Positions 1 to 64,000 of a DNA stretch of 64,000 nt are shown here, piece after piece. Each line of letters starts with the position of its first letter. The stretch's first letter is position 1. Source of the DNA: a virus. The notes under the pieces were generated by a model. The model worked only from the letters and a program-made list of their open reading frames with translations. It was not told the DNA's origin and did no database searches. Location of the stretch: the IMG/VR virus record IMGVR_UViG_3300021185_001174, positions 56,811-120,810 of that record. One strand, given 5' to 3'. The translations under genes and the position numbers were made by a program.

Positions 1-499
1 TGTTTTTCTGTACTGATTTCCACATCTTCTCAACTTCTGGCTCTTTTAACTGTCTTGGTCTATTCTTATTTCTTTGTTGTGCAGTCTCTAAATCTGTATT
101 AACAAATATCATGTGTACTGCATAACCTATATCTCTTAACTGGTCCACACTTGCTTTAATTTTGGCATAGTCTTTACCAGTACCATCTATTACAACACCT
201 AACCTACCTTTTAAAGCAATCTCTAATTGTTTGCCTGTAAGTTTCTTTGCCTTATCTCTAAGAGCCTGGCCCTGGGCAGAATATATATCATCTGGCTCCA
301 TAGTAAGTCCTGCTTTAGTAAGTGCATTTTCATAGTTTGTATCAGAGTTTATAAGTTTAAACCCTAAAGATAATAAAGAAGTCTTACCAACTATAAATGA
401 TTTACCTGAACCAGGCCCACCGGCAAGGAATACTGCCTTAAATATAGATGGGTCATTTACACCTTCATCAATTTTAAAATGTTCTTTAAACCTTATCAT
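1..499 (-). CDS. P-loop kinase (Pnk/zeta-toxin-like); C-terminus runs off the window start
   Basis: Not in the ORF track; translated by hand. MIRFKEHFKIDEGVNDPSIFKAVFLAGGPGSGKS (Walker A), VVIDGTG, RNKNRPR. The ATG at 497-499 overlaps the TGA of the upstream gene. Confidence 0.85.
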   Translation of the reverse strand, partial: MIRFKEHFKIDEGVNDPSIFKAVFLAGGPGSGKSFIVGKTSLLSLGFKLINSDTNYENALTKAGLTMEPDDIYSAQGQALRDKAKKLTGKQLEIALKGRLGVVIDGTGKDYAKIKASVDQLRDIGYAVHMIFVNTDLETAQQRNKNRPRQLKEPEVEKMWKSVQKN

Positions 500-849
500 T
501 TCTTTAAATCGTACCTAAATGATTTATTTTTATCCTGGCCACTCTTAGTAATACCATACCCAGCAATCTTAGCTAGTTGTTGAAGTACTGGCCAATTCTT
601 TTCGGATTTCTTACTTCTATTATTCTTCAGCATGTCATTTTCTATTTTATTAAATAAAGTTTTAATCATATCCAAGTCATGCATGACCAATGGTGCTTCT
701 TCTAAGTCTTCACTTCGAGCTCTTCTGAAGTCTTGTTTAGTAGGCGCACCTTTTGAACCTGCCTTCCTCATTGGTCGGCCTTCTTTTCTTTTATTATGGA
801 TATTGGCCCAGAGACCATTTCCTTCCATGAAATCCTTAAAGTCGCTCAT
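496..849 (-). CDS. Small basic protein, putative internal head protein
   Basis: 117 aa ORF. N-terminus MSDFKDFME-G resembles the T4 capsid-targeting sequence; translationally coupled to neighbours. Confidence 0.7.
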   Translation of the reverse strand: MSDFKDFMEGNGLWANIHNKRKEGRPMRKAGSKGAPTKQDFRRARSEDLEEAPLVMHDLDMIKTLFNKIENDMLKNNRSKKSEKNWPVLQQLAKIAGYGITKSGQDKNKSFRYDLKK

Positions 850-2189
850 TTCTTTAATAGTCCCTTTGCTTTAATTCTATCATGGTATGTAAACTGATAG
901 TTCTTGCCATTCTTAGTATCTTTAACAATGTAAGTTGTTGGTGTCATCTTAGTAACTTTACCCATATACTTGGCACCATCAGCACGATAGTAATCTACTT
1001 CTGTACCAACTTTAATTGACTTCTTAGTTTCTGCGCCCATTCCGTGTTTTGCAAGAACTCTATAATTTTCTAGGAAGTTACTTACTATTTCTTTTCCCTT
1101 TGCTCTTGTTAGATAATGAGTATCTTCTTTCATATTTTCCTTTTCCCTTTCGTGTTTCTTTTTAAGAGTTTCTACTTCTTTGGCTTGTTTTAATGCAAGT
1201 TGTGCTTTCTCTTCTGGTCCAGGAGCTTCTTCCATGAATGACTTAATGTGCTTGATATCAATTTTCATCTTCTTAGATATCCATTGAGCTGACTTACCAG
1301 AATCAATATAACCTTGAAGTTCTTTTACTTTACCTTCTTCAACATTTTCAACATACCCTTTATCACCAGGCTTTTTATTATGATTAAAAACTTTCTTACC
1401 AAGTGGTGTAAGGTTACCCTTTTTATCATACATTTGGTTTACAAGTTTCTTTTCTGATGATGATAAACTTTGTTCTTTAATTCTGCCTTTGACTATATCT
1501 TCTAAGTCACGAGATAACCAATCAAAAAACTCATCGGGGTCATCACTTTTAATTTCATTGTTGTTCAATGCCCATTGAGTTAGGTCATCTTCCGCTTTCT
1601 TACCAGCAGAAGACATGAATGATAAATCACCAGTTTTGTATGCTTTTGTAAGTTCTCTTTTATGTTTTCTGAAGAGGTCTTTCATCTTTGCTTCTGATAT
1701 AACTTCTTCTTTAATCATCTTATCAACAGTCATGCCGCTTTTAAATTTACCACCTGACATTGCTTTAGGATACATTTTAGCAATTAAGTCATTATAACCT
1801 ACGAGTATGTTTAATATGTCAGATTGGATTTCTTTTGTTGAAATGCCTTTAATTACTTTCTTAACTGCACCGAGGTTGCCTTGAGCAAGTGCACGAGATA
1901 CTGCCTGATAGTCTTTCTGGTCTTGACCTGTTTCTTTCTTGGCAAGTCTTGCTACATTCTTAGTGGCTAGAGTTAGGTCTTGATTATAATCTTCATTAAC
2001 TGATTCATTAGCCTGTTTTAATGCATCTGCAACAATAGGGTCATCCGCAAGACCTCTTTTCATCGCCTCAATCTTTTTATAGGCTCCGGTCATGTTACCA
2101 CCCATATCGATTGCAATTTTAACTGCCGCCGCTACCAGAGAAGCTGGATATTTACTTCTATACTTCTCTCTTAATTGTTTAAATTTCAT
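846..2189 (-). CDS. Modular Lys/Glu-rich protein, putative internal head polyprotein
   Basis: 447 aa ORF starting MKFKQLRE-K, with repeated hydrophobic-x-E junctions (SVNE, MIKE, VISE, RIKE, NVEE, FMEE, NMKE). Confidence 0.7.
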   Translation of the reverse strand: MKFKQLREKYRSKYPASLVAAAVKIAIDMGGNMTGAYKKIEAMKRGLADDPIVADALKQANESVNEDYNQDLTLATKNVARLAKKETGQDQKDYQAVSRALAQGNLGAVKKVIKGISTKEIQSDILNILVGYNDLIAKMYPKAMSGGKFKSGMTVDKMIKEEVISEAKMKDLFRKHKRELTKAYKTGDLSFMSSAGKKAEDDLTQWALNNNEIKSDDPDEFFDWLSRDLEDIVKGRIKEQSLSSSEKKLVNQMYDKKGNLTPLGKKVFNHNKKPGDKGYVENVEEGKVKELQGYIDSGKSAQWISKKMKIDIKHIKSFMEEAPGPEEKAQLALKQAKEVETLKKKHEREKENMKEDTHYLTRAKGKEIVSNFLENYRVLAKHGMGAETKKSIKVGTEVDYYRADGAKYMGKVTKMTPTTYIVKDTKNGKNYQFTYHDRIKAKGLLKK

Positions 2190-2203
2190 TTGTTAGTTTC
2201 CTC

Positions 2204-3466
2204 TTATTTTACTTTAGCGGCTAAGTCTTTATCTGCCTTACCCCATGTTCCTGATGATTTGGTTACAAAAGAATTGACTCTTGCTAACCCCCATTGTGTT
2301 GGATTAGTTCCTGGCCTATGGCCTGTTCTCCAAGCCGCAAATCCTCTATCAAATACTTTTCTTAATATGGCTAATGGCATACCTGACTTATCTGCTTTCT
2401 TTTTAAGAGCATCATCAGCCTTACCTTCATTAACTACATAATCTTCAAAACTTAAATGTTTGGCCATTTCTCCGTACATATCTTTATATTTCTTAGTATG
2501 TTTTGATGGCTTTGTTTTTGCTCTTGCATCTCCAGGAGCTGGTTTATATGCGGCTGGATTATTATCATCCTTTTCAGCACCCTTCTTAAAGTGGGCTTTT
2601 CTTTTGGCTGATGTTGACTTTGCAAGACCAGAGTAATAGTTAGTACCCTCAGCTTGTTCTACTTGTTCCAACCAGACTTTCTTATTACCCTTAGGGAAAG
2701 CTACTGTAAGATAATTCGCACCTTTAGTGATAATCTTACCCTTCTCTTGATTTTCTTTTAGTCTAACTGTATCACCAACATTAAACAAGTCACCTAAAAT
2801 AAACTGTTCTCTTGTTTCTGATACAGTCGGTAGTTCTATATGAGACCTAAAGCTTTTCTCTTCTTTAAGGCCCATCCCTTTTCTCACTGCATTAAATAAC
2901 TCAGCTGAACCAGTATAACCACTTGGAAGACCACTAGAAAATGTTTGTAAATCCCCTTCTGCGGCCGCTGCTCTCATTTTAGAGGCTGACATTCCTGTTA
3001 CACCTTCTGCATCTGGGTCTCTTTGCCCTGCAGAGAGTACTTTAATAGTTCCTTCAAATTGATAGAAGCCATGTCTTGCCTGAACACCATTATATTTGTT
3101 TAGTAAGATTTCAAATTCTTTTACTCTATCTGAACCTGCAACCATTGACATCTTAGTAAAACCTTGGTCATATAACTTAGTTGCGATTTCAATTATAGTA
3201 CGCACGTCGCCGTCTGCCATGATACTTCTGGCATGTCTAGGAAACATTTTTCTTAGGAACTTAATCTTGTCTTTAAATTTAAGAGGATTCTTTTTAGGGT
3301 CTTGGGATTGTGATGCGTATATTCTATATGCACCTCCACGTGATACCTTTTTAAGAGTTTCAAAAAGTTTTTCGTGGCCTGTAGTCGGCGGATTAAATCT
3401 ACCAAATACTACGGTTATTTCTTTTGATGCTTCGACTATATAGTCGCTAAAGTTTTTGACTTTCAT
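2204..3466 (-). CDS. HxGH-family nucleotidyltransferase (cytidylyl/NMN-adenylyltransferase-like) fused to additional small domains
   Basis: VVFGRFNPPTTGHEKL motif and SASKMR motif. Followed by a KOW/SH3-like segment and a C-terminal DRGFAAWRTGHRPG domain. Confidence 0.8.
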   Translation of the reverse strand: MKVKNFSDYIVEASKEITVVFGRFNPPTTGHEKLFETLKKVSRGGAYRIYASQSQDPKKNPLKFKDKIKFLRKMFPRHARSIMADGDVRTIIEIATKLYDQGFTKMSMVAGSDRVKEFEILLNKYNGVQARHGFYQFEGTIKVLSAGQRDPDAEGVTGMSASKMRAAAAEGDLQTFSSGLPSGYTGSAELFNAVRKGMGLKEEKSFRSHIELPTVSETREQFILGDLFNVGDTVRLKENQEKGKIITKGANYLTVAFPKGNKKVWLEQVEQAEGTNYYSGLAKSTSAKRKAHFKKGAEKDDNNPAAYKPAPGDARAKTKPSKHTKKYKDMYGEMAKHLSFEDYVVNEGKADDALKKKADKSGMPLAILRKVFDRGFAAWRTGHRPGTNPTQWGLARVNSFVTKSSGTWGKADKDLAAKVK

Positions 3467-3483
3467 TTATCCCTGGTTCCCAT

Positions 3484-4728
3484 TTAGTTAGGACTATCCC
3501 AACCTTTAATTATATCTTTACTGAAGTTGTTGTAGGAGAATTCTAACCTATCAACTAACTTAACAGCGCCACCTTCCATTCTATCTATAGCAACAAAACC
3601 TTCTTGGTTGGTTACCTTAAATCCGGATTTAGTCTTGACAAAGGTATTAATTTTATTAAGACTATTAAGTTTATTTATAAGAATTAATTTACTATTTACA
3701 ACAAAATTCTGTAAATCGAAGATTAATTTTAGGTTCTTTATATTACCTTTACTAAAGAATTTAAGTAATGCATCTCGTTTATCTACTTGAGTCTGTTTAC
3801 CTTTATCTGAACTTCTTTTATCAATCTCTTTTTGATACCTATTATTAATCCACATTACTAGTCCAGTGGCATGTTTCTTAGTATCTGTAATTCTTTGGCC
3901 TTCTCTCACCTTGGAATTATTATATACATTTAATAACATATTTAATTCCGAATTGGACTCTAACTCTTTTAATGTAGTAGATGCGATTTGTTTAAATACT
4001 TTACCAGCACCTGAAAGATTTTTATTTAGTTCTTCTGTTTCTGCTTTAGTAAGAGTTGCAGTACCAGAAAGGTCAGGTAATGTTGCATCTTGCATCCATA
4101 TATCTTTTGACTTCTTTAACTTAGGTACTATCTCTTTACCAAACTCTGCTCTCATTGTCTCAAACGTTGCTCCACTATACGTTGTATGCCAAACAATTCC
4201 AATCTTAGCTGCTCCAATCTCCTTAGCGAGAGCACTATCAGTAGGTACTGCGTAAGCGATAGTGTTAGGATGAAACACAATATGACTAACTCCATTAATC
4301 TTCTCCTTTTTAAGGTCTGACTTATCGAACATAAAGTCGCCCTGTATAACCCCTTTGATTCCTATATTCTGTAAAGTATCGAAAGCCATAATAAGTTTTT
4401 TACTTAAGTCGCCTGATGTATCTGCTTTAATATCTTCATGTGACTTATAGATTTTAGGATTCGCATTGAAGATACCTTTTTTAGCAACAAAGAATTCTCC
4501 TGTCTCTGGGTGTTCTCCAGCAAACACGGCGGGGGCTCCGTCCCATTTCACGGTAACATCCACTGGTGCTTTGGTGTTACCTGAAAGCATATCCCTTAGA
4601 CTTCTAAGCGCTAGGATTGCTTGGCGAGCCCCCTTGACCCCACCATCTATAATTAGGTCTTCAATGTGGGTCATATGAGTATTCTTTGTTGCTTCATGCA
4701 ATGGAGTATAGCTAGTTAATCGTTTCAT
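3484..4728 (-). CDS. Conserved T4-like phage protein with covalent nucleotidyltransferase (RNA-ligase-like) motifs
   Basis: 414 aa. TVKWDGAP (motif I), IQGDFMF (III), QEGFVAI (IV) and VKLVD (V) occur in canonical order. Confidence 0.6.
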   Translation of the reverse strand: MKRLTSYTPLHEATKNTHMTHIEDLIIDGGVKGARQAILALRSLRDMLSGNTKAPVDVTVKWDGAPAVFAGEHPETGEFFVAKKGIFNANPKIYKSHEDIKADTSGDLSKKLIMAFDTLQNIGIKGVIQGDFMFDKSDLKKEKINGVSHIVFHPNTIAYAVPTDSALAKEIGAAKIGIVWHTTYSGATFETMRAEFGKEIVPKLKKSKDIWMQDATLPDLSGTATLTKAETEELNKNLSGAGKVFKQIASTTLKELESNSELNMLLNVYNNSKVREGQRITDTKKHATGLVMWINNRYQKEIDKRSSDKGKQTQVDKRDALLKFFSKGNIKNLKLIFDLQNFVVNSKLILINKLNSLNKINTFVKTKSGFKVTNQEGFVAIDRMEGGAVKLVDRLEFSYNNFSKDIIKGWDSPN

Positions 4729-6185
4729 TTATATAACCTCTTAAAGTCTTCCGTCATCATTGCATTAAAATTAGGTGCACTTGAAAAGTTGCCTTTATAT
4801 CTTAATATAATATTACATACTGCAACTGGGCCAATGAATAAAGTAAACTTTAAATTGGCGGCTCCAGAGCCTGGGTCAAATGCTTGTTTTGCACCTGGAG
4901 TATATTTCATTAATGGTTTGCCTTGAGAAAATAAATCATCTAGTTTACTTGATACTGAATCAATGTCTTTATACTCTCCGCCTTCTACTACAACACCTTT
5001 CTTAGGGCCGTAATCTCCAACGCCTGTAACTAGTGCAAAATCGAAATTAACTTTTTGTAATTCTTTTAAGTCGGACTTAAATATTAATTGAACTAGAATA
5101 TTTGAGAATAAGTCTGACTTGGATAATATTGTTTCACCCATCATTTTAAATAATGTTCTTTTACCTTTTAATACTCTATTAATAAGGTCATTGGGAATTC
5201 TATTAACATACTTTTTCCAGTTCTTAGTATTTACTGGATTCTTGTTAAGGTCATCAAATAAGTCATCAGACATCATATCAGGATATCTTTTTCTTAGTCT
5301 CTGAGCCAGTTTAATTACATGCACATAAAATCTACCTGCATCTAATTCTACATCTTCTTTTAATTTTTTAAGTTTCGGTTCATTAAGTAGCTTTGTAAAT
5401 GATTTATTAATAAGGGTTGGGTCTTCTTCTGTAACCCTTTTCTTTTTCTTTAAAGATACTCCTAGAAATTTATTACCTTTCTTAATAATAAAGTCAGATG
5501 AATTAAAATCTTGCATTCCATATTTTGACATTTGGAATTGTTTTACATCTTTATCCCATGACTGACCAGTAAGATAAACCATATCAGCATTACCATATCC
5601 TGCGTCAATAATAACATTAGCGGCCGATACTGCCTTACATAAATTTGGATAATCTCCTTCAAGAGAATCCACTTGACTCTGTTTATAACCTTTAACTTTC
5701 TTTAATTGAGCTCTTACCAATTGAATCATTGCATCCATTTCATCAGAATTAGTAATTTTATGTTTTGATGGGAAGAGACATAATGCAGCAGTCATAAGCT
5801 CATGAGGGTCATCACCTAAAGAACTACGGCCACCCATTGGTCTAGCATTTACATAGATTGCTTTATCCATATCTTTATGTTTAAAGTAATAATCTTTTTC
5901 TGCTCTGGCACCTGATATCTTAATAAGTTCTAAATTTGGTTCTTTTTCAATAATTTCTCTAGCGAGTGTAGAGAATGTTCTTCTGTTCTTATCTGGCATT
6001 AATTGAGAAATACCAATCTTCTTTGAATTTGATTTACCAGACCTGAGGTCTAATTCAACTTCAGTATCTACAGATGAAATTGCATCATCTATGGCCTGTA
6101 CCAACTTTACTGCATTCAGATTATCGTCAGTAGTTGAAAGAGTATCGAGTTCCTCTGTCATAAAACTGTTTTTAAATCTTATCAT
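4725..6185 (-). CDS. Putative PD-(D/E)xK-fold nuclease
   Basis: 486 aa. HELMTA ... SSDFIIK ... GVSLKK pattern (E / D / SxK variant). Confidence 0.5.
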   Translation of the reverse strand: MIRFKNSFMTEELDTLSTTDDNLNAVKLVQAIDDAISSVDTEVELDLRSGKSNSKKIGISQLMPDKNRRTFSTLAREIIEKEPNLELIKISGARAEKDYYFKHKDMDKAIYVNARPMGGRSSLGDDPHELMTAALCLFPSKHKITNSDEMDAMIQLVRAQLKKVKGYKQSQVDSLEGDYPNLCKAVSAANVIIDAGYGNADMVYLTGQSWDKDVKQFQMSKYGMQDFNSSDFIIKKGNKFLGVSLKKKKRVTEEDPTLINKSFTKLLNEPKLKKLKEDVELDAGRFYVHVIKLAQRLRKRYPDMMSDDLFDDLNKNPVNTKNWKKYVNRIPNDLINRVLKGKRTLFKMMGETILSKSDLFSNILVQLIFKSDLKELQKVNFDFALVTGVGDYGPKKGVVVEGGEYKDIDSVSSKLDDLFSQGKPLMKYTPGAKQAFDPGSGAANLKFTLFIGPVAVCNIILRYKGNFSSAPNFNAMMTEDFKRLYK

Positions 6186-6213
6186 ATTATCTCCGTTATT
6201 AGTTTATAAAGTT

Positions 6214-6242
6214 AGTATACTACAGAACCATTGGTTTGTAAA
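6214..6242 (-). promoter_or_regulatory. Early sigma70-type promoter
   Basis: TTTACA-N17-TATACT on the minus strand, with GTAG before the -10 as in the other copies. Confidence 0.7.
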
Positions 6243-6255
6243 GTTTTATTATAAC

Positions 6256-6263
6256 TATTTATA
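6256..6263 (-). promoter_or_regulatory. T4-type late promoter (gp55)
   Basis: TATAAATA, intergenic, about 70 bp upstream of the 6185 start. Confidence 0.75.
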
Positions 6264-6275
6264 ATATTTGGAGAC

Positions 6276-6443
6276 CTAGTTATTAGAGCTTCCTGTTGAA
6301 ATATTACCCTCATCGTCCACTTTAATTACTTTTATTTTAAGAAGTTCCTTTAAAGTGCCCTCACATCCATTCTTTACCCCTAGGTTATAAGATGTATAAC
6401 TACATCCCATAAGGCAAAGCATGATTATAATATATTCTAGCAT
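6276..6443 (-). CDS. Small membrane protein (55 aa)
   Basis: Hand translation MLEYIIIMLCLMGCSYTSYNLGVKNG...; hydrophobic N-terminus; overlaps the upstream stop. Confidence 0.6.
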   Translation of the reverse strand: MLEYIIIMLCLMGCSYTSYNLGVKNGCEGTLKELLKIKVIKVDDEGNISTGSSNN

Positions 6444-6601
6444 TCTACAGCCTCTATTGTTGAGTGATAACCTTTATATTTCATATCTTTTTGAAAAAGT
6501 TTAGCTTCTCTTTCATCTGCAAAAATATATTCTGCAACTACTTTGCCCCCGCCCTTTTCTTGGGCGAGAACTTTCCAACTTGTAATCTTGATTGATTCCA
6601 T
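6437..6601 (-). CDS. Hypothetical protein (54 aa)
   Basis: Hand translation MESIKITSWKVLAQEKGGGKVVAEYIF...; tightly packed with neighbours. Confidence 0.6.
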   Translation of the reverse strand: MESIKITSWKVLAQEKGGGKVVAEYIFADEREAKLFQKDMKYKGYHSTIEAVEC

Positions 6602-6828
6602 TACACTAGTTCCAAGAAATCATCAAACATGCCTGGGTTATCAGCAACAACTCTTTTAATGTTTTTCTTAATAGTAGCAACATCATCAGTGAAACCTGCC
6701 TGTTCTGCAGTTTCAATTCTTGTCTTTACTGTATCATAATCAAACTTGAAAGGGTCATCATAGATTGTTGGTCTCCATTGGATAGTAGAGTCCTTTTCAA
6801 TTCCTTTATATTTTAATTTACTTTTCAT
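6601..6828 (-). CDS. Hypothetical protein
   Basis: 75 aa ORF coupled to the ligase stop. Confidence 0.7.
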   Translation of the reverse strand: MKSKLKYKGIEKDSTIQWRPTIYDDPFKFDYDTVKTRIETAEQAGFTDDVATIKKNIKRVVADNPGMFDDFLELV

Positions 6829-8090
6829 AGTTTTTCTCCTGGGGCAAATCCCCTAAATGTTTTAAATCTTGGGAATCTTAATGAATAAGTCCCATCTTGG
6901 TTTTGTGAAATAGAGTCGGCTCTAATTTCCACCAACTGGCCTAATACAGCATCTTGGTCTTTCCAAATACTATCTCTAATCTTATCAGTTAAGCCACCAC
7001 CGACATTGACTTTAATATCAACATCTTCATCGTGTCCTGCACAAACTAGAGCACCTGTTGTTCCTTCGAACTTACCCTGACCTTCTTCAATACTTTCTAC
7101 TGTCAGAGTTACTTCTATAAATGGCTTGATTTTAAACCAAGCATTACTTCTTTTACATTCATATAAACCGTCTATTGGTTTAACCATAATTCCTTCATAG
7201 CCATTTTCTATGGCTTCTTTATTAATTTGCATGAATACATCATGGTCTTGTTCCAAATTAATAATCTCATAATCTACTGCTTTAATACAATCATCAAGAC
7301 CAAAAAGTACTTCATCCATATTAATCTTTCTATCATAACAGCCGTCTACTGAAACACCTGCATTGAATTCATCTATAGTAATCATATCAAAGAGAGCGAG
7401 ATAGGCATCATCTGTCTGTGCACCTTCTTTCCTATGTACTTGTTTCATTAGACTTGTAAAGTTATGACTCATAATCTCGCCATCGAATACCATTCCTTCG
7501 AACTGTGGCTGACTCAAGGCTTTTTCAATATGAGGGAAGTTAGAATAGACTTTACCATTCCTAGAATAGATAGTGGCCTTTCCCTTAAGTACTATGGTTA
7601 TGGCTCTTACACCATCATACTTGTACTCGATAAGGCAATCACCTTTCATGTGTTTATTGTTTTCACCATTCGTGGCCAACATGCAATGAAATCTTGGAAT
7701 CTCAAATCCAATTTTCTCACCTATCTTATTGATGGTCTTCTCTGATACGCCACATTTTAAATCTTTAAGGAGAATCCTACGATACCAGAAGTTCCACTCA
7801 TCCATGGTGGCTTTATCCATTGTTTCTTGTATCTCTTCTTTAGCCGCATTACCTGTCAGACATCTACATTGTAATGATAATGCTAGTTTCCAAAAATCAC
7901 TTGTCTCAAGCCCTGGACCATCCTTCTTAGAAATAGGTATCAATTTAACGCCGAATGTGTCAAAGGGATTGAGAGCAAGTTTTACTCCGTCTTGGAATTC
8001 TTTATTATCAATATATTGAGATACAACATCTTCTTTAAATAGCCTTGAGTTATCAGATTCAAGTTTTTCTATTATGTCCCAAGGTTTCAT
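6825..8090 (-). CDS. gp30: ATP-dependent DNA ligase
   Basis: EYKYDGVR, FDGEI, LFDMI, EGIMVK and WFKIK motifs; OB domain ending LRFPRF. Confidence 0.97.
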   Translation of the reverse strand: MKPWDIIEKLESDNSRLFKEDVVSQYIDNKEFQDGVKLALNPFDTFGVKLIPISKKDGPGLETSDFWKLALSLQCRCLTGNAAKEEIQETMDKATMDEWNFWYRRILLKDLKCGVSEKTINKIGEKIGFEIPRFHCMLATNGENNKHMKGDCLIEYKYDGVRAITIVLKGKATIYSRNGKVYSNFPHIEKALSQPQFEGMVFDGEIMSHNFTSLMKQVHRKEGAQTDDAYLALFDMITIDEFNAGVSVDGCYDRKINMDEVLFGLDDCIKAVDYEIINLEQDHDVFMQINKEAIENGYEGIMVKPIDGLYECKRSNAWFKIKPFIEVTLTVESIEEGQGKFEGTTGALVCAGHDEDVDIKVNVGGGLTDKIRDSIWKDQDAVLGQLVEIRADSISQNQDGTYSLRFPRFKTFRGFAPGEKL

Positions 8091-8296
8091 GCAGACTCCA
8101 TATATTTTTCTACTGGTTTTAATTCTATGAACTTGCGTCTCGACTTAGAGAACTGTTTCATAGGTGATTTAAATTGTTTATATTGTTTGGTTGATGTACT
8201 TCTAAAGCCAACTAAGTGTCCGTGTTCGTTTAGAATGTAAGTGTGGTTGAGGGTATTATCTTCCCATTTGGTTATTTCTTTAAAGGCTCTTAGCAT
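8087..8296 (-). CDS. Hypothetical early protein
   Basis: 69 aa ORF coupled to the ligase start. Confidence 0.7.
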   Translation of the reverse strand: MLRAFKEITKWEDNTLNHTYILNEHGHLVGFRSTSTKQYKQFKSPMKQFSKSRRKFIELKPVEKYMESA

Positions 8297-8446
8297 TTAA
8301 ACTCCGTGGGTCATATGTTCGTAATTGTCTGGACATCCTTCTAGTGGAGCACCACAAGCACAAGTTTCTTCTTCCTCTTTGGTTGGTGCACCCACGAGAG
8401 CCCTTACTTCGGCCTCGGTAGTTGGGAATAGTTCTATCTGTTTCAT
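8297..8446 (-). CDS. Hypothetical early protein (49 aa, Cys-rich C-terminus)
   Basis: Hand translation MKQIELFPTTEAEVRALVGAPTKEEEETCACGAPLEGCPDNYEHMTHGV; GGAG RBS; directly after a promoter. Confidence 0.65.
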   Translation of the reverse strand: MKQIELFPTTEAEVRALVGAPTKEEEETCACGAPLEGCPDNYEHMTHGV

Positions 8447-8470
8447 AATATATCTCCTTTTAATAAGTTA

Positions 8471-8499
8471 ATTATACTACACTTTAGGTATAAAGTAAA
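8471..8499 (-). promoter_or_regulatory. Early promoter
   Basis: TTTACT-N17-TATAAT. Confidence 0.85.
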
Positions 8500-8523
8500 G
8501 TGTTTTGTTAAATTATTTTTCAC

Positions 8524-8868
8524 TTATACAGCCCCTGTCCATCTGATTGTATAATCCTCGAAGATATTACCTCTTGCGAAGTTAGTAGCTGGAGCGGCCC
8601 ATGATTTAGCCATTAAGATATCTCCTTCTTTAAAACCTTTAGTAGGTTTAGCTACAATGAATGAATGAGTTGAATTACCAGTACTGACTTTGATATAGTT
8701 TCTACCAGCCTTATAAGAAAGACTTTCACAAAAATCATCAAACATTTGGTCTTTAACTTTACTACAACCATCTTTGCATCCATCTTGCCATCTGTGATAG
8801 TCAGCTTTAATCTTGGTAAGATAATTACCTAGCTCTTGTACGTTTTGTTCGTGGAATTTGTTTTTCAT
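8524..8868 (-). CDS. Conserved hypothetical early protein
   Basis: 114 aa with GDILMAKSWAAPA; has its own promoter and GGAG RBS. Confidence 0.8.
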   Translation of the reverse strand: MKNKFHEQNVQELGNYLTKIKADYHRWQDGCKDGCSKVKDQMFDDFCESLSYKAGRNYIKVSTGNSTHSFIVAKPTKGFKEGDILMAKSWAAPATNFARGNIFEDYTIRWTGAV

Positions 8869-8905
8869 AATATAGTTTCTCCAATTAATTACTTTCTATA
8901 CTACT

Positions 8906-8934
8906 ATTATACTACGCATAAGAGTGCTTGTAAA
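8906..8934 (-). promoter_or_regulatory. Early promoter
   Basis: TTTACA-N17-TATAAT. Confidence 0.85.
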
Positions 8935-8950
8935 GTGTTTTGTTAAACTT

Positions 8951-8974
8951 TTTTGTTACAATTGTGTTACATTT
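8951..8974 (-). repeat. TGTAAC direct repeat with 11-bp period (putative operator), copy 1
   Basis: Minus strand reads AAATGTAACACAATTGTAACAAAA; near-identical to 31711-31734 on the plus strand. Confidence 0.55.
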
Positions 8975-8995
8975 TATAACATTTAGTTATAAGAA

Positions 8996-9071
8996 TGGTG
9001 GAGCTGGAGGGAATCGAACCCCCGACCTTCTGGTTGCAAACCAGACGCTCTCCCTACTGCGCTACAGCCCC
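8996..9071 (-). tRNA. tRNA-Ala(UGC)
   Basis: 76 nt cloverleaf. Anticodon arm TCTGG-TTTGCAA-CCAGA, TTCGATT T-loop, G3:U70 pair, encoded CCA. Confidence 0.97.
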
Positions 9072-9077
9072 ACTCTT

Positions 9078-9734
9078 TTAAACTACATCATCAACTGGGA
9101 AAATTTTATAGATAATATTACCAATTTCTTTTGCTATATCCATATGCTCTTTTTGAGTACCATTGGCACTTCTTAGTTCTATATAATGAATCCAAGAGCG
9201 AAGGGTTCCATTAACGTACATACGAGACTTTGTTAATCCCTCAGGTAGTACAGCCCTGGCTTGTTCTTTGGCAATTCCTGCCTCGATAGCCCAATTATAA
9301 GCTTTTTGACATCTTTCTATAATAACTTCTTGATAAGATTCCCATATATAATTAATGGACTCATCAAGGTTTTCAATAGAATTCTGTCTGTTCTTTTTAT
9401 CTTGCATTCTCGCTTCTCTTGTAACAAAACTTAAATCTTTTGTTGGGTCAGCATATCGCTGTGAGAATTCTTGGAAGGAGAAAGACCTATGGCGAAGTAT
9501 TTGTCTTGCAATGTCCCTAGTTGTATCTATCTCCATACATACACTTACCATCTCTAATGGGCTCCAGTGTTTGTGCTTAATTAAATACTTTACTAGTTTC
9601 TCTGAAGTTTCTTCATTGCTCTGATTACTAGGATTAGATACCCTAGCGCAGTAAGCGACCATCTGCAAGAGGTCGGGACTTAACTCGACCTCCGCAGGTG
9701 GCTGCGAATATGATATAAGTTTCACGTCAAACAT
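9078..9734 (-). CDS. thyX: Flavin-dependent thymidylate synthase
   Basis: RHRSFSFQEFSQRY ThyX motif. Confidence 0.97.
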   Translation of the reverse strand: MFDVKLISYSQPPAEVELSPDLLQMVAYCARVSNPSNQSNEETSEKLVKYLIKHKHWSPLEMVSVCMEIDTTRDIARQILRHRSFSFQEFSQRYADPTKDLSFVTREARMQDKKNRQNSIENLDESINYIWESYQEVIIERCQKAYNWAIEAGIAKEQARAVLPEGLTKSRMYVNGTLRSWIHYIELRSANGTQKEHMDIAKEIGNIIYKIFPVDDVV

Positions 9735-9737
9735 ATT

Positions 9738-9917
9738 TTAGTCACTCTTTACCAGTGTATAAATTCCCCATCCAAGGCCTAACCAAGCAAGTAGCTTAGC
9801 AATACCACCGAATAAAATAACTGAACCACATAGTACAATTAGTCCGATACCATCTAATGAGGTTCTTTCTTTTAGTCTATCTAGTGACCAGTCTTTTAGT
9901 TTAAGTAACATATTCAT
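9738..9917 (-). CDS. Small two-helix membrane protein (59 aa)
   Basis: Hand translation MNMLLKLKDWSLDRLKERTSLDGIGLIVLCGSVILFGGIAKLLAWLGLGWGIYTLVKSD; GGAG RBS. Confidence 0.7.
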   Translation of the reverse strand: MNMLLKLKDWSLDRLKERTSLDGIGLIVLCGSVILFGGIAKLLAWLGLGWGIYTLVKSD

Positions 9918-9926
9918 ATATTTCTC

Positions 9927-11318
9927 CTATATTTTAAATTCAGCAAACGTGTCTTTATTCTCTCTATCACCCCACGTTGCAATTGGTTTATCTGGCACAA
10001 CATCTGTGATAATGTCTTGTTGTGCACTTTCTTCTACATCAAATAATTTCATTCGGCTCCTATCAATACCGACTACAAATCTTTTATATTTGGTCGGGTC
10101 ATTATAACGATTTTTCAATTGTTTTACCATGAGTTGGCCTAATTCTTCTAGTTCCTCTGTTGATATAAGAGCAAACATAAGGTCAGCCGTAGCAGGAAGG
10201 CCGAATGATTCTGATGTGTCTTCAAGACCGACATCCGTATTACCAAATCCTGACCTGGTAGTTTGGGTAGCCGATACTATCGGAACATTAAACTCTACAG
10301 CAAGACCACGCAGTTCTTCTGCAATGGCTTTGATGTAAGAGTAACTATTTATACTTCCACCCAGCCCTTTCATACGACTTGATGAACAAATATTCAAGTA
10401 GTCAATGTATATCATATCTGGGTTAAAGTTCTTTTTCATCTTAAGTTCATTAAGAAGAGCCCTAAAGTGACCTGTATGAGCAGCACCTGTAGGGTATTCT
10501 TTGATAATAAGTTTACCGATAGATGCCTGAGCAATCTTTTGTATCTTACTATCGAAAGTTGATTTGTTAATTCTGGCAAGTTGTTCTATTGGTAAGTCCA
10601 TTAGATTAGCATCGATACGTTCAGCAATTCTTTCTTCAGCCATTTCCATGGTGATGTAAAGTACATTCTTGCCTTGTTGTAATACCGATGCCGCACAATG
10701 ACACATGAATAGAGACTTACCCACACCTGTTCCTGCCAAAGCAATGTTCAAGGTTTTATTGGGTAAGCCTCCCTTCGTAATCTTATTAAAGTAATCTAGG
10801 TCAAAGGGTGTTCTATCTTCTTTTGTGTTGTAGAAATCAAATCTTTCATCTGAGTTGTCAATGTAATCATGACCAATTGCCTGGTCGAATGATACACCGA
10901 GAGCATTAGAAAGTATTTCTGGAATAGCACCTTCTGATTGTTCAGCATCTTTGCCATCAATGATACCGATAGAATTCATAATGGCGAGATAGACTGCCCT
11001 ATCCCTACACCACTTTTCGGATTCTTTAATTAGATAATCTGTATCTATTTCTTCATGGACTTGAATAGCCTTTACCAACTGTGATGATGCATTGAGCAAA
11101 TCATCATGAGCACTTGTCTTTCTTAGTTCTAGTTCTAATACACTTGGAGTTGGTAACTTATTATGTTTTCCAACAAAAGCAGTAATTAAACTAAATACTG
11201 TTCTATGCTCACCCTCAAAGTATTCGGGTTTAATATACGGAATAACTCGTCTACAATAACTCTCGTTATTAAGTAAGTTGCTCAGTATGTGTGTCGGTAG
11301 TTGGTGTTTTATATCCAA
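9927..11318 (-). CDS. gp41: Replicative DnaB-like helicase
   Basis: LAGTGVGKS Walker A, YIDYL, SATQTTR and KQLKNRY; T4 synteny. Confidence 0.97.
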   Translation of the reverse strand: MDIKHQLPTHILSNLLNNESYCRRVIPYIKPEYFEGEHRTVFSLITAFVGKHNKLPTPSVLELELRKTSAHDDLLNASSQLVKAIQVHEEIDTDYLIKESEKWCRDRAVYLAIMNSIGIIDGKDAEQSEGAIPEILSNALGVSFDQAIGHDYIDNSDERFDFYNTKEDRTPFDLDYFNKITKGGLPNKTLNIALAGTGVGKSLFMCHCAASVLQQGKNVLYITMEMAEERIAERIDANLMDLPIEQLARINKSTFDSKIQKIAQASIGKLIIKEYPTGAAHTGHFRALLNELKMKKNFNPDMIYIDYLNICSSSRMKGLGGSINSYSYIKAIAEELRGLAVEFNVPIVSATQTTRSGFGNTDVGLEDTSESFGLPATADLMFALISTEELEELGQLMVKQLKNRYNDPTKYKRFVVGIDRSRMKLFDVEESAQQDIITDVVPDKPIATWGDRENKDTFAEFKI

Positions 11319-11622
11319 TCTGGGCCTCTCTTGTTTCTAGTGACTCTGTTACTATATGTTGTAAAAGAGCACCAAGGTAATCATTAAAATCAGGGTCTTT
11401 CTGTAAAGTATCTATATCGTGTTCATCTGGGTCTTGAATGTTATAGGTAAATGAAAGTTTTGCCATATCTTTTACAGTATCTTCTTTAATAGATACTTTT
11501 CCAAATACAAACACAACATCTTTCCATTTACCAGTTTTAATTCTTATCCCATAAAAATCAGATAGTTCACCAGCTTCCTGTTCCACTAAAGTATAATCTT
11601 TATTGGTTATATTATACTCCAT
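11269..11622 (-). CDS. gp40: Head vertex assembly chaperone-like protein
   Basis: 117 aa, located between uvsX and gp41 exactly as T4 gene 40. Confidence 0.6.
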   Translation of the reverse strand: MEYNITNKDYTLVEQEAGELSDFYGIRIKTGKWKDVVFVFGKVSIKEDTVKDMAKLSFTYNIQDPDEHDIDTLQKDPDFNDYLGALLQHIVTESLETREAQIGYKTPTTDTHTEQLT

Positions 11623-11623
11623 T

Positions 11624-12679
11624 TTACTCTTCCTGTAAAGTGGTTTCTAAATCTATTTCTAATAAAGGCTTATGACCAATTTGATAATAAGACTTAATGA
11701 ACTTAGCAAAGTCCGTACCTGTTAAGATAGGGTCCCAGAATTCTTTAGTAAGAGTATCTTTCTGTCTTACTTTAGGCTGTACTATTTCACCTGTTGATTG
11801 GTCTACTCTAGCATACCAACCCATAGTTGGTTTAACCACATAGTTACCAGCCAAGGCAATTTCTAGTAGGCCTGAATACTGTTCGATTCCACCTTCCCAT
11901 GATACTGATACTGGAATCTTTGATTTCTCTTTTACAAATCTTGACTTCTCTACATTAATAATAAAGTCATAACCTGTAACATCAGAACCAGTTTTATTTT
12001 GTCTACGTCCTAGAATCCAAATGTTATCAGCTGAGTAGTAGATACCCGTACCGCCTGATACGATAGCTTTAGGGAAGAGACCAATCTCTTGGTAAGTATG
12101 ATTAACTGCAAGTAGTGGTACATTTTTCATAGTAAGATATGGAGTAACCATTCTGAAAAGTCCTTTCAAAGCCTTAGCCCTGGACATATCAGCAACACCT
12201 TTTTCATTTAAGGCATCTTCTAGTTCTTTCTTAGATGCAAGGTTACCAATAGAATCAATCACAATGATAACTTTATCACCACGTTCGATATTATCTAGCT
12301 GACCTACTAAATCAAACTTAAGTTGTTCCACATCTGTAATTGGTGTATGTAATACTCTATCAGTATCAATACCAAATGCCTCGAAATATGATTGAGGCGA
12401 ACCAAACTCGGAATCATAGAATAACATTACTGCATCATCGTGTTCCTTCATATAGGCACCAGCCATGAGTAGAGCAAAACTTGTCTTAAAGTGTTTACTA
12501 GGGCCAGCCAATACAGTTAGTCCTGATGTAAGACCACCATCAATATCACCCGATAAGGCGACATTTACCATAGGTACTTCTGTTGGTACCATATCTTTTT
12601 CTGTAAAGAAAATCGATTTAGATAAGACTGATGTTGTCTTAATCTTCGAATTCTTTTTTAATTTATCCATTACTGACAT
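11624..12679 (-). CDS. uvsX: RecA-like recombinase
   Basis: AGPSKHFKT Walker A, IVIDSIGNL and VSGGTG. Confidence 0.97.
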   Translation of the reverse strand: MSVMDKLKKNSKIKTTSVLSKSIFFTEKDMVPTEVPMVNVALSGDIDGGLTSGLTVLAGPSKHFKTSFALLMAGAYMKEHDDAVMLFYDSEFGSPQSYFEAFGIDTDRVLHTPITDVEQLKFDLVGQLDNIERGDKVIIVIDSIGNLASKKELEDALNEKGVADMSRAKALKGLFRMVTPYLTMKNVPLLAVNHTYQEIGLFPKAIVSGGTGIYYSADNIWILGRRQNKTGSDVTGYDFIINVEKSRFVKEKSKIPVSVSWEGGIEQYSGLLEIALAGNYVVKPTMGWYARVDQSTGEIVQPKVRQKDTLTKEFWDPILTGTDFAKFIKSYYQIGHKPLLEIDLETTLQEE

Positions 12680-12939
12680 TATCTTTTTCTCCTGCCGTGT
12701 TGCGTCTGTTCTTGCATACGCTGTTGTTTTCTTGAACGTGCGATGGCTTCGGCCTTCTTACGCTTTCTCTTTGCAGTTGGTTTCTCATAGAACTCCTTCC
12801 TGCGTACATCCTGCAGAGTACCAGCCCTCTCAACTGCTTTTCTAAACTTTCTTAGAGCAACGTCAAACGGCATTGGTTTCTGTGGTCTTTTATCCTTAGG
12901 ATTTCTTGGTTTCCTAGGGGTTAAATCTATTGATGGCAT
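12679..12939 (-). CDS. rpsU: 30S ribosomal protein bS21 (phage-encoded)
   Basis: [37 protein letters not shown] aligns with E. coli bS21 [37 protein letters not shown]. Confidence 0.93.
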
Positions 12940-12966
12940 ATATTCTCCTGTTTTAATATTAAGTAT

Positions 12967-12995
12967 ATTATACTACAAATCACTTCGATTGTAAA
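12967..12995 (-). promoter_or_regulatory. Early promoter (rpsU-uvsX-40-41 operon)
   Basis: TTTACA-N17-TATAAT. Confidence 0.85.
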
Positions 12996-13408
12996 GTGTT
13001 TTCTTCAACTCTTTTTCTTAAATTAGATGTTGAAAATCTGTGGTCTCTTTTGTTAAAGTAAAAATCTATATCTCTTTGCTTACATAGTTCTCTACCAGTA
13101 AAGTCTTTATCCCTGTATTCTTCGCCCATTATCTTAACATCTATATGATACATTGCAAGGATATCTAGTAGCTCTTCTTCTGTATTATATACTAAAATTT
13201 CATCAACATATTTAATGGCGGCTAGTTGCGCTTGGCGTTCGACAATATTTTGAATGGGTTTGTTTTTCTCTGGTCTATCTACCGATGGGTCATTTTGTAA
13301 TGCACATATTAAATAATCACATGCGGTCTTTGCTTCTCTTAACATTGCAACATGACCACTATGTAATAAGTCAAATGTGCTGCATGTAAATCCTACTCTT
13401 TTCTTCAT
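12980..13408 (-). CDS. TagD-like (glycerol-3-phosphate) cytidylyltransferase
   Basis: GFTCSTFDLLHSGH (HxGH), IKYVDEI and RFSTSNLR. Confidence 0.85.
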   Translation of the reverse strand: MKKRVGFTCSTFDLLHSGHVAMLREAKTACDYLICALQNDPSVDRPEKNKPIQNIVERQAQLAAIKYVDEILVYNTEEELLDILAMYHIDVKIMGEEYRDKDFTGRELCKQRDIDFYFNKRDHRFSTSNLRKRVEENTLQSK

Positions 13409-13851
13409 ATTTGTTCCAATTCTATTTTACACTTTTCTAAAAAGGGTCTTCCATAACCCACGTTAGCTTTATAATCTTCTTTATAATATACTTTTTTAAT
13501 ACCCGATTGGTGTATTAACTTAGCACAATCTATACAAGGCATGGCAGTACAGAAGATTTCGGCACCCTCTGTAGATTCATTTGACCTTGCAACTTTAGAT
13601 ATAGCATTTGCCTCTGCGTGGAGGACTTCGGGTTTTGTAGTGAGCTCATATACTGGAGTTCTATTTCCATAATCATGGATATCCTTAGTCTCACATACAT
13701 TATCCCAACCAGTAGGCATTCCATTATATCCTATAGATATAATCCTATTATCCTTTACTATAATAGAACCTACTTTTTTTCTTTTGGCATGACTTAAAGC
13801 CGCAAATGTCTCTGCGACTTCCATGAATGCTTTCTTAAATTTATTTTTCAA
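13405..13851 (-). CDS. cd: dCMP deaminase
   Basis: HAEANA and PCIDC zinc motifs. The true start is probably the TTG at 13851 overlapping the upstream stop, not 13944. Confidence 0.93.
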   Translation of the reverse strand: MKNKFKKAFMEVAETFAALSHAKRKKVGSIIVKDNRIISIGYNGMPTGWDNVCETKDIHDYGNRTPVYELTTKPEVLHAEANAISKVARSNESTEGAEIFCTAMPCIDCAKLIHQSGIKKVYYKEDYKANVGYGRPFLEKCKIELEQI

Positions 13852-14260
13852 CGTAAATAATGCCTTGCTCATTGAGAGCTTTACGGTTTGCCATATGGTG
13901 GTTTTCTGTTTCTTCTTTATTGCCACCATAGTATGGGACAGCATGATTGTTATTAATCATGGTTTGATTAACTGAAGTTTCTAATCCATCTATAAAGAGT
14001 TCACCTAAAATTCTACCGAACTTGCCTTTGTCGTGGGATACTAGTTGGATTTTCTTATCTTTTAAGATACTTTCTAAGAAGTATTTAGATTGTTTACCAT
14101 AAAACTTTTCTTCTAAGTCTCTGGTTCTGGATTCTGGTGTATCAATTGCCATCATTCTAACTCTTTGCTTTCTTAGCATAGTGCTGAAACCTAAATCAAT
14201 ATCTACATCGACAGTATCTCCGTCAACTACTCTGGTTATATAAACTCTGTATCTATACAT
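13841..14260 (-). CDS. Thermonuclease (SNase-like)
   Basis: RVVDGDTVDV, RMMAIDTPES and KFGRILG. Confidence 0.9.
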   Translation of the reverse strand: MYRYRVYITRVVDGDTVDVDIDLGFSTMLRKQRVRMMAIDTPESRTRDLEEKFYGKQSKYFLESILKDKKIQLVSHDKGKFGRILGELFIDGLETSVNQTMINNNHAVPYYGGNKEETENHHMANRKALNEQGIIYVEK

Positions 14261-14513
14261 TTAGTACCGCCCTAATGAACGACTCATCAATAATAGCACC
14301 ACCTTTACCTTCTACATCAACTGCCATAGCTTTATCCCATTGTAAGAATACTCTATCACCTTTTGCTACATCTGTAACATTAGGGCCGACAGCCAAAACT
14401 AGGCCAGGTTTACTACCCTTTGTAATTGCCTCTGTTAATATAATACCACCTGATGTAGTATTTTCTTTTTCTGTTTCAGTAACTAGTACATTACTGCCAA
14501 TCATTTTAATCAT
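14253..14513 (-). CDS. groES: GroES-like co-chaperonin (gp31 analogue)
   Basis: TTSGGIILT mobile loop and GLVLAVGP. Confidence 0.88.
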   Translation of the reverse strand: MIKMIGSNVLVTETEKENTTSGGIILTEAITKGSKPGLVLAVGPNVTDVAKGDRVFLQWDKAMAVDVEGKGGAIIDESFIRAVLNV

Positions 14514-14522
14514 TTATTTCTC

Positions 14523-14759
14523 CTAATATCTAAATGAACCCATAAATTTGGGTCCTTTGGTTATAAATTCCATACCAGCTTTGGAGCCGACATATACTTG
14601 ATGTTTTGAATTATATCTTAAATACACTTCAATCTTACCTTCGAATAATATTTTACATAGGTCTTTAGGTTTGAAAAAAGATACATCTGCCTCCATAGTC
14701 TTACCATTATCGGTACAGTCTACTTGACATATTGATTCGTATTGTTCATTAATTTCCAT
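14523..14759 (-). CDS. Hypothetical protein
   Basis: 78 aa ORF with GGAG RBS; TATAAATA at 14769-14776 just upstream. Confidence 0.7.
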   Translation of the reverse strand: MEINEQYESICQVDCTDNGKTMEADVSFFKPKDLCKILFEGKIEVYLRYNSKHQVYVGSKAGMEFITKGPKFMGSFRY

Positions 14760-14767
14760 GTGTACTC

Positions 14768-15274
14768 CTATTTATAAAATATATGATTGTCAATAGTAAC
14801 AACTTCTGTTAGATATGGTGCCCAGTAAGGTGATACAAAGTCTGCATGATACCATAGAGAGCCACTTGTAATGTCTGGCATTTTTCCAGATATAACTAAG
14901 TCTGCGATATGTAACGATTCCATCCATGTAGTTGAATCTGTAGGTTCATCCGACTTACCATCGCAGTACCAACTGAACTGACATTTATTTCTAATAGGAA
15001 CCATATTACCTTTCCAGTTCTCTCTTAATTTAGCTTGATATACTACATCACATATAGTACTAGGAAACTGTGCATCATTTGACCTATTAACTGCCACATT
15101 GGCAACTGCAACTCTTCCAGCAAATGGTTGATTGGCTGATTCAAAATAAATGTTTTGAGCTAGACAATATCTTTCTCCGTTTTCATCAGAAGCAGCAAGT
15201 GTTGGTACTAATAGAATTAAACATACTATTGCCGCAATCCATAAACTTATATTTCCGTAGTTGGGTGATTTCAT
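14768..15274 (-). CDS. SleB/CwlJ-like cell wall hydrolase with N-terminal signal or TM segment
   Basis: CLAQNIYFES, FPSTICDVVYQ, CQFSWYCDG and YHADFVSPYW. Confidence 0.92.
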   Translation of the reverse strand: MKSPNYGNISLWIAAIVCLILLVPTLAASDENGERYCLAQNIYFESANQPFAGRVAVANVAVNRSNDAQFPSTICDVVYQAKLRENWKGNMVPIRNKCQFSWYCDGKSDEPTDSTTWMESLHIADLVISGKMPDITSGSLWYHADFVSPYWAPYLTEVVTIDNHIFYK

Positions 15275-16122
15275 AATTTCTCCATTATATATTTTTGTAA
15301 AGTATTCTTTGGTTTCCAGCCTAAGTCAATTACCTTTGCTGTCTTAAGTTCTCCATTTAATCTATTACCTGCTTTCTCTGGTAGCATTTCTGGTTGAACT
15401 TTAAGATATGAAACTAAATCTAGTATTGAATGTTGTTCTGGTGAACCAATACCATAGTTATCTCCACTACCTTTAAATGCGGCAAGTATAATACCCTCTA
15501 CAATATCATCAACGTGTGTAAAGTTTCTTACTTGAACACCTGGTGATGTAACAGGTAAAGTGGTTGCACCATCTTTGACCATCTTAAGGAACTTACCAAC
15601 TACTGTTGCGTATTGTCCTTCATTGATTTCATTATCTCCATAGACATTATAGAAGTAAACTATACTGTAATCTAAGCCGAACCATTCTGAATAGTTCTTT
15701 AGTAATTCAGTATTCTGAGCTTTAGTATATGCGTATGGGGAAGCGGCTGATGTATTAGTGGCAAACTTAGTAGATGAACCAGAATAGATTACTTTGGCAT
15801 CCTGATGTTTGGCAAACTTTAGAACTTCTGGGAAGTGTCTTAGGTTATAATCTATTACTTTATCAAAGTCATTAAACGATTGTTCTACTCTTGCATATTC
15901 GCCAAAGTGAAATATATAATCAAAGGTTTGTTCTTGATGTTGTAATGCACCAAATAAGTCCATCGGAGTACCATAGAGATACCAACATCCATCGTGTCTA
16001 TTTGACATCTGACTTGAGTGTCCGTTATCTATTGATACTACTTGATGACCTTCTGATAATAATCTTTTAATTAGATTAGAACCAATAAATCCTTCTCCGC
16101 CTGTTACTAGTATTTTGCTCAT
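15271..16122 (-). CDS. NAD-dependent nucleotide-sugar epimerase/dehydratase (extended SDR)
   Basis: GGEGFIG, YSGSS, YAYTK (YxxxK), FYNVYG and RNFTHVDD. Confidence 0.92.
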   Translation of the reverse strand: MSKILVTGGEGFIGSNLIKRLLSEGHQVVSIDNGHSSQMSNRHDGCWYLYGTPMDLFGALQHQEQTFDYIFHFGEYARVEQSFNDFDKVIDYNLRHFPEVLKFAKHQDAKVIYSGSSTKFATNTSAASPYAYTKAQNTELLKNYSEWFGLDYSIVYFYNVYGDNEINEGQYATVVGKFLKMVKDGATTLPVTSPGVQVRNFTHVDDIVEGIILAAFKGSGDNYGIGSPEQHSILDLVSYLKVQPEMLPEKAGNRLNGELKTAKVIDLGWKPKNTLQKYIMEKL

Positions 16123-16146
16123 AGTTTTACCTTGTTTAATAGATAT

Positions 16147-16175
16147 ATTATACTACACTTTTAAGTGAAAGTAAA
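16147..16175 (-). promoter_or_regulatory. Early promoter
   Basis: TTTACT-N17-TATAAT. Confidence 0.85.
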
Positions 16176-16181
16176 GTCTTT

Positions 16182-17369
16182 TTAATTATTATTGTATATA
16201 TCTCTGGTGTATACTTTTGACTCAATGATATCATCAGACATTCTATTGGTCACGATTATGTCAGATAGCTCGTTGAACTTATCTATGTCATTTTCTATAA
16301 CACAACCTAAAAACTTATCATCTTCAATCATAGGCTCATGAATAATAACTTTGACTCCAGCCTTGGTAAGTCTATCAACAACACCTTGTATGGCTGAACA
16401 CCTATAATTATCTGAACCAGATTTCATGGCTAGTCTATAGATTCCTACTACTGATACATTATCTTTCTGTTGTATCATTCTTGCAATCCAATCTTTTCTG
16501 TTCTCATTCGCGTATACAATACCTTGGATAATCTTGGTAGGAATATGATGCTTTCTAAAATTGGCAAGTAGTTGTTTTGTATCTTTAGGAAAACAGTATC
16601 CGCCATAACCAAATGATGGGTTACTATAACCTCTACCGATACGTGAATCTCCAGTAACACCTTCTATAATAGAATAGGCGTTCATATTATTTGCCTCTGC
16701 GTACATATCTAATTCATTAAAAAATGATACTCTCATCGCGAGGTATGTATTGGCAAAGAGTTTAATTGATTCTGCCTCTTTAGTTCCACATAGATTAACT
16801 GGTGGCGATGGGAAGTTTGGTATAATACATTCATTAATAAGTTTGGCAAACGATTCACCATTGTAACCAATATCACCTACTACAATTCTTTCTGGTCGTA
16901 GACAGTCTCTTAACGCTGTGCCTTCTCTTAAGAATTCTGGAGAGAATATAACTGACTTCGTATACTTCTCTTGCATATCATCAATGAATCCTACAGGTAT
17001 AGTTGACTTAACTACTATTGTGGTTGAACTTTTATCCCAGTCAGCATTATATTCTACTGCATCTCTAATACAACCTTCAACAGTATCTGTGTTAAAGTAG
17101 TTTGTTGCTTCATCATAATCAGTTGGTGTTGCGATGACCACCCAGTCAGCATCTGAATATGCAGTCTTCTTATCCATGGTCGCCTTAAGTGATAACTTGC
17201 CTTCAGCTAGTTCATCCGATATATCTTTATCTTCAATGGTTGATACGCCAAGGTTAATTGAAGCTACTCTTAACTTATCAATGTCTAAAATTGTTACATC
17301 ATGTTTCTTGGCAAACATTACTGCGTTAGCCATACCAACGTAACCCGAACCTACTACTGTTATTTTCAT
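16182..17369 (-). CDS. ugd: UDP-glucose 6-dehydrogenase
   Basis: GSGYVG, KSTIPVG, SPEFLREG and GYGGYCFPKD (catalytic Cys). Confidence 0.95.
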   Translation of the reverse strand: MKITVVGSGYVGMANAVMFAKKHDVTILDIDKLRVASINLGVSTIEDKDISDELAEGKLSLKATMDKKTAYSDADWVVIATPTDYDEATNYFNTDTVEGCIRDAVEYNADWDKSSTTIVVKSTIPVGFIDDMQEKYTKSVIFSPEFLREGTALRDCLRPERIVVGDIGYNGESFAKLINECIIPNFPSPPVNLCGTKEAESIKLFANTYLAMRVSFFNELDMYAEANNMNAYSIIEGVTGDSRIGRGYSNPSFGYGGYCFPKDTKQLLANFRKHHIPTKIIQGIVYANENRKDWIARMIQQKDNVSVVGIYRLAMKSGSDNYRCSAIQGVVDRLTKAGVKVIIHEPMIEDDKFLGCVIENDIDKFNELSDIIVTNRMSDDIIESKVYTRDIYNNN

Positions 17370-18292
17370 AAACTATTCCTATGTACAAATTCTAAGGCTC
17401 TTTCTGCCTCTTTATCTAATGGTCTTTTATTATACCAATTGCCTGTATCTAAATCTAATTCTCTACATAAGTAGGCGATTTCTTTAGAGGTAATTGGATA
17501 CTTGTTACTTATAGCGTTACCTGCTAGTGCCACCATAATCTGATACATTTTATGATACCAGCCACTGCCTGTAATCGTTCTATATTCTTGTTCTAATTTC
17601 TTTGGAAAAAACGGACAGTCTTTATAACCAGTCCATGATACCTTAGTATTAGTTAGTGAAGATTTCATGTGAGCCATCATGGCCTCTTGCATCTTCTTAG
17701 GTAATTTATCAAAGAATGAATTCCCACTTTTTTCTATATACTCATGGCGAGACATAATATCATGGGGAGATATTGGCTCACCTTGTTTAGTAAAGATAAA
17801 GTTATGCGCATTAGCATACTTGCCAGGGATGTAATACATTCTTGATAAATCTTTGGTCTGGATATCACCCATTTCACCAAGTTCTTTGTTGAGGGCATAC
17901 CAGAAGTGTTTAATATTGTCTTTGTTAACAAACTCTGTAAGGGGAAAGACAAGTCTAAACTTTGGCAAGTCTTTTGTGGATGAAGCAGTAGAGTAACAGA
18001 TATAATGATAATCTTTACATTTCTTGTCCAAGAACTCTTGTAAGTCCTCGGTGCAATCATCTACATCTATGGCACACCAGCCACCCCAACCTTGTACATT
18101 ATCATTCTTTCTTGTAGTACCAGCAGAATAAAAAGCAGGAGACATTAGTTCTGCAGACTTTTTATCTTTTCTGGGTTTCTCGGAAAGTCGATATAGTATT
18201 GTTTCAAAGTCTTTGAATGTGGGTAAATCTATACTCTTGTTAGTCTGAACATCAAAGAGTGATTCAAATAGTGTGCCTGATACTTTATCCAT
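17366..18292 (-). CDS. Archaeo-eukaryotic primase (prim-pol)-like protein
   Basis: AIDVDD (DxD), YSTASS...KFRLVFPL and DLSRMYYIP, plus a helical C-terminal domain. Confidence 0.7.
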   Translation of the reverse strand: MDKVSGTLFESLFDVQTNKSIDLPTFKDFETILYRLSEKPRKDKKSAELMSPAFYSAGTTRKNDNVQGWGGWCAIDVDDCTEDLQEFLDKKCKDYHYICYSTASSTKDLPKFRLVFPLTEFVNKDNIKHFWYALNKELGEMGDIQTKDLSRMYYIPGKYANAHNFIFTKQGEPISPHDIMSRHEYIEKSGNSFFDKLPKKMQEAMMAHMKSSLTNTKVSWTGYKDCPFFPKKLEQEYRTITGSGWYHKMYQIMVALAGNAISNKYPITSKEIAYLCRELDLDTGNWYNKRPLDKEAERALEFVHRNSL

Positions 18293-18301
18293 AATAGGTA
18301 T

Positions 18302-18330
18302 ATTATACTACATTTTAATCTGATTGTAAA
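18302..18330 (-). promoter_or_regulatory. Early promoter
   Basis: TTTACA-N17-TATAAT. Confidence 0.85.
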
Positions 18331-19226
18331 GGGGTTTTTAAAATTAATTTTAAATTTTTATAGTCGGTGAAAAATCTTCGTTTGTGTTGTAACTTCCAAC
18401 CCTTATGTGAACCTTCTACTAACTCAACAACTCTAAAGTTCTTAGGCCAGACCTTAACAAATCTCTCATAGAGTTTGCGTCTCTTCTCTTTACTTTCCCA
18501 GTGGTTCATATTACCACCTTTTTGAGTCGCAGTACCAGGAGCATCAAATAGGATATGAGAGAAAGAAATTGTACACCACTTGTTTTCTAAGGCTGTGAGT
18601 GTATAATGCCAGTCCTCTACACCTGATAGATTTTCTGGCCAAGTAACATCAGCTTCATTCTTAATGAGAACACAGCTGTATGCGAGTTGGTTTACTTTAA
18701 CTGGATATCTTTTACTAAAAGCAAATGCTGGACTTGTAAGGCCTGATATGGCAACATTAGAGAATAGACCAATTGTCTTTTCTACCACGGCCAAGGCATT
18801 GATACCTTTAACCACAACATTCTTATCATTCATTCTGATTCTAAACTTTTTAATATCATCATCCATTTGCCAGTGATATGTATCACCTTGGGCTTTAGAG
18901 TATTCTTTGATAAAGTTTCTGACATATGAAATGCCTCTATCGTTAGCTTCAATATTAACTAATATATCTTTATCGTGATATTTGGAATACTCTTCATAAT
19001 CTTGAGGTTCAACAAACAACTTATATGGTATATTTTCTTCTAATAATGTTTTAGGAGTAAATGCACAATCTGCTCTTCCCTTACTTGGGACATATATAGG
19101 ATGAGATACATCTGTATAATTTTCATGTTCTGATATAAGGTCAGAAACATATGTTACTATATCAAAGTCAGCTTCATCACTAAATAAAGGATTGTGCTCT
19201 ACTATATATTTGTTTAAGTTTGTCAT
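18315..19226 (-). CDS. GT-A glycosyltransferase, TET-associated (TAGT/GREB1-like) family, copy 1
   Basis: PIYVPSKGRAD, FVEPQDY, GISYVRNFI, WQMDDDI, EDWHYTL and KGGN. Confidence 0.8.
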   Translation of the reverse strand: MTNLNKYIVEHNPLFSDEADFDIVTYVSDLISEHENYTDVSHPIYVPSKGRADCAFTPKTLLEENIPYKLFVEPQDYEEYSKYHDKDILVNIEANDRGISYVRNFIKEYSKAQGDTYHWQMDDDIKKFRIRMNDKNVVVKGINALAVVEKTIGLFSNVAISGLTSPAFAFSKRYPVKVNQLAYSCVLIKNEADVTWPENLSGVEDWHYTLTALENKWCTISFSHILFDAPGTATQKGGNMNHWESKEKRRKLYERFVKVWPKNFRVVELVEGSHKGWKLQHKRRFFTDYKNLKLILKTPLQSD

Positions 19227-19585
19227 TATTCTACTAGAATATGTCCTTCGTCAATTACTTCGTCAACATCTGGGTTGCCATCAATTTGGTCTTCATGCAT
19301 CCATCTAAGAAGCGAGTTCTTACTTTTGTCTGCAGGTGGATACCAAACACCTTTTGTTTTAGGTGTTACTGTTTGGCCAATAAGTTCTGCAAATGCCAAT
19401 AGGTCTTCTTCATTACGGAATCTTACCTTAATACATTTCCATGCCTCATTCTGCTTCTGGTCAAACTCTGGCATTGAATCCCACTGATGTGGTGTCTCTG
19501 CCTCTTCTTCTCCTGATAATACAAATAGACTTTCACCTTCGTAATTGATTTGTCTATCTTTGGTTGAATTATTTTTACTTGCCAT
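19226..19585 (-). CDS. Conserved accessory protein between the two glycosyltransferases
   Basis: 119 aa with WDSMPEF, VRFRNEED and KTKGVWYP; translationally coupled on both sides. Confidence 0.7.
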   Translation of the reverse strand: MASKNNSTKDRQINYEGESLFVLSGEEEAETPHQWDSMPEFDQKQNEAWKCIKVRFRNEEDLLAFAELIGQTVTPKTKGVWYPPADKSKNSLLRWMHEDQIDGNPDVDEVIDEGHILVE

Positions 19586-20484
19586 TATACTGCCTCCTTC
19601 TTTAATCTGACTAGTTTAAGACCTTTATTGTCTGTTACCTTAGGTATATTTAGGTCTGGTTTGAGAGTTGGTTTTTCTTTTTGGAATATAGAGTAATCAA
19701 TGTGGTGATGCCACCTACCCCACTTCCAAGTAACTTTAACACAATCTGGATGTTGTCGTCTTAATGATTCTGCAAACTCTCTTCTGTTATCAAAATCATC
19801 ATTACCTTTACGATTGCCTTGGTCACCTGTTTGGTCAATGTTATATAACTCTTCCGTATTACCACCTTTCATTGTCATAGTAGTAATCTTACCACAATTA
19901 AAGTTGTTAAATAGGAAAGTATGATAACCAGCCTTCATAATTCTTAGAGATAAATCTGTATCTTCATTGAATCGGCCTCTCCACGCAAACTCTGGATAGA
20001 TATCATTCGCCAATAAGATACATGAATATACCCTAGTGTTATGATAATATGGAGGTCGCTTGGTAGTCGCAGGTAGGAAATAACTATAGTTCATACCAGA
20101 CATTTTAACATTTTCATATCGGTCGGTAAACTCTTCACACGCAGTGAAACAAGTACCATCTGTTACCTTAATCTTAGCATTCTTATGGAGTCTATACATA
20201 TGTTGTATATTATCATCAAGAATCCAATGTCTTTCAGCACCAGTAGAACATGCATGTTCCCAAACAAAGTTACGGACTGGTATAGAACCTAGACCTAGAT
20301 TAGTAAATGGAGTAACTAGAATATTGGCTGGGTCAATGACTGCCGCATAATCGTTATACTCTTGAGGTTCAATTACTATAGTATAAGGTGTGCCGTTTGC
20401 TTCTAGTGTCTTAACTGTTAGTCTAGTGTCAGCACGACCCTTTGATATAATATAGATTGGATATTTTGGTTGATTACCTGCCAT
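19585..20484 (-). CDS. GT-A glycosyltransferase, TAGT/GREB1-like family, copy 2
   Basis: PIYIISKGRAD, VIEPQEY, GSIPVRNFV, WILDDNI, FNEDTDLSL and KGGNT. Confidence 0.82.
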   Translation of the reverse strand: MAGNQPKYPIYIISKGRADTRLTVKTLEANGTPYTIVIEPQEYNDYAAVIDPANILVTPFTNLGLGSIPVRNFVWEHACSTGAERHWILDDNIQHMYRLHKNAKIKVTDGTCFTACEEFTDRYENVKMSGMNYSYFLPATTKRPPYYHNTRVYSCILLANDIYPEFAWRGRFNEDTDLSLRIMKAGYHTFLFNNFNCGKITTMTMKGGNTEELYNIDQTGDQGNRKGNDDFDNRREFAESLRRQHPDCVKVTWKWGRWHHHIDYSIFQKEKPTLKPDLNIPKVTDNKGLKLVRLKKEAV

Positions 20485-20792
20485 TATTCCTCCTTGATAA
20501 AGATACCATCTACCATTTTACCTTTTCGGTCTTTGATATCATTATACGCCACTTCTAAACATCTATCGATAGTGAGATTATTTCTCATAGCAATATTAAT
20601 TAATACTACCATACAATCTCCAATATCATCTGCGACATCTTTACCCTTACATACATTATCAGAAAGTTCACCGACTTCCTGAATCAGTTTACATACTTGG
20701 TCCTTATCTGTGGCTCCATCAATAAGATTTCTGTCTTGATGCCACTGGCCAATTTTCTGGACCAATTCACCTGTTCGAGCACTTGTATTCAT
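20484..20792 (-). CDS. mazG: MazG-like nucleotide pyrophosphohydrolase
   Basis: KLIQEVGEL...DDIGD (ExxE...D) and AYNDIKDRKG. Confidence 0.85.
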   Translation of the reverse strand: MNTSARTGELVQKIGQWHQDRNLIDGATDKDQVCKLIQEVGELSDNVCKGKDVADDIGDCMVVLINIAMRNNLTIDRCLEVAYNDIKDRKGKMVDGIFIKEE

Positions 20793-21079
20793 TAGACTAT
20801 GATATCCGTGTTTGGTGTAATTAAAGATGATTTAGGCTTAAGTTGTGCCTGAATCTGTTGTACTAATTCATCTAATGGGTCAGCAATAAACAGTACAAAC
20901 TGCTTGTTGATTTTAAGACCATCTTTAGCATTCTTAGTATATGGCATGAATGGCATAAATGCAATCTTTCCTTCTCCGCCTGGGATTAGGACAAAGCCAT
21001 TTTTAACGATAACAGAGTTATCACTTTCAGTGACATCTCCAATGATTTCTTCTCCTGATGAGATTCTTACTAGTTTCAT
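20792..21079 (-). CDS. Conserved hypothetical protein (Sm-like start MKLVRISSGEEII)
   Basis: 95 aa ORF with its own promoter. Confidence 0.75.
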   Translation of the reverse strand: MKLVRISSGEEIIGDVTESDNSVIVKNGFVLIPGGEGKIAFMPFMPYTKNAKDGLKINKQFVLFIADPLDELVQQIQAQLKPKSSLITPNTDIIV

Positions 21080-21108
21080 ATTATTTCCTTAGTGTGTTTA
21101 TATGTTAT

Positions 21109-21137
21109 ATTATACTATACTTTTAACCAAAAGTAAA
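21109..21137 (-). promoter_or_regulatory. Early promoter (mazG-glycosyltransferase operon)
   Basis: TTTACT-N17-TATAAT. Confidence 0.85.
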
Positions 21138-21142
21138 GTGTT

Positions 21143-23650
21143 TTATCCAAAAAAGTCCTCTAAACTTGAAGTTTCTTCGGTATTCCATCCAATCGCCTTG
21201 AAGATAGGTTCTATAGGGTCAAGGAATGTTTTTTGAAATTGTGTCTCGTAATCTATATAGGAATCCAATTCAAACTCTTTTGGGAGATACTGCATGAAGC
21301 CGATTACATTTTCTTTGATAGGATTGGGTGACTTGAGATATATAAATTTAATCTTCTCGCCATTCTTAATTGGCTGATACTTTTTGGTCAGACTTTTATT
21401 CTTTAACATTCTGTTATGGAGTAGAGCGGCACGAACATGCATTGGACAACCCTTCTTGTAAATGGTCTGCATATTTGAATACTCTGTAACATTACTAACG
21501 CCACGAGGGAATGCAATATCATGGGCTGGTAATGTTTGGAAGTAATCCTTGAATTGTAAGATAGCCTGTTGATTATCTTTCTCGGAACCCTTCATAATTA
21601 CTTTGAACAATTCTTTAAGAGCATCTCGGCAAGGGGCAGGAGTTGAAGATTTAATAGCCTCGATACCCATGATTTTGAGTTTAGGTTCTTTGTATCGAAC
21701 ACCCTCGTTATCATGCACGTTTAGGATATATCTTTTCTTGGCTGTCCATATGGCACGGTCTGCAATGGCCTCTCTTTTCATAACCATACGATTATCGATG
21801 CCACCCATATGGTCAAACAGTTCTTGATATGCCTGACTAAGGACTGGTTCTAGTTTTTCACTAGCAACTTTATCAAGAAAGTCAACCGGATTGGATGGGT
21901 TAACCTGTTCGACCAATGGGCCAAGATTAACATAGAGCGAGTCTGTGTCAATGGCAATGATATAATCGGTATCTGTGTTCATGACTTTATTTAGGTATTT
22001 ATTTAAAGCGACTTCTGCCCAACGGATAGTAAGCTGACCAGATAATGTAATTGCCTCTGCAATACGTTGGTCAAAGAAACGGAAGTACTTGTTACCCATA
22101 GCGCCATAGAGTGAGTTAAGTAGAATTTTAATAGCCATCTGTTGATTTTCTGCCACGGATATTTTACGTTCTATATCATAGAGTTTTTGTTTATCACCAG
22201 GAACTACCTTCTGTAATTCTTTCTGAGCCTCAATCATCTGTTTCTTGATTATGACACGTTCACTATATAAATCATCTACTAGGGTAGGCATCATGCCTTT
22301 CTTATCACTACTAAAGCATTGACCATTACCGCCTACAGCATGACCATCTCGGTCAAAGGTATACCCATCAAGTATCTTATCGATATTGATAGGAAGGACT
22401 TGGCCGTTTAAGATAGTTTCGGGCGACATATTATATTGCATAATGATTGACGGATAGAGAGAGTTAAGGTCAAACGATACCACGTGTTCGTGTAAACCAA
22501 CTACTGGGTCTTTTACATATCCGCCAGGGTAATTAGTCTTAATCTTATTCTCGGAGAATGGCATTGCAATCTTTCGGTCATTGAGATATCTGTAAATAAT
22601 AGTATCCCAGATTGCAGTAACTCCGAACGTGTCCGAATAGTTAACGCCACCTTTATATGCCATAGTCAACATAAGAGTGATAAGGCCCATCTTGTCTTCT
22701 AGTCTGTCAACCAACTCAACATCTTTGATATTATAATCAATAAACTTTTGGTGGTCATTTTTGTATAGACTATGGAGTGAGCCGTATTCTTCATATGACA
22801 GTTTCTTCTCGCCTAGAATAACGTGAGCAATATGATTAAGAGCATAAGATTCTTGGGCTGTGTAAGTATACTTCTGAAATAGTTCCATGTAATCTGCATG
22901 ACCAATACCCTTGATATCAAAGATAGTCTGTTCTCTGTTCATTTTACGAGCAGTTCTTCTGTCTACCATACCCCAAGGAGAAAGCCTTTTAGGAGCATCA
23001 TCACCAAGCATTCTGATAATACGATTTACAATGTATGGTATATCAAAGTACATAGTATTCCAGCCAGTAATAACATCAGGACATTGACTAGGTAGTGACC
23101 AGTGATTAATAAAATTATGTAATAGTGTAAGTTCTGATTCACATTTTACATAGACTACGCGGTGTGATTTCATATAAGATTGGTCTGTATCGAAATCTCC
23201 AAGACCCCACACATAATAAGTATTGTCAATATTGTTCTTCATCGCAATGGATATGATAGGGTGTTCTGCTTGTTCTGGTTCTGGGAAACCATCATCGGAA
23301 GCAACCTCGATATCAATAGAGGTTACGTTGATTAGGTTACGATTAAATTCTATCTCGCCAGGGAACTGGTCGTTGATAAACTGGGATATGTATCTGTCAT
23401 TGCCATAGATTTCTCTACCAGCAGTATGCTTATTGATATCCATCCAGTCTTTAGCCTCACGCATAGAATCGAACTTGATAGGTGCACATGGATTACCATC
23501 GAGCGAAGTCCAATCTCCCTGCGGAGTATTTACGAATAAGGTGGGTTTGTATTTGATGCGCTTTGCAACTTTAGTGCCATTTTCATAGCCACGATAAAGT
23601 AACATATTCGCATATCGAGTTACATTTGTATAAAAATTCATATAGTCCAA
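21143..23650 (-). CDS. gp43: Family B DNA polymerase
   Basis: DIEV exonuclease motif, SFDLNSLYPS, KILLNSLYGA and IDTDS. Confidence 0.98.
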   Translation of the reverse strand: MDYMNFYTNVTRYANMLLYRGYENGTKVAKRIKYKPTLFVNTPQGDWTSLDGNPCAPIKFDSMREAKDWMDINKHTAGREIYGNDRYISQFINDQFPGEIEFNRNLINVTSIDIEVASDDGFPEPEQAEHPIISIAMKNNIDNTYYVWGLGDFDTDQSYMKSHRVVYVKCESELTLLHNFINHWSLPSQCPDVITGWNTMYFDIPYIVNRIIRMLGDDAPKRLSPWGMVDRRTARKMNREQTIFDIKGIGHADYMELFQKYTYTAQESYALNHIAHVILGEKKLSYEEYGSLHSLYKNDHQKFIDYNIKDVELVDRLEDKMGLITLMLTMAYKGGVNYSDTFGVTAIWDTIIYRYLNDRKIAMPFSENKIKTNYPGGYVKDPVVGLHEHVVSFDLNSLYPSIIMQYNMSPETILNGQVLPINIDKILDGYTFDRDGHAVGGNGQCFSSDKKGMMPTLVDDLYSERVIIKKQMIEAQKELQKVVPGDKQKLYDIERKISVAENQQMAIKILLNSLYGAMGNKYFRFFDQRIAEAITLSGQLTIRWAEVALNKYLNKVMNTDTDYIIAIDTDSLYVNLGPLVEQVNPSNPVDFLDKVASEKLEPVLSQAYQELFDHMGGIDNRMVMKREAIADRAIWTAKKRYILNVHDNEGVRYKEPKLKIMGIEAIKSSTPAPCRDALKELFKVIMKGSEKDNQQAILQFKDYFQTLPAHDIAFPRGVSNVTEYSNMQTIYKKGCPMHVRAALLHNRMLKNKSLTKKYQPIKNGEKIKFIYLKSPNPIKENVIGFMQYLPKEFELDSYIDYETQFQKTFLDPIEPIFKAIGWNTEETSSLEDFFG

Positions 23651-23671
23651 TCCATAATTAAATATAGTACT

Positions 23672-23700
23672 ATTATACTACACTTCACGCATAATGTAAA
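23672..23700 (-). promoter_or_regulatory. Early promoter (gp43)
   Basis: TTTACA-N17-TATAAT. Confidence 0.85.
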
Positions 23701-23710
23701 GAGGTTTTTT

Positions 23711-23746
23711 AAAAAAGTTTGGGTGATACCCCGAAGGATACCACCC
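23711..23746 (-). terminator. Intrinsic terminator with C(UUCG)G tetraloop
   Basis: GGGTGGTATCC-TTCG-GGGTATCACCC followed by AAACTTTTTT. Confidence 0.85.
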
Positions 23747-23765
23747 TAGTTTTTAGTCAATGACC

Positions 23766-23906
23766 TTAAATCCCTGTCCAGGCTAACCAAATAATACTTG
23801 GGGCAATCATAAATGATACACCAATATATAAGGCTAGTTCTGCCATTTCTTTAAGGGCCAAAGACAAATCATCATGTTTGTGCATGATGTTGAGTAAAGT
23901 TCTCAT
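23766..23906 (-). CDS. Small membrane protein (46 aa)
   Basis: Hand translation MRTLLNIMHKHDDLSLALKEMAELALYIGVSFMIAPSIIWLAWTGI; GGAG RBS. Confidence 0.6.
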   Translation of the reverse strand: MRTLLNIMHKHDDLSLALKEMAELALYIGVSFMIAPSIIWLAWTGI

Positions 23907-23965
23907 TTTGTATCTCCAGTAGAAATTGTTTCAAATATCTACTAGGTTTCGCTGCTCACCGGAAT

Positions 23966-24421
23966 CTATTCTTGAATAAATTCCTTCTTCTTTGATGCCC
24001 CAGCAGACCCTAAGTGAATCTTCCTAGGACGCCTCTCTTCTGGAACTTCAACTCTGGCATTCACCACAAGTATCCCATTCACAAGGTCGGCACCATCTAT
24101 AACGACAAACTCGGAAAGACGGAAGTTCTTTTCGAATTTACGGGATGATATACCCTTATGTGCATATTCACGCTCATCATCTTCAGACTTTACACCTTTC
24201 ACTAAAAGAATCCCGTCCTTTACTTCTACGGAAATATCTTCTTCCGAGAATCCAGCAACTGCAAGTTCAATGATAAAGTGTTCATCATCTACCTTAACAA
24301 CGTTATGGGGTGGATAGTTATCTTGAGCTCTTCCAGCTGAGTGGATTCTTTCAAGTTCATTTAGTATAGGTTCAAATCCTATGAATAGTGAACGAGGCAC
24401 GTTCATTGTATTTCTTACCAT
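23966..24421 (-). CDS. Small heat shock protein (Hsp20/IbpA-like)
   Basis: NYPPHNVVK, ELAVAGFS and GADLVNGIL. Confidence 0.95.
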   Translation of the reverse strand: MVRNTMNVPRSLFIGFEPILNELERIHSAGRAQDNYPPHNVVKVDDEHFIIELAVAGFSEEDISVEVKDGILLVKGVKSEDDEREYAHKGISSRKFEKNFRLSEFVVIDGADLVNGILVVNARVEVPEERRPRKIHLGSAGASKKKEFIQE

Positions 24422-24455
24422 TTTAGTTTCCTCCTATGTATAGCAAGGTTAATAT

Positions 24456-24480
24456 GTGGACCCGATTATTCAGCATCCAC
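24456..24480 (-). promoter_or_regulatory. 5'UTR bulged-G hairpin, copy 1
   Basis: GTGGAT-G-CTG-AATAAT-CGG-GTCCAC; shares its core with 27103-27131. Confidence 0.55.
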
Positions 24481-24483
24481 TAT

Positions 24484-24491
24484 TATTTATA
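24484..24491 (-). promoter_or_regulatory. Late promoter (hsp20)
   Basis: Intergenic TATAAATA. Confidence 0.8.
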
Positions 24492-24576
24492 CAGCACAAA
24501 ATGTTAGTTTAAGATATTTCTCCAAACATTTTGTATTCTGTTTTGTTTCAATAATTCGTGTAACTTATTGAAAAAG

Positions 24577-25017
24577 TTATTTTGCGTTATCCTTTGCATT
24601 ACTATTTCCTATATTGTATTTAGGACATAGTTGCCATTCTACCTTTTCTTTATAAGGAATGACTTTGATTTGTCTTAATGGAGCTACGTCCTTACTCTGC
24701 TCAGGATTTAGGACTGTGATAAGTCCCCAATCAGCAAGTAGAGTAGCTATTGTATTTCTTCTGTGCAAGTCATTTTCTATTAAGTTAGATGGTTTACCAT
24801 CCAATAGAAACAACTCTTTAAAGTGAACAATAAAGTATCTGCCTTGTTTATGTAATATATGACAAGACTGATATAGCTTCTGGTCTTTGCGAGATGCTAC
24901 ACCGATACGTGTTAATGTTTCTCTAATCTTTAGAAAATCATCTGGTTCGTTGAGTGAGATTTCCAACATATCTGCTGGAGTCCAATTTTTAACTTCAATA
25001 TTATTTTCGTTTTCCAC
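24577..25017 (-). CDS. regA: Translational repressor RegA
   Basis: EPDDFLKIRETLTRIGVAS, CHILHKQGRYFIVHFKELF and WQLCPKY. Confidence 0.97.
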   Translation of the reverse strand: MENENNIEVKNWTPADMLEISLNEPDDFLKIRETLTRIGVASRKDQKLYQSCHILHKQGRYFIVHFKELFLLDGKPSNLIENDLHRRNTIATLLADWGLITVLNPEQSKDVAPLRQIKVIPYKEKVEWQLCPKYNIGNSNAKDNAK

Positions 25018-25381
25018 CTTTATACATCCTTTTTTTCAATGTTTCCAACTGTTCATTATTTAGTAAGGATAGTACGGACTTAGCCTTTTCATTACTATAT
25101 CCATAATATTCTTTGATAATTTCCAAATTAGAAACGGATTCTGGTTTGGCCCATTTGGACCACCTTTTCTGCTTCTTAATTATATTTATAAAAAAATCAT
25201 ATTGAAGCCGTGCATCCAGGTGATGGTTTACGTTCATTTCATTGGCATATAAAATGCAGTCTCGGAAGTTACCTAAGCCACGATTGACTATAAAGGAATT
25301 ATACTCCTTCTCGGCGATATCATCTATCATTATGCCTTTCTTGTTATTAGTGATATCGTTTATATAATCAAAGGGATTCAT
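25001..25381 (-). CDS. gp62: Clamp loader small subunit
   Basis: MNPFDYINDI, YNSFIVNR and YYGYSNEKA; synteny. Confidence 0.92.
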   Translation of the reverse strand: MNPFDYINDITNNKKGIMIDDIAEKEYNSFIVNRGLGNFRDCILYANEMNVNHHLDARLQYDFFINIIKKQKRWSKWAKPESVSNLEIIKEYYGYSNEKAKSVLSLLNNEQLETLKKRMYKGGKRK

Positions 25382-25547
25382 CTCGAGCCTTCTTTAAAAA
25401 TTGTTTAGCTTGGTCTTCTTTAACAAATGTTTTCTCAAAGATAACCACACTTTTGTCACTATACTTAACAACTCTATACTGCTTTTTAGTTCCAGCATAG
25501 TGTACTTCCACTATCTGCCATTTTGACCATTCATAACTATCTGTCAT
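25368..25547 (-). CDS. Hypothetical protein (59 aa)
   Basis: Hand translation MTDSYEWSKWQIVEVHYAG...; ATGA overlap with the gp44 stop. Confidence 0.55.
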   Translation of the reverse strand: MTDSYEWSKWQIVEVHYAGTKKQYRVVKYSDKSVVIFEKTFVKEDQAKQFLKKARDESL

Positions 25548-26482
25548 TTGAACGATACTCCAGCCATAATTTCAGTACAACATGCAACCATATTAATTTC
25601 ATGGTCAGCAACGAAACTGTTTTTATATTGATAGTCAGCGAGAATAAGGACAAGCTGTGGGATACTTTGTGGTTCCACATACTCATACATATTGTCATAT
25701 AACTTCCTAAAGAGAGCCGCAGGTTCTTGGTCAATGTTATCTGTAACCCATTGTCGCATCTTCTTAAAGTCTTTAGCTTTGAGTGCGGACATAAGACTAC
25801 TGATAGACACTTCTGATAAAGAAACAAGGATGCCTGTATCTATGTGATTAGAAACAGAATACCTTTGTAACTCATTGAGAACTCTACGCCAGTCTGGCAG
25901 ATATTTCATAATAAGTTCAGCCACTACAGCCTCTTCATATTCAACACCTTCTTGGGTTAAGATAGTACAGCACCTTTCTAGGAACTGCATACATAACTTA
26001 GGAGTGTCTTTCTTTGCAATGTTAAATTCTATAACAGAACAGCGAGAGTGTAGTGGGTCAATGATTCTGTTTTTAAAGTTACAGGTCATTATGAACCTAC
26101 AGTTGTTACTGAATTCTTCAATGAATCCACGTAACGCGGGTTGGGTGGATTGGGGATTTAGATAATCTGCCTCATCTAAAATAACCACCTTGTATCCACC
26201 CTGTAATGATACTGTCGAAGCAAAGTGTTTAATCTTTGTTCTAAGTGTATCAATGTTGCCTTCTTCTGAACCATTAATGACTAGATAATCTAATCCTAGT
26301 GATTTACATAAAGCCTTAGCAACAGTTGTCTTACCGATACCCGCAGTACCAGTAAGAAGTAAATTTGGAATCTCGCCAGTATCAACGATTGTTTGAAATG
26401 TTTTCTTAATCGAAGTTGGTAAGATTGTGTCTTGTATTGTTTGTGGTCGGTATTTCTCTACCCATAGAAACTCATTGTTCAT
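25544..26482 (-). CDS. gp44: Clamp loader large subunit
   Basis: WVEKYRP, GTAGIGKTT, LDEAD and SRC motifs. Confidence 0.97.
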   Translation of the reverse strand: MNNEFLWVEKYRPQTIQDTILPTSIKKTFQTIVDTGEIPNLLLTGTAGIGKTTVAKALCKSLGLDYLVINGSEEGNIDTLRTKIKHFASTVSLQGGYKVVILDEADYLNPQSTQPALRGFIEEFSNNCRFIMTCNFKNRIIDPLHSRCSVIEFNIAKKDTPKLCMQFLERCCTILTQEGVEYEEAVVAELIMKYLPDWRRVLNELQRYSVSNHIDTGILVSLSEVSISSLMSALKAKDFKKMRQWVTDNIDQEPAALFRKLYDNMYEYVEPQSIPQLVLILADYQYKNSFVADHEINMVACCTEIMAGVSFK

Positions 26483-26739
26483 TGCATAATCTCCCAGCCA
26501 GTAACAGTATTAACTCTAAAGGAACGCCATGCTCCCTTGTCGATACACCACACAGCGATGTGGTCCGAATCTGGTGAAACACTTTCCAATATAGTACCGA
26601 CTCCATTCTTACGCAAAATCTCTGGGTTTAGAGATGATTCCATAATTCGAATTTCGTTGGTAATGATTTTCTTAAAAGTGATATTGACTATCCCGTTTTG
26701 TAAGGCTGAGATAAGAGCCGAAACTTCAGTTTTGTTCAT
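26479..26739 (-). CDS. Small SH3/WYL-like barrel protein
   Basis: VNITFKK...VWCIDKGAWRSFR. Start moved to MNKTE at 26739 because the longer ORF overlaps a terminator. Confidence 0.7.
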   Translation of the reverse strand: MNKTEVSALISALQNGIVNITFKKIITNEIRIMESSLNPEILRKNGVGTILESVSPDSDHIAVWCIDKGAWRSFRVNTVTGWEIMQ

Positions 26740-26757
26740 AATATAATCCTTGTAATA

Positions 26758-26783
26758 ATAAAAATATGGGGGAGCCACCCCCA
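26758..26783 (-). terminator. Intrinsic terminator
   Basis: TGGGGG-TGGCT-CCCCCA followed by TATTTTT. Confidence 0.65.
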
Positions 26784-26801
26784 CACTCATGGCTAGTTCG
26801 A

Positions 26802-27071
26802 TTATGCCTCTTCAGCAGTAACCTCTTCAACTGATGGTTCTTCCACAGGAACTTGTCCTTCAGGAACTTCACCATCTTTTGGAGCCGCGGCATTTAGAAA
26901 TGCAACAGTTCTATTTCTAAGACCACCTACGGCCTCTAGCTCTGAACCTTCAAAACCACCTCTTTTAGAACAGATATCAATAATCTGTACGAAAGTTGCG
27001 ATGTCTTGTAGGGACAGTTGTGGAGCCTCTTGGCCCTCTGCACCTTGTGGTGCCATTACTTCTTCAGTCAT
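26802..27071 (-). CDS. Conserved acidic late protein
   Basis: 89 aa with LSLQDIATFVQIIDICSKRGGFEGSEL; has a late promoter and GGAG RBS. Confidence 0.8.
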   Translation of the reverse strand: MTEEVMAPQGAEGQEAPQLSLQDIATFVQIIDICSKRGGFEGSELEAVGGLRNRTVAFLNAAAPKDGEVPEGQVPVEEPSVEEVTAEEA

Positions 27072-27102
27072 TTTTTTCTCCTTTGCAAAGTAGACTAATT
27101 AT

Positions 27103-27131
27103 GAGAGACCCGCCCAATGCAGCATCTTCTC
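27103..27131 (-). promoter_or_regulatory. 5'UTR bulged-G hairpin, copy 2
   Basis: GAGAAGAT-G-CTG-CATTGGG-CGG-GTCTCTC. Confidence 0.55.
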
Positions 27132-27166
27132 GTATTATCCTCATAGTATTATGAGAATTCATTAAG

Positions 27167-27174
27167 TATTTATA
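27167..27174 (-). promoter_or_regulatory. Late promoter
   Basis: TATAAATA overlapping the gp45 stop. Confidence 0.7.
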
Positions 27175-27847
27175 CACCATAAGTACTTGATTTTTCTAAA
27201 GCGATAAAATAATTTACAGGTAAATTAGTATTACGCCATTCGGAAATCAACTTAGATGAAATAAATACGTTATAATCGCCATCAACTAATTTCAGATTTG
27301 AAATGTTCATGACAAAGTTAAAGTTTGAACCAGATGTATTAGCACCTAGGTCAAGTTCATAAGTATTTGCACTAGTATCTTTAGCATCGAATACTTTTAC
27401 AATTACATTTTCACCGCCGACTATAGCCATATCGATATGACCTAGTACGTTAGCAGCCTTCTTAATCTTAGAGATTGTGTCAGCTGTAAAGTGAACTTCT
27501 ACATCGGTTGAAGGCATTGTGATATCCTTCTCTGGAGTAGTAAGAATACTGGATGCGGCAAAGAAGTATTTTACCTTATTGGTATCATCTTTGAACAGTA
27601 CAGCATTATCTTCAAACTGCAAAGTAGGTGAATCAATAAGACCATGAATTGATAAGAATTCATTAAGGTCGTAGATACCCATTTCAGCAGGGAAGTCCTC
27701 GGTGATATTTGCGATAGCCAAAATGTTCTTGGCCTCGGAAATAGTTTTTAGTTGTTGACCAGGTTTCAGAACCATGTTTGCATTGATAGTAGCAAAATTG
27801 GCGAGAAGAGCCTGGGTTTCATTTGATAGTTGCATTTGCATCTCCAT
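27170..27847 (-). CDS. gp45: Sliding clamp
   Basis: LANFATINAN, GIYDLNEFL and YFIALEK; synteny with gp44/gp62. Confidence 0.95.
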   Translation of the reverse strand: MEMQMQLSNETQALLANFATINANMVLKPGQQLKTISEAKNILAIANITEDFPAEMGIYDLNEFLSIHGLIDSPTLQFEDNAVLFKDDTNKVKYFFAASSILTTPEKDITMPSTDVEVHFTADTISKIKKAANVLGHIDMAIVGGENVIVKVFDAKDTSANTYELDLGANTSGSNFNFVMNISNLKLVDGDYNVFISSKLISEWRNTNLPVNYFIALEKSSTYGV

Positions 27848-27863
27848 TTATTTAATAGTTTAT

Positions 27864-27892
27864 ATTATACTACACTTTGGGGTATTTGTAAA
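27864..27892 (-). promoter_or_regulatory. Early promoter (gp45)
   Basis: TTTACA-N17-TATAAT. Confidence 0.85.
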
Positions 27893-27905
27893 CCCCTTTA
27901 TGTAA

Positions 27906-28199
27906 TTACTTTGCATTATTTCTATCATGCTCATATAAAGCAAGTAATCCATAATGTAGAACCTTCATCAGGTCTTTGCGCCACTCCTGCGGAGTATCAC
28001 CCTTCTTGCCATAACGTGCATTATACTTATCTACATTTCCTAAGAAGAATCCTAGGCCATGTCCTCGGTCGATGATAACTTCACTTGACTGAAGTCCTCC
28101 TTGACCATAATGTGCATTATAGGTTGAATCTATGTAATCATGGAGCTCTTCAATAAGAGCCCCTTCATTAAATTTGTAATCTGGTTTAGACTGTTTCAT
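27906..28199 (-). CDS. DUF3310/SaV-like protein (putative nucleotide-binding)
   Basis: YNAHY...GFFLGNVDKYNARYGKK...DLMKVLHY. Start moved to MKQSK at 28199. Confidence 0.7.
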   Translation of the reverse strand: MKQSKPDYKFNEGALIEELHDYIDSTYNAHYGQGGLQSSEVIIDRGHGLGFFLGNVDKYNARYGKKGDTPQEWRKDLMKVLHYGLLALYEHDRNNAK

Positions 28200-29319
28200 A
28201 TGTGTCCTCGGTTGTAGTTTCATCTTCGAAGGTAACTCCTGAATCCACTTTAGTGTATAAGTCCAAGAAGGCAGCCTTAGTATCATCATCAAATCTTGCG
28301 ATACATAATTCTATGGCTTTCATCTTGTTATCAAAGATAGAAAAAGTTTGAACTATGTGACAGAGCCTTCTGGTTGAAATTACCTCGTCAACTCCATCAT
28401 CATAGAATGTCTTTCTGATAATGTCAGCCCAAGATACTAGTTTAGTCGCGAACTCTACATCTACTTTGCCGAACTTTTCCATATGTTTAGCAACGATTTT
28501 ATTCTCCACTGATTGACTTGGGAAAGCCTGGTCTATGGCTACTGTGAATCTCTCCAAGAAAGCATCATCAATGATTGAAGCGGCTGTAAATCTGCCATCT
28601 TCTGAGCCTTTACCTTTGGTATTGGCTGTTGCAATGACATTGAAACCTGGACTTGGTTCTACTACTTCACCAGTCTTTTTGACTAGTACTGGTTTTCCTT
28701 CTAGGATACCTTGTAGACACATAATCTTGTTAGTCGCTCTATCGACCTCATCCAGAAGAAGAATAGCTCCTCTCTCCATAGCCTTGAGAACCGGCCCTTT
28801 AGAGAATACTGTTTCTCCATTGATAAGTCTGAATCCACCTAGTAGGTCGTCCTCATCCGTCTCAGGATTAATTTGAACTCTGATGAACTCTCTACCTAGT
28901 TTAGCAGCCGCTTGTTCAACCATGAAAGTCTTACCGTTACCTGATAAACCAGATACATAGACTGGGTAGAACATTTCGGACTTGAGGATTTTAACCACAT
29001 CCGAAAAGGCACCCCATGGGACAAAAGTTGGGTCTTTTTTAGCAAAGTTTGATTCTTCATTTACTATTGATTGCATCTTAACCACGTTTGAGAAACCAGT
29101 AATTGGTTCTTTATTAACTGGGACAATCATAGCTGATAAGTCATAAACACCAGGTTTAACTCTTATCTTTGCATCGATTAAGTCCCAAAAGTCTTTTCTT
29201 GAATAACCCAATGAGTCAGCTGTATCACTGATTTGGGCTCTCTTGAACTCTGTCTGGTCTGGGAACCTCTGAGCCAGGGTTTCAAGGATTATTTGAGTTG
29301 ATTTTTTCATTGTATTCAT
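28186..29319 (-). CDS. MoxR/CobS-like AAA+ ATPase
   Basis: GLSGNGKT, LLDEVD, ATAN and FLERF. Confidence 0.92.
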   Translation of the reverse strand: MNTMKKSTQIILETLAQRFPDQTEFKRAQISDTADSLGYSRKDFWDLIDAKIRVKPGVYDLSAMIVPVNKEPITGFSNVVKMQSIVNEESNFAKKDPTFVPWGAFSDVVKILKSEMFYPVYVSGLSGNGKTFMVEQAAAKLGREFIRVQINPETDEDDLLGGFRLINGETVFSKGPVLKAMERGAILLLDEVDRATNKIMCLQGILEGKPVLVKKTGEVVEPSPGFNVIATANTKGKGSEDGRFTAASIIDDAFLERFTVAIDQAFPSQSVENKIVAKHMEKFGKVDVEFATKLVSWADIIRKTFYDDGVDEVISTRRLCHIVQTFSIFDNKMKAIELCIARFDDDTKAAFLDLYTKVDSGVTFEDETTTEDTYETV

Positions 29320-29355
29320 AATATAGTTTACTCCATTTATTTAATTTACTAGTAT

Positions 29356-29384
29356 ATTATACTACGCATTTATGCGAATGTAAA
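29356..29384 (-). promoter_or_regulatory. Early promoter (duplicated cassette A)
   Basis: TTTACA-N17-TATAAT; flanks near-identical to 31623-31673. Confidence 0.88.
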
Positions 29385-29449
29385 GTGTTTTGTTGAAAAT
29401 AATTCATTTATTTTCATCTTTTTTTGCAAGTGTATCAAATATGTTACAC

Positions 29450-31606
29450 TCAAGCCACTGCCCCTCCGAATTTAGTAAGAAGCACCTTGTTGGTCTTTTT
29501 GGACTTAGAGTACTTTTTAAAAGCATTTCTAATCTGAGCATCTGAGGCTTCTGTTTGAACTTCGAAATCCTCTTCTTCGGTATTAAGGTTTTTACCACCT
29601 TTGACCATGTAGTAAGTATCATATCCGAAAACATTTGATACTTCAACACACTTGTTTTTATTATACTCTTTGTTCTTTTCCTTTCTGTATTCTTCACTAC
29701 CTGTTCTAGCTGATTCTGCCCAGTATGCATTATTGATTCTATACTTCCATTCACTATTATCATCGGCCATGAAGAATCCTAGATTGTTAGTTTTATACTG
29801 TTTCTTAATATTGTTAAGTAGGACAGTTGTTAGACCAGTTGCTGAGGTTAATCCAGATGTGATAGACTTACCTTGAACAATTAATCTTATTTCATTAGTC
29901 TTGTTTCTGTAATCTCTATTACCATGAACTTGGATTCTATTAGCATCTCCATCGGTGAAAGTTAAGAAGTTCATTTTTTCAATGTTGTTCTTAGCTCTGA
30001 ATCTTTTAATGATATCATGCATAACAACTAGAGCTTGATTAAGAGGTGTTGAACCCCAGTTCTCTGAATGAGCTTTAGGTATGTCTCTTTGTTCTGTAGT
30101 CCTTAAGTATAAGAACTGAGTCGCCTTTATAAAGTCAGCTTTCTTCATATCTGAAGATACTAGGAGTGGCATTCTTAGGTCATCCATATCTAGGTCACCT
30201 GTTTGATATTGTCTAGCTTGAGACTCTCCGTACCAACCGCCGGACGTGAATGCGTATACTTCATAAGGGATGTTGACTGCCTTACAGAACATAACAGTAT
30301 GAAGGATTTGGTCCATTACATATTTCATTGACGTTGACATTGACCCAGAATAGTCTACCAACATAACCATGCCGTGTGATTTGGCATTTGGTAACTTAGT
30401 AGCTTTGAGAAAGATATCATCGTTTGTCTTGTAAGACCATAACTTGTTTACGTTGATGTTTCCAGTCTTAGCTTCAGTAGCCCTAGACCATTGTGTCGCC
30501 GCTTTTTTCATTTCGAATTCTCTAACGGCCGGTTGAACATTCTTTTTAAGTTGTTTCATATATGAAGCGTAACCAGTTGAAATAGTTTCTCTCCAAGATT
30601 GATTACCCCATGAACTATCCTTGTAATTTTCTTCCCATCTTTTTATTTCTGTTTCTCTCTCTTTAGAAAGTTCTTTGAAATCTACTATGGATGTTTCGAT
30701 ATTGTCTGCAGAGGTTTGACTGATGATGATAGGCTGATTACCATTTCTATCTGTTTCTATTAGTTCTTTTTCTTTTGACCTATAGATACTATCGGTAATA
30801 GAAACATCAGAACCAGCTGTGTGTACAGGTTCTTTAGCCGTTACTGTTTCAGTGTCGTCTGACTCTTCACCCTCTTCTGATTCCTCAGATGATTGATTAC
30901 CTGACTTACTTTGAGTTGACTCGTCGTCTGACTCTTCTTTCTCATAATCATCATGTCCTGACGGCATATCTTCTTGATTGTTATTCTCTTCTGACTCTTG
31001 GTTTTCTGAATCTTCTGGTTCAGGTTCTGGCTGTTGAATTAGCTCTGGTGTATTGTCTTGAGTAAACTTTAGAATGTCTTTGACTAACTGAACAACTTCA
31101 TCAAATGTTTGAGTAGTTTTAGCTCTAGTTAGGTAAACCATTTCTTCTGAATTGAATGGTACTTCTATAAGTGAACCGAGTTTGGTCTTAAGATTAATCT
31201 TATCAATAAGTTTGACTTGGTCATAATCTACATCGTCAAGTGGTCCGAAGAATTCTCTCTCCAATAACTTCTTGTAACCTTTATTAAAAGAGTTGACAAG
31301 CCCTGGATATCTTGATTGGATTTTTCTCTCAATCCTAGCATCTTCTATCACATTGATATAAGTTCTTGGACATCCTTCTAACTTCTCTGGACTATCATGC
31401 CAACCTTCATATGGGGTTTCTATTGCATGTCCAACCTCATGACCAATTAGAAGGTCATAAACATCTTTGCCCATATCTTTCCACAATGGAAGACCTAGGG
31501 TTCTGTTCTTGATATCAAACCAGGCTGTATTGAAGTTACCATGTCTAATGGTAATGTTCTCTTTAGCCAAGAGTTTTGGTAGGAGGGATTTTTCATAATT
31601 CATCAT
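29450..31606 (-). CDS. vWA (CobT-like) protein with N-terminal HExxH metallopeptidase-like domain
   Basis: LLIGHEVGHA, EDARIE, acidic linker, MIDAS DYSGSMS, GSTPL and TFTDGD. Confidence 0.88.
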   Translation of the reverse strand: MMNYEKSLLPKLLAKENITIRHGNFNTAWFDIKNRTLGLPLWKDMGKDVYDLLIGHEVGHAIETPYEGWHDSPEKLEGCPRTYINVIEDARIERKIQSRYPGLVNSFNKGYKKLLEREFFGPLDDVDYDQVKLIDKINLKTKLGSLIEVPFNSEEMVYLTRAKTTQTFDEVVQLVKDILKFTQDNTPELIQQPEPEPEDSENQESEENNNQEDMPSGHDDYEKEESDDESTQSKSGNQSSEESEEGEESDDTETVTAKEPVHTAGSDVSITDSIYRSKEKELIETDRNGNQPIIISQTSADNIETSIVDFKELSKERETEIKRWEENYKDSSWGNQSWRETISTGYASYMKQLKKNVQPAVREFEMKKAATQWSRATEAKTGNINVNKLWSYKTNDDIFLKATKLPNAKSHGMVMLVDYSGSMSTSMKYVMDQILHTVMFCKAVNIPYEVYAFTSGGWYGESQARQYQTGDLDMDDLRMPLLVSSDMKKADFIKATQFLYLRTTEQRDIPKAHSENWGSTPLNQALVVMHDIIKRFRAKNNIEKMNFLTFTDGDANRIQVHGNRDYRNKTNEIRLIVQGKSITSGLTSATGLTTVLLNNIKKQYKTNNLGFFMADDNSEWKYRINNAYWAESARTGSEEYRKEKNKEYNKNKCVEVSNVFGYDTYYMVKGGKNLNTEEEDFEVQTEASDAQIRNAFKKYSKSKKTNKVLLTKFGGAVA

Positions 31607-31637
31607 AATATAGGTTTCTCTTTTAATTTACTAGTAT

Positions 31638-31666
31638 ATTATACTACGCATTATTGAGAATGTAAA
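31638..31666 (-). promoter_or_regulatory. Early promoter (duplicated cassette B)
   Basis: TTTACA-N17-TATAAT. Confidence 0.88.
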
Positions 31667-31701
31667 GTGTTTTTTTCATTTTTTTTAAAGTTTTTTCTCA
31701 A

Positions 31702-31734
31702 CTGTAACATAAATGTAACACATTTGTAACAAAA
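31702..31734 (+). repeat. TGTAAC x3 direct repeat with exact 11-bp period (putative operator), copy 2
   Basis: TGTAAC at 31703, 31714 and 31725. Confidence 0.6.
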
Positions 31735-31737
31735 GCT

Positions 31738-31947
31738 TTAATCAAACTGTAATTCCATCTGACTAGGGCGAGATGTCCTCTTAAATAATAAACGGCCATC
31801 TGGTAATTCAATCAGAGTAAATACATCGCCTTCTTCAAAGGGAACCTTATCCATAGTCAATTGATAATTAGGTTCCAGAGGACTATCTTTATCAGTAAAC
31901 ATTAGGCCGTTCTCATTCATCTCAATTAAATAATCTACATATAACAT
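31738..31947 (-). CDS. Hypothetical protein
   Basis: 69 aa ORF with GAAGG RBS, downstream of the tRNA. Confidence 0.7.
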   Translation of the reverse strand: MLYVDYLIEMNENGLMFTDKDSPLEPNYQLTMDKVPFEEGDVFTLIELPDGRLLFKRTSRPSQMELQFD

Positions 31948-31967
31948 TGGTATTTCCTTCTTTTGTT

Positions 31968-32044
31968 TGGCCCGCCCTTCAGGACTTGAACCTGAAACCT
32001 ACAGCTTAGAAGGCTGTTGCTCTATCCAGTTGAGCTAAGAGCGG
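31968..32044 (-). tRNA. tRNA-Arg(UCU)
   Basis: 77 nt cloverleaf. Anticodon arm ACAGC-CTTCTAA-GCTGT, A20, TTCAAGT T-loop, encoded CCA. Confidence 0.97.
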
Positions 32045-32069
32045 ATAATTTTCTAATTTCTAAGAGTAT

Positions 32070-32098
32070 ATTATACTAGGCTTTGCACCTGCTGTAAA
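32070..32098 (-). promoter_or_regulatory. Early promoter for tRNA-Arg
   Basis: TTTACA-N17-TATAAT, about 25 bp upstream of the tRNA 5' end. Confidence 0.85.
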
Positions 32099-32143
32099 CA
32101 ACTAATTTCAGTTTTTTTAGATTATTTTGTTATATGTATATAA

Positions 32144-33859
32144 CTAAGCTATCTTAGAGAAGTTTTTATGCTTGAAGAATTCAATCTTTGACCTAAACTT
32201 ATTTTCTAGGATATCGCCTTTGTGAGATATAATAAACACATTGGTTCCATCTTCTAGCGTTGAAAGGATTTTGGTTAGATTATCTACTCCATCAACATCT
32301 AAGCTACTATCAAAGGTTTCATCTAGGATAAGTAGATTGGTTGCCGCTGAGTTCTTCATCTTAGCTATCTGTCTCCAAGTAAAGAGTAAAGACAAGTCAA
32401 TACGTTGCTTTTCGCCTTCAGAGAATGATGCATAGTTAAATGAATCCCTATGTCTTGACCTGATGGTCTCATTGAAGTTCTCATCAAGATGGAATGCAAC
32501 AAAGAAATCAAGTACTTGCAGATACTGGTTAATAAGTCTATTCATGACAGGCAAATATTGCTTTATCACTTTAGTCTTAATACCAGTATCTTTAAGCATC
32601 TCCCCTATAACTTCGTTATAAGTCCTTTCCTCTACATATTCTAGCTTGTTTTCTAAAGCCTTTGATTTGGCCGCTTTGAGGTCTGACAGTTCTTTCTTAG
32701 CATTACCACTATCACCAGTCAGTTTATTTAGGTTTGAAACTTCTTTCTGAACCTTATTAATCTCTTTCTGTAGTAATGATATCTTTTCATTATTTGAATT
32801 GATTTTACTTTGACGCTGTCTTAGTGTATTAAGATTATTACCTATCTGAATACCTTCTTTCTCTGTAGTATTTACTTCTTTGGCCAGTTTACCTAACTCT
32901 AGCTGAACATCTGCTGCAGTAGACTTAAGACCAGATAGTTTGGTCTCCTTAATTTCTGCTGTAATCTCTTGTTCACAAGTTGGACAATTGTCGTTATCTT
33001 CATAGAAACGAGCCTCTTTGACCAGTGATTTAATCTTACCATTAAGATTTTTATCTAGTGACTTAACTTCACTCATACGCTCCATGAAGTGCTTGTGACT
33101 GCGTTCTTCATCAGCAAGGAGTGAAGTTAGGTTCTTACCTAGCTTTTGTGACTCTTTAAATGTATCATCAATCTGACTCTTATAGGTTTCTATTGAATCC
33201 CTACTCTTATCTATTTGTTCTTGGTTAAGAGCATCTAAGTCTTTGATATATTTTGATTGTGAATCCACTTTAGTATTAATCAAGTCAATTCTATGATTAA
33301 CATCATTTAGATTATCACGCAACTTGGAGTTCTTTTCTTTTAGTAGATTGTTCATCTTGGAGAATATATTAATATCCAATAAGTCTTCAATAATACTTCT
33401 GCGAGACCAACTAGGCAATTGCATAAATGGAATGAATGAACTTGAACCTAGTACTACCACTTGATGGAAAGATTTATGATTCAGTTTAAGTATATTTGTT
33501 TCTAAGAATTTTTGGTAGTCTCTTGCATTAGATGCTTGATTAATTAGATTACCATTCTGCCAGATTTCAAACTTATTAGGTTTGATACCACGAACAATTT
33601 TAAACTCTGAATTGCCTACTGCAAATTCTACTTCTACTAGTGTCCCTTTCTTATTGATTGAATTAACTAATTGGCCTTTACCGATATCTCTATGGGCCTT
33701 ACCAAATAGTCCAAATGATAATGCATCTAGCAATGTAGATTTACCTGCACCATTTTGGCCAACGATAAGTGTTGATGGTGATTTATCTAAGCTAATTGTT
33801 ATCGCATCTGTCCCTGTTGACAGAAAGTTCTGCCATTTACATGATTTAAATTGTATCAT
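32144..33859 (-). CDS. gp46: Recombination exonuclease, Rad50/SbcC-like subunit
   Basis: GQNGAGKST, coiled coil with CPTC hook, FSEGE and LDETFD. Confidence 0.97.
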   Translation of the reverse strand: MIQFKSCKWQNFLSTGTDAITISLDKSPSTLIVGQNGAGKSTLLDALSFGLFGKAHRDIGKGQLVNSINKKGTLVEVEFAVGNSEFKIVRGIKPNKFEIWQNGNLINQASNARDYQKFLETNILKLNHKSFHQVVVLGSSSFIPFMQLPSWSRRSIIEDLLDINIFSKMNNLLKEKNSKLRDNLNDVNHRIDLINTKVDSQSKYIKDLDALNQEQIDKSRDSIETYKSQIDDTFKESQKLGKNLTSLLADEERSHKHFMERMSEVKSLDKNLNGKIKSLVKEARFYEDNDNCPTCEQEITAEIKETKLSGLKSTAADVQLELGKLAKEVNTTEKEGIQIGNNLNTLRQRQSKINSNNEKISLLQKEINKVQKEVSNLNKLTGDSGNAKKELSDLKAAKSKALENKLEYVEERTYNEVIGEMLKDTGIKTKVIKQYLPVMNRLINQYLQVLDFFVAFHLDENFNETIRSRHRDSFNYASFSEGEKQRIDLSLLFTWRQIAKMKNSAATNLLILDETFDSSLDVDGVDNLTKILSTLEDGTNVFIISHKGDILENKFRSKIEFFKHKNFSKIA

Positions 33860-34917
33860 ACTACCTCTAAATTCTGAGCCTCTGTATATAGAGTCCTTAG
33901 TTCAAGTTTTAACTTATCTTTTTCCAAGTCAGTCTCAACGGCTTCAACATAAGAATCCAGAAGGGTCGTAGTATCTTCTAGGGATATTTTCTCGTCCTCG
34001 ACGCTTTCTCCCAAATACTCTTCAAATGATTCTGCAATTTTCAACTCGTAAGTTTCAATAGATTGTAGTCTATCAACAAACTGGTCAAACATATATAAGT
34101 CATTTTTATTTATAACTATTAATTTGATGAACTTTTGTTCAAACTGTTTTACATCTATTTTACTATAGTCAGTTTTGGTATCATCATATATGACCTTCTT
34201 GAACATAGTAATAGGGTTACGGACTGGAGTAATCTCCCTTGTTTCAGTATCTAAAATATGAAAATATTTAGGGTCATCCACATCAGCCCAAGTAAATTCC
34301 ATTTGAGAACCTAGATAGGTAACATTACCCTGGCTTGACCTCGTATGGAAATGACCAGATAATACCATCTCAAACCTAGAGAATACATCAGCATTCATTC
34401 CATGTGGATTGGGTATACCAGCCATCATTTCAAAACCTTTTAGTTCTAAATGAGCACCAAGGATAGGTGCTTTACAATTCATTGCCCATTTAGTGTATTC
34501 TGCATAGTTACCATTGTTAATCCAAGGGATAACTGCAACACCTAAGCCGTCATAATCTAGTACTGTAGGTTTCATAATAATATTAACATTACTTGTAAAG
34601 TAACCTAGAAGCTCTTTAAGTGAGCATAGTTCATTAGTATTCTTAAAGTATACATCATGGTTACCAGGGATTATATCCATAGTAATGCCCATATCTCTCA
34701 TAGGTTCTAGGAAGTGTTTACGATTGGCATTAAGTGCCTTAAAGTTAACAAACTTGCGATGTTCATAATAATCACCAAGGTGCAAGATGTTCTTGATGTT
34801 ATGCTCTTTTAAATAAGGAAAGAATATCTCCTCATAAAATCTTTCTTGATACTTCAGAAAAATATCAGATGAGTTTCTTACCCCACAATGGGTGTCGTTT
34901 AATATTGCTACTTTCAT
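33856..34917 (-). CDS. gp47: Recombination exonuclease, Mre11/SbcD-like subunit
   Basis: DTHCG, HLGD, GNHD and SGHFH. Confidence 0.97.
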   Translation of the reverse strand: MKVAILNDTHCGVRNSSDIFLKYQERFYEEIFFPYLKEHNIKNILHLGDYYEHRKFVNFKALNANRKHFLEPMRDMGITMDIIPGNHDVYFKNTNELCSLKELLGYFTSNVNIIMKPTVLDYDGLGVAVIPWINNGNYAEYTKWAMNCKAPILGAHLELKGFEMMAGIPNPHGMNADVFSRFEMVLSGHFHTRSSQGNVTYLGSQMEFTWADVDDPKYFHILDTETREITPVRNPITMFKKVIYDDTKTDYSKIDVKQFEQKFIKLIVINKNDLYMFDQFVDRLQSIETYELKIAESFEEYLGESVEDEKISLEDTTTLLDSYVEAVETDLEKDKLKLELRTLYTEAQNLEVV

Positions 34918-34920
34918 ATA

Positions 34921-35484
34921 TTATAACATAAAGAGTTCTAGTTTCTCTTTAGCCTTCTCCTCTTTTGCGAATTTTTTAACTGCTTTATCTTTCTCTTTTA
35001 CTGTAGAAATACGTTGTCTTAGTGTATCAACATAGTTCATAGTTTCGGCTGCTCCTGCATCGTCCATACCCATAGATACAAAATCATCAATACCCATCTT
35101 TTCAATAAACTTGAATTTAATGTCTTGTTGTTTCTTCTCTTTGGTTATTCTACGGATAAATGCATAGTAACATATCTGAGTAAAGTAAGAGAATGCATTT
35201 GGATTACCAGTTCTTGTTGCTGTCTCTATTCTATAATTTCCTATAGCTCTTAGGCAGTTCTCTACAGCATCCATTACCATTTCTTCTCGGTAAGTATATC
35301 TTACAAAGTTTGGTCTATGAGATAGGCCCTCTGCAATCTTGATAAAACACTTAGCGATATAGTCTGGAACCGTTGGTGCATCGACGCCCTTTTCTTTATG
35401 CATATTACTGTCCTTAACATATTCTACTACAGCTAGTGAGAATTCCTTGTTATTGACATAATGTGGCTTTTGTTTAGGTTTCAT
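34921..35484 (-). CDS. gp55: Late transcription sigma factor
   Basis: HYVNNKEF, IAEGLSHRPNF, EEMVMDAVENC and FSYFTQICYYAF. Confidence 0.97.
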   Translation of the reverse strand: MKPKQKPHYVNNKEFSLAVVEYVKDSNMHKEKGVDAPTVPDYIAKCFIKIAEGLSHRPNFVRYTYREEMVMDAVENCLRAIGNYRIETATRTGNPNAFSYFTQICYYAFIRRITKEKKQQDIKFKFIEKMGIDDFVSMGMDDAGAAETMNYVDTLRQRISTVKEKDKAVKKFAKEEKAKEKLELFML

Positions 35485-35508
35485 AATTATTTCTCCAATA
35501 ATAGTATT

Positions 35509-35537
35509 ATTATACTACAAAATCGGTTCAATGTAAA
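35509..35537 (-). promoter_or_regulatory. Early promoter (gp55-47-46)
   Basis: TTTACA-N17-TATAAT. Confidence 0.85.
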
Positions 35538-35583
35538 GTGTTTTCTTTAAATAAAATTAATTTCATTTTTTTTCATTTTTCCC

Positions 35584-35612
35584 TTTACAAATGCCGAAAA
35601 GTGTAGTATAAT
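35584..35612 (+). promoter_or_regulatory. Sole plus-strand copy of the early promoter
   Basis: TTTACA-aatgccgaaaagtgtag-TATAAT, full consensus including GTGTAG. Confidence 0.8.
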
Positions 35613-35649
35613 ATATTATCTCCGGGGGAGACAGGGGTATACTATAAAT

Positions 35650-36030
35650 TTAATGTATTGTAGGTTCTTTTTCTTCATCTTCATCATCATATACGGGTTC
35701 ATATTCATCCCTCTGAAGGAGGGATTCTTTTAGAGATTCAATTCTTTTTAATACTTCATCCGATGAATAGGGTTGTTCCTCATCCATAATATACTTGATG
35801 TAAGCTTCTTCAAAGTCCTTAGAGATAGGGACGTGCTGGATGCATCTATTTTTATAGAGTTTGAACATATTTTGTTCTGAGAGTGGAAACCAGTGGCTGA
35901 ATACCAAACGGCCGTACATATCATTACCTATGAGTACAGGCCTTTCAATGATATAATGTCCATCATATCTAGTATTCATTACGGCGATTATATCATCACC
36001 ATTCAATAATTTAAACTGTCTTATTTCCAT
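35650..36030 (-). CDS. Conserved hypothetical protein (Sm-like start FKLLNGDDII)
   Basis: 126 aa, between uvsW and gp55; TATAAATA at 36038-36045. Confidence 0.8.
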   Translation of the reverse strand: MEIRQFKLLNGDDIIAVMNTRYDGHYIIERPVLIGNDMYGRLVFSHWFPLSEQNMFKLYKNRCIQHVPISKDFEEAYIKYIMDEEQPYSSDEVLKRIESLKESLLQRDEYEPVYDDEDEEKEPTIH

Positions 36031-36032
36031 AC

Positions 36033-37538
36033 TTATATATTTATATCGTATATTTTATACTTAAATTTCTCTTTAGCATATATCTTAATGCGCTCTGCCG
36101 CATGAACCAAGGTATAGTTCTTCTTAGATTTCCAATGTAAATCATCTGCTATATCATATACAGTAGTCGGTTTACCATCATCGGTCTTTCTTAATCCTCT
36201 TCCGATACTTTGGAGAACCCTAATCTGAGACTTACTTGGTGATGCAAATATAATATTGTGTAGGTTACGAATATTAACCCCAGTAGAAAAAGTGCCCATA
36301 GAGGCGACAATAATCGCGTCACTGGATTTCTCTGTAATCTCTCGTACTTTCTCCCGCGTATCCACGTCGGTCTCTCCTGATACATAAAATAATCTCCTAG
36401 TGTTTCTTGGTAGTTTATCAAACTTTTCTTGCAGAAGGTTATGTAGAGGTTTTCCGTGTTTGTCGACATATTGGAATAATATGAGTGTGGCACCGACATT
36501 TTTAATTGCAAGATTTGCGATAAAGTTATTTCTAGGACCATATTGTACTATAAAGTCCATCTCTTGTTGATAAGAATTCTTTGATACTTCTCTGCAAAAC
36601 TCTTCTTTATACTTTAATAGAAGTATGTTAATATCAAGATCTGCAAGGTCATTATTATCCATCAACTTTCGGGTAGTAGTTACTTTATGAACTGGCCCGA
36701 ATAATCCCTCTAATACTAACTGATGAGTTTGAGTTCCATCTAATGTTCCTGTAGTACCTATTCTAAATTGAGCCTCGGTACATTTTTCTAATATCGCAGT
36801 GAGAGACTTAGCTTTAAATGCGTGTGCCTCATCACCAATAACCATCCCATATGGCTGGAACCATTCTGCTCTTTCTTTATAGATTGACTGCCATGTAGTG
36901 ATTACTACTCTATGTGATATATTATATTTTTCTTTACCAGCATATATCTTATGGCAATTCTCGCCTACATCCCACTCATCCAACTTAGAATAGTCTTCAA
37001 AGTCTGAATACATTTGTTCAACTAATGAAGTGGTCGGTACTATAAGTAGGACACTATTATCGTAACCATCAAGGAAAGCTCGTATGGCCATGTATATAAT
37101 AAGTGACTTACCACTTGCAGTTGGTGATAGAAGTAATGATTTTTTGTTAGATAGTGCATGATGTAAAGCCTCCAGCTGATAATCTCTAGGTTTAATTTTA
37201 TTTCCACCTGCAGTTAAATTTAACATACCTAGTATATGTTCTAAGTCAACAGGTTCAAGTGAATTAGGTAATCCGTAACTAGATGACTGAACTTCTATAG
37301 TGTATTTTCTAGCATCGGCAAACTCTTGGAGATACTTAAAGAGTCCACAATAAAGTGTTCGCTTTCTCATATCAAGTAATCTAATCTTACCATCCCATAT
37401 TCTATTCTTATATGCCGGCATGAATTTATAACCAGGAACAAAGAAACAGAAGTGCTCTGTTAGTTCCATTAGAATACTTGGGTCAGCATCTATTTGGAGA
37501 AAGCTTTCATTTCTCTTTGTTACTTTAATTTTGTCCAT
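36033..37538 (-). CDS. uvsW: SF2 DNA helicase UvsW
   Basis: SPTASGKS, GDEAH, STGVNI and QSIGRGLR. Confidence 0.97.
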   Translation of the reverse strand: MDKIKVTKRNESFLQIDADPSILMELTEHFCFFVPGYKFMPAYKNRIWDGKIRLLDMRKRTLYCGLFKYLQEFADARKYTIEVQSSSYGLPNSLEPVDLEHILGMLNLTAGGNKIKPRDYQLEALHHALSNKKSLLLSPTASGKSLIIYMAIRAFLDGYDNSVLLIVPTTSLVEQMYSDFEDYSKLDEWDVGENCHKIYAGKEKYNISHRVVITTWQSIYKERAEWFQPYGMVIGDEAHAFKAKSLTAILEKCTEAQFRIGTTGTLDGTQTHQLVLEGLFGPVHKVTTTRKLMDNNDLADLDINILLLKYKEEFCREVSKNSYQQEMDFIVQYGPRNNFIANLAIKNVGATLILFQYVDKHGKPLHNLLQEKFDKLPRNTRRLFYVSGETDVDTREKVREITEKSSDAIIVASMGTFSTGVNIRNLHNIIFASPSKSQIRVLQSIGRGLRKTDDGKPTTVYDIADDLHWKSKKNYTLVHAAERIKIYAKEKFKYKIYDINI

Positions 37539-37687
37539 TTAACCTTTCCAAAAGCCATTGTATAAGAGTATTTATTAGTCCTTAAAACGATACCATCAAA
37601 GGACTTAACCTTCTCTTTAGTGTTTTCTTCTATCCATTTCTTTAATTGGGTAAGAGAATTCCAAGACTTCTTTTCTATATATTCCAT
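37520..37687 (-). CDS. Hypothetical protein (55 aa)
   Basis: Hand translation MEYIEKKSWNSLTQLKKWIEEN...; fills the uvsY-uvsW gap. Confidence 0.55.
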   Translation of the reverse strand: MEYIEKKSWNSLTQLKKWIEENTKEKVKSFDGIVLRTNKYSYTMAFGKVKWTKLK

Positions 37688-37710
37688 TGTATACCAGAGT
37701 GTATATTCTA

Positions 37711-38169
37711 TTACATACCAGAAGTGAATTTATGCCAATCAATTGCATTTCTAATAGACTGATGTCTCCACTTAATATTTTCCATAATCTCTTTAAGTGT
37801 ATCTACCATTTCTTGCTGATAGTGTTGTTTGGCTTGGTGGGCTTGAATGAGAGGGTCTGAATCGTACCATTTATCCATATCTCCCTTTAATACTGTAAGA
37901 CCATTAAGTGGGTCATAAGACCAACCTTTATCGTCCATTTCTTCTTGAGTTAGTTTACCATTATAGTGCATAAACTTCTCTTTCAGCAAGACTTTAAAAT
38001 CCAAGTCTAACTTCTTTAGTTTTAGTTTATTTACAGTATATAGTTCTAAGTACTTCGAATGAAGTTTGGCAGATTCACGAGATGCATTACCTAAATCCAT
38101 CTCATCTATAGTGGAATCTTTCTTCCACATTTCTATTATTTGTTCTAAGCTATTCATAATATTCTCCAA
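37711..38169 (-). CDS. uvsY: Recombination mediator UvsY
   Basis: KLHSKYLELY...IKWRHQSIRNAIDWHKF; synteny. Confidence 0.92.
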   Translation of the reverse strand: MENIMNSLEQIIEMWKKDSTIDEMDLGNASRESAKLHSKYLELYTVNKLKLKKLDLDFKVLLKEKFMHYNGKLTQEEMDDKGWSYDPLNGLTVLKGDMDKWYDSDPLIQAHQAKQHYQQEMVDTLKEIMENIKWRHQSIRNAIDWHKFTSGM

Positions 38170-38189
38170 GTATACTTATAGATTAACTT

Positions 38190-38218
38190 ATTATACTACA
38201 AGTTAACCTAAATGTAAA
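38190..38218 (-). promoter_or_regulatory. Early promoter (uvsY-uvsW)
   Basis: TTTACA-N17-TATAAT. Confidence 0.85.
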
Positions 38219-38221
38219 CCA

Positions 38222-38680
38222 TTATTTAAATTCAAAGGTTGAGTAAGCAAATGTTACTGTCGCCTGTAGATATTCTACTTCTGTTCCTTGTGTGTCGAAT
38301 GCAAGTTCTGTCATTGCAATAGGGAATACATCCGAAAAATGTATTGTCTTAGTTACATTAGAGTGAGAGTTAAGAACCAATAGTTCTGCATCTTCTGACT
38401 GGTCTTCTTTACTGTTAACTATACGATGCATCCAATTAAACATTTCTAAGTAATTTTCCATATCTTCTGTAATATTAAATGTAATGGATAAGTCACCAAA
38501 GTTTATTCTATCACCAGTAAATGCAATGTTTGCACCTTTATATGGCATAGGACTTTCTGCAATTGCCATATCAGGTAGAGATACACCAGTACAAAAATAT
38601 TCGGAATTAGAAAATTTGTTCTTGTCTATAGAGAATTGAAACCCTATAGGATTTAAAAAGTTTTTATTAGTAGTTGTCAT
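38222..38680 (-). CDS. gp3: Tail tube terminator / sheath stabiliser
   Basis: NFLNPIGFQF, tube-protein-like fold (F.ITEDMENY.E..NW); late promoter at 38686-38693. Confidence 0.85.
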   Translation of the reverse strand: MTTTNKNFLNPIGFQFSIDKNKFSNSEYFCTGVSLPDMAIAESPMPYKGANIAFTGDRINFGDLSITFNITEDMENYLEMFNWMHRIVNSKEDQSEDAELLVLNSHSNVTKTIHFSDVFPIAMTELAFDTQGTEVEYLQATVTFAYSTFEFK

Positions 38681-38744
38681 ATATGTATTTATACTCTTTT
38701 AAAAGTTAGAATGCGCCATCCTTGGCCAAAGTGCTCCTATAAAC

Positions 38745-38948
38745 TTACTTAGATTCAGTCTCTTCAACACCAGTCTTATCTGCCACAGTTTTAATTGTAC
38801 CAGATACTACATCCAAAGTGCCAGTGGTAACACCTGCAACATCAGATGCAACTCCACCAACAATAGTCTTAGTGCCGTCAATTACTGAGTCAACTGTACT
38901 ACAACCAGCTAACAAAACTACTGTCATTAATGCAAAAATCTTATGCAT
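38745..38948 (-). CDS. Small lipoprotein
   Basis: Signal peptide with lipobox LLAG-C; Gly/Thr/Val-rich amphipathic mature part; late promoter at 39041-39048. Confidence 0.8.
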   Translation of the reverse strand: MHKIFALMTVVLLAGCSTVDSVIDGTKTIVGGVASDVAGVTTGTLDVVSGTIKTVADKTGVEETESK

Positions 38949-39082
38949 GATAATCTCCTATCTTGTAATTCCGGGGGTGGTTTCCTATCCACTCATGTGC
39001 AGTACGTACCACTTGATACGCAGAACATCTTCCATGTAGTTATTTATATCTATTAAATGCTTAGACTTCAGTTTTTCTACGC

Positions 39083-39111
39083 AAAAAAAGAGAGCCCCGA
39101 AGGACTCTCTT
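39083..39111 (-). terminator. Major capsid gene terminator with UUCG tetraloop
   Basis: GAGAGTCC-TTCG-GGGCTCTC followed by T7. Confidence 0.92.
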
Positions 39112-39131
39112 AAATACTTTATTACTAAAGA

Positions 39132-40463
39132 TTAGTCAACCATGATGTCGTCTACTCTGAAGATTCTGAAGTATGGGTTAGCTCTGTCAGTACCTGTACC
39201 GTCAGCGCCTACGAATGGATTAGTAACCATACCGTATCTAGTTTTGAACCCGATACGTGGTTGGAAATCACTTTCGCCAATTGCCTTAACCATAGTTAAT
39301 GGTACGTAAGGACAGTAGAACATACCCGCATCATACGGATTTGAACCTCTATAACCTACTAAAGCAAAGTCTTCTGTTGCATATGGGTCTACATATACTT
39401 TTAGTCTTCCGTTAAGAACACCAGCAAAAGTATTACCTGTATCATCTACTTGTAATCCAGTAGATAAAGCAGGAGTATAGTCCATTACACCAGCTGCTGC
39501 TAGAGCAGAAGCAACGTCTGAAGAACAGATAACAAAGTTACCTTTGCCTCTTCTAGTTTGCTTAGCAATGATGTTTGCTTCTCTTTCGAGTTGCATGATA
39601 AGTCCTTTGAACTTCTCAACCATCCAACGTCCGTCTGAGTCTGTACCAACATCAAAAGCACCTTTCAATGCTACTGAAGTTTGTTGTGCACCTAACTTAG
39701 CTTTAGCCATAATAGTTCTAATCATCTCTCTGTTGATTTCCGCAAGGATTTCAGTAGAAAGAATATTAGCTAGTTCAGCTTCTGCATCTAGACCATGAAT
39801 TGCTTTAAGGTCTTGAGCTAGTTCCATTGTGTACTCAGCTTTAAGAGCTCTTGACTTAGCAGTTACTGTTGATTTCTCAATAGTGAAAGCCATTTCTCCG
39901 AACCCGTTACCTGTTAGAGCTTCTGCAGATGCAGTAGCAATACCACTACCAGATGTAATTACTGTATCAGCTAGGTTATCACCTAGGACACCATCAGCAC
40001 CTGAACCGTCAGTTTCGCCTTCAAGACCAGTTGGCCCTGCAGCATGTGTACCAGTACCAGAAAAGTCAGTATCAGCTTCGTTAAAGAAAGCCTCATCACC
40101 TGCCTGTGTACCATACTTAGCTTTCATAGCAAAGATAAGACCAGTTGGACCAGTCATTGGTTGAACACCAGCTACATCATAAGCGATAAGATTTGGCATA
40201 GCTCTTCTTACGAGAGAGATAAGTACCGGATCAAATCCTTTGATGTTACCAGCTGTAGCACCCATACCAGCACCGACTACGTTAGCCGCTTCTGAAATAT
40301 AGTTACCACCCATTTGAGCTGCTTCTTCTGCAAGAGCAACTTCTTGATTTTCTAACAATCGAGCTGTAACAGCTTTCTTGTATTTATCCTGAATAACTGG
40401 TGCACTTTCGTGTTCCAGGACAGGACCCCATTTTTCCATGAGTTGTGAGTCTGCATTAAACAT
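39132..40463 (-). CDS. gp23: Major capsid protein
   Basis: LISLVRRAMPNLIAYDVAGVQPMTGPTGLIFAM, ELAQDLKAIHGLDAE and FQPRIGFKTRYG. Confidence 0.99.
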   Translation of the reverse strand: MFNADSQLMEKWGPVLEHESAPVIQDKYKKAVTARLLENQEVALAEEAAQMGGNYISEAANVVGAGMGATAGNIKGFDPVLISLVRRAMPNLIAYDVAGVQPMTGPTGLIFAMKAKYGTQAGDEAFFNEADTDFSGTGTHAAGPTGLEGETDGSGADGVLGDNLADTVITSGSGIATASAEALTGNGFGEMAFTIEKSTVTAKSRALKAEYTMELAQDLKAIHGLDAEAELANILSTEILAEINREMIRTIMAKAKLGAQQTSVALKGAFDVGTDSDGRWMVEKFKGLIMQLEREANIIAKQTRRGKGNFVICSSDVASALAAAGVMDYTPALSTGLQVDDTGNTFAGVLNGRLKVYVDPYATEDFALVGYRGSNPYDAGMFYCPYVPLTMVKAIGESDFQPRIGFKTRYGMVTNPFVGADGTGTDRANPYFRIFRVDDIMVD

Positions 40464-40485
40464 TTTTTAGTTCCCCTAATTTGTT

Positions 40486-41619
40486 TTATGAATAGTTTTT
40501 ACTAATAGCTTGTGTGTATCTAGCCATTGAATCTGAGATATCAGCAGTTTCTACTGAGTCATTTCCAATGAGACTTTTTACTTCGTCAGCCTTCTCATTA
40601 ACTTCCTTTGTGAAGTATGATTCTTTAACAGTTTTAACTTTCATTTCAAAAGTTTCTTTGTTATCAAAATCAATATCTTCAACTAAAGATGCTAACTTCT
40701 CAGCTTCAGTTTCAGCTAAACCTAAAGAATTTTCTCTGATTACATTTGCTCTTTCAAGTTCTTGAACGGACTCATGTAGTCTGATATTATCTTCTGTTGA
40801 TTTATTAAGGTTCCCTTCTAGTTCAGCTACTTGCTCTGATAAATCATCAACAAGGTCTACTTTACCTTCTGGAACATCAATGTAATGTTCTGTGAACACT
40901 TTTTGAAGTGAAGTCATGAACTCTTCAGCAATTTCAGTCCTAAGACCATTAACTACTGATACTTCATTTTCTTTCATCCAATTTTCAACAACGTATGAAA
41001 GGTAAGAATCTACCTTCTCTACTAGCTGAGATTGAACTTGAGAAACTTCTTCTTCAAGATTTTGCACGTATTCGGCTTCTAATCTATCAACTTCTTCAGT
41101 CAACTTAGATGTTAATACTGCTTCGAAAATAGCTCCGGCCTTTCCTCTGAATCCTTCAGAAAGGGTTGCTTCTTCTAACACTAGTGCATCTAGGTCTTCA
41201 TCAAAATCAATTGATTCGACTTTTGCTTTAACCTTAGGTTCATCTTTCGTTTTACCTTTGACTGCAGCAATTGCTTTGCCAACGGAGCCATCATCTTCGG
41301 CCTCGTCAACTTTTGCCATTTTAGCGTAAAGTTTTTGTGCATCTTCTTTACGTGCTTTCTTCAACATTTCTACTGCGGCTTGAATAACACCTGCTTTAGT
41401 TTTTGGAACAGAAAGTTCTGGAGCGGCTTCTTTAACCTCTTCTTCTTCTTCCTCTTCTTCTTCTTTTACATCTTCATCTTCCGATTCAGATTTAGCAGCT
41501 GCCTTCTCTTCAAGAGATTCCTCGTCTAAATTCTCATTTTCAACGAGCTCTTCTTCTTGAGTAAGCTCTTCACTAGCAATGTCTTCAACAAGCTCTTCTA
41601 CTTTATTGTCGATTGACAT
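40486..41619 (-). CDS. gp22: Prohead core scaffold protein
   Basis: Acidic coiled coil, YLSYVVENWM; synteny. Confidence 0.93.
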   Translation of the reverse strand: MSIDNKVEELVEDIASEELTQEEELVENENLDEESLEEKAAAKSESEDEDVKEEEEEEEEEVKEAAPELSVPKTKAGVIQAAVEMLKKARKEDAQKLYAKMAKVDEAEDDGSVGKAIAAVKGKTKDEPKVKAKVESIDFDEDLDALVLEEATLSEGFRGKAGAIFEAVLTSKLTEEVDRLEAEYVQNLEEEVSQVQSQLVEKVDSYLSYVVENWMKENEVSVVNGLRTEIAEEFMTSLQKVFTEHYIDVPEGKVDLVDDLSEQVAELEGNLNKSTEDNIRLHESVQELERANVIRENSLGLAETEAEKLASLVEDIDFDNKETFEMKVKTVKESYFTKEVNEKADEVKSLIGNDSVETADISDSMARYTQAISKNYS

Positions 41620-41628
41620 AACATTCTC

Positions 41629-42288
41629 CTATATTTTAGAGTTTAGTTTAGAGAGGAAATTCTTAAAAGCTCTGATTTCTACATCCGCAGAATTCATATT
41701 TTTAGCTTCTTTTATTTCAGTCTCAATTTCTTCAATTTCTTGTGCCACAAGGATACCATTATTCCAAACCCAATCTACGCCTTCCATGATGCCATCTACG
41801 AAAGCACCAGGAGCCGAAGGGTCTTGAACAATGTCAACGGTTGCAAGCATAAAATCCTTACCAACATGTTGAGTACCATTCTTCTGTACAAGAGTTCCCA
41901 TACCACGACTTGAAACACCAAGCCTAACACCACCTTCTAATAATCCTTCAACTATTTTTCCCATAGGGGTCTTAAGTATTGATGCTTTTCCCACAACGTC
42001 ATCTCCCTCCCAACGGAGTTCAGTGATTTTGTGTGAAACTTTATCAAGATTGATAGTCGGCCCATCTGGGTGATTTAATTCACCTACCGCTCTACCAGTC
42101 TTTACTTGTTCTGTTATATACTTATTGACAGCGGACTCTAATACCTTCTTGTCATAAGTTCTTTTATTTCTGTTCTGTCTATTGGCCTGCATGAAGACAC
42201 CTTCTATAACGTATCCTTTCGAACCGTCTTTACGTGCTTCTTGAATAACCTCTAGGTCTGTTTCTAAATATTCGGCTATAAGCTTCAT
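41629..42288 (-). CDS. gp21: Prohead protease
   Basis: GELNHP, LGVSSRGMG and DIVQDPSAP. Confidence 0.97.
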   Translation of the reverse strand: MKLIAEYLETDLEVIQEARKDGSKGYVIEGVFMQANRQNRNKRTYDKKVLESAVNKYITEQVKTGRAVGELNHPDGPTINLDKVSHKITELRWEGDDVVGKASILKTPMGKIVEGLLEGGVRLGVSSRGMGTLVQKNGTQHVGKDFMLATVDIVQDPSAPGAFVDGIMEGVDWVWNNGILVAQEIEEIETEIKEAKNMNSADVEIRAFKNFLSKLNSKI

Positions 42289-42521
42289 TTTAGCTCTTCT
42301 CCCATCAGCTTAATAAAATCATTAGCTGATTTTTCTGCATCCTTTGCATTTCTAAAGTTGTCATCTAGTTTTTCATTGTCTACATATACTGCAAACTTGT
42401 TACCTTTCTTAGAGATAACTATATCTAGTGATTTTTTCTTGCCACCTTTATAGACCTTTACCTGTTTTTCTCCAGCGCCTAACTTAGTAACTTTTTCTCT
42501 TAGTTCTACAAAAGAAAGCAT
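42285..42521 (-). CDS. gp68: Prohead core protein (gp68-like)
   Basis: 78 aa starting MLSFVELRE; synteny 20-67-68-21. Confidence 0.65.
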   Translation of the reverse strand: MLSFVELREKVTKLGAGEKQVKVYKGGKKKSLDIVISKKGNKFAVYVDNEKLDDNFRNAKDAEKSANDFIKLMGEELK

Positions 42522-42525
42522 TTAT

Positions 42526-42696
42526 TTATTCCTCTTCGGTATTAACTGTAGCTCTATCTTGTAGTGTTGATGCCACTTCGATTTTCTTAGCATCTAATGC
42601 TGCAGTTAACTTGTCTGCCATAATACCATTAAATGCATTATTAGCAGAAACATTATCGCCATTTTTTAAATTATCAATTAAATTTTCAATAGTCAT
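42526..42696 (-). CDS. gp67: Prohead core protein (gp67-like, 56 aa)
   Basis: Hand translation MTIENLIDNLKNGDNVSANNAFNGIMADKLTAALDAKKIEVA...; late promoter at 42717-42724. Confidence 0.7.
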   Translation of the reverse strand: MTIENLIDNLKNGDNVSANNAFNGIMADKLTAALDAKKIEVASTLQDRATVNTEEE

Positions 42697-42743
42697 TTAT
42701 ATTTTCCTTGTTTATATATTTATAAAAAAAAGTATCTCAAGAA

Positions 42744-44231
42744 CTAGAAGTCTTCGTCACTTTTGTGCATACCAGCAGCAACCTCTGCTTTTATCTGGTC
42801 TTCCATTTCTTTCTTCGCTTCATCATCCAGTTTTAGAATATTCTTAGCAGCCCACTCATGTGAGATATACTTACCAATATAATCTTCTACTGAACTTAAC
42901 ATATCAAATCTTTCTTTCCATATCTCAGCTTCTTTCAATTCTGAGAAATAGTTATCTTCGATATAGTTAAACTGTATTTGTTCTTTCCATTGGTCCCAAT
43001 CTTGTTTAGTAATAATGCCTTTTAACAGTAATTGAGTTCTTAGTGTTTGCCTAAATAGGTCACTAAATCTTTTTCTAAGTCTATCAATGAACTTCTTAAA
43101 CTTAACTTCATCCCTAGAAATTTCAGTACTTCTACCTAAAGTAAAGTTAGCTTCTTGTTCTAATCTATTTACTGGTACATTTAATGATTTATATAGTTTC
43201 TTTTGGAAGTATATAATATCATCTATCTGACCAAGATTTTCTCCACCTGGTAATGTAGTAATCTCTGTACCTCTACCGCCTTCTCTTCTTGGTAAGAAGA
43301 AATCTTCCAACATTGACATATGCTTCTTATCATCTTTAATGTTACCAGTCTTAGCATCATAGACCATTTTATTTCTATATTGGCCCATGATATTTTTAAG
43401 ATACTCTTCTGCTTTACCTTTAGGTAAGTTACCAACATCAATATAGAAAATTCTTCTTTCTGGCGCTCTACTTATTCTATAGATTACCAGCGAGTCTTCC
43501 ATCATTCTAAGTTGGTTAACAGGCTTAATTGCTTTCTGTAAGTAACTTAATATTCTTCTTCTACTTGCATCCAATACACCTGATGTGCAATAGATAACTG
43601 AATCTGGGTGAATTTTAATTCCTTGATTAGACTTGCCCATAGCAACATCTTGGAATAGGAAGTATTCACTTTCCTTTTTAATAACATTTGCCCCTGTTTT
43701 AGGGTCTTTCTCTTCTTCAACCTCTTTAATCTTTCTAAGTTTAGTTGGGTCGATATAACGTAATTCTTTGATACCATTCTTTGGATTCTTATCATCAATA
43801 ATAACGTGATAAGGTAATCTGCCATCTACATACCATCTACGGAAGATATCATGTCCGTAACTGTTAAAATTATACATAGAAAGAATATTTGAAAACTCTT
43901 CTTGTATAGTTTCTTTAATCTTATCTGAAGCCTTTACTTCATCTAATACTAATCTTATTGGAGTGTCCGTATGGTCACCCACAATTGCCTCATTCATAAT
44001 ATCTTCAATTGCTGCATCACATTCTGGTTGAGTTGATACATCACGATACTTAAAAATAAGTTCTATTTCATTCTTTGCTTTATCACCATCTAGGTCAAGA
44101 TATGCACCAAAGTGCCCACCTGCCTGAATGACACCTGCGCCGTCTTCATCTGTATTTGGGACAAATGAGGGCCTAACAGGTTCTTGATTCTGTTTCTTTC
44201 TGTTTATTTCAAAGCCGAAAAAATCTGCCAT
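42744..44231 (-). CDS. gp20: Portal vertex protein
   Basis: FRRWYVDGR, RAPERRIFYIDVGNLPK and EDFFLPRREGGRGTEI. Confidence 0.98.
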   Translation of the reverse strand: MADFFGFEINRKKQNQEPVRPSFVPNTDEDGAGVIQAGGHFGAYLDLDGDKAKNEIELIFKYRDVSTQPECDAAIEDIMNEAIVGDHTDTPIRLVLDEVKASDKIKETIQEEFSNILSMYNFNSYGHDIFRRWYVDGRLPYHVIIDDKNPKNGIKELRYIDPTKLRKIKEVEEEKDPKTGANVIKKESEYFLFQDVAMGKSNQGIKIHPDSVIYCTSGVLDASRRRILSYLQKAIKPVNQLRMMEDSLVIYRISRAPERRIFYIDVGNLPKGKAEEYLKNIMGQYRNKMVYDAKTGNIKDDKKHMSMLEDFFLPRREGGRGTEITTLPGGENLGQIDDIIYFQKKLYKSLNVPVNRLEQEANFTLGRSTEISRDEVKFKKFIDRLRKRFSDLFRQTLRTQLLLKGIITKQDWDQWKEQIQFNYIEDNYFSELKEAEIWKERFDMLSSVEDYIGKYISHEWAAKNILKLDDEAKKEMEDQIKAEVAAGMHKSDEDF

Positions 44232-44289
44232 TGTTAATCCTCTAATAATAATATAAGGAGGGGAGGTTTAATTCCCCTCCGTCTACTAT

Positions 44290-44297
44290 TATTTATA
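44290..44297 (-). promoter_or_regulatory. Late promoter (gp20)
   Basis: TATAAATA followed by a GGAGGG/CCCTCC hairpin. Confidence 0.8.
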
Positions 44298-44303
44298 CTA
44301 GTT

Positions 44304-44831
44304 TTAGCTAGTAGTTCCTGACTCCCAGTAATTAACCTGAAGTTCTACTGTAAACTCTTCGATTGTATTCTCATTTTCATAAGAAAGGTCGATAGCTCCA
44401 ATATTCGTTGGGAAAGTTCCTCTAAAGTCATATCTCTTAACAGCTTTACCTTCTTTATCGAGTTGTTCGACAATCATGTCAGCCATATAATCATTAGGGT
44501 TTGCTATTCCAACGTTAGCTTCGTGTTGGTTAATACCGTTAGACCATCTTTCGAATGCATTTCTTACCTTGAAGTCTGTATCATTAATTACAGTTATTGT
44601 CCAAGGTTCAAATGTTCTGTCACCAGCCATTATCAACTTTCTACCCCTAAATGGAATTTCCACTGGAGATAGGATTGAAGCAGGAAGCTGAGCAGCTTTA
44701 CATAAGAAAGAGGTAAGTTCAACATCACCTTCAGCATAGCCAGGGAAGTTAACTGTCGCTTTGAACATGTTAGCCCTTGCACCGCCACCGGTTAGTCTTG
44801 ATTTAAAATCATCAATTCCTAAAATTGCCAT
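44304..44831 (-). CDS. gp19: Tail tube protein
   Basis: GGARANMF, PFRGRKL, GDRTFEPWTITV and FPTNIG. Confidence 0.97.
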   Translation of the reverse strand: MAILGIDDFKSRLTGGGARANMFKATVNFPGYAEGDVELTSFLCKAAQLPASILSPVEIPFRGRKLIMAGDRTFEPWTITVINDTDFKVRNAFERWSNGINQHEANVGIANPNDYMADMIVEQLDKEGKAVKRYDFRGTFPTNIGAIDLSYENENTIEEFTVELQVNYWESGTTS

Positions 44832-44843
44832 GTCTTTCTCCTA

Positions 44844-46568
44844 TTATTGTCCAGCTACTTCGGAGAATTCAACTCCGGTTCTGGTTGCTACAAAATTCAA
44901 TGTAATGAAGTTAATTGACCTAGTAGGTTTAACGTATATGTCAGCCACAAATCTATTACCATCTACTACTGCAGAATTGTTATTTGTTTCATCACATACT
45001 ACTTTAAAGTCTGTTACGCCTCTTCTTCCTTTTACATCCCTCATAAATGGTTCTACCAAGTTTCTAAACTGAGCTCTAGTAAATTCATCGTTGAATTCAA
45101 ATAGTTGTGCCTTAGCAGCAGTACTAATTGCTTTCTCTAATACGATAAATAATCTTCTTACATTGATTCTATCGAATGCTGAAGCTCTAGAAGCCAAAGT
45201 TTTATCTCCAAATAGTACTGTTCCCTGTCCAGGTAGTGATACTATAGGATTTACTTTACCTACATAAAGTGAATCTCTTTGTGCCGCAGTTGGGTTATAT
45301 GCTAACTTAGTAATACCTCTTAATTGCCCACGATTTACACCAGCTGGTGAGAACCATGCATCTGCAACTTGGTCTGTATTAACTGCAAGACCTGCAACTA
45401 AACCAGAAGCACCAATCCATTCATATTGGTCATGGTATTTATTATAAACATATACTGCTCCACCATCTAGTGTTGCGTATGAAGAGCTAGTTAAACTATC
45501 CTTATATGCTAATACATTAGTTACAGCTGTTGCTGAAGCAATACCCTTGGTATCTGCTACTGGAGGTGAGATGAAAGCCATACAATCTTTTCTGGCTTCA
45601 CAAACACTGATTAGTTTTTCACCAATAACATCTGCACCATTTGCATCTGGAATAGCAAAAAGAAGTGATACATCAACTGTATCCACATCTTGGAATAATC
45701 CAAGACCTGCTGTTACTTGAGCAGCTGCCACAGTTCCATCAACACCACCTGATAGTGAATCTACTAATACTGTTGCAGAAGTTTGATATTTACCAGCTGC
45801 TATTGCAGGGTCTGATGAAATAGGTAAAAGTTTAACCTCAGCAATAGTTTTTCCTGAACGGGTATGTTCAGCCGCTGCAGCACCAAACCATATCCACTGG
45901 GATTCTCTATTAATTACTTCTTTATAGTAGAGTGAAGAACCGTTTACATCTTTTGCATCTAATGCTTGAGATAAGAAACCAAAAGTTTCTAATACAGTAC
46001 CTTGAACACCACTAATTAAACCATCTTTGTCAACTACTACTACGTGCAGTTCATCATTTACACCTGCACCATCTTGACTTACAGCATAGTCTGAAGTAGC
46101 CGGAGCCCCTTCAAATAATCCTTTATAGTCAGCAAAGGTTGAGTTAGTATATGCTGAAGAACTAGATACTACAAGTACTTTTAAGCCATTACCTAAAACA
46201 CCTGGGCATCTTGCGTGCCAGTCGCCGGTTAGTGTTGAACCAAGATAGTCATCTTCGTTTTCTATTAATGTCGCACTACTTTCTGTAGTACATGCGTTTT
46301 TTGCCGATGAATCGACAACTCTAATTACCTTTAATGCGTTTCCATACTTTAAGAATGATGCCGCTGTTAAAAAGTGATTAGCGTTTGCTGGAGTAGGTGT
46401 AGAAAAGATACTGCCCATTTCATCTTCCGAAGAAACTAGTGTTATCTTATTTACAGGACCCCAATTAAATTCTCCCACAAATCCACCAATAGATGATGAA
46501 ACTGCTGGGACAACATTTGTTGCGTCAATTTCTTTGAATTGAACGCCGGGTGAGACTTGAAATGCCAT
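44844..46568 (-). CDS. gp18: Tail sheath protein
   Basis: QVSPGV, WFSPAG, RINVRRLF, FEFNDEFTR and SINFITLNF. Confidence 0.98.
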   Translation of the reverse strand: MAFQVSPGVQFKEIDATNVVPAVSSSIGGFVGEFNWGPVNKITLVSSEDEMGSIFSTPTPANANHFLTAASFLKYGNALKVIRVVDSSAKNACTTESSATLIENEDDYLGSTLTGDWHARCPGVLGNGLKVLVVSSSSAYTNSTFADYKGLFEGAPATSDYAVSQDGAGVNDELHVVVVDKDGLISGVQGTVLETFGFLSQALDAKDVNGSSLYYKEVINRESQWIWFGAAAAEHTRSGKTIAEVKLLPISSDPAIAAGKYQTSATVLVDSLSGGVDGTVAAAQVTAGLGLFQDVDTVDVSLLFAIPDANGADVIGEKLISVCEARKDCMAFISPPVADTKGIASATAVTNVLAYKDSLTSSSYATLDGGAVYVYNKYHDQYEWIGASGLVAGLAVNTDQVADAWFSPAGVNRGQLRGITKLAYNPTAAQRDSLYVGKVNPIVSLPGQGTVLFGDKTLASRASAFDRINVRRLFIVLEKAISTAAKAQLFEFNDEFTRAQFRNLVEPFMRDVKGRRGVTDFKVVCDETNNNSAVVDGNRFVADIYVKPTRSINFITLNFVATRTGVEFSEVAGQ

Positions 46569-46631
46569 CGCTTTATCCTCTCAATTTGAGTTAGTTAATA
46601 AGTTGTTCATAATAAGAATTTTCACTACTAT

Positions 46632-46639
46632 TATTTATA
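46632..46639 (-). promoter_or_regulatory. Late promoter (gp18-19)
   Basis: TATAAATA within the palindrome TATTTATAAATA. Confidence 0.8.
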
Positions 46640-46651
46640 AATAACATTATC

Positions 46652-48094
46652 CTAGTGGTCATTCTTATCATTAGGTGCCGTAACTTCACTCAACATGAAT
46701 TGTCTATTAGGATTAACTGCCACCTTAAACTTAGTAAGTAATATTCTATTTACTAACATTTCGGATGCAGTATCTTTAAGAGTTAGTCCTAATTCTACTT
46801 TATATTTTTTATTATTAAAGATTAGATTGTGTTCAATAATTGGTCTTACATCAAAGAGTTTTCTAGCTCTCCTTGCTTCGGAAACACCTATTACTTCACT
46901 TCTAAACTTCTTCCCATTCTTAACCCATTCTACAAAATCACCATCAGCTTCAAGTTTATCAACATGAAACATAGTTGCCGATGCAGAGTTACCTGTATCA
47001 AATTTTGCCCTGATTGGGTCTTTTTCTAAACCTTCTAATATGACTGTTTCAATAAATCCAGCCTCTTGTCTCATAATAGGTCTTCTATTTAAATCACTTG
47101 AGAAGAAATCTATAATTAAACCTACCATATCTTTATCTGTTTTCTTACCCAATGATGAACCACTATTAGGGTCATATGCATTAAAGTGTGACCTAATGCC
47201 AGGTGAACCATTTACTTCTAATAAGTAGTAATCATCTTTTACCTTACAATGGTCAACTCCACAATACCAAGCCCCTGTCGACCTAGCCGCGGCTACTACT
47301 AATTCTTTTTCTTCATTAGATAATGTATATGGTCTTGTCTTTGCACCTAAGTGGACGTTATTTCTAAACTCGCCGTTATCTTCTTCTCTTATTCTCTCTG
47401 CGGCACCTATAATATTACCACCCACAACAAGAGTTCTAATATCTGATTTAATATCTAAGAATTGTTGTAAGAGTAAGTCTGCATCATATTTCCATAAAGA
47501 TTGAGCTACGGATACTAGTGATGCCATATCATTTACCTTAGATACTCCAACACCTTGTGTTCCCGTTAAAGTTTTTATGATTACTGGAAACTTACCACCA
47601 ACTCTTTTATGAGCATCTTCTATAGACTTTATATTATTTAAAATAGAAGTTTTGGGGGTGGGTAAATTATTTCTTTCTAATAGTAATGTATTGGCCATCT
47701 TATTATCACAAGCCAACATTGACTCTAAATCATTTACTAAAAAGAAACCAATACTTTGTAATGAAGATACAATTGCTTGAGCAGATAAACTTTCTAGTGC
47801 TCCAGCCCTAACAAAGATAATAGTATTATGTGTTTCTAGTTCTATGGAATTATCTTTACCGTCAGCATTCTGAATAGTTACACTACCAATCTCTACATCA
47901 TTTTGAGATATCCATGCTTCATCAACATAGATTTGGTCGAATGCTATTTTCTTGGCATTACATATCTCTTCGGCAATCTCTGCAAAAGTTCCTTCTCCAG
48001 ATTCCTTCTTACCTAAAACGGCAACGTGTAGATTATCCTGCTTTATTGGCTCTTCAAATTCTTCTACTACAAAATAATCGTTAAAATTTTTCAT
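46652..48094 (-). CDS. rimK: RimK-family ATP-grasp ligase fused to a C-terminal retropepsin-like (RimB-type) domain
   Basis: DNKM, PVIIKTLTGTQGVGV, DIRTLVVGG, FRNNVHLG and LEVNGSPG, then AKFDTGN...RPII...MLVNR. Start moved to MKNFNDY at 48094 (TAATG overlap with gp17). Confidence 0.9.
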   Translation of the reverse strand: MKNFNDYFVVEEFEEPIKQDNLHVAVLGKKESGEGTFAEIAEEICNAKKIAFDQIYVDEAWISQNDVEIGSVTIQNADGKDNSIELETHNTIIFVRAGALESLSAQAIVSSLQSIGFFLVNDLESMLACDNKMANTLLLERNNLPTPKTSILNNIKSIEDAHKRVGGKFPVIIKTLTGTQGVGVSKVNDMASLVSVAQSLWKYDADLLLQQFLDIKSDIRTLVVGGNIIGAAERIREEDNGEFRNNVHLGAKTRPYTLSNEEKELVVAAARSTGAWYCGVDHCKVKDDYYLLEVNGSPGIRSHFNAYDPNSGSSLGKKTDKDMVGLIIDFFSSDLNRRPIMRQEAGFIETVILEGLEKDPIRAKFDTGNSASATMFHVDKLEADGDFVEWVKNGKKFRSEVIGVSEARRARKLFDVRPIIEHNLIFNNKKYKVELGLTLKDTASEMLVNRILLTKFKVAVNPNRQFMLSEVTAPNDKNDH

Positions 48095-49704
48095 TAGTAT
48101 TGTTGCCCCTTCCATTTTTGTTCAAACCATACGTTACCATCACCATCACCGACACCTGCTGGAGTATCTTCTCCATCGTCAATGAATCCAAACGGAACCA
48201 TATCGTCCTGTATTTCTGCTAATCTTTCTTTATATAGCATGTTCTTTATATCTATATCAGTTATACCATTAAACACATCGGTTGATGTGAACCATGCGAA
48301 CATAACCAAATTCATCATTAAGTCATCATGGTTAGGAGCTATTGCTTGATAACTACTACCCTTAGAAACAAATGTACTCATTTCTATAATTGTCTGTGCG
48401 TCATATATAATCAACTTCTTCTGTTCTATTAAATCTTTTACTGTAGAACACCCAATACGTTTTACTCTTCTGGTCATTGTAGCACCAATTGCATTTGCCT
48501 TTAAAGAGGATTCAACAAACATATGTTCGTATTCTAAGTCATAATATAATCCATTACATACAACCGCACCTTGGTCATTACTTTCTATAACAACATAAGC
48601 TTCATTATATAAATTTGCATACTTATATATCATATCAGGCATTAACATTGGAGATATATTATTATCTCTGAATATTGCAACCTGTTCAAATACTGGAGTA
48701 GATACATCTATAATTGTAAAGGTAGAATAATCTTGTCCTCTCCCTTTACAAACATCTACTGTCATGATATAATTATGAGTAGGTATTGGGTCCTTATAGA
48801 TAAATATATTCTCTTTATATTTAATAGGGTCTATGGCTACTTGAGATAATAAATGATTCGCATCTATTAAAGTATTACCACGACCATGAAACGTATTACC
48901 GAACTCTTGCTCAAACTGTAGAGCAGAAGTATTTGAAATAGTTTCATCTTTCCACTTCTGGTCTCTCCCTGGTACGTCCCACCAATCTACTCTAAAGGGT
49001 TTATACTCATTTGTTCCTTGAGATGCCCCTTCCCATATCTTGTGATATATATTACCAATACCATTAGCTGTAGAGGTAATAATAACCTTCGTATCTTTAC
49101 CAGAAGATACCACTGGATAAGTTGATGTATAGAACTGTGCATCATTCTCTACAAAAGCAAACTCATCTAAGAACAATAAGTTAATAGAAAGACCACGAAT
49201 GGATGAACCACTAGTTGCCGCTGCCATTATCTTAGAGTTATTACTAAACTCAATGGAGCCTTTATTCAAAGCCTTACAGCCAGGTTGTAAGAAAAAGGGT
49301 AAGTTCTCTAACATTAGAGTCACCCTTGCTAACATTTCCCTTGCTGTTGCACCCTTATTTGCAAGTACTGCAATAGTTTTCTCTGGATGAAAACACGCAT
49401 ACCATAGTAAATAAGCAACAGATGAAATAGATTTACCACTCTGTCTACATGCCAATACTATATTAAACCTATTCTTATTAAAATGGTTAAACATCTTTTC
49501 TTGGTAATCATATAAATCAAATGGAACAAGTCCCTCATCAAGGGATATAACTTTTAAGTATTTACGAGCAAAGTAAGCAGGTTCTGCCATACACTTGGCA
49601 TACTCTAATACTTCATCTTTAGTAAACTGAGTTTCTACACCATCACGTTTTACTGAAGGGTTACCTAGATAACCAAATTCGTTATTCTTTATTCTCTGCA
49701 TCAA
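48094..49704 (-). CDS. gp17: Terminase large subunit
   Basis: ACRQSGKS, LFLDEFAF, ITSTANG, FEQEF and HDDLMM. Confidence 0.98.
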   Translation of the reverse strand: MMQRIKNNEFGYLGNPSVKRDGVETQFTKDEVLEYAKCMAEPAYFARKYLKVISLDEGLVPFDLYDYQEKMFNHFNKNRFNIVLACRQSGKSISSVAYLLWYACFHPEKTIAVLANKGATAREMLARVTLMLENLPFFLQPGCKALNKGSIEFSNNSKIMAAATSGSSIRGLSINLLFLDEFAFVENDAQFYTSTYPVVSSGKDTKVIITSTANGIGNIYHKIWEGASQGTNEYKPFRVDWWDVPGRDQKWKDETISNTSALQFEQEFGNTFHGRGNTLIDANHLLSQVAIDPIKYKENIFIYKDPIPTHNYIMTVDVCKGRGQDYSTFTIIDVSTPVFEQVAIFRDNNISPMLMPDMIYKYANLYNEAYVVIESNDQGAVVCNGLYYDLEYEHMFVESSLKANAIGATMTRRVKRIGCSTVKDLIEQKKLIIYDAQTIIEMSTFVSKGSSYQAIAPNHDDLMMNLVMFAWFTSTDVFNGITDIDIKNMLYKERLAEIQDDMVPFGFIDDGEDTPAGVGDGDGNVWFEQKWKGQQY

Positions 49705-50104
49705 TCACCCTGTCTCTATCAAGTAACATTTTTTGTAAATCTGTAGTACTACCTACGAATACATTATTGTTTGTTACTTTTCTAGCTTCATCATCTTTCT
49801 TTTCATCATTTAAATCTTTTTTGGCCTTCTGTAAAGACATTAATTTTTCGGTAGTATCACTTATATCTTTAATAGATTTGGATAGTACTTCAAATGCCCT
49901 GGGGTGTTCGGACTCTCTCGCAAGTTCTGCAAGGATATCTAAAGACCTAGTACCAGTCGCAATTAAGTCTCTATAAGTATCACGAGAAAACTCGTAATCA
50001 TCCTTAATATCTTTTTCTTCTTTCGGAATCGCTGGAACATTTACCTTTGTCTTAGTAGGTAAATTTTTCTCCAGAGATGCATTTAGCTTATCTCTTTTTT
50101 CCAT
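49682..50104 (-). CDS. gp16: Terminase small subunit
   Basis: DYEFSR, ESEHPRAFEV and NNNVFVGSTTDLQ. Confidence 0.95.
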   Translation of the reverse strand: MEKRDKLNASLEKNLPTKTKVNVPAIPKEEKDIKDDYEFSRDTYRDLIATGTRSLDILAELARESEHPRAFEVLSKSIKDISDTTEKLMSLQKAKKDLNDEKKDDEARKVTNNNVFVGSTTDLQKMLLDRDRVIDAENKE

Positions 50105-50106
50105 AT

Positions 50107-50874
50107 TTAATCTTGTGCTGGGGTCTCATCTATGGTAGTAGTTACAGTAAAGTTATCTTCTGTATCTGTATTACCTATAGTGAAGTCCATCTCCTCAAAT
50201 CTATCTGTGTCATTGTTTGAACCAAGTTTTTCAAAGTCTATATTTACTTCTCTAATAATATTTGCATTATCATTAGTAGGTCCGTAAAATTTCATCTTCA
50301 TAGTAAAATCTAATTGATATACAAGAACTCTACGAGTAAGGAAATCACCTTCGTATTCATCTTGGATATCTGCATTAGTAAGTACTACTGGAACATCTTG
50401 TTTAAAATCAAACCCATCAACAGGTTTTATTGTTACTGTATAATCTGGTTGGAAGTATGGAAGTATTTGTTCCATAATCTGTAGGCCATCATCTTGATTC
50501 TTTGCTAAAATATAGAGTGACATTCCTATATTATAATTTGTATAAAAAGCAATCTTCTTTTTCTTAGTTACATCACTACCATGTGATTCTACTATACTGC
50601 TTAACTTGTTTAATTTAGAAGCAGTATCTTGGGCCAAAGATGTAATTTCAAAAGCCATTCTAGGTAACTTTAATGCAACTGATGCATCGATATTAGTTGA
50701 CTGGTCAAGCCTTGATAGAAATTTTTGTTTAGGTCCGTAAGCCAATGGAACTTTCTGTTGACTTAGAATACCACCAGAACCATCTTTACGGACTACCGAT
50801 ATATTATTAAAGAGGGTACCAAAAACTGCAACTGATTTTCTTAGAGTTGCATGATAAAAATGATTACCAAACAT
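50107..50874 (-). CDS. gp15: Tail sheath stabiliser / terminator
   Basis: FGTLFNNI, VPLAYGPKQKF, LPRMAFE and EQILPYFQP. Confidence 0.95.
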   Translation of the reverse strand: MFGNHFYHATLRKSVAVFGTLFNNISVVRKDGSGGILSQQKVPLAYGPKQKFLSRLDQSTNIDASVALKLPRMAFEITSLAQDTASKLNKLSSIVESHGSDVTKKKKIAFYTNYNIGMSLYILAKNQDDGLQIMEQILPYFQPDYTVTIKPVDGFDFKQDVPVVLTNADIQDEYEGDFLTRRVLVYQLDFTMKMKFYGPTNDNANIIREVNIDFEKLGSNNDTDRFEEMDFTIGNTDTEDNFTVTTTIDETPAQD

Positions 50875-51815
50875 TAAAAAGTCTCCGATGGGTCGCCGAA
50901 TGGATTAGATTCGGTAAAGTCTATAAAATTATCACCAATTGTTTCGAATGCTACATTCTGAGATGCACCATCATTCGCAAATACATTAGTTGTATCATTG
51001 TCTCCAATATCATAAACCTTAGTAATAATGCAGGTACTACCACTAGTACTTCCAATTAGCGGTTTACTAGCGGACGCTACGAACTGTCTATACGATTCTG
51101 AGCCAGAGACACCTATACCTGATACTGATATACTTCCAGCAATGTCTGATGTTTTAGTAAGAGTCTGTACTTCACCAAAGATTTTTATCGCAGGAGTATC
51201 ACCATCTGCTGCAACTAATTCTTGTGTTACTATCTCTGATTGTGTAAAGTGATTACCATCTGTAACTGTTAAGTCTATTGCAATCTGATAAGCTTCTGCA
51301 CCAGTAGTATCATCTATTACACCAACTCCTGTTTCAAATTCTTCATCAGAATACTCAAAGAGAGCACATGTAAGTTTATAAACAGGTAGGTTAGATAACT
51401 GGTAAAATGGTTTATCATCTTCTACATGAGATATTTCAAAGAATGAATTAGTCATAGGTAAGAAGAGTAAGTCACCTTCTTGTGGCTTTAACTGAGCTTC
51501 ATTTAATCCTACTGAATGATTCCAAGACTTTCTTGAAATAACAAAGGATGCCTCGTCACGAATTTCTAGTCCAAACTTAGAGTATAAGTCTCCTGTACCT
51601 TCGAAGCCTTCTACATTCTCAATGTAGGCTTCTACTAAATAAGCATCATCAAACTTTGATGAAGGGTCTTCATTTAAAATATCATCGCGATTAACTAAGG
51701 TTCTAGGTATATAATATACATCTTGACCAAAGATTTTTAGTGATTCAATCACCAAATCTTCATACAAGTTTTGCTCTGAACGAACTGCTTGACTAAAATA
51801 TACGTTACGTGGCAT
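50874..51815 (-). CDS. gp14: Neck protein
   Basis: ESLKIFGQDVYYIPR, SKFGLEIRDE, EGDLLF and FTESNPFG. Confidence 0.95.
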   Translation of the reverse strand: MPRNVYFSQAVRSEQNLYEDLVIESLKIFGQDVYYIPRTLVNRDDILNEDPSSKFDDAYLVEAYIENVEGFEGTGDLYSKFGLEIRDEASFVISRKSWNHSVGLNEAQLKPQEGDLLFLPMTNSFFEISHVEDDKPFYQLSNLPVYKLTCALFEYSDEEFETGVGVIDDTTGAEAYQIAIDLTVTDGNHFTQSEIVTQELVAADGDTPAIKIFGEVQTLTKTSDIAGSISVSGIGVSGSESYRQFVASASKPLIGSTSGSTCIITKVYDIGDNDTTNVFANDGASQNVAFETIGDNFIDFTESNPFGDPSETF

Positions 51816-51818
51816 TTA

Positions 51819-52790
51819 TTATCCCATATAGAAATCGATTGGTTGTTCCCAATTCAATCGGACTTCTTCTTCTAGTTTTTCTATCTCTGTTAAAGCATCA
51901 TCAAATAATTGTCGACCATTAAACTGTACACCCCCAGGCATTTGCATACCTTCGAATTTAAGTAAGTTAGAACCCCATTGTCTTTTAATTATAGCAGTAA
52001 GATACTTTTTAAGGTAATGGTCATTATAGATATCTGTAAATGTTTCTGGGTCTATAATACGATATGCCTCTACAACTAGGTAATTATCTATGACTACTTC
52101 TTCACCCCATTTCATATCAATTCTAAGTTGATTTCTATGTCTGTCAAAACTAGTAAATTTATTATCTGAATCAATAACTAGGTCTAGTGTTGAAAGATAT
52201 TGTTGGGCCATTGAGTATTCCAATAAAGAACCCATATAGCCTAAACTAAACATATCATTTAAATGCATCTGATATTTAATATCAAATAAGTTATTACTTG
52301 TAAATGCATCGTTAATAGGGAATAACCTAATTACATCAGTTACTGCATCAGGGATAGGTATATATTCATTTTCCATATCTCCCTTTACAATAGTAGATAT
52401 AACAGCAGTATGACCACTATTAGTACCTGTTATAGTTTCACCTGCCTGAAAGGGTATCTCATCATCGTGGGTTAGTATTGTATATAATACATAATTAGCA
52501 GTAGTATCTTCGTGTACTAATGCTGTTGCACCCGAAACACTTCCTGTAATAATTTCACCTTGTTGAAAACTCGCACCTACTGCTGCAGTTAAGTTTAATT
52601 TACTGCCAGTAATTTTGTGTTTTAAGAATACTTTTTCAATTGCATCTGTATGATAGTGTTGATAAAACTGTAAAGCCTCATCTACTCTATCTTCTAGTTG
52701 GTCTTCATCTACGTTTATTTCAATTACAGGAGCGCCCAACGAGCGTAAACAATAATCTTTTAAAGTTTCTCTACTGTTAGGAACTGCCAT
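51819..52790 (-). CDS. gp13: Neck protein
   Basis: LRSLGAPVIEINVDEDQLEDR, KRQWGSNL and MPGGVQFNG. Confidence 0.95.
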   Translation of the reverse strand: MAVPNSRETLKDYCLRSLGAPVIEINVDEDQLEDRVDEALQFYQHYHTDAIEKVFLKHKITGSKLNLTAAVGASFQQGEIITGSVSGATALVHEDTTANYVLYTILTHDDEIPFQAGETITGTNSGHTAVISTIVKGDMENEYIPIPDAVTDVIRLFPINDAFTSNNLFDIKYQMHLNDMFSLGYMGSLLEYSMAQQYLSTLDLVIDSDNKFTSFDRHRNQLRIDMKWGEEVVIDNYLVVEAYRIIDPETFTDIYNDHYLKKYLTAIIKRQWGSNLLKFEGMQMPGGVQFNGRQLFDDALTEIEKLEEEVRLNWEQPIDFYMG

Positions 52791-52792
52791 TT

Positions 52793-53053
52793 TTAACTCC
52801 AGATAGCCGTAGCTATTGTTTGTATTAAAGTATTTTCACCACTTACATCAGTTGCATCACCATCATCTTCTACAAATTTAGATAAAGTGTATGTTCTTGC
52901 AGGTAAAGTACTAACATCTCCATTATCATCATATGTATCAAAATATGATACTATAATTACAGGATGCTTTGCATTAGTAGTATCTTCTGCACTACTATTT
53001 TTTGCAGGTGTTACCACTACTTCGCTTAATTCACTTGTTTTTGTAATTGCCAT
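52793..53053 (-). CDS. Small virion/fibre-associated protein
   Basis: 86 aa starting MAITKT; late promoter at 53102-53109 lies inside the upstream gene. Confidence 0.7.
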   Translation of the reverse strand: MAITKTSELSEVVVTPAKNSSAEDTTNAKHPVIIVSYFDTYDDNGDVSTLPARTYTLSKFVEDDGDATDVSGENTLIQTIATAIWS

Positions 53054-53054
53054 T

Positions 53055-56000
53055 CTATTTCTCCGATTTACTTTCGAGGGTTTTTATTCTTTCCTCTAAT
53101 CTATTTATAAGGGCTTGTTGCTCTTTCACAGCTTCTACTAATAAAGCTGTTATATTACCATAGTCTACCCCTAGTGACTCTGATTTTAAAACCCCGTCTT
53201 CTTCTATTCTATTATTATGTACTATCTCTGGTACTACTTCTTGAACTTCTTGAGCAATGAAACCAATACTTTCTTTATCATTTCTTTTCCATTGGAAACT
53301 TACACCATTTAGATTTTGTACTTTTTCTAATGCTCCTTCAAGGGGTTTTATATTTTTCTTTAATTTTCTATCTGAAGATGTTGTAGTTGAATATGCAATT
53401 ACGTTTCCATCTGCATGAAAATCTCCACTAGACATATTAAGATGGAATTCTCCAGTATTACTACCTGATGAACCTTGACCAAAGGTAAGATAATCATAAC
53501 CAGAAGAGGCCTCTACGGCTTTAATCATTCTATAACCGCCACAATATAGTTCCCAAGTGTCGGCTGCAGAAAATGATGTATATGTATCAGTATCACCTTT
53601 ATGAATAACTTTATTAGATACCGATAAATCACCACCAGTACTAATACCCCAACTATCTGCCGTTACATTATTACCTCTAAAGCGAATCGTGTCACCTGAA
53701 GTATTACCAAGGTATGTATTTGAAGCATAGATGTAACAGTTACCTACATCAGATTTAATATAGAAATCACCACCTGTATAGGCTGTACGAGTACCAGAGT
53801 CATTGTAAAAATAACCTGTACTTCTATCTACTGCAAAATATGTACGAGCGGCCCCTATATATCCGTCAGTAGTAATAGTAAATCTTTTAGTACCATTACC
53901 ACTTCCACTTGTAAATTGTAAATTACCTGCAGTATTTGTTTGCGCGTCTGCTGACTCATAAATTTGCCATAGGTTTCCGCCGTTCCATGCTAGTCCTTCA
54001 CTTGCACCTGGGTCATTAAATGTTATTTTATTTGCACCAGTAATGGTACCATTTGTCATTGCAATTGTTTGGCCATTCATTGTTAACTGGCCAGACATTG
54101 TTCCACCAGATTTTTGTAGAGCACCATTGGCAGTAGTAGTAGTACTAGTTAAGACAGCATTTCGTGCTGCGATATCTACTCCATCTACTGTTCCTGCAAC
54201 AGTAACATTACCATTTGATCCACTTACACTAAACTTAGCTCCACTAGAGCCAACTTGAAAGTTTCCATCGGTTCTTAATACTCCAGCACCACAATATATA
54301 CCACTAGTAAAATCAACGTCAGGATTTAATCTTAGCCATGAGTCATTAAATCTGACTATTTCTTTCCCATCACCTTCTATTTTACTACCATTGAACTTTC
54401 CATCACCTCTAACATGGATATTTCCCGCAGAATCCCAACGAAGTGAGTACTGATTACTGCTTATGTTTGTAGCAAGTTCTCCACCTTGATGTCCCTGAAG
54501 TCTTGGTCCATCAACAGTTGACCCAGAATAACCTGTACTCACTTTTACAAGATGATGATTAGTGTCACCAAGACTAAGCATTTGTCCTGATGATAATGCC
54601 AGTCTGCTTGTATGAGTTTTAACCCCTGACATTGACTGGTCGCCTGTAGTTCGAATTACAGTAGAATCAACCGCAATGTCATTGGCATTTGCTGTGATGC
54701 CTGAACCACCAATTACGTTGAGTGTTACTCCCCCTGAAGTACCTCCACCAGTTAAACCAGTACCTGCACCAACTGATGTAATATCACCAGCTGTCGGAGT
54801 ATTTGTAAAATTATTATAATCTAAATAGTATGAACCTTCTTGATTATCTAACTTATCAGCATCTAATCCTGAACCAGCACCATCCGAAGTAGAAGTCCAT
54901 ATCTCTCTCCAGCCCGGACTATAACTAGCACCCTGATTGTTATATACGAACATCTTGCCAGCAGAGCCGCCAGTATTTGGAGCAATAACTAATCCTGTAA
55001 TATTGCCTTGAACATTATCAGTTGAATTATCAGTCCACCATAACCATGATGTTCCAGCAAGTTCCGTAAGCCTACCCGCATCTGTTAAGTTACCATTACC
55101 AGCATATGACCAACTTGTTTTATGAGCAGTTAACTTAGAATCAAATGCGTCCTTGCCTAGTGCTTCTGTAAGTAGTGCAGATGTTGTTGTGCTTGTATAG
55201 TTTGATTCGCCAGTATGTCTAAAGTGGTCTAATGATGTCTTGGCATTTAAAGCACTTTGTAATCCGTCAACATTTGAGACTACATGATTATGTGAGTCAT
55301 CGGCAACTGCTGCTGTAAGTGTAAAGTTAGCCGAACCATCAAAAGAAACACTTCCACTTAAATCTCCACTTAATGTCAATGTTCTTGCTGTAGTCCACTT
55401 ATCAGCATTTGGGTGGTAGGCTTCTGTAAATAATCTATGACTAAATGCATATCCTATATTAGTCGAAGAATCAAGCTCCAGTGCGTACGGAGTCTCCCAA
55501 CCACCAGAATCATCTCTATCTGGAAGAATATAAAATCTATTACCGTTTACGTGAAGCCAAAAATCATCGCCATTAGTATCATTAAACTTCATCTGCGGCG
55601 ATGTACCAGAGATAGTTAACTGTCCAGTCATTGTTCCACCAGCTAGTGGTAGTTTATTAGTAATACTTGAGTCTGAAGCAGTTATAAATCCATAACTGTT
55701 ATTCCAGTTTGTATTACCATCTGTAATATAACCTGCACTTGCATGATTACCCCAACCGTATGCGGTATTCCAGTTAGTAGAGTTACCACCAGATGCAGTA
55801 ATGGTTGACGGAGTGTCTAATGCACCCGTCTCCATATTTATATTAAATTTAGTTGCGCCAGCCCATTTGTAAAGTATTTTGTCAGGATTGCCTTCATCAT
55901 AAAAAATACCATAGTTAGGATACTGGTCTCTGCTAATACCCCAGATAGTAGCATCAGGCGCACCAGTTGTGGCTCCATATACATTACCGCTGAAAGAAGT

Positions 56001-59000
56001 AGCAGATATATTTGCAGATGTAGTTGCACCTCTGCCCGTAACTGAACTTAATGTATCTGTTTCAGTGTAAGACGTTAAATACCCAGCACTCGCATGGTTA
56101 CCCCAACCATAAGCTGTGTTCCAGTTAGTAGAGTTACCGCCACTTGCATTAACTGTTCCTGATGCAGTAACTGACCCTGCCACTGATAGGCCTCCAGTAC
56201 CCCATGTATTTAATACATAACTGTTTGAACTATTATAAATTCTTAAATTTAATACCTTATTTGTAGAACCAGAAGCTGAACCGATATGCCAATAAACATT
56301 TGTACCATCGTGAGTATTTGAATATGCATGTCCTGGAAAATAAGTTGATGAACCAGTCAAATTAGCATTTTGAATAGCATTACTATTCATGTTTAGTGTG
56401 CCGGTCATTGTTCCACCAGCTTTTGGTAGAGCAGCATTAGCAGTAGTATATGCAGTATTCCAGTTAGTAGAGTTACCTCCAGTGGCCGTTACTGTTCCAT
56501 TAACTGATATACCAGCCGAACTTGTGTTTAGTTTATTAGAACCTTGATAAGCGAGATACACTGAATTAGAGTCATAATACATTTGTCTTCGCCAAGCACC
56601 TACATCAGCTCCATCGGCTATGCTACTTGCTGAAATATTAAACTCTCTCCAACCAGAACTTTGTGACCACTCGTCATGGAAAACATATCCAGTTTCAGTA
56701 GATACTTCATTCGTATTTGAATCGGATTTATGTCCAACTCTAATATTAAAGTTTCCTTCTCCATCATTCCATGTAATCCAATGTTTTCCTGATTCGAAAG
56801 AAAGAGAATCTGCATTATTTAATGCTAATGTACCGGTCATGGTTCCACCAGACTTAGGTAATACTGTACTAAAGAAAGTATTATTATCATCAACTGCAGC
56901 TGCTAACTCGTTTAGAGTGTTTAATGTTCCTGGAGCTCCATCAATTAAATTATCAATCTGTGTTCCTACATATGTTTCAGTTGCATATCCTGAGAGTGAT
57001 GGAATTGTTGTAGAGTTAAAAGCATTTGAACCAAGTTCTCTTGTTCCAATAATTCCGCTTCCATCTATCATTACGGCGGTTGCTTCCGAGCTTTGGCCTG
57101 ATAGATTTTGTAATGTTAAATTATTCGCAGTTATTCTTCCATTTACATCTAAAAGAGAATTTGGTGTGAATAATCCACTACCAATACCAACATTACCATT
57201 TGCTCTAATAAACATTTTAGTTGAAGGCGCCGCTTGACCTGATGTTGATGTTTTAAATTCTAATCTACCATTGTAGTTTCCATCATCTGTAGAAGTAATT
57301 TGTGTTGTATTCCATATATTAGTATTATTAGGATGGCCACTTCTAAATGTTAATTTTGCTGAACCTAAGTTATATTGTGATGCAATTGTAATACCTGTAT
57401 TTCCAGAATTAGGGTCGCCTACTTGTAATTGTGTAACAGCACTATCAGTACCTATAGCTACATTACCTTGATAGTCAACTCTCATTCTTTCTACTAAAGA
57501 AGTTCCTGCTGCTCCAGAAACAGTGTTAGCGTTGTTTGTGTATACAACAAATGCTCCACTTCCTTCCTTCACTTGGCTATCAGCATTACTATTTTGACCA
57601 ACCTCTGCTCCAATTCTTACTTGAGGAGTTTCGTTTGTATTGTCATCTTCAAAGCTAAAATCAATAAAAGACTTCTGCTGTGCAATATCTGCACCAGTAT
57701 CATGGTGAAGTGTTAATAACGTAGCATCTCCAGTGTTTACCACTGTACTTGTTATAGCACCACTAGAGATAGTTCCAATATTTACAAGATTTCGTGATGA
57801 ATCTATTACTGCAGTTGTATTTACATAATATCCACCATTTACATAAAGACCGCTAGAATATAATCTTGACCTCCATGTGCTTCCTAGTCTTGTCTCAAAT
57901 CTATCTGAATATCCTAATATTGAAGTTGTAGGAATTCCTCCAGTACCTGTAGCACTAAATGCGATTACTGAAACATTATTTGCTGGATTAAATAATCTTA
58001 TATTTTCGTTGTAGTTATTGTAATTTGTTCCATCATTAATCCAAACCGACCCATTTTGTATTGTTCCTGCAAAGGTAGCGTTACCTGAAGAGTTAATTTC
58101 AAGAACTGGCGTACCACCACTGGGTTGTACTCTAAATGTTGAACCTGATGCTGAAAGTTCTACATTACCACTTGAGTCTTGTAGTTTAATTCCTGCTATA
58201 CCATCTGTTGATTGAAATGTAGCGGCAATATTAGCTGTGCCACTATTGACACTCAAAACACCACTAGAGATAGTTCCTACGCTGGTAAAGTTAGCACTAT
58301 TAAATGTAATGTCTCCAGTAGATGAATTTATACTTAACTGACCTGTATCATCTGTTATACCATTCCTTACTCTTACTATTCCATCAAAATATGCACCTTG
58401 ACTAGAATTAACATATAGGTAATTGTCACTTACTAAAACAACACCATCATTTCTAACTCTAAATAGGTCTGAATTAGAACTATCTTTTACAGTTAATGCG
58501 TCTGCTGTATTATCAGATGTACTTCCAGTTGATGTAATAGCACCACTAGAGATAGTTCCTACGTTAGTAGCTGGGTTATTTTTAAAATCTACTGCACTTC
58601 CAGTTAACGCAAACTCTACGCCGCCACTTGCACCATGAGTATAAAAATTTAAAACATTTGCATTAGCAGCAATTAAAGGTTTATTAGAACCATATCCACC
58701 AGCCCATTGTATATCCGCACCATCATTTAGTTGTAATTTGCCTGAAGAGGTTATAGTGCCACTAGAGATAGTTCCTGCAAAGGTAGCGTTACCTGAATTG
58801 TCTATATTAAAAGTTTCAGTTGTACTTCCTGCACTATTATCAAAAAATTGAAACTGCAATTTGTCGCCACTAGTTCCTCTTATCAAATAAATATCATTTG
58901 AATCTGAAAAAGAGTTTGAGTCTGTAAAACCTAAAGTTGGTCTTGTTGAGTTTATGTATATACTTGCACTTCCTGAATTAGAGGTAGAAGTAATATTACT

Positions 59001-60959
59001 TGCAGTTATAGCACCACTAGAGATAGTTCCTGCAAAAGTACCATTACCACTATTATCTACTCTGAACCTTGTAGTGGTAATTGGATTAGTAGAGCTTGAT
59101 GCTATTGCTCCAGTCTCATTGTCCCAAACTCCATAAAACAAACCTCCATCTGCAACAACTAATGTTCCATGACCTCCTGTTGAGTTTCCTCCAGCTTTAA
59201 GGTAAATATAATCTGATGTTGCTGAAGTCCATCCCCAATAAAGTAGGTCATGTTGTGGAACATTACTAAATGCAGTATCGGCGTGCAACAAAGTACCCAT
59301 ACCGGTATATATAAGTTTTCCACTACCGCCACTAAGAGTTACATCACCTGCAAAATTACCACTTCCTATATTTAATAAATTCCTAGAATTATCAATAACA
59401 GTAGATGCTCCAACCTTATAAGAAGAAGATGTAACTACGCCAAAAGTAGATGTTCCTGTACTTGTAATAGCACCACTAGAGATAGTTCCTATGTTGGTTA
59501 GATTACGAGAAGAATCTATAACTGTGTCTGCACCAATTTTAAGATTACCATTATAAATGCTTACATCTGTGGTGCTACCATCTCTTCCAAACCATACAGT
59601 TGATGCTTCATCGGCAGGAAATATATTTAATCCATCATTCCATGAATAAAATCTCCAATCATCTCCTGCATCATCTGTTCTCTTTAGTATTAGTTGATTC
59701 GTGTTACTTGTAGCAGTTATAGTACCACTATTAATAGTTCCTGCAAATGTAGCATTTTGACTTGAGTTTAATGTAAGAGCTACTGTTGTACCATTTGTAG
59801 CAAGTTTTAGTTGGCCATCGTTTGTTCCATATAATTGTGATTTTTGTGCATTAGAACTATTGTAGAATTGTACGCCACCAATATTTTCTGTAGCACCAGT
59901 TCTACTTGTTTTTATATCAAGCTTACTAAATGAACTACCTTGATTAATAGTAATAGTACCACTAAAATCACCAGTACTACTATATACTCCATTCCATCTA
60001 TGTACTGTATTACCTAGTGTTGCATTATTGGATACAGTTGTGCTATGTGGAATGAAACCTTCTGTCGCATAAAAATGTACATTATTACTATTACCACTTT
60101 TATAGAAATAAGTATTACCAAATCTTAATTTTTCACTTGCAGTAAATTTTAAATCTTTATTAAGAGTCATTTGAGCATTTGTATTATCCCAAATAAACTC
60201 TGCATTGGCACCTGATATTTTAAATCCACCACCATCGTTTGTTGCTGCAGTTCCACCAACACCAGCAGTAATTACTTTATCTGATACATCAAGTGTTGTT
60301 GTATTAACTGTATTTAAATCGCCAGTAATACTTAAATCACCAACAATATCTACACCCGTTGTGGTAACTGTTAGTTTAGTAGTACCCGCTCTTTGAATTT
60401 GTAAATCTTCATCATAAGAGCCAATAAGACCAGTGTCAACTGTAATTCCTTTATTAAAGTAATATCGTGCTCTATCTGTTTCAAAATGAGACCAACTAGT
60501 ATTCATGGCCCCTACTTCTGTTTGGCCATAATTGGTTTTTATTCTTAATGAGTTTCCACTACCTGAAGATAGTTGGGTATTTGAATCATCTAAATCGATT
60601 CTACCTGTTACATCTATGCCTGTTGAGGTTGTAGCAATTTTGTCGGAATTGTTATGGTATAAAGTTACTGCACCATTTTCACTAGCATTAATCATAAGTT
60701 CGCTATTTGCAGCGTTCATTAGATTAAAAGAACTTGTACGTACTTTTAAGTTACCTGTACCATTATCATGTATATAACTATTACTACCATCATGATAGAT
60801 TTTTAAATCGCCACTATTACCAAATTTGGCTTCAACATTATCTAAATAATGTATATGGGATGATGCTGTGACAGCTACGAGCTGTCCTGATGAATTGACT
60901 ATTAATGAGCCGCCTACTTCTAGGCCGTTCTTTATTCGAAAGTTATGGTCAGTTGCCAT
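53055..60959 (-). CDS. Very long tail fibre / receptor-binding protein with C-terminal intramolecular chaperone (peptidase S74)
   Basis: 2634 aa, Gly/Ser/Thr/Asn-rich repeats; SDRKLKKNIKPL...GFIAQEV...VDYG...LVEAVKE C-terminus. Confidence 0.9.
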   Translation of the reverse strand: MATDHNFRIKNGLEVGGSLIVNSSGQLVAVTASSHIHYLDNVEAKFGNSGDLKIYHDGSNSYIHDNGTGNLKVRTSSFNLMNAANSELMINASENGAVTLYHNNSDKIATTSTGIDVTGRIDLDDSNTQLSSGSGNSLRIKTNYGQTEVGAMNTSWSHFETDRARYYFNKGITVDTGLIGSYDEDLQIQRAGTTKLTVTTTGVDIVGDLSITGDLNTVNTTTLDVSDKVITAGVGGTAATNDGGGFKISGANAEFIWDNTNAQMTLNKDLKFTASEKLRFGNTYFYKSGNSNNVHFYATEGFIPHSTTVSNNATLGNTVHRWNGVYSSTGDFSGTITINQGSSFSKLDIKTSRTGATENIGGVQFYNSSNAQKSQLYGTNDGQLKLATNGTTVALTLNSSQNATFAGTINSGTITATSNTNQLILKRTDDAGDDWRFYSWNDGLNIFPADEASTVWFGRDGSTTDVSIYNGNLKIGADTVIDSSRNLTNIGTISSGAITSTGTSTFGVVTSSSYKVGASTVIDNSRNLLNIGSGNFAGDVTLSGGSGKLIYTGMGTLLHADTAFSNVPQHDLLYWGWTSATSDYIYLKAGGNSTGGHGTLVVADGGLFYGVWDNETGAIASSSTNPITTTRFRVDNSGNGTFAGTISSGAITASNITSTSNSGSASIYINSTRPTLGFTDSNSFSDSNDIYLIRGTSGDKLQFQFFDNSAGSTTETFNIDNSGNATFAGTISSGTITSSGKLQLNDGADIQWAGGYGSNKPLIAANANVLNFYTHGASGGVEFALTGSAVDFKNNPATNVGTISSGAITSTGSTSDNTADALTVKDSSNSDLFRVRNDGVVLVSDNYLYVNSSQGAYFDGIVRVRNGITDDTGQLSINSSTGDITFNSANFTSVGTISSGVLSVNSGTANIAATFQSTDGIAGIKLQDSSGNVELSASGSTFRVQPSGGTPVLEINSSGNATFAGTIQNGSVWINDGTNYNNYNENIRLFNPANNVSVIAFSATGTGGIPTTSILGYSDRFETRLGSTWRSRLYSSGLYVNGGYYVNTTAVIDSSRNLVNIGTISSGAITSTVVNTGDATLLTLHHDTGADIAQQKSFIDFSFEDDNTNETPQVRIGAEVGQNSNADSQVKEGSGAFVVYTNNANTVSGAAGTSLVERMRVDYQGNVAIGTDSAVTQLQVGDPNSGNTGITIASQYNLGSAKLTFRSGHPNNTNIWNTTQITSTDDGNYNGRLEFKTSTSGQAAPSTKMFIRANGNVGIGSGLFTPNSLLDVNGRITANNLTLQNLSGQSSEATAVMIDGSGIIGTRELGSNAFNSTTIPSLSGYATETYVGTQIDNLIDGAPGTLNTLNELAAAVDDNNTFFSTVLPKSGGTMTGTLALNNADSLSFESGKHWITWNDGEGNFNIRVGHKSDSNTNEVSTETGYVFHDEWSQSSGWREFNISASSIADGADVGAWRRQMYYDSNSVYLAYQGSNKLNTSSAGISVNGTVTATGGNSTNWNTAYTTANAALPKAGGTMTGTLNMNSNAIQNANLTGSSTYFPGHAYSNTHDGTNVYWHIGSASGSTNKVLNLRIYNSSNSYVLNTWGTGGLSVAGSVTASGTVNASGGNSTNWNTAYGWGNHASAGYLTSYTETDTLSSVTGRGATTSANISATSFSGNVYGATTGAPDATIWGISRDQYPNYGIFYDEGNPDKILYKWAGATKFNINMETGALDTPSTITASGGNSTNWNTAYGWGNHASAGYITDGNTNWNNSYGFITASDSSITNKLPLAGGTMTGQLTISGTSPQMKFNDTNGDDFWLHVNGNRFYILPDRDDSGGWETPYALELDSSTNIGYAFSHRLFTEAYHPNADKWTTARTLTLSGDLSGSVSFDGSANFTLTAAVADDSHNHVVSNVDGLQSALNAKTSLDHFRHTGESNYTSTTTSALLTEALGKDAFDSKLTAHKTSWSYAGNGNLTDAGRLTELAGTSWLWWTDNSTDNVQGNITGLVIAPNTGGSAGKMFVYNNQGASYSPGWREIWTSTSDGAGSGLDADKLDNQEGSYYLDYNNFTNTPTAGDITSVGAGTGLTGGGTSGGVTLNVIGGSGITANANDIAVDSTVIRTTGDQSMSGVKTHTSRLALSSGQMLSLGDTNHHLVKVSTGYSGSTVDGPRLQGHQGGELATNISSNQYSLRWDSAGNIHVRGDGKFNGSKIEGDGKEIVRFNDSWLRLNPDVDFTSGIYCGAGVLRTDGNFQVGSSGAKFSVSGSNGNVTVAGTVDGVDIAARNAVLTSTTTTANGALQKSGGTMSGQLTMNGQTIAMTNGTITGANKITFNDPGASEGLAWNGGNLWQIYESADAQTNTAGNLQFTSGSGNGTKRFTITTDGYIGAARTYFAVDRSTGYFYNDSGTRTAYTGGDFYIKSDVGNCYIYASNTYLGNTSGDTIRFRGNNVTADSWGISTGGDLSVSNKVIHKGDTDTYTSFSAADTWELYCGGYRMIKAVEASSGYDYLTFGQGSSGSNTGEFHLNMSSGDFHADGNVIAYSTTTSSDRKLKKNIKPLEGALEKVQNLNGVSFQWKRNDKESIGFIAQEVQEVVPEIVHNNRIEEDGVLKSESLGVDYGNITALLVEAVKEQQALINRLEERIKTLESKSEK
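55770..56477 (-). repeat. Three exact 18-bp copies of CCAGTTAGTAGAGTTACC (GNSTNW module)
   Basis: Copies at 55770, 56121 and 56460. Confidence 0.85.
57760..59489 (-). repeat. Six exact 17-bp copies of CCACTAGAGATAGTTCC (GTISSG module junction)
   Basis: Copies at 57760, 58261, 58543, 58759, 59014 and 59473; degenerate copy near 59725. Confidence 0.9.
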
Positions 60960-61007
60960 TTATATGTTCTCCGTTTCACTTTCCACGGTGATGTTATTAT
61001 GTATTAC

Positions 61008-61015
61008 TATTTATA
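61008..61015 (-). promoter_or_regulatory. Late promoter (long fibre gene)
   Basis: Intergenic TATAAATA. Confidence 0.8.
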
Positions 61016-61019
61016 CAAT

Positions 61020-64000
61020 CTAAACAGTCAAACTATGACAAACAACTTTAAATGTCATACTATTTATTGATGTTGGTGTAGCCAATAACCTAAAGTTACT
61101 AGAACTAATATCCGCATCGAATGTAGCCTCTACCGAACTACCAGTATGAACTTCTCCAAACTCTGTAATGTTTGCTGTAGTACCATCATGGATTGCTAAT
61201 ATCTCTGTTGAGTGATAAGTACTATCTGTAGTATTAGTAATCTGAATTGTAAACCTAGCACTTCTAAAGTCAGCAATTGGAAATGTATGAATCGCCACTT
61301 GAGTCGTTGCTGAAGTAGATGAAGTTGTTGTATCAATACCATATTCTTCTACTTGAAGTTTTGCCTTAACAGTAGTTTTACCAATTCCAACCCGGCCTGT
61401 GGAATCAAATGTAATTAAATTAGCTTCAACACCACTAGCTCCAGGCCTAAATAACAATCTTCCACTAATATCTCCATTAATCCAATACTTGTTACTACCA
61501 GCTTCACTAAATCTTATATATTGGCCATAACCAGTATCACTATCAATAAATAATGAGGAATGGCTAGTATCTGATTCGATTTTTACTCCTGAATCACCAC
61601 TAAATTTAACGTGTAAAGGTTGAGCTGGAGAAGATGTTCCAATACCAACTTTTTCTGAACTATCTAATGTAATTCCTCTATTACCTACAACTCCTCCGCC
61701 ACCATTTTGAATTTGTAATTTATTAGAAGAGTTATCCAATATTATTTGAGCATAATTATCATCATCTGTATCACCCAAAGCCAATTGAACATAGGCTGTA
61801 TTTGGTGATGTAATAGCTACAGCAGTATTGCCTGTCCCATTAACTTGCAATTTTCTTGTTGGAGAAGTTGTTCCGATACCAACATCACCTAAATGATTTA
61901 TTATCATTCTGTCGGTAGATGTTGTTTGGAATTTAAAAGCACCACCAGATGAGGATGCATTTAATATAATCCCCGCGCCAACTAAACTATTACTTTCAAA
62001 TGTTTTTACAGCCAAATACCTTGAAGCATGTCCACCGCTTATTCTTACAGCATCTGATGTATCACTGCCATTTGCAACATGAAATTTTGTAGCGGGAGCA
62101 GTTGTTCCAATACCAACTTTACCATCGTTTTTAATGCGCATGGCCTCTATGGCGGCGCTACCATTATAAACACCAAACTCAATACCACCGTCACCGTGAA
62201 GTCTTGCTGATGTACCAGTTTTATAGAGCCTTACATTACTATTATTAACCCAAACAGTAGTTGGCATAACTATAGCATCACTGTTTGTTTCTATGATTGG
62301 ACCATAACTAACAGCATATCCAGATTTTTCTCCAACCTTAAAGGATTTTCCATTATCATGTACTTCAAATTTCTTGGATGGCGAACTAGTTCCGATTCCA
62401 ACATTGCCTGATGAGTCTATTCTCATGCGTTCAGAACTATTAGTATCAAAAATTAAAGGATGATTACTATAAGTTCCAATATTTGCTGTGGAGTTCTGAG
62501 CGTAAGCCAGAAGATTACAATTATTAGTAGTGTCTTTTAAATCAAGAGTAGGTGATGAATCACCATGAGCTTTAATATTATTTGAAAGGTGAAGGTCTTT
62601 CCATTGGTAACTAGCATTTCCTAAATCTTTAGTTCCGTTTACATTAGCACCAGAGTAATCAGTAGGAACTATAGCTTGTGAAGTTGTACCTATACCAACA
62701 CCACCATTACTTGCACTTCTTGGGTCAAGAACCATATAAGAAACTGCACTAGCTCTACTACCAATAGAGCCAACTGTTGCTGAGTCCTTTCTTAACTCTA
62801 ATAAAGTGCCATCGCTAGTTTTTCTATTAAGCAATAAAGGCAAATCACCATCTCTAACAATGGAAACAAAATCATTAGTGCCGTCTATTCTTATTCCGTT
62901 TGTTGTATTGTCTGCAACAGTTTTACCAAATAAAGCAATACCTCCTGAGGTAATACGCATTCTTTCGTTTGAGCCCATGTTTATGACAAAAGGCATACTA
63001 CCACCTGATGACCAAGTTTGATGAATACCAAATGCTCTATTTGCTTCAGTTGCATCATCAGTCATAAATAATTTAACTCTTGAATTTCTTGAGCCATCCT
63101 GTACACCTAAGTGATACCCTACTGTTTGACCTGCAGTATTAGATGTTACTGCCATAAATCTATCAGTATTACCACCAATGTTCGTCGATGATTGCGCAGT
63201 ATATGATGTATGCCCAAGAATAAAATTATTTCCATCATTTAGTTTAAGCATAGGAGTTGTACCACCGGAGTTATAAAAATTTAAATCTCCTGCTGCATCT
63301 ACGCCTATCTGATAACTTTCAGTCCCACTATTTTCTTCTATATGAAATGCCTGATGGGAAGTATTTGATTTAACCATAAGTGGGAAAGAAGATGTGGTTT
63401 CTTTACCACCCACTACTAAATTTTTATTAAAGTTCCACTCGTCATTAGCTGATGTATATGTAAGTGATGGATTAGTTCCACCCGTATCAACTACAATACC
63501 AGCACCATTTGCATTAGCTGCACTTCCAGCATTATTAGCTACTGTAATTGTTTTATCTGTAACATCAAGATTTGTAACCGATGTACTATTGATATCACCT
63601 ACGATATTTAAATTACCTGATACTGCAAGGTCGCCTGTTATACCCAACTGTGTTGAAGACAAGAACATCTTCTGTGTTCCAGCAATATCAAATCTTATAA
63701 TATCTTCATCAGCAGTTTCTTCTACTTGAATTTTTGTATCACCATCATTATCTTCAATAGATGAACCGCCACCACCACCAGATGCATTTCCCCAAATTAA
63801 TGAAGTGCCTGATGTAGGAACTTTGAGAACTTGACCTGCTGAACCAATAGTAGTTGGGAATGTGTATGCAGCATTAAATGTAATTTCACCAGTATCATCT
63901 ACTTGAAGTCTTGTATTTTGTGTTCCGCCTTCACTGGCTGCTTCTGCCAACTGGAATCTTCCACTAGAATCTATAGATTGTACCCAAACTTGACCTGTAC
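61020..64000 (-). CDS. Second fibre / virion structural protein; N-terminus lies beyond the window end
   Basis: Repeated (M/L)RI...G.VGIGT..P modules. The frame stays open from 63950 to 64000 (TGQVWVQSIDSSGRFQ), so the listed start is not the true start. Confidence 0.85.
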   Translation of the reverse strand, partial: TGQVWVQSIDSSGRFQLAEAASEGGTQNTRLQVDDTGEITFNAAYTFPTTIGSAGQVLKVPTSGTSLIWGNASGGGGGSSIEDNDGDTKIQVEETADEDIIRFDIAGTQKMFLSSTQLGITGDLAVSGNLNIVGDINSTSVTNLDVTDKTITVANNAGSAANANGAGIVVDTGGTNPSLTYTSANDEWNFNKNLVVGGKETTSSFPLMVKSNTSHQAFHIEENSGTESYQIGVDAAGDLNFYNSGGTTPMLKLNDGNNFILGHTSYTAQSSTNIGGNTDRFMAVTSNTAGQTVGYHLGVQDGSRNSRVKLFMTDDATEANRAFGIHQTWSSGGSMPFVINMGSNERMRITSGGIALFGKTVADNTTNGIRIDGTNDFVSIVRDGDLPLLLNRKTSDGTLLELRKDSATVGSIGSRASAVSYMVLDPRSASNGGVGIGTTSQAIVPTDYSGANVNGTKDLGNASYQWKDLHLSNNIKAHGDSSPTLDLKDTTNNCNLLAYAQNSTANIGTYSNHPLIFDTNSSERMRIDSSGNVGIGTSSPSKKFEVHDNGKSFKVGEKSGYAVSYGPIIETNSDAIVMPTTVWVNNSNVRLYKTGTSARLHGDGGIEFGVYNGSAAIEAMRIKNDGKVGIGTTAPATKFHVANGSDTSDAVRISGGHASRYLAVKTFESNSLVGAGIILNASSSGGAFKFQTTSTDRMIINHLGDVGIGTTSPTRKLQVNGTGNTAVAITSPNTAYVQLALGDTDDDNYAQIILDNSSNKLQIQNGGGGVVGNRGITLDSSEKVGIGTSSPAQPLHVKFSGDSGVKIESDTSHSSLFIDSDTGYGQYIRFSEAGSNKYWINGDISGRLLFRPGASGVEANLITFDSTGRVGIGKTTVKAKLQVEEYGIDTTTSSTSATTQVAIHTFPIADFRSARFTIQITNTTDSTYHSTEILAIHDGTTANITEFGEVHTGSSVEATFDADISSSNFRLLATPTSINSMTFKVVCHSLTV

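What the first reader, a model, noticed from the sequence alone, without database searches (positions are those of the whole stretch)
1..6263. Six-gene operon whose products all start with a T4 capsid-targeting-like peptide: candidate virion-delivered enzyme payload
Seen in the sequence: six consecutive, tightly packed genes sit behind a TATAAATA late promoter (6256). They begin MIRFKNSFMTEE, MKRLTSYTPLHE-A, MKVKNFSDYIVE-A, MKFKQLRE-K, MSDFKDFME-G and MIRFKEHFKIDE-G. Established: T4 internal proteins carry the leader MKTYQEFIAE, are packaged into the prohead, are trimmed after Glu by gp21 and are ejected with the DNA. The gp68-like core protein here (MLSFVELRE) has the same pattern. Inference: this phage loads several enzyme-like proteins into its head (kinase, ligase-like protein, nucleotidyltransferase, nuclease-like protein) so they act before phage transcription starts. 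Such a set could be an anti-defence or host-takeover kit.
Basis: partly seen in the sequence, partly recalled or inferred. Interest (0 to 1): 0.85.

Follow-up and report, generated by a model that had tools for sequence, protein, structure and literature searches.

The report
Capsid-targeting leaders on phage enzyme operon
An uncultured marine T4-like phage has a late operon of basic, enzyme-like proteins that each start with a short removable tag like the one T4 uses to load proteins into its head. The phage therefore probably carries enzymes inside the virion, which would explain why such enzymes keep appearing in cyanophage particle proteomes.

Summary
Six tightly packed minus-strand genes (window 2-6185) lie behind an intergenic TATAAATA (6256-6263). 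All six begin with a 8-12 residue leader of the T4 type: M, hydrophobic/aromatic near position 4, aromatic, aliphatic, x, Glu.

- **Not chance.** In homologues from about 80 metagenomic loci, named phages and 150 diverged DUF6267 representatives, leader length and sequence vary, but the pattern ends just before the conserved mature start. Leaderless versions also exist. Key codons vary synonymously.
- **Specific to this block.** An HMM trained only on foreign DUF6267 leaders ranks the operon genes at the top of 149 N-termini. Flanking replication genes lack the motif.
- **Same cut site as the capsid protein.** The major capsid protein's predicted maturation site has the same [FY]-[LI]-x-E|A form.
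- **Machinery present.** The genome encodes gp21, gp22, gp67-like and gp55 homologues.
- **Unusual charge.** Predicted mature cargo proteins have pI 9.2-10.2.
- **Published support.** Virion proteomes of S-SM1 and S-CREM2 detected the homologous cytidylyltransferase and neighbouring proteins.

The cargo includes an RNA-ligase-fold protein, a HIGH-motif nucleotidyltransferase, a P-loop kinase and a Pol-beta-NTase/restriction-endonuclease-fold fusion. Ejection and an anti-defence role remain inference. Overlapping windows of this same genome were flagged before.

The parts
6256..6263 (-). T4-type late-promoter box TATAAATA, 70 nt upstream of the g1 start codon
   Evidence: It is intergenic. Genome-wide there are 28 copies on the coding strand and 6 on the other. 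Intergenic copies precede the portal, gp67-like, sheath, tube, baseplate and giant structural genes. A sigma-70-like 10/12 site also lies in the same gap.
4725..6185 (-). g1, 486 aa. Leader is residues 1-11, with the predicted cut after Glu11. Residues 17-117 have a Pol-beta nucleotidyltransferase fold and residues 126-486 a restriction-endonuclease-like fold.
   Evidence: The family keeps M-[KR]-x-F ... [LI]-x-E immediately before a conserved D-[LI]. VIA Z is 9-10.1 to TUTase/GLD-2/CutA cores and 7.6 (201 aa aligned) to HinP1I. Invariant residues are D231, S244 and K246, but D46-x-R48 replaces a DxD.
3484..4728 (-). g2, 414 aa, DUF6267. Leader is residues 1-12, with the predicted cut after Glu12. 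The mature protein has an RNA-ligase-like covalent nucleotidyltransferase fold.
   Evidence: Pfam PF19782 matches at E 6e-101. The AF2 model has pLDDT 93.5 with residues 1-13 disordered. The top ten VIA hits are all RNA ligases (Z 8.4-6.6). Invariant residues are K61-x-D63-G64, E376-G377 and K390.
2204..3466 (-). g3, 420 aa. Leader is residues 1-12, with the predicted cut after Glu12. It combines a HIGH-motif (cytidylyl/NMN-adenylyl-type) nucleotidyltransferase with a C-terminal DUF5824.
   Evidence: PHROG cytidyltransferase matches at E 4e-102 and DUF5824 at E 4e-18. Homologues were detected in S-SM1 (25 counts) and S-CREM2 virions.
846..2189 (-). g4, 447 aa. Short leader is residues 1-8, with the predicted cut after Glu8. 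It is a Lys-rich basic protein of no known family.
   Evidence: The leader pattern is kept in 59% of distinct homologue N-termini. Predicted mature pI is 9.5.
496..849 (-). g5, 117 aa. Leader is residues 1-9, with the predicted cut after Glu9. It is a small basic protein whose conserved mature start is G-L-W.
   Evidence: Homologues occur with and without a leader, for example the leaderless HTVC008M copy.
2..499 (-). g6, P-loop kinase (AAA_33 / zeta-toxin-like). The full protein is 224 aa and runs off the window start. Leader is residues 1-12, with the predicted cut after Glu12 before a conserved G-V-N-D-P.
   Evidence: AAA_33 matches at E 5e-13, above cut-off. It is ranked first by the independent leader HMM.
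42285..42521 (-). gp68-position small prohead-core protein (78 aa) with the same leader type
   Evidence: It lies between the gp67-like gene and gp21. It has no PHROG hit. It ranks 13th of 149 in the HMM.
41629..42288 (-). gp21-type prohead maturation protease, the enzyme expected to remove the leaders
   Evidence: phrog_207, E 2e-77. One search aligns it to T4 gp21, including an N-terminal [LI]-x-E|T site.
39132..40463 (-). gp23 major capsid protein. The predicted maturation cut is after Glu58, at a Y-I-S-E|A site that aligns with the T4 gp23 F-L-T-E|A site.
40486..41619 (-). gp22 scaffolding core protein, the expected docking partner of leader-bearing proteins
   Evidence: phrog_237, E 5e-68.
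34921..35484 (-). gp55-type late sigma factor that would read TATAAATA promoters
   Evidence: phrog_234, E 2e-51.

Best explanation
The 8-12 residue N-termini are capsid-targeting propeptides of the T4 type. The operon is probably transcribed late from the TATAAATA box by host polymerase carrying the phage gp55 sigma. Each product would dock through its leader onto the gp22/gp67/gp68 scaffolding core as the prohead assembles; the hydrophobic or aromatic residues corresponding to T4 IPIII positions 4 and 7 would do the docking. The gp21-type protease would then cut after the Glu that follows an aliphatic residue two positions earlier. That releases basic mature proteins of 8-54 kDa, which stay in the head with the DNA. 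The cargo is an RNA-ligase-fold protein (DUF6267), a HIGH-motif nucleotidyltransferase, a P-loop kinase, a Pol-beta-NTase/REase-fold fusion and small basic proteins. Shown here: the leaders exist, they are modular, their selection acts at the amino-acid level, they match the capsid protein's own cut site, and the protease, scaffold and late sigma are encoded. Taken from the literature: homologues are present in purified cyanophage virions. Inferred: cleavage at the named Glu residues, ejection with the DNA, and enzymatic action in the newly infected cell.
For: 1. Leaders and late box are as described.
2. T4 ipII and ipIII carry the reference leader on NC_000866. Genetics places targeting at residues 4 and 7 and processing at residues 8 and 10 (PMC9026906).
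3. Family-level conservation is 0.55-1.0 in the six operon families, against 0-0.19 in nearly all flanking families, including helicase, UvsX and nrd-region genes (0.42 in one 69-aa family).
4. Of 106 diverged DUF6267 representatives, 76 have the leader plus a short linker and about 20 are leaderless. The g1 and g5 families show the same modularity.
5. Codons at P1, P3 and position 4 vary synonymously.
6. An HMM trained only on foreign DUF6267 leaders puts g6, g3, g8, g1 and g4 in the top 10 of 149 N-termini (P about 1e-6). Only 0-28 of 3563 internal control windows score as high.
7. The leader is disordered and outside the fold in the AF2 model.
8. The gp23 cut site has the same motif.
9. gp21, gp22, gp67-like and gp55 homologues are present.
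10. All nine predicted mature proteins have pI 9.2-10.2, against a genome median of 5.55. Only 5% of proteins of 200 aa or more exceed pI 9.
11. S-SM1 virion MS detected T4-GC190 (cytidylyltransferase) and GC1453, GC1454 and GC1455, which are the syntenic cluster.
12. The only two clean leaders in the S-SM1 genome are both among the detected proteins. The leaderless S-SM1 DUF6267 (GC71) is not in the table.
13. The S-CREM2 virion proteome also holds the cytidylyltransferase and its two neighbours.
Against: - There are no proteomic, N-terminal or ejection data for this phage or its close clade.
- Two S-SM1 virion proteins of the cluster (GC1453, GC1454) have no clear leader, so the leader is not the only route into the particle.
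- The S-CREM2 authors themselves allow that abundant late proteins may co-purify with virions.
- g1 and g5 have Met or Phe rather than Leu or Ile at P3.
- g4 has a shortened leader.
- g7, inside the operon, has no leader.
- A sigma-70-like site shares the upstream gap, so purely late expression is not proven.
- The loose motif also turns up singly on a few proteins that are unlikely to be packaged, such as UvsY and a glycosyltransferase.
Confidence: 0.72

Rival explanations
1. The leaders do target the proteins into the prohead, but the proteins work inside the particle or as ballast. Possible roles are DNA condensation, charge neutralisation, end or nick processing of packaged DNA, or scaffolding. 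They would not be ejected effectors acting on the host.
For: All predicted mature proteins are strongly basic, like DNA-embedded T4 internal proteins. g4, g5 and the 81-aa protein have no enzyme signature. The g1 Pol-beta-like domain lacks a full DxD triad.
Against: Catalytic signatures are invariant across very diverged homologues: K-x-D-G, E-G and K in DUF6267, Walker A in g6, and the HIGH motif in g3. This argues for retained enzymatic activity. In T4, CTS-bearing IPs and Alt are ejected with the DNA (PMC3012670).
Confidence: 0.17
2. The shared N-terminal peptide has another role, such as a degron, an assembly tag for a cytoplasmic complex or a translational feature. Virion detections of homologues would then be carry-over of abundant late proteins.
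For: The S-CREM2 authors raise contamination as a possibility. No direct data exist for this clade.
Against: Selection acts on amino acids, not RNA. The motif equals the T4 CTS at its genetically defined positions and equals the capsid protein's own maturation site. It also sits on the protease and on the gp68-position core protein. The two leader-bearing S-SM1 proteins are both virion-detected, while the leaderless DUF6267 is not listed.
Confidence: 0.08
3. The resemblance is due to chance or composition: AT-rich genes often start M-K and carry frequent hydrophobic-x-Glu triplets.
For: The loose motif occurs in 22% of N-termini and 11% of internal windows. A fixed-spacing PSSM separates poorly.
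Against: The family-level conservation, the modular presence or absence, and the independent-HMM ranking with P about 1e-6 all argue against it.
Confidence: 0.02

Closest known systems
T4 internal proteins IPI/IPII/IPIII and Alt (capsid targeting sequence plus gp21 processing)
   Same: There is a roughly 10-residue N-terminal leader with hydrophobic or aromatic residues at positions 4 and 7, an aliphatic residue at P3 and Glu at P1. The genome encodes gp21 protease, a gp22/gp67/gp68-type core and late TATAAATA promoters. The cargo is otherwise unrelated in sequence. T4 Alt sets the precedent for a packaged enzyme.
   Different: The cargo families are new. There is no homology to IPI-III or Alt. 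Most cargo proteins are large enzymes of 24-54 kDa rather than small inhibitor or DNA-binding proteins. Leader length is flexible (8-14 residues) and position 4 is Phe rather than Tyr. The genes are clustered in one operon after the replication genes. Packaging, cleavage and ejection are not shown experimentally.
Virion-associated cytidylyltransferases and kinases reported in cyanomyovirus proteomes (S-SM1 T4-GC190, GC1453-1455; S-CREM2 ORF154-156)
   Same: The gene cluster is homologous and syntenic, lying downstream of gp41. The S-SM1 and Syn9 cytidylyltransferases carry a canonical 10-residue leader.
   Different: Those papers report presence only and leave contamination open. In the searchable literature I found no mention of a targeting leader or a protease site. 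The present clade has more leader-bearing genes, including DUF6267, which is leaderless in S-SM1 and Syn9.
Ejection-protein propeptides of giant phages (phiKZ, 201phi2-1, SPN3US) cut by gp21-like proteases after Glu
   Same: Many head-internal proteins are made as precursors and cut C-terminal to Glu by a T4-gp21-related protease.
   Different: The motif there is S/A/G-x-E, often with long propeptides and multiple sites. Here it is the T4-type aliphatic-x-E after a short N-terminal tag.
RNA repair enzyme sets (T4 Pnk + Rnl1/Rnl2; fungal Trl1 ligase-kinase)
   Same: A ligase-fold adenylyltransferase with K-x-D-G is paired with a P-loop kinase in one operon. The best structural matches of g2 are RNA ligases, including Trl1, REL1, T4 Rnl2 and T4 Rnl1.
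   Different: There is no detectable sequence homology. A roughly 130-residue helical insertion lies between motifs III and IV. No phosphatase or CPD module was found. T4 Pnk and Rnl are early cytoplasmic proteins, not packaged. Activity and substrate are unknown.

Membership tests
T4-type CTS-targeted head-internal proteins | Short N-terminal leader whose residues about 4 and 7 are hydrophobic or aromatic (targeting determinants in IPIII) | tested here: met
   The consensus is M-[KLI]-[ST]-F-K-[QE]-[FY]-L-x-E. The determinants come from PMC9026906.
T4-type CTS-targeted head-internal proteins | Processing site with an aliphatic residue at P3 and Glu at P1, at the end of the leader | tested here: met
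   P1 Glu is present in all six genes. P3 is L or I in four, M in g1 and F in g5. The site lies directly before the conserved mature start in homologues. The same motif occurs at the gp23 maturation site.
T4-type CTS-targeted head-internal proteins | Genome encodes a gp21-type prohead protease and a gp22/gp67/gp68 scaffolding core | tested here: met
T4-type CTS-targeted head-internal proteins | Late expression together with head genes | tested here: inconclusive
   There is an intergenic TATAAATA and a gp55 homologue. A sigma-70-like site is also present. There are no transcript data.
T4-type CTS-targeted head-internal proteins | Protein physically present in the mature head with the leader removed | not testable with these tools
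   The only support is indirect: homologues appear in S-SM1 and S-CREM2 virion MS. N-termini were not reported.
T4-type CTS-targeted head-internal proteins | Ejection into the host with the DNA | not testable with these tools
   Inference from T4 (PMC3012670).
ATP-dependent RNA/DNA ligase (covalent nucleotidyltransferase) superfamily, for g2/DUF6267 | Motif I K-x-D-G with the catalytic Lys, plus motifs IV (E-G) and V (K) | tested here: met
   K61, D63, G64, E376, G377 and K390 are invariant in 98 sequences of 35-62% identity.
ATP-dependent RNA/DNA ligase (covalent nucleotidyltransferase) superfamily, for g2/DUF6267 | Adenylyltransferase domain fold | tested here: met
   The top ten VIA-wide hits are all RNA ligases: Z 8.4 (187 aa, 3.9 A) down to 6.6. 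DNA ligases follow. The Z values are moderate. Foldseek was not significant. PDB sequence and profile searches found nothing.
ATP-dependent RNA/DNA ligase (covalent nucleotidyltransferase) superfamily, for g2/DUF6267 | Self-adenylylation and nick sealing | not testable with these tools
   This needs a biochemical assay.
HIGH-motif nucleotidyltransferases (cytidylyltransferase / NMNAT), for g3 | Family profile match and an (H/T)-x-G-H motif | tested here: inconclusive
   PHROG cytidyltransferase matches at E 4e-102. Pfam CTP_transf_like scores 18.1 bits, below its cut-off of 21. NadR NMNAT matches at E 0.003, far below its cut-off. A T-T-G-H motif is visible near residue 28.
P-loop nucleoside/polynucleotide kinases (AAA_33 / zeta-toxin-like), for g6 | Profile match above the curated cut-off, with a Walker A motif | tested here: met
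   AAA_33 scores 49.9 bits against a cut-off of 27, and Zeta_toxin scores 42.4 against 22.3. The substrate is unknown. There is a weak PSTK resemblance.
Pol-beta-type nucleotidyltransferases, for g1 N-terminal domain | Core fold plus a G-[GS] ... D-x-D ... D catalytic set | tested here: inconclusive
   The fold matches at Z 9-10.1 over about 95 residues. The invariant residues are D46-x-R48 and D98, not a DxD.
PD-(D/E)xK restriction-endonuclease fold, for g1 C-terminal part | Fold and a D ... (E/Q/S)-x-K motif | tested here: inconclusive
   There is one match, HinP1I, at Z 7.6 with 201 residues at 4.5 A. D231, S244 and K246 are invariant. There is no sequence-profile support.

The most novel reading that the evidence does not exclude
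T4-like phages of abundant marine heterotrophs and cyanobacteria (Kyanoviridae and relatives, plus soil T4-like phages such as DLP_6) may use a conserved CTS tag to load a multi-enzyme nucleic-acid and nucleotide toolkit into the head and inject it with the DNA. The toolkit would comprise an RNA-ligase-fold DUF6267, a PNK-like kinase, an NMNAT-like transferase and an NTase-nuclease fusion. It would repair or pre-empt RNA-, tRNA- or NAD-directed host defence before any phage gene is expressed. The tag could also serve as a purely computational read-out of the 'ejectome' of uncultured T4-like phages.
Probability: 0.3. Interest if true: 0.85.

Novelty: new variant of a known kind. Interest (0 to 1): 0.7.

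Why it matters
- **A mechanism for a proteomics puzzle.** Cytidylyltransferases and kinases are repeatedly seen in purified cyanophage virions, and this has so far been left open as possible contamination. A targeting leader with a protease site gives a concrete, testable explanation.
- **Exact predictions.** It names cleavage sites that can be checked by re-searching existing virion MS data.
- **A first functional handle on DUF6267.** This is a very large uncharacterised family (at least 2600 clusters at 50% identity). Here it shows an RNA-ligase fold with an intact K-x-D-G motif.
- **Ecological reach.** If the cargo is ejected, some of the most abundant viruses in the ocean would start infection with pre-made nucleic-acid enzymes. 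That bears on phage-defence conflict in SAR11, OM43 and picocyanobacteria.
- **A simple sequence tag.** The leader could be used to predict virion-delivered proteins in metagenomic phage genomes.

Tried and rejected
- Megablast of the region against the phage collection found nothing.
- A fixed-spacing PSSM anchored on the cut site was dominated by one family and separated poorly because leader length varies. I replaced it with family-level counts and a gapped HMM.
- PDB sequence and profile searches for g1, g2 and g3 gave no credible match.
- Foldseek against PDB was not significant for g2 and only weak for g1.
- The protein atlas gave nothing for g4.
- PADLOC gave no hits, and NCBIfam gave only sub-threshold hints.
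- Leader-bearing and leaderless DUF6267 proteins differ only marginally in pI (9.2 vs 8.8, P = 0.051), so I do not use this as evidence.
- Literature searches returned no relevant paper for 'cytitidyltransferase', 'DUF6267', 'capsid targeting' plus cyanophage, or 'internal head protein' plus cyanophage.
- The S-PM2 genome paper could not be opened, and the Syn9 genome paper was not tried. Prior mention of such leaders in subscription literature therefore cannot be excluded.
- An RNA-level (RegA-type) explanation of the conserved start region was rejected on codon variation.

Full report
**What is there.** The window is the right-hand 64 kb of a 120.8-kb contig of an uncultured marine T4-like phage. 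Its nearest named relatives are Kyanoviridae: Phage C48C1 (55% aa identity on DUF6267), Methylophilales phage Melnitz and Pelagibacter phage HTVC008M.
- They are packed with 4-nt overlaps or gaps of 14-17 nt.
- No minus-strand intrinsic terminator lies between them.
- TATAAATA lies at 6256-6263 in the 90-nt gap upstream of g1, 70 nt before its ATG.
- Genome-wide this octamer occurs 28 times on the coding strand and 6 times on the other. Its intergenic copies precede the portal, gp67-like, sheath, tube, baseplate and giant structural genes.
- A gp55-type late sigma is encoded at 34921-35484.
- A sigma-70-like 10/12 site shares the gap, so exclusively late expression is not proven.
- The block is longer than six genes. 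g6 runs off the window (full length 224 aa). It is followed by g7 (149 aa, no leader) and g8 (129 aa, with leader), both overlapping their upstream neighbour.

**Is the leader more than chance?** A loose hydrophobic-x-Glu motif at residues 8-13 is common: 33 of 149 N-termini and 11% of internal windows. That motif alone proves little. Four stronger tests were run.
1. *Family-level conservation.* I used about 80 IMG/VR loci plus named phages. The fraction of distinct homologue N-termini carrying the motif is 0.55-1.0 for the six operon families. It is 0-0.19 for nearly all flanking families, including helicase, UvsX and nrd-region genes; one 69-aa family reaches 0.42.
2. *Modularity.* Of 150 representatives of the DUF6267 family clustered at 50% identity, 106 begin with Met and show the conserved mature start motif within 45 residues. 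Of these, 76 carry a leader plus a short linker, and about 20 have only 1-9 residues before that motif. The g1 family always ends its variable 10-14 residue leader with aliphatic-x-Glu directly before a conserved Asp-Leu/Ile. g5 homologues occur with and without the leader.
3. *Level of selection.* Codons at P1 (GAA/GAG), P3 (six Leu codons plus Ile and Val) and position 4 (TTT/TTC/TTA/CTA) vary freely. The constraint is therefore on the peptide, not on an RNA element.
4. *Independent HMM.* I trained an HMM only on leaders of foreign DUF6267 representatives and scored all 149 N-termini of this genome. g6, g3, g8, a RimK-like protein, an 81-aa protein, g1, the prohead protease, a DUF6433 protein, g2 and g4 fill the top ten. 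Only 0-28 of 3563 internal control windows score as high. Finding five of six non-training operon genes in the top nine has P about 1e-6. No replication gene ranks there.

The motif is not equally common among early or replication genes.

**Match to the T4 system.**
- Genetics reviewed in PMC9026906 places targeting at IPIII residues 4 and 7 and processing at residues 8 and 10.
- The consensus of the foreign DUF6267 leaders is M-[KLI]-[ST]-F-K-[QE]-[FY]-L-x-E followed by a small residue. It has a hydrophobic or aromatic residue at 4 and 7, an aliphatic residue at 8 and Glu at 10, as in T4.
- This phage encodes a gp21 protease that aligns well with T4 gp21, a gp22 scaffold, a gp67-like core protein and a small gp68-position protein with the same leader.
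- The site in its major capsid protein that aligns with the known T4 gp23 maturation site reads Y-I-S-E|A. This is the same [FY]-[LI]-x-E|A as the operon leaders.
- In the AlphaFold model of g2 (pLDDT 93.5), residues 1-13 are disordered and outside the fold.

**Properties of the cargo.** After removal of the predicted leaders, all nine leader proteins are basic (pI 9.2-10.2). The genome median is 5.55, and only 5% of its proteins of 200 aa or more exceed pI 9. This fits proteins that live among packaged DNA, or that bind nucleic acid.
- *g2.* It is Pfam DUF6267 (E 6e-101), a very large family with at least 2607 clusters at 50% identity. K61-x-D63-G64, E376-G377 and K390 are invariant. The ten best VIA-wide structural matches are all RNA ligases: Naegleria nick-sealing ligase at Z 8.4, Trl1 at 7.9, REL1 at 7.9, T4 Rnl2 at 7.5 and T4 Rnl1 at 7.0. 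DNA ligases follow. The Z values are moderate and Foldseek alone was not significant. The uniform family identity of the hits plus the invariant motifs still make a ligase-type adenylyltransferase the best reading.
- *g3.* It is a HIGH-motif nucleotidyltransferase (PHROG cytidyltransferase, E 4e-102) with a C-terminal DUF5824.
- *g6.* It is a P-loop kinase, with AAA_33 and Zeta_toxin both above cut-off.
- *g1.* It has a Pol-beta nucleotidyltransferase core (Z 9-10.1 over about 95 residues). The rest resembles restriction endonuclease HinP1I (Z 7.6, 201 residues), with invariant D231, S244 and K246. The NTase carboxylate set is incomplete, D46-x-R48.
- *g4 and g5.* They are basic proteins without a recognisable family.

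**Published experimental support.** In cyanophage S-SM1 the syntenic cluster after gp41/mazG is SSM1_188-192.
- Table S8 of Sullivan et al. 2010 (PMC3037559) lists T4-GC190 (cytidylyltransferase, 25 counts), GC1453, GC1454 and GC1455 among the 41 proteins detected in purified virions.
- A scan of the whole S-SM1 genome finds only two clean leaders, on GC190 and GC1455. Both are among the detected proteins.
- The S-SM1 DUF6267 copy (GC71) is leaderless and does not appear in the table rows.
- GC1453 and GC1454 were detected without a clear leader, so other routes into the particle exist.
- The S-CREM2 virion proteome (PMC10665884) also contains the cytidylyltransferase and its two neighbours. 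Its authors remark that kinases and cytidyltransferases are frequently detected in cyanophage virions and may enter the host, but that co-purification is not excluded.
- Neither paper mentions a targeting leader. Full-text searches combining 'capsid targeting' or 'internal head protein' with cyanophage found nothing relevant, and DUF6267 appears in no searchable paper. Subscription papers on S-PM2 and Syn9 could not be read.
- The same leader sits on DUF6267 of the soil T4-like Stenotrophomonas phage DLP_6, so the feature is not restricted to marine phages.

**Mechanism and confidence.** The operon products are most likely made late. They would dock through the leader onto the scaffolding core and be trimmed by the gp21 homologue after Glu11 (g1), Glu12 (g2, g3, g6), Glu8 (g4) and Glu9 (g5). 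They would then remain in the head (confidence about 0.7). Ejection with the DNA and early enzymatic action, for example RNA or nucleotide repair against host defence, follows the T4 precedent (IPI*, Alt) and the enzyme signatures. It is untested, and I put it at about 0.3-0.45.

The rivals are as follows.
- Packaged proteins that work only inside the particle (0.17).
- A non-capsid role for the tag, with virion detections as carry-over (0.08).
- Chance (0.02).

**Novelty.** CTS-directed packaging with gp21 processing is textbook T4 biology, and virion association of the cytidylyltransferase was already reported. Three things appear to be new.
- The recognition that a conserved, modular T4-type leader marks a whole block of enzyme families in Kyanoviridae-type phages.
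- The match of that leader to the capsid protein's own cut site.
- The ligase-fold assignment of DUF6267.

I class this as a new variant of a known kind. The same stretch of this genome was flagged by first readers in overlapping windows. Those notes agree with this reading but are not independent evidence.

Noticed in passing
window 46652-48115 (-): This is a RimK-type ATP-grasp fused to a Zn_protease-like domain, lying between terminase gp17 and sheath gp18. Its likely true start, 7 codons inside the longest ORF, is a leader of the same type. It ranks 4th of 149 in the independent leader HMM, so it may be a further packaged enzyme.
   Followed up: partly
L090:12938-13183 (-) (genome 52938-53183, upstream of the window start): This 81-aa protein is very basic (predicted mature pI 10.2). 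It has a clean leader that is kept in 73% of homologue N-termini. It lies in the same virion-protein neighbourhood as the Melnitz_27 and HTVC008M_73 genes, which also carry leaders.
   Followed up: partly
L090:4665-5090 (-) (genome 44665-45090): This DUF6433 protein (141 aa, phrog_461) has a leader-like N-terminus and ranks 8th in the HMM. It has a TATAAATA about 100 nt upstream.
   Followed up: no
window 41629-42288 (-): The prohead protease itself starts with an aliphatic-x-Glu|Thr site that aligns with the N-terminus of T4 gp21, and it ranks 7th in the leader HMM. This is consistent with self-targeting and auto-processing.
   Followed up: partly
L088:8296-9270 (S-SM1) and L089:7772-8734 (Syn9): The cyanophage DUF6267 copies are about 90 residues shorter and leaderless, beginning M-C-D-S-T. 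They are absent from the published virion table, whereas the adjacent cytidylyltransferase has a canonical leader and was detected. This makes a natural with/without-tag comparison.
   Followed up: partly
L090:16189-16638 (-) (g7, genome 56189-56638): This is the only operon member without a leader. It shows a weak resemblance to transglutaminase-like cysteine peptidases, below cut-off.
   Followed up: no
window 496-849 (g5) and 2204-3466 (g3 C-terminus): Both carry short Lys/Arg/Pro/Gly-rich stretches. In g5 the stretch follows the conserved G-L-W start. In g3 it precedes the DUF5824 domain. The g5 type also occurs leaderless in HTVC008M. Function is unknown.
   Followed up: no
L109:4956-8847 (Stenotrophomonas phage DLP_6): A soil T4-like phage keeps the adjacent DUF6267 and cytidylyltransferase genes, and both have leader-type N-termini.
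   Followed up: partly

Follow-up and report, generated by a model that had tools for sequence, protein, structure and literature searches.

A gene cassette lying between gp43 and uvsX in an uncultured marine T4-like phage (record of 120.8 kb, 67% complete) may well direct glycosylation of the phage DNA with a hexuronic acid, by a system of the GT-A (TAGT/JGT-like) transferase plus epimerase kind. Host UDP-glucose would be oxidised by Ugd to UDP-glucuronate, which a short epimerase-type SDR would most likely convert to UDP-galacturonate. TAGT1 and the adaptor domain p119, acting as a two-part enzyme, would place the first sugar onto replicated phage DNA, the swappable paralogue TAGT2 would add the second, and the expected outcome would be phage DNA resistant to host nucleases. 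In this scheme we infer that DNA is the target and a uronic acid the donated sugar, as well as which transferase acts first and what purpose the modification serves. Given the TAGT family membership and motif, the p119 partner, the T4 position and the linkage of Ugd and SDR to the transferases, a uronic-acid sugar on DNA is a reasonable prediction, as the initial annotation had proposed; its suggestion of a novel pathway did not stand as regards chemistry, which is already known from a preprint reporting hexuronic-acid-5hmC produced in E. coli by a phage GT-A enzyme and an epimerase (bioRxiv 10.1101/2023.12.21.572611).

Organization of the cassette

The window, meaning the whole stretch of 64,000 nucleotides that was analysed, carries all the genes initially reported, each at its original position and on the minus strand. 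Read from gp43 (21143-23650) towards uvsX (11624-12679), the order is p95, MazG-like, TAGT1, p119, TAGT2, AEP primase-like, Ugd and short SDR. The flanking genes are uvsX, gp41 and gp43, and comparison with the T4 order 43-imm-42-bgt-segA-uvsX-40-41, checked on NC_000866, bore out the view that the cassette occupies the T4 site of gene 42 and beta-gt. In T6, it is a TAGT that occupies the T4 beta-gt position.

The first five genes, p95 to TAGT2, are gapless, the first base of each being the last base of the gene before. Three sigma70-like promoter candidates of the form TTTAC[AT]-17-TATAAT, all on the minus strand and all identified by consensus match only, were found in gaps at 21137, 18330 and 16175. 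One (TTTACT-17-TATAAT, 21109..21137) is situated within the 63 bp that follow gp43, ahead of the five-gene run, another (TTTACA-17-TATAAT, 18302..18330) ahead of a primase-Ugd unit, and the third (TTTACT-17-TATAAT, 16147..16175) ahead of the SDR gene. The promoter-like sites belonging to Ugd and SDR, together with the primase gene that stands between these two and the transferases, count against the DNA reading.

Two TAGT transferases and a conserved partner protein

Both TAGT1 (19585..20484, minus strand; PF20691, 2.4e-43, 148.9 bits) and TAGT2 (18315..19226, minus strand; PF20691, 4.2e-24) far exceeded the PF20691 cut-off, and at 34% identity (E 7e-28) they are paralogues. The conserved residues of TAGT1 are R17, D90-D91 and E174-D175, and this R..DD..ED catalytic motif, common to validated phage DNA GT-A enzymes and the base-J glucosyltransferase, is intact in both proteins. 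The initial identification of two paralogous TAGT-type GT-A transferases was upheld, both being true members of the TAGT family. A transferase homologue with 47% identity was predicted to adopt the GT-A fold with pLDDT >90. Characterised TAGT members act on DNA-linked acceptors. TAGT1, a member of the p119-dependent subfamily and the proposed first sugar transferase, has homologues at 44 IMG/VR loci, and the T-even TAGT enzymes gave no match to it by tblastn at 1e-5. TAGT2, the proposed second, is missing from five loci (L013, L014, L016, L017 and L030), and in L011 it is just 52% identical between flanking genes of 84-99% identity. Such allele replacement between closely similar phages fits arms-race diversification and is consistent with a swappable module.

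The 119-aa protein p119 (19226..19585, minus strand), described initially as a coupled accessory protein, proved to be a real and conserved partner of TAGT1. Its domain is present in 40 of the 44 TAGT1-homologue loci, across unrelated phage backbones, and the TAGT1-p119 pairing is obligatory. Although p119 has no Pfam or PHROG match, its profile matched 3,290 representative clusters; it is a widespread unnamed domain, new here, that accompanies the TAGT subfamily almost everywhere. The domain is met as a stand-alone protein, attached to the transferase N-terminus (PTm1, phage 65, Kuja and GD1), as the C-terminal module of ParB_N proteins (L044 and L045), and in a TAGT-ParB_N-p119 single chain of 504 aa. 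As p119 is acidic (13 K+R against 25 D+E) and folds poorly alone (pLDDT 61, predicted to be mostly unstructured), DNA binding by p119 on its own is unlikely, a point against the DNA reading. Two of its residues, Thr74 and Thr77, are nearly invariant.

Sugar-nucleotide enzymes and their linkage to the transferases

Ugd (16182..17369, minus strand) contains all three UDPG_MGDP_dh domains and is annotated as a nucleotide-sugar 6-dehydrogenase (UDP-glucose to UDP-glucuronate). It scored above the cut-off with TIGR03026 (297 bits for the NCBIfam NDP-sugar dehydrogenase model, whose cut-off is 190) and matched NF011631 over its full length at 1e-133 (446 bits, below the equivalog cut-off). The 283-aa protein encoded next (15271..16122, minus strand) is a short extended SDR of the NDP-sugar epimerase type (Pfam Epimerase, 5e-35; phrog_540, 2e-48), which reached no NCBIfam equivalog. 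Its sequence contains GxxGxxG, SGSS and YxxxK, giving the Ser-Tyr-Lys triad, and it would most likely act as a UDP-glucuronate 4-epimerase. A pentose, put forward in the initial annotation alongside a uronic acid, is an unlikely donor: unlike the UXS/ArnA decarboxylases, this SDR has no acidic residue after the Ser.

The proposed linkage of Ugd and SDR to the TAGT transferases was supported by three separate phage settings in which TAGT, Ugd and this SDR subtype occur together, namely the present phage, Vibrio phage Kuja, which has been cultured, and another clade of uncultured phages. In that clade (L098 and L110), TAGT, p119, Ugd and SDR are adjacent, with no primase between them, and lie next to an NAD-dependent DNA ligase; the SDR proteins there are 49% identical to the one described here. 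In Kuja, Ugd (gp100, 41% identity) is directly followed by SDR (gp101, 46% identity). Among 50,697 phage records, the TAGT subfamily was present in 25 and Ugd in 71, such that about 0.04 shared records were expected and one, Kuja, was observed; co-occurrence of TAGT and Ugd is far above chance.

The acceptor base

The initial annotation had recognised no TET/JBP, DNA methylase or hydroxymethylase in the window. When the search was extended to the 120.8-kb record (67% complete), this absence held for TET/JBP, ThyA-type hydroxymethylase and C5 methylase, and the record likewise yielded no ThyA homologue, no radical SAM, no TGT and neither 2OG-FeII_Oxy_3 nor any further 2OG oxygenase. About 5-17% of phage 5mYOX enzymes escape PF12851. 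Eight phages that have the TAGT-p119 pair and whose genomes are complete or nearly so also lack ThyA and TET/JBP. As ThyX is canonical, thymidylate would be made normally. Either a gene in the third of the genome that lies outside the record would supply 5hmC or 5hmU as the acceptor, or the acceptor would be something needing no known base-activating enzyme. The lack of an acceptor-making enzyme in the record speaks against the DNA reading, and the authors of a metavirome survey see a DNA target as less obvious for transferase contigs that have no 5mYOX or ThyS nearby.

Alternative explanations

It was also considered whether the TAGTs and sugar-nucleotide enzymes act on a non-DNA glycan of the cell or virion (capsule, O-antigen, exopolysaccharide or structural protein), serving superinfection exclusion or surface remodelling. 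T4-like cyanophages have clusters of NDP-sugar enzymes and polymorphic transferase genes for which a role as host surface-polysaccharide systems has been put forward, a precedent that tells against DNA as the target. The phage also has host-surface genes outside the window (CsgG, CsgF and curlin-repeat proteins), SDR shares 4 bp with a cell-wall hydrolase gene, and the missing base-activating enzyme points the same way. However, the DNA-linked acceptors of characterised TAGT members and the ParB_N fusion of the partner domain count against a surface glycan, as do the early type of the promoter-like sites and the neighbouring genes, which encode DNA polymerase, primase or DNA ligase or, in small phages, are unannotated and of terminase size. 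Furthermore, no cassette protein has a membrane-span-like segment or a signal peptide, and this explanation was considered improbable. A protein acceptor, either a DNA-bound protein or p119 itself through Thr74/Thr77, would make the cassette a protein O-glycosylation system. The near-invariance of these threonines, the largely unstructured prediction for p119 alone and the presence of protein hydroxylysine glycosyltransferases among the solved structures nearest in fold to the transferase domain would suit such a role, but those fold matches are generic to GT-A (about E 1e-6), an adaptor accounts better than a substrate for the fusion of p119 to the enzyme N-terminus and to ParB_N, and the TAGT family offers no precedent, making this very unlikely.

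Alternatively, TAGT1, p119 and TAGT2 might glycosylate DNA with a host donor such as UDP-glucose, Ugd and SDR being unrelated auxiliary metabolic genes in the same hyperplastic interval. Most cultured phages with the TAGT subfamily (phage 65, Aeh1, PTm1, henriette, POP12 and GD1) have no Ugd homologue, Ugd and SDR have separate promoter-like sites with the primase gene intervening before the transferases, and about 60 kb lies between the TAGT-p119 and Ugd-SDR pairs in Kuja. Set against this are the Kuja co-occurrence itself, the primase-free clusters of L098 and L110, the arrangement conserved in at least 15 T4-like loci, and the fact that the Kuja SDR is by far the closest in phage records (46% against 32% for the next), and this reading appears improbable.

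Comparison with known systems

The proposed uronic-acid glycosylation of DNA resembles the metavirome 'subclass II' hypermodification clusters (Pyle et al., bioRxiv 10.1101/2023.12.21.572611), which likewise pair an R..DD(D)..ED GT-A enzyme (JGT/TAGT-like) with an NDP-sugar epimerase and extend the glycan by second transferases. There, 5hmC arises through a C5 methylase and a 5mYOX, neither of which was found here. The present phage in addition encodes a Ugd, and its transferase requires p119 as a separate domain, of which the preprint text consulted makes no mention. The T-even hmC glucosylation system occupies the same place on the genome, flanked by gene 43 and uvsX (beta-gt in T4, TAGT in T6), and the T2/T6 beta-glucosyl-HMC alpha-glucosyltransferase, the founding TAGT, shares PF20691 with the cassette enzymes; the T6 TAGT adds glucose onto glucose and not onto the base, and dCMP hydroxymethylase, alpha-GT and beta-GT were not found in this phage. 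Bacillus phage SP-15, whose DNA bears glucose and phosphoglucuronolactone on dihydroxypentyluracil, also encodes a UDP-glucose dehydrogenase and carries a uronic acid (glucuronolactone) in virion DNA. Its Ugd is, however, just 27% identical to that of the cassette, its uronic acid is joined by a phosphodiester link to a side chain made pre-replicatively, it has a ThyA-type hydroxymethylase, and it was not among the TAGT1 homologues (tblastn, 1e-5). In the arabinosyl-5-hydroxycytosine pathways of RB69 and DLP3 (NAR 2026, PMC13326640), a T4-like phage similarly supplies its own nucleotide sugar, and a cytosine derivative receives a glycan assembled by several transferases. Those transferases are of the GT-B type, a ThyA homologue provides 5hodCMP, and UDP-arabinose is reached from ribulose-5-phosphate; the present phage has none of these.

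A parallel for p119 is provided by the ParB-dependent phage thymine dioxygenase (5mYOX) clusters (O'Toole et al., PNAS 2026, PMC13229309), in which a ParB-type helper with no DNA-binding domain has been proven to activate, on dsDNA, a phage enzyme that modifies DNA bases. The genes found most often beside phage 5mYOX encode GTs and ParBs. In other phages, ParB_N proteins end in the p119 domain as their C-terminal module, but here, with neither ParB_N nor 5mYOX present, this small module stands alone as a free protein, and its partner is a transferase and not an oxygenase.

Other genes in the block

The AEP primase-like gene (17366..18292, minus strand; phrog_9765 DNA primase, 1.3e-48; no Pfam match) follows TAGT/p119 in 16 T4-like loci and is missing from the cluster in L098 and L110; it is probably an interleaved replication gene outside the pathway. 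MazG, initially counted as a pathway member, was not supported as such, its homologues (present in 1,231 phage records, most of them from phages of Streptococcus and Staphylococcus) being common in phages not known for modified DNA. This 102-aa MazG-like all-alpha NTP pyrophosphatase (20484..20792, minus strand; phrog_1992, 7e-38; phrog_715, 1e-34) scored 18.3 bits against Pfam MazG, below the cut-off, and its position is taken by a PRA-PH-type pyrophosphatase in more distant T4-like relatives. A 142-aa cytidylyltransferase-like protein (12980..13408, minus strand; CTP_transf_like, 1e-14; rfaE domain II, 1e-21, and TagD, 9e-18, both under their cut-offs) is a possible extra donor-supply enzyme, and its gene directly follows SDR in six loci (L025, L028, L032, L058, L061 and L067). 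The first gene of the block, p95 (95 aa, 20792..21079, minus strand; phrog_527, 1e-16), is conserved beside MazG/TAGT1 in 12 related loci.

Gene content and order of the cassette

The window covers bases 56811-120810 of a 120,810-bp record (67% complete by CheckV) from a marine-type T4-like myovirus of about 35% GC with nearly all genes on the minus strand, whose DNA polymerase shares about 50% identity with that of 'Phage C48C1' and 47-49% with those of cyanomyoviruses. All of the genes that the initial annotation had recognised between 15271 and 21137 were confirmed to be present through Pfam, PHROG and NCBIfam matches. The cassette is preceded by gp43 (21143-23650) and, likewise on the minus strand, consists of p95 (20792-21079; phrog_527 is its sole match), a MazG-like pyrophosphatase (20484-20792), the transferase TAGT1 (19585-20484; PF20691, 2e-43), the 119-aa p119 (19226-19585), which matches no family, the second transferase TAGT2 (18315-19226; PF20691, 4e-24), an AEP primase-like gene (17366-18292; PHROG matches only), the nucleotide-sugar dehydrogenase Ugd (16182-17369) and an extended SDR of 283 aa (15271-16122). 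p95 through TAGT2 form a run of five genes without intervening gaps, and TTTAC[AT]-17-TATAAT sites were seen in three intergenic gaps. Next on the minus strand after the SDR is a Hydrolase_2 endolysin gene, beyond which lie dCMP deaminase, a cytidylyltransferase-like protein, bS21, uvsX, gp41 and ThyX.

In T4 (NC_000866) the corresponding order is 45-44-62-regA-43-imm-42-bgt-segA-uvsX-40-41. Comparison of the two orders between gene 43 and uvsX bore out the proposed beta-gt/gp42 location, as the cassette fills the interval which in T4 holds the dCMP hydroxymethylase and beta-glucosyltransferase genes. T6 carries its own TAGT at the beta-gt position.

The MazG-like protein and the primase-like gene, both neighbours of the transferases, were considered as members of the pathway. 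The former, no more than a possible member, is an all-alpha pyrophosphatase adjoining TAGT1, with homologues in many phages whose DNA is not known to be modified; its identification as a T4 gp56-like dCTPase is unsupported, such homologues being common in ordinary siphophages. In distant T4-like relatives the MazG position is taken by a barely related PRA-PH-type pyrophosphatase, and this replacement hints at some coupling to the cassette. But its homologues abound in ordinary phages too, so that the membership originally proposed for MazG is no more than possible. The AEP primase-like gene was rejected because it is missing from the related clusters L098 and L110; the protein (17366-18292) may serve this lineage of phages as its replicative primase. 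No match to the gp61 (DnaG-type) primase was found among the scanned ORFs of the 120.8-kb record.

The two transferases

Both transferases score far over the PF20691 gathering cut-off of 27.5 bits (TAGT1, 148.9 bits; TAGT2, 86.1 bits), both match phrog_842, and they are paralogues sharing 34% identity. These scores, together with intact R, DD and ED motif columns (R17, D90-D91 and E174-D175 in TAGT1; R51, D122-D123 and E204-D205 in TAGT2), confirmed their earlier designation as TAGT-type glycosyltransferases. The same columns are at least 90% conserved among 46 family sequences, one of them the TET-linked transferase from Nonlabens phage P12024L, and agree with the R...DDD...EDY/F motif which, according to bioRxiv 10.1101/2023.12.21.572611, is common to validated phage DNA GT-A enzymes and the base-J glucosyltransferase. 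For P0003, a naturally fused p119-TAGT homologue 47% identical to TAGT1, the GT domain was predicted with pLDDT above 90 as a GT-A fold, its matches to solved structures being to GT-A enzymes in a generic way only.

TAGT2 is optional in relatives, being missing from some loci. Where it is retained it can be markedly divergent: TAGT2 of the window (18315-19226) is only 52% identical to its counterpart in the related locus L011 (8468-9394), while the neighbouring gp43, MazG and primase are 96-99%, TAGT1 91% and p119 84% identical. Ugd is likewise divergent in loci L008-L010 (56-57% identity). These differences look like cassette-like allelic replacement inside a conserved operon. For TAGT2, set against flanks of 84-99%, we read this as the pattern that diversifying selection on a trait would produce.

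The p119 partner domain

The main new result of this analysis is the definition of the p119 partner domain. In a set of 44 IMG/VR loci carrying homologues of TAGT1, no gene other than that of the p119 family is kept beside the transferase across unrelated phage backbones. A profile built on its core of about 70 residues matched 40 of these loci; of the four misses, three are contig ends and the fourth is a weak fused form. In T4-like phages the gene comes directly after the transferase, in small phages it comes directly before it, and the domain is fused to the transferase N-terminus in Tenacibaculum phage PTm1, Aeromonas phage 65, Paraglaciecola GD virus 1 and both enzymes of Vibrio phage Kuja. 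It is absent from the TET-linked P12024L transferase.

Searched more widely, the profile matched 3,290 representative clusters, of which 2,303 reached E 1e-10 or better. The best 150 of the 3,290 are mostly free proteins 70-160 aa long; about a quarter have 180-280 aa, the domain lying at the C-terminus, and six measure 315-478 aa. The nearest Atlas clusters are viral throughout and belong to no Pfam family; p119 is a widespread, unnamed putative adaptor domain of about 3,300 sequence clusters. The forms of 190-205 aa that were checked (loci L044 and L045) consist of ParB_N followed by a C-terminal p119 domain, and a single 504-aa protein combines TAGT, ParB_N and p119 in one chain.

Modelled alone, the acidic p119 gave a predicted structure with a pLDDT of 61, and the p119 part of P0003 reached 54-78 with no readable interface to the GT domain. 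Given this poor fold on its own and its acidic character, we read p119 as a probable adaptor docking on the transferase and not as a DNA binder.

One arrangement of these modules occurs in G039, a complete 34-kb phage with terminal repeats, where L045:8172-11270 encodes two tandem ParB_N-p119 proteins, a GT32-type protein (Gly_transf_sug), a TAGT and an HTH protein, directly followed by three large genes of 427-540 aa. Profile searches of this genome returned no ThyA, TET/JBP, ThyX, C5 methylase, radical SAM or TGT. Elsewhere the TAGT-p119 pair adjoins FkbM-type and class I methyltransferases, GT4 or GT32, and this company suggests tailored glycans.

Proposed sugar supply by Ugd and the SDR

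Ugd contains the N-terminal, central and C-terminal domains of its family and scores 297 bits against TIGR03026 (cut-off 190). Its alignment to the E. coli-type UDP-glucose 6-dehydrogenase model is full-length, at 446 bits, but falls under the equivalog cut-off of 757, so that the identity of its substrate is presumed.

The SDR carries GxxGxxG, SGSS and YxxxK, with no Asp/Glu after the Ser and with an unusually short Ser-to-Tyr spacing. It reaches no NCBIfam equivalog, and its PDB matches are scattered over GalE, UDP-GlcA epimerase, UXS and dehydratases. Decarboxylases of the UXS/ArnA type carry a Thr-Ser-Glu signature and 4,6-dehydratases an Asp-Glu pair. We infer from its motifs that an epimerase is the better fit, rather than a 4,6-dehydratase or a decarboxylase of the UXS/ArnA type. 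A pentose donor (UDP-xylose or UDP-arabinose), considered in the initial annotation, was rejected as the leading option on this reading of the sequence and on what is known of these families, both signatures being absent from the SDR; no RB69-type arabinose genes were seen.

About 2.2 kb separate the SDR from TAGT2, which lies upstream of it and shares its strand, and the order TAGT1-p119-(TAGT2)-primase-Ugd-SDR recurs in at least 15 loci of this T4-like clade at 53-98% identity. In distant T4-like phages the same place holds a different Ugd/SDR pair, phosphomannomutase and cytidylyltransferase. The cultured Vibrio phage Kuja (vB_VchM_Kuja, Ackermannviridae) has, besides its two p119-TAGT fusions, a Ugd 41% identical to that of the window, directly followed by a 284-aa epimerase. 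This epimerase shares 46% identity with the SDR of the window, against 32% for the second-best homologue among phages. An uncultured clade (L098 and L110) brings together NAD-ligase, TAGT, a p119-like protein, a Ugd-like protein and an SDR of 49% identity, without the primase.

The L098/L110 clusters (L098:7938-14762 and L110:7894-13556; record of 128.6 kb, 73% complete) have a NadR-like NMN adenylyltransferase upstream, and their Ugd-like protein is short (280 aa), the ends of the usual enzyme being missing. In the window, a cytidylyltransferase-like protein of 142 aa (12980-13408, minus strand) resembles RfaE domain II or TagD, below the family cut-offs, and in several distant T4-like relatives its counterpart is the gene right after the SDR. 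It could provide a second activated donor, for example a CDP-polyol or ADP-heptose.

Search for acceptor-making enzymes

The initial annotation had advised looking beyond the window for TET/JBP enzymes, 2OG-Fe oxygenases and thymidylate synthase paralogues; this was done on the whole 120.8-kb record (67% complete), and none was found. Profile searches of that record returned no ThyA homologue (PF00303), TET/JBP (PF12851), 2OG-FeII_Oxy_3, radical SAM, TGT or C5 methylase (PF00145), and no alpha-GT or beta-GT (PF11440, PF09198), the PF09198 search having no positive control. About 80 ORFs of the record were also scanned with Pfam or PHROG, again with none of these enzymes found. Nonlabens phage P12024L served as positive control for PF12851, a profile that overlooks 5-17% of phage 5mYOX enzymes (PMC13229309). 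ThyX was rejected as a hidden hydroxymethylase, as it matches PBCV-1 ThyX at 1e-57 with the RHR...S motif intact.

ThyA and TET/JBP were absent from all 48 related records searched, a set that includes T4-like fragments of 93, 66, 55 and 46 kb and leaves out the 104.8-kb record of locus L097. Among the 48 are eight complete or near-complete TAGT-p119 genomes (G025, G027, G032, G033, G036, G038, G039 and G046), of which three have terminal repeats and one, G032, is a bounded record giving weaker negatives. In seven of the eight (G025, G027, G032, G033, G036, G038 and G039), radical SAM, TGT and 2OG-FeII_Oxy_3 were absent too, with ThyX present in one and a C5 methylase in one. A ThyA homologue is present in Kuja and the other cultured TAGT-p119 carriers.

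Proposed function and comparison with known systems

The best-supported mechanism, which we hold to have about an even chance of being correct, is glycosylation of DNA with a phage-made hexuronic acid. TAGT1 and p119 would act as a two-part enzyme placing this sugar on DNA, and TAGT2 would extend the sugar so set. Precedents exist for its parts. Phage SP-15 encodes Ugd and contains glucuronolactone in its DNA. According to bioRxiv 10.1101/2023.12.21.572611, hexuronic-acid-5hmC was formed in E. coli by a metavirome GT-A together with an epimerase; another GT, lacking an epimerase, yielded an isomer. The 'subclass II' hypermodification clusters of that study (Pyle et al.) share with the cassette a GT-A DNA transferase near a sugar epimerase, but they include 5mYOX with or without a C5 methylase, whereas the window's record has no PF12851 or PF00145 match. 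The T-even hmC system shares the location between gene 43 and uvsX and differs in its gene 42 dCMP hydroxymethylase and GT-B glucosyltransferases, none of which was found in the 120.8-kb record. The cassette belongs to the 'solitary' TAGT class, which accounts for 288 of 753 GT-encoding phage genomes in a published survey and which a 2026 paper describes as functionally undefined.

Less probably, the acceptor may be a protein, or the transferases and sugar enzymes may modify a surface or virion glycan. No membrane-span-like segment was found in any cassette protein. The strongest indirect pointer to a DNA substrate is the fusion of p119 to ParB_N, since a ParB without DNA-binding domain activates a phage thymine dioxygenase specifically on dsDNA (PMC13229309). 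Those ParB-assisted systems (O'Toole et al., PNAS 2026) use a ParB_N helper, whereas the window phage has a free p119 and no ParB_N (PF02195) match in its record, the p119 module being the sole trace. A further and likewise less probable rival is that Ugd and the SDR have nothing to do with the transferases. Among 50,697 phage records, the TAGT subfamily occurs in 25 and Ugd in 71, for a chance overlap of about 0.04 records, and the transferase, Ugd and SDR are linked in three separate settings, namely the T4-like clade, Kuja and L098/L110.

DNA glycosylation with a hexuronic acid could also take a second form, which we regard as rather unlikely: the TAGT1-p119 pair, joined to ParB_N elsewhere, would be a self-sufficient DNA glycosyltransferase, here using the phage-made hexuronic acid, and its acceptor would require none of the known phage enzymes that activate bases. 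Sugars would then sit on a canonical base, on a backbone position, or on a base that an as yet unrecognised enzyme family provides. New acceptor chemistry, if true, would widen the known DNA-modification repertoire; should the acceptor prove to be 5hmC or 5hmU, abundant marine phages of the T4-like kind would carry a natural DNA modification based on a uronic acid.

Sugar-coated DNA is one of the main defences of phages against restriction enzymes, CRISPR and DNA glycosylases, and it hinders sequencing and cloning. The interest of the present case lies in the combination of a proposed acidic-sugar supply line of its own, dependence on the putative p119 adaptor and a 67% complete record in which no known base-preparing enzyme was found. 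The analysis adds a defined domain for the adaptor, a link between transferase, Ugd and SDR seen in three settings, and Kuja as a cultured model; as the same four components occur in this Vibrio cholerae phage, the question of the acceptor is open to direct bench testing.

Other genes of the phage

Several further genes were noted. An 86-aa bS21 homologue (12679-12939, minus strand) lies directly upstream of uvsX and matches PDB bS21 chains at E 2e-15. At 2204-3466 (minus strand), a 420-aa protein carries DUF5824 together with a weak, sub-threshold resemblance to cytidylyltransferases (E 0.003), and a CbbQ/NirQ-type AAA_5 ATPase of 377 aa (28186-29319, minus strand) is found among the replication genes. 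Outside the window, at 29.7-35.6 kb of the same phage genome (L005:10712-16626), is a block of host-surface and signalling genes encoding a CHASE2-adenylate/guanylate cyclase (614 aa), a FecR-like protein, CsgG (5e-54), CsgF (1e-12) and, by weak matches, two curlin-repeat proteins. To our knowledge, a curli secretion set is unusual for a T4-like phage.

Follow-up and report, generated by a model that had tools for sequence, protein, structure and literature searches.

The window analyzed here, a stretch of 64,000 nucleotides from an uncultured marine T4-like phage, carries on its minus strand a gene for a 480-residue protein in which a RimK-type ATP-grasp ligase is followed by a RimB-type retropepsin-like domain (Table 1). 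This fusion gene lies downstream of the gene for the large terminase (TerL, gp17-like) and upstream of that for the tail sheath (gp18-like), and the A of its start codon (ATG, 48094-48092) is at the same time the last base of TAA, the stop codon of the terminase ORF. The resulting TAATG overlap of stop and start confirms the coupling to gp17 claimed in the original prediction. An alternative in-frame ATG at 48115 would extend the ORF to 487 residues; it was set aside because an MK.F start is conserved among the homologues, and since these begin at that motif, 48094 is likely to be the genuine start.

The nearest late-promoter-like TATAAATA box upstream of the fusion on the coding strand heads a block comprising an 86-aa ORF, the genes for gp13, gp14, gp15, TerS and TerL and, lastly, the fusion. 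No terminator-like site was found on the coding strand between this box and the fusion, and a scan of the late block for sigma-70 promoters and terminators, which returned fewer matches than it did in shuffled sequence, detected neither a promoter nor a terminator belonging to the fusion itself. Along with the TAATG coupling to TerL, this agrees with the earlier claim that the fusion is a late gene: it would be transcribed as the final cistron of the gp13-gp17 block, and it is from this arrangement that we infer the late timing of its expression.

Table 1. Coordinates of the fusion gene, its parts and associated features in the window
Feature	Position	Strand	Remarks	Basis
RimK-RimB-type fusion gene	46652..48094	-	480 aa; stop at 46652-46654	ORF and translation; P0001
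N-terminal leader, aa 1-20, MKNFNDYFVVEEFEEPIKQD	48035..48094	-	disordered extension before first beta-strand	pLDDT <55
Divergent pre-ATP-grasp N-domain, about aa 22-130	47705..48031	-		AF2 secondary structure
RimK-type ATP-grasp catalytic domain, aa 130-302	47189..47707	-		PF08443, E 5.8e-36
Retropepsin-like (RimB/PF05618) domain, aa 346-467	46694..47059	-	with D366-T367-G368-N369	PF05618, E 8.9e-6
Large terminase (gp17-like)	48094..49704	-	stop overlaps fusion start	PHROG, E 6e-60, and sequence
Tail sheath (gp18-like)	44844..46568	-	own TATAAATA at 46632-46639	PHROG, E 1e-130, and late-promoter motif
TATAAATA late-promoter-like box	53102..53109	-	nearest upstream of fusion on coding strand	motif scan
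NMNAT-like nucleotidyltransferase + DUF5824	2204..3466	-	420 aa; starts MKVKNFSDYIVEA	Pfam and PHROG
DUF6267 protein	3484..4728	-	414 aa; starts MKRLTSYTPLHEA	Pfam, E 6e-101
TATAAATA box	6256..6263	-	about 70 nt upstream of first leader-bearing cluster gene (4725-6185)	motif scan

Domain architecture and catalytic residues

The ATP-grasp core of the fusion protein was recovered by the Pfam model PF08443 with 124.3 bits (cut-off 21), and phmmer relates the protein to the RimK enzymes of E. coli and Pseudomonas (E 2e-22). The N-terminal domain that precedes this core gave no match to Pfam Rimk_N. In the AF2 model of the protein (pLDDT 89.3), the ligase part displays the RimK-like three-domain fold and superposes on RimK crystal structures, the best Foldseek matches being 5zct, 5zk6, 7qys and 7qyr (target-normalised TM 0.81-0.87, E about 1e-21). 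The catalytic set, comprising two ATP-binding lysines, a Gly-rich loop, an arginine and the Asp/Glu-x-Asn Mg ligands, aligns to the motifs of E. coli RimK, and across 44 homologues with 26-74% identity the residues K132, K174, R244, D281, E293 and N295, as well as the G178-G183 loop, are invariant or nearly so. In NCBIfam, the broad RimK subfamily model TIGR00768 scores right at its threshold (143.3 bits versus a cut-off of 143.4), the S6-ligase equivalog NF007764 falls far below its own (86.5 versus 331), and the MptN cofactor-ligase model, with 121 bits, scores above the S6 ligase; no NCBIfam equivalog cut-off is reached by the fusion protein.

The C-terminal domain bears the motif KFDTGN (aa 364-369) and is matched by PF05618 ('Zn_protease', the RimB/retropepsin-like family) with 26.1 bits against a cut-off of 27; homologues aligning over their full length score 37-55 bits, above this cut-off. 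The borderline Pfam score is the sole weak point in the assignment of this domain, and the fold search resolves it in favor of a retropepsin-like barrel: the best Foldseek matches of the modeled domain are 2pma (DUF785) and the RloA aspartic peptidases 9g58 and 9g59 (E 3e-6 to 1e-5), with Ddi1 and the HIV/SIV proteases next. In the same 44 homologues, down to 26% identity, D366, G368 and N369 show no variation, T367 is conserved to at least 90%, and a D-T/S-G motif with its aspartate is also present in the homologues from Pelagibacter phage Mosig and Yersinia phage YerA41. The retropepsin aspartate, on whose conservation the original prediction had staked itself, is thus retained throughout, and Pfam, the folds and the conserved catalytic residues uphold the claimed fusion of a RimK ligase to a RimB-type retropepsin.

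The co-occurrence of this ORF with these domains and motifs is not due to chance. Given the observed domain identity, conserved catalytic residues and folds, together with the synteny and partner-domain fusions described below, we predict with considerable confidence that the protein is a bifunctional enzyme combining a glutamate ligase with a trimming peptidase.

Gene neighborhoods and partner domains

We recovered more than 700 homologues of the fusion protein; their recorded taxa are viral, and the family is abundant in ocean metagenomes. Metagenomic proteins combining a canonical Rimk_N with PF05618 were also seen. A megablast search of the fusion region against named phages returned no match, and a literature search found no paper describing this phage fusion. 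Of 26 IMG/VR loci, 24 retain the order TerL-fusion-sheath, at identities as low as 58%. In C48C1, the closest named phage (TerL 71% identical), the sheath gene directly follows TerL and the interval is empty. Surveying the gp17-gp18 interval in related phages therefore yields 24 metagenomic contigs that keep the fusion there and C48C1 that has none, which is in line with the insertion at this junction that had been proposed. Elsewhere, the Mosig homologue (Mosig_00005) lies close to regA and the DNA polymerase gene and that of YerA41 near RNR, neither of these being a structural module, and at two loci (L016 and L017) the RimK-RimB module is found in a cluster of leader-bearing genes. The module does not depend on the position between TerL and the sheath gene.

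Fusions of the RimK-RimB module were observed in relatives; its partners there are an NMNAT-like nucleotidyltransferase, DUF6267 and DUF5824, for which the window has separate late genes. Such Rosetta-stone fusions, linking the nucleotidyltransferase and/or DUF6267 and/or DUF5824 to RimK and the protease, are seen in P0125, P0126, P0129, P0131, P0150, P0153 and L017, and in P0129 DUF6267 shares one chain with nucleotidyltransferase, RimK and protease domains. The nucleotidyltransferase of the window shares 49% identity with the N-terminal half of the fusion ORF at L017 and is homologous to gp154 of the cyanophage S-CREM2 (34% identity, E 9e-33), the N-terminus of which, MKNFSSFLTEA, is of the same leader type as MKNFNDYFVVEE, with which our fusion protein begins. 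S-CREM2 gp154 was identified by mass spectrometry in CsCl-purified virions (PMC10665884); the authors of that study remark that virion proteomes of cyanophages often contain such cytidyltransferases, and they allow for carry-over of abundant proteins (PMC10665884). The homologue YerA41_066 is annotated as a 'structural protein', apparently from the particle LC-MS/MS of the YerA41 paper; neither this protein itself nor its peptide counts could be traced in that paper or its supplement, and the particle proteome also holds RNR and polymerases, indicating that it is not stringent. DUF6267 and the nucleotidyltransferase-DUF5824 protein gave no informative sequence matches in PDB or NCBIfam, and our literature search found no papers mentioning DUF6267 or DUF5824.

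The N-terminal leader and the proposed mechanism

The start of the fusion protein is similar to the capsid-targeting sequence (CTS) of T4, MKTYQEFIAE (PMC8442874). Read as MKNFNDYFVVE/E, with the slash marking a gp21-type site at its end, it is a T4-CTS-like stretch of about 10 residues, which is a resemblance only. The genome also encodes a T4-type prohead protease (gp21-like, E 2e-77) and a scaffold (gp22-like, E 5e-68; both by PHROG). As had been claimed, starts like MKNFNDYFVVEE recur on several unrelated ORFs of the same genome: leader regular expressions devised after the data were seen give 5 matches against 0.14 expected, and the a-priori T4-derived pattern [FY][ILV].E is enriched only about 3-fold at the N-termini of the genome's ORFs (6 against 2.06 expected, p 0.018). 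Leader-type N-termini are also found in Mosig and in cluster genes of C48C1, L016 and L017. Within the family, the leader motif occurs in 11 of 104 full-length representatives, as against 0.06% of internal windows; only about 10-20% of the representatives bear it, and some begin at the first strand. AT-rich 5' codons (AAA, AAT, TTT) could also yield MK.F-type starts with no role in targeting.

The virion-associated homologue of a partner and the common leader make packaging and injection of the fusion protein plausible, and on these clues we regard the case as evenly balanced. The explanation that we prefer overall, albeit with middling confidence, is that the protein constitutes a packaged and injected module for the writing and trimming of poly-alpha-glutamate. 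This phage-specific, self-contained module would comprise a RimK-family ATP-dependent alpha-L-glutamate ligase which, judging from RimK and RimB of Pseudomonas, attaches Glu residues to a Glu-terminated C-terminus, and a C-terminal RimB-type retropepsin-like aspartic endopeptidase that probably dimerizes across the ligase oligomer. RimB, a retropepsin specific for poly-Glu, has a stimulating effect on RimK as well (PMC11957791), and the peptidase domain of the phage protein is likewise proposed to shorten the tail while stimulating the ligase, such that a steady-state tail length would be set without control by RimA or c-di-GMP. The disordered leader of about 12 residues might act as a T4-type CTS that steers the enzyme into the prohead core, whereupon a gp21-type protease would remove it after [FY]-[ILV]-x-E. 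Injected with the DNA alongside the NMNAT-like nucleotidyltransferase, a P-loop kinase and the DUF6267 protein, all of which bear the leader, the enzyme would then act at once on a host protein. We infer the packaging, the leader cleavage and the target alike. As to the latter, bS6 could serve as a lead candidate only, and we consider it a doubtful one. The original prediction had derived it from the family name, and this part of it is not supported, in view of the low score of the S6-ligase equivalog relative to its cut-off and the higher score of MptN; further, a bacterial RimBK hybrid gave no glutamylation of Pseudomonas RpsF (PMC11957791).

The best surviving alternative, though an improbable one in our estimate, is an unpackaged, cytoplasmic late enzyme that adds an acidic poly-Glu tail to a phage component of the head core, scaffold or tail during assembly, or sets the length of such a tail, the likeness to a CTS being coincidental or due to codon bias in AT-rich start regions. 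In 24 related contigs the fusion gene sits among morphogenesis genes and is transcribed together with them, several members of the family have no leader, and the enrichment of the a-priori leader motif is modest, all of which would fit such a role; nevertheless, the module also occurs in the non-structural contexts of Mosig and YerA41, the partner enzymes fused to it have homologues that are cargo of the virion and not parts of its structure, and C48C1 builds a very similar virion without the fusion gene. One possible Glu acceptor was a 56-aa ORF (42526-42696) flanked by the genes for the portal and the prohead protease, which ends in ...NTEEE and the homologues of which all have acidic tails. 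It was dropped because its final residue is not conserved, being E in 6 of 12 orthologues (the window's own included) and D, V or A in the rest, and no conserved Glu-terminated acceptor was found.

Less probable still is an unpackaged enzyme of host takeover, made late or with its operon, which resets the glutamylation of bS6 or another host protein, as annotated for the cyanophage 'S6 glutaminyl transferase'. Late expression would leave it little time for reprogramming ribosomes, its score stays far short of the S6-ligase equivalog cut-off, and this reading accounts neither for the leader nor for the fusions to virion-associated partners, even though the fusion protein matches PHROG 2599, separate RimK-only genes are common in cyanomyophages, and Mosig has both an annotated S21 gene, suggesting an interest in the 30S platform, and a homologue overlapping regA, a translational repressor gene. 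Finally, we deem it very unlikely that the substrate is not a protein, i.e., that an alpha-glutamyl tail is built on a small molecule (as by MptN and CofF) or free poly-alpha-glutamate is made, with the retropepsin as activator or chain-length limiter and the nucleotidyltransferase in the same pathway: MptN does outscore the S6 ligase, RimB does stimulate synthesis of free poly-alpha-Glu by RimK (PMC11957791) and the module is often fused to the HxGH nucleotidyltransferase, but every equivalog cut-off is missed, the closest sequence and fold matches are RimK proper, and the invariant active site of a retropepsin-like endopeptidase argues for a peptide substrate.

Returning to the packaged and injected writing/trimming module, a broader form of this proposal, which we offer as a conjecture unlikely to hold in its entirety, is that in marine T4-like phages (Kyanoviridae and relatives) a conserved leader, M-K-x-F-x-x-[FY]-[ILV]-x-E, loads the head with changeable enzymes, of which the ligase/peptidase resets poly-Glu tails of the host. 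The set would include the NMNAT-like nucleotidyltransferase, the P-loop kinase, DUF6267 and the glutamate ligase/peptidase, at times possibly joined into polyvalent proteins longer than 1000 aa, and the injected ligase/peptidase would reset bS6 or another Glu-terminated host protein within seconds, before phage gene expression.

Relation to known systems

The existence of a large, apparently phage-restricted family uniting both activities in a single polypeptide would signify a wide takeover of glutamylation chemistry by phages. To our knowledge, few reversible modifications of bacterial ribosomal proteins have been described, that by RimK and RimB being one of them; outside this system, polyglutamylation is known chiefly from the tubulin of eukaryotes. 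Cultured carriers of the module exist in Pelagibacter phage Mosig and Yersinia phage YerA41, making the system testable. What is new here are the fusions of the module in relatives with the nucleotidyltransferase, DUF6267 and DUF5824, and the MS-detected virion homologue that shares the leader type.

Like RimK and RimB of the Pseudomonas rimABK operon, the phage protein combines an ATP-grasp alpha-L-glutamate ligase with a PF05618 retropepsin-like peptidase bearing the DTG motif. Unlike them, it unites in one polypeptide what are two genes there, has no RimA or c-di-GMP partner, is only about 30% identical in its ligase core, and is set apart by its divergent pre-ATP-grasp domain, late-gene context and N-terminal leader. 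The fusing of RimK and RimB activities is not new per se, as bacterial RimBK hybrids, which are natural single-chain fusions of RimB and RimK, have already been published, protease activity on poly-Glu tails having been shown in 2025 for DP2392 of Desulfotalea psychrophila (PMC11957791). However, RimB is N-terminal in these hybrids, and P0259, a protein from a Spirochaetales MAG, displays the same RimB-then-RimK order, whereas it is C-terminal in the phage fusion; this opposite order of domains suggests that the phage and bacterial fusions are probably independent. The bacterial hybrids also retain the canonical Rimk_N domain and are found mainly on chromosomes of Flavobacteriales and Rhodobacterales, not in phages.

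Among viral proteins, the cyanophage 'ribosomal protein S6 glutaminyl transferase' (PHROG 2599) is likewise a phage RimK-family ATP-grasp enzyme, found in Kyanoviridae, but the genes of this group match the fusion only in its ligase part (aa ~92-319, some 40-45% of the query) with an identity of about 25% and occupy other genomic positions, and no retropepsin-domain match appeared for them. The virion cytidylyltransferase gp154 of S-CREM2 is a homologue of the module's fused partner and has the same type of leader; it is a different enzyme, and its tie to the fusion gene runs through the fusions and the common leader, not through homology. With the internal proteins of T4 and Alt, the fusion protein shares a short CTS-type leader ending in [FY]-[ILV]-x-E, in a genome that encodes a T4-type prohead protease and scaffold and in which several unrelated late proteins share that leader, but the homology ends with the leader, and the cargo here consists of enzymes of 400-500 aa whose packaging and cleavage are putative. 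If the fusion is indeed head cargo, it would be an effector that, comparably to T4 Alt, is injected and modifies proteins, though by a new type of chemistry, and the common leader would furnish a rule for recognizing from sequence which proteins of uncultured marine phages are injected.

Architecture and genomic setting of the ligase-peptidase fusion

P0001, the 480-aa RimK-RimB-type fusion protein, combines a RimK ATP-grasp domain (Pfam PF08443, aa 130-302, E 5.8e-36) with a region at aa 346-467 that matches PF05618 'Zn_protease', the RimB/retropepsin-like family, at E 8.9e-6 and with a score of 26.1 bits where the cut-off is 27. The nearest solved proteins by sequence are the RimK enzymes of E. 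coli and Pseudomonas (E about 2e-22). An AlphaFold2 model with 44 homologues as input (mean pLDDT 89.3, disorder confined to residues 1-20) had RimK crystal structures as top structural matches (target-normalised TM 0.81-0.87), and when aa 335-480 were modelled on their own, the closest folds were Legionella DUF785 (2pma) and the RloA aspartic peptidases of Pseudomonas (9g58, 9g59), ahead of Ddi1 and the HIV/SIV proteases. Across the same homologues (26-74% identity), conservation is complete or nearly so for K132, K174, R244, D281, E293 and N295 of the ATP-grasp site and for D366, G368 and N369, and at least 90% for T367. Thus, the original observation of a RimK ligase fused to a retropepsin-type domain is borne out by Pfam, fold matches and conserved residues, the peptidase aspartate D366 among them.

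The source contig is a 120.8-kb virus record of 35% G+C with almost every gene on the same strand. Upstream, in order, lie genes for gp13-, gp14- and gp15-like proteins and the small and large terminases (TerL), and downstream those for tail sheath, tail tube, portal, prohead protease and scaffold (all by PHROG), an order that reads as a T4-type late module; the ATG of the fusion gene has one base in common with the TAA stop of TerL (TAATG). The 83-nt spacer from its stop to the sheath start holds overlapping TATAAATA boxes on the two strands, and late transcription of the sheath gene likely starts from the minus-strand box. P0001 also ends in an acidic tail, N-D-x-x-D-H, predicted to be disordered and conserved in close homologues of the clade with the TerL-sheath position.

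Features of the window discussed here
Feature	Position	Strand	Remark
P-loop kinase-like gene	2-499		continues upstream of window
Leader-bearing gene cluster	1-6185		with upstream contig, genome 52938-62995
Nucleotidyltransferase + DUF5824, 420 aa	2204-3466	minus	separate gene here
DUF6267 protein	3484-4728	minus	separate gene here
TATAAATA box	6256-6263	minus	upstream of the nucleotidyltransferase and DUF6267 genes
56-aa ORF	42526-42696	minus	portal-prohead protease interval (T4 gp67/68 position); acidic tail ending EEE
Tail sheath	44844-46568	minus	PHROG
Overlapping TATAAATA boxes	46632-46643	both
Acidic C-terminal tail of P0001	46655-46684
RimK-RimB-type fusion, P0001, 480 aa	46652-48094	minus	ORF call and translation
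Large terminase (TerL)	48094-49704	minus	PHROG

A word-index search returned at least 700 matches over threshold, many of 477-489 aa with full-length coverage and on contigs of up to 255 kb, and an exhaustive search of 50%-identity representatives yielded 108 clusters with E < 1e-30; the viral share, counting known taxa, is 91-100% in all ten of the nearest ESM-Atlas clusters. The family with the ligase-then-peptidase order is large and apparently phage-specific. In 24 of 26 IMG/VR loci, down to 58% identity, the gene immediately follows TerL and/or immediately precedes the sheath gene. In the nearest named phage, C48C1 (Kyanoviridae; TerL 71% identical), TerL is followed by an 84-nt gap and then the sheath gene, and no P0001 homologue was detected in this phage. 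Given the retained position and the C48C1 interval without the gene, it is an accessory insertion fixed in one clade, in keeping with the predicted late insertion at the gp17-gp18 junction. Elsewhere the module is flanked by regA and the gene for DNA polymerase (Pelagibacter phage Mosig), comes after the RNR genes (Yersinia phage YerA41) or, in the virus loci L016 and L017, belongs to a gene cluster whose homologous counterpart here spans the far end of the window and contig sequence next to it.

Partner domains, N-terminal leader and possible packaging

Bigger relatives join the same module to further domains: an N-terminal HxGH nucleotidyltransferase (GRFNPPTxGH; Pfam CTP_transf_like) in P0125, P0126, P0131, P0147, P0150 and P0153, DUF6267 plus the nucleotidyltransferase in P0129 (1325 aa), and a C-terminal DUF5824, DUF3140 or DUF6321 in P0126, P0150 and P0153. 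Among the metagenomic proteins P0126, P0150, P0153 and P0129 are polyvalent proteins of >1000 aa, and such relatives string together nucleotidyltransferase, DUF6267, RimK, retropepsin, DUF5824, DUF3140 and DUF6321 domains; P0125 additionally has an HNH_3 endonuclease domain at its C-terminal end. The L017 module, 67% identical to P0001, makes up the C-terminal portion of a longer ORF (L017:4708-7260; at least 851 aa), whose first 420 aa are 49% identical to the nucleotidyltransferase-DUF5824 protein of the window and which a DUF6267 gene adjoins.

This nucleotidyltransferase (motifs GRFNPPTTGH and MSASKMR) belongs to a family with 561 phage records, mostly of cyanomyophages, and is homologous to S-CREM2 gp154 (34% identity, E 9e-33), which starts MKNFSSFLTEA and whose database record carries '(virion protein)'. 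This S-CREM2 cytidylyltransferase (ORF154) was detected by MS in CsCl-purified virions; the authors add that cytidyltransferases and kinases often turn up in cyanophage virion proteomes, and concede that carry-over may play a part (PMC10665884). The C48C1 cytidyltransferase (4130-5907) is seemingly split in the deposited annotation: CDS0088 starts MLSFKQFVSE and CDS0089 inside the HxGH motif (MNPPTIGHGK), suggesting either a frameshift or an error in start assignment.

The P0001 leader, MKNFNDYFVVEE, lies within the disordered residues 1-20 ahead of the first beta-strand and resembles the T4 capsid-targeting sequence (CTS) MKTYQEFIAE, which is cut off by the prohead protease and suffices to encapsidate foreign proteins (PMC8442874; PMC3012670). 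Similar starts are seen on unrelated ORFs of the same genome (MKVKNFSDYIVEA, nucleotidyltransferase; MIRFKEHFKIDE, P-loop kinase; also MHSFLEHIEE, MKSFKDIWED and MIRFKNSFMTEE), on the Mosig homologue (MQVQPFKNYLEE), and on genes of L016 and L017 (MKSFSAYLEL, MKSFKQFNEE, MKTFKQFTEK) and C48C1 (MLDFKNFITE, MLSFKQFVSE, MKKFKQYIDE). A preference for AT-rich codons near gene starts might account for part of this likeness, and some family members start without any N-terminal extension; a post hoc regular expression gave 5 N-terminal matches versus 0.14 expected, the minimal T4-derived [FY][ILV].E within the first 14 residues gave 6 versus 2.06 (p 0.018), and the strict motif opens 11 of 104 full-length family representatives versus 0.06% of internal windows. 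About ten same-strand genes at the window start and upstream, most beginning in CTS-like fashion (M-K/I-x-F-x-x-[FYH]-[ILVF]-x-E), include those for the P-loop kinase-like, nucleotidyltransferase-DUF5824 and DUF6267 proteins, along with others whose products are 447 and 486 aa long; this run may represent an 'internal protein' locus of the phage.

The YerA41 homologue is annotated 'structural protein', an assignment we treat as weak evidence of packaging because the 63 proteins found by particle LC-MS/MS include polymerases and the record marks RNR as particle-associated; the homologue itself was not traced in the YerA41 paper or supplement. The shared leader and the domain fusions tie the P0001 family to a set of probable head-cargo enzymes. 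Taken with probable late transcription, the leader and the virion-associated fusion partner are most economically explained by packaging of P0001 in the head, to which we give an even chance; the suggestion that the protein is packaged thus survives as a possibility.

Predicted activity and relation to known RimK/RimB systems

P0001 scores far under every NCBIfam equivalog cut-off (S6 ligase, 86.5 bits versus 331; MptN, 121 versus 350; CofF, 85 versus 300) and stands at that of the broad RimK subfamily (143.3 versus 143.4). Its assignment as a predicted alpha-L-glutamate ligase and poly-Glu peptidase is well supported. Given these scores, the ribosomal protein bS6, originally proposed as the target, is only a lead. 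The 56-aa ORF (conserved core GDNV.AN..F...M..K...ALDAKKIE) was considered as a phage-encoded glutamylation acceptor and rejected, as its last residue varies among orthologues.

Pseudomonas RimB is a poly-Glu-specific, retropepsin-like endopeptidase that also stimulates RimK (PMC11957791). In the bacterial RimBK hybrid RimB precedes RimK, whereas in P0001 the ligase precedes the peptidase, and its pre-ATP-grasp domain does not match the Pfam Rimk_N model. Metagenomic proteins such as P0198 have the ligase-then-peptidase order with a canonical Rimk_N, and P0259, from a Spirochaetales MAG, has the B-to-K order. Novelty cannot be claimed for a RimK/RimB fusion as such. Our literature search found no paper describing a phage ligase-then-peptidase fusion family. 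The RimK/RimB system is already known; what is new is a large, apparently phage-specific family in which the ligase comes first.
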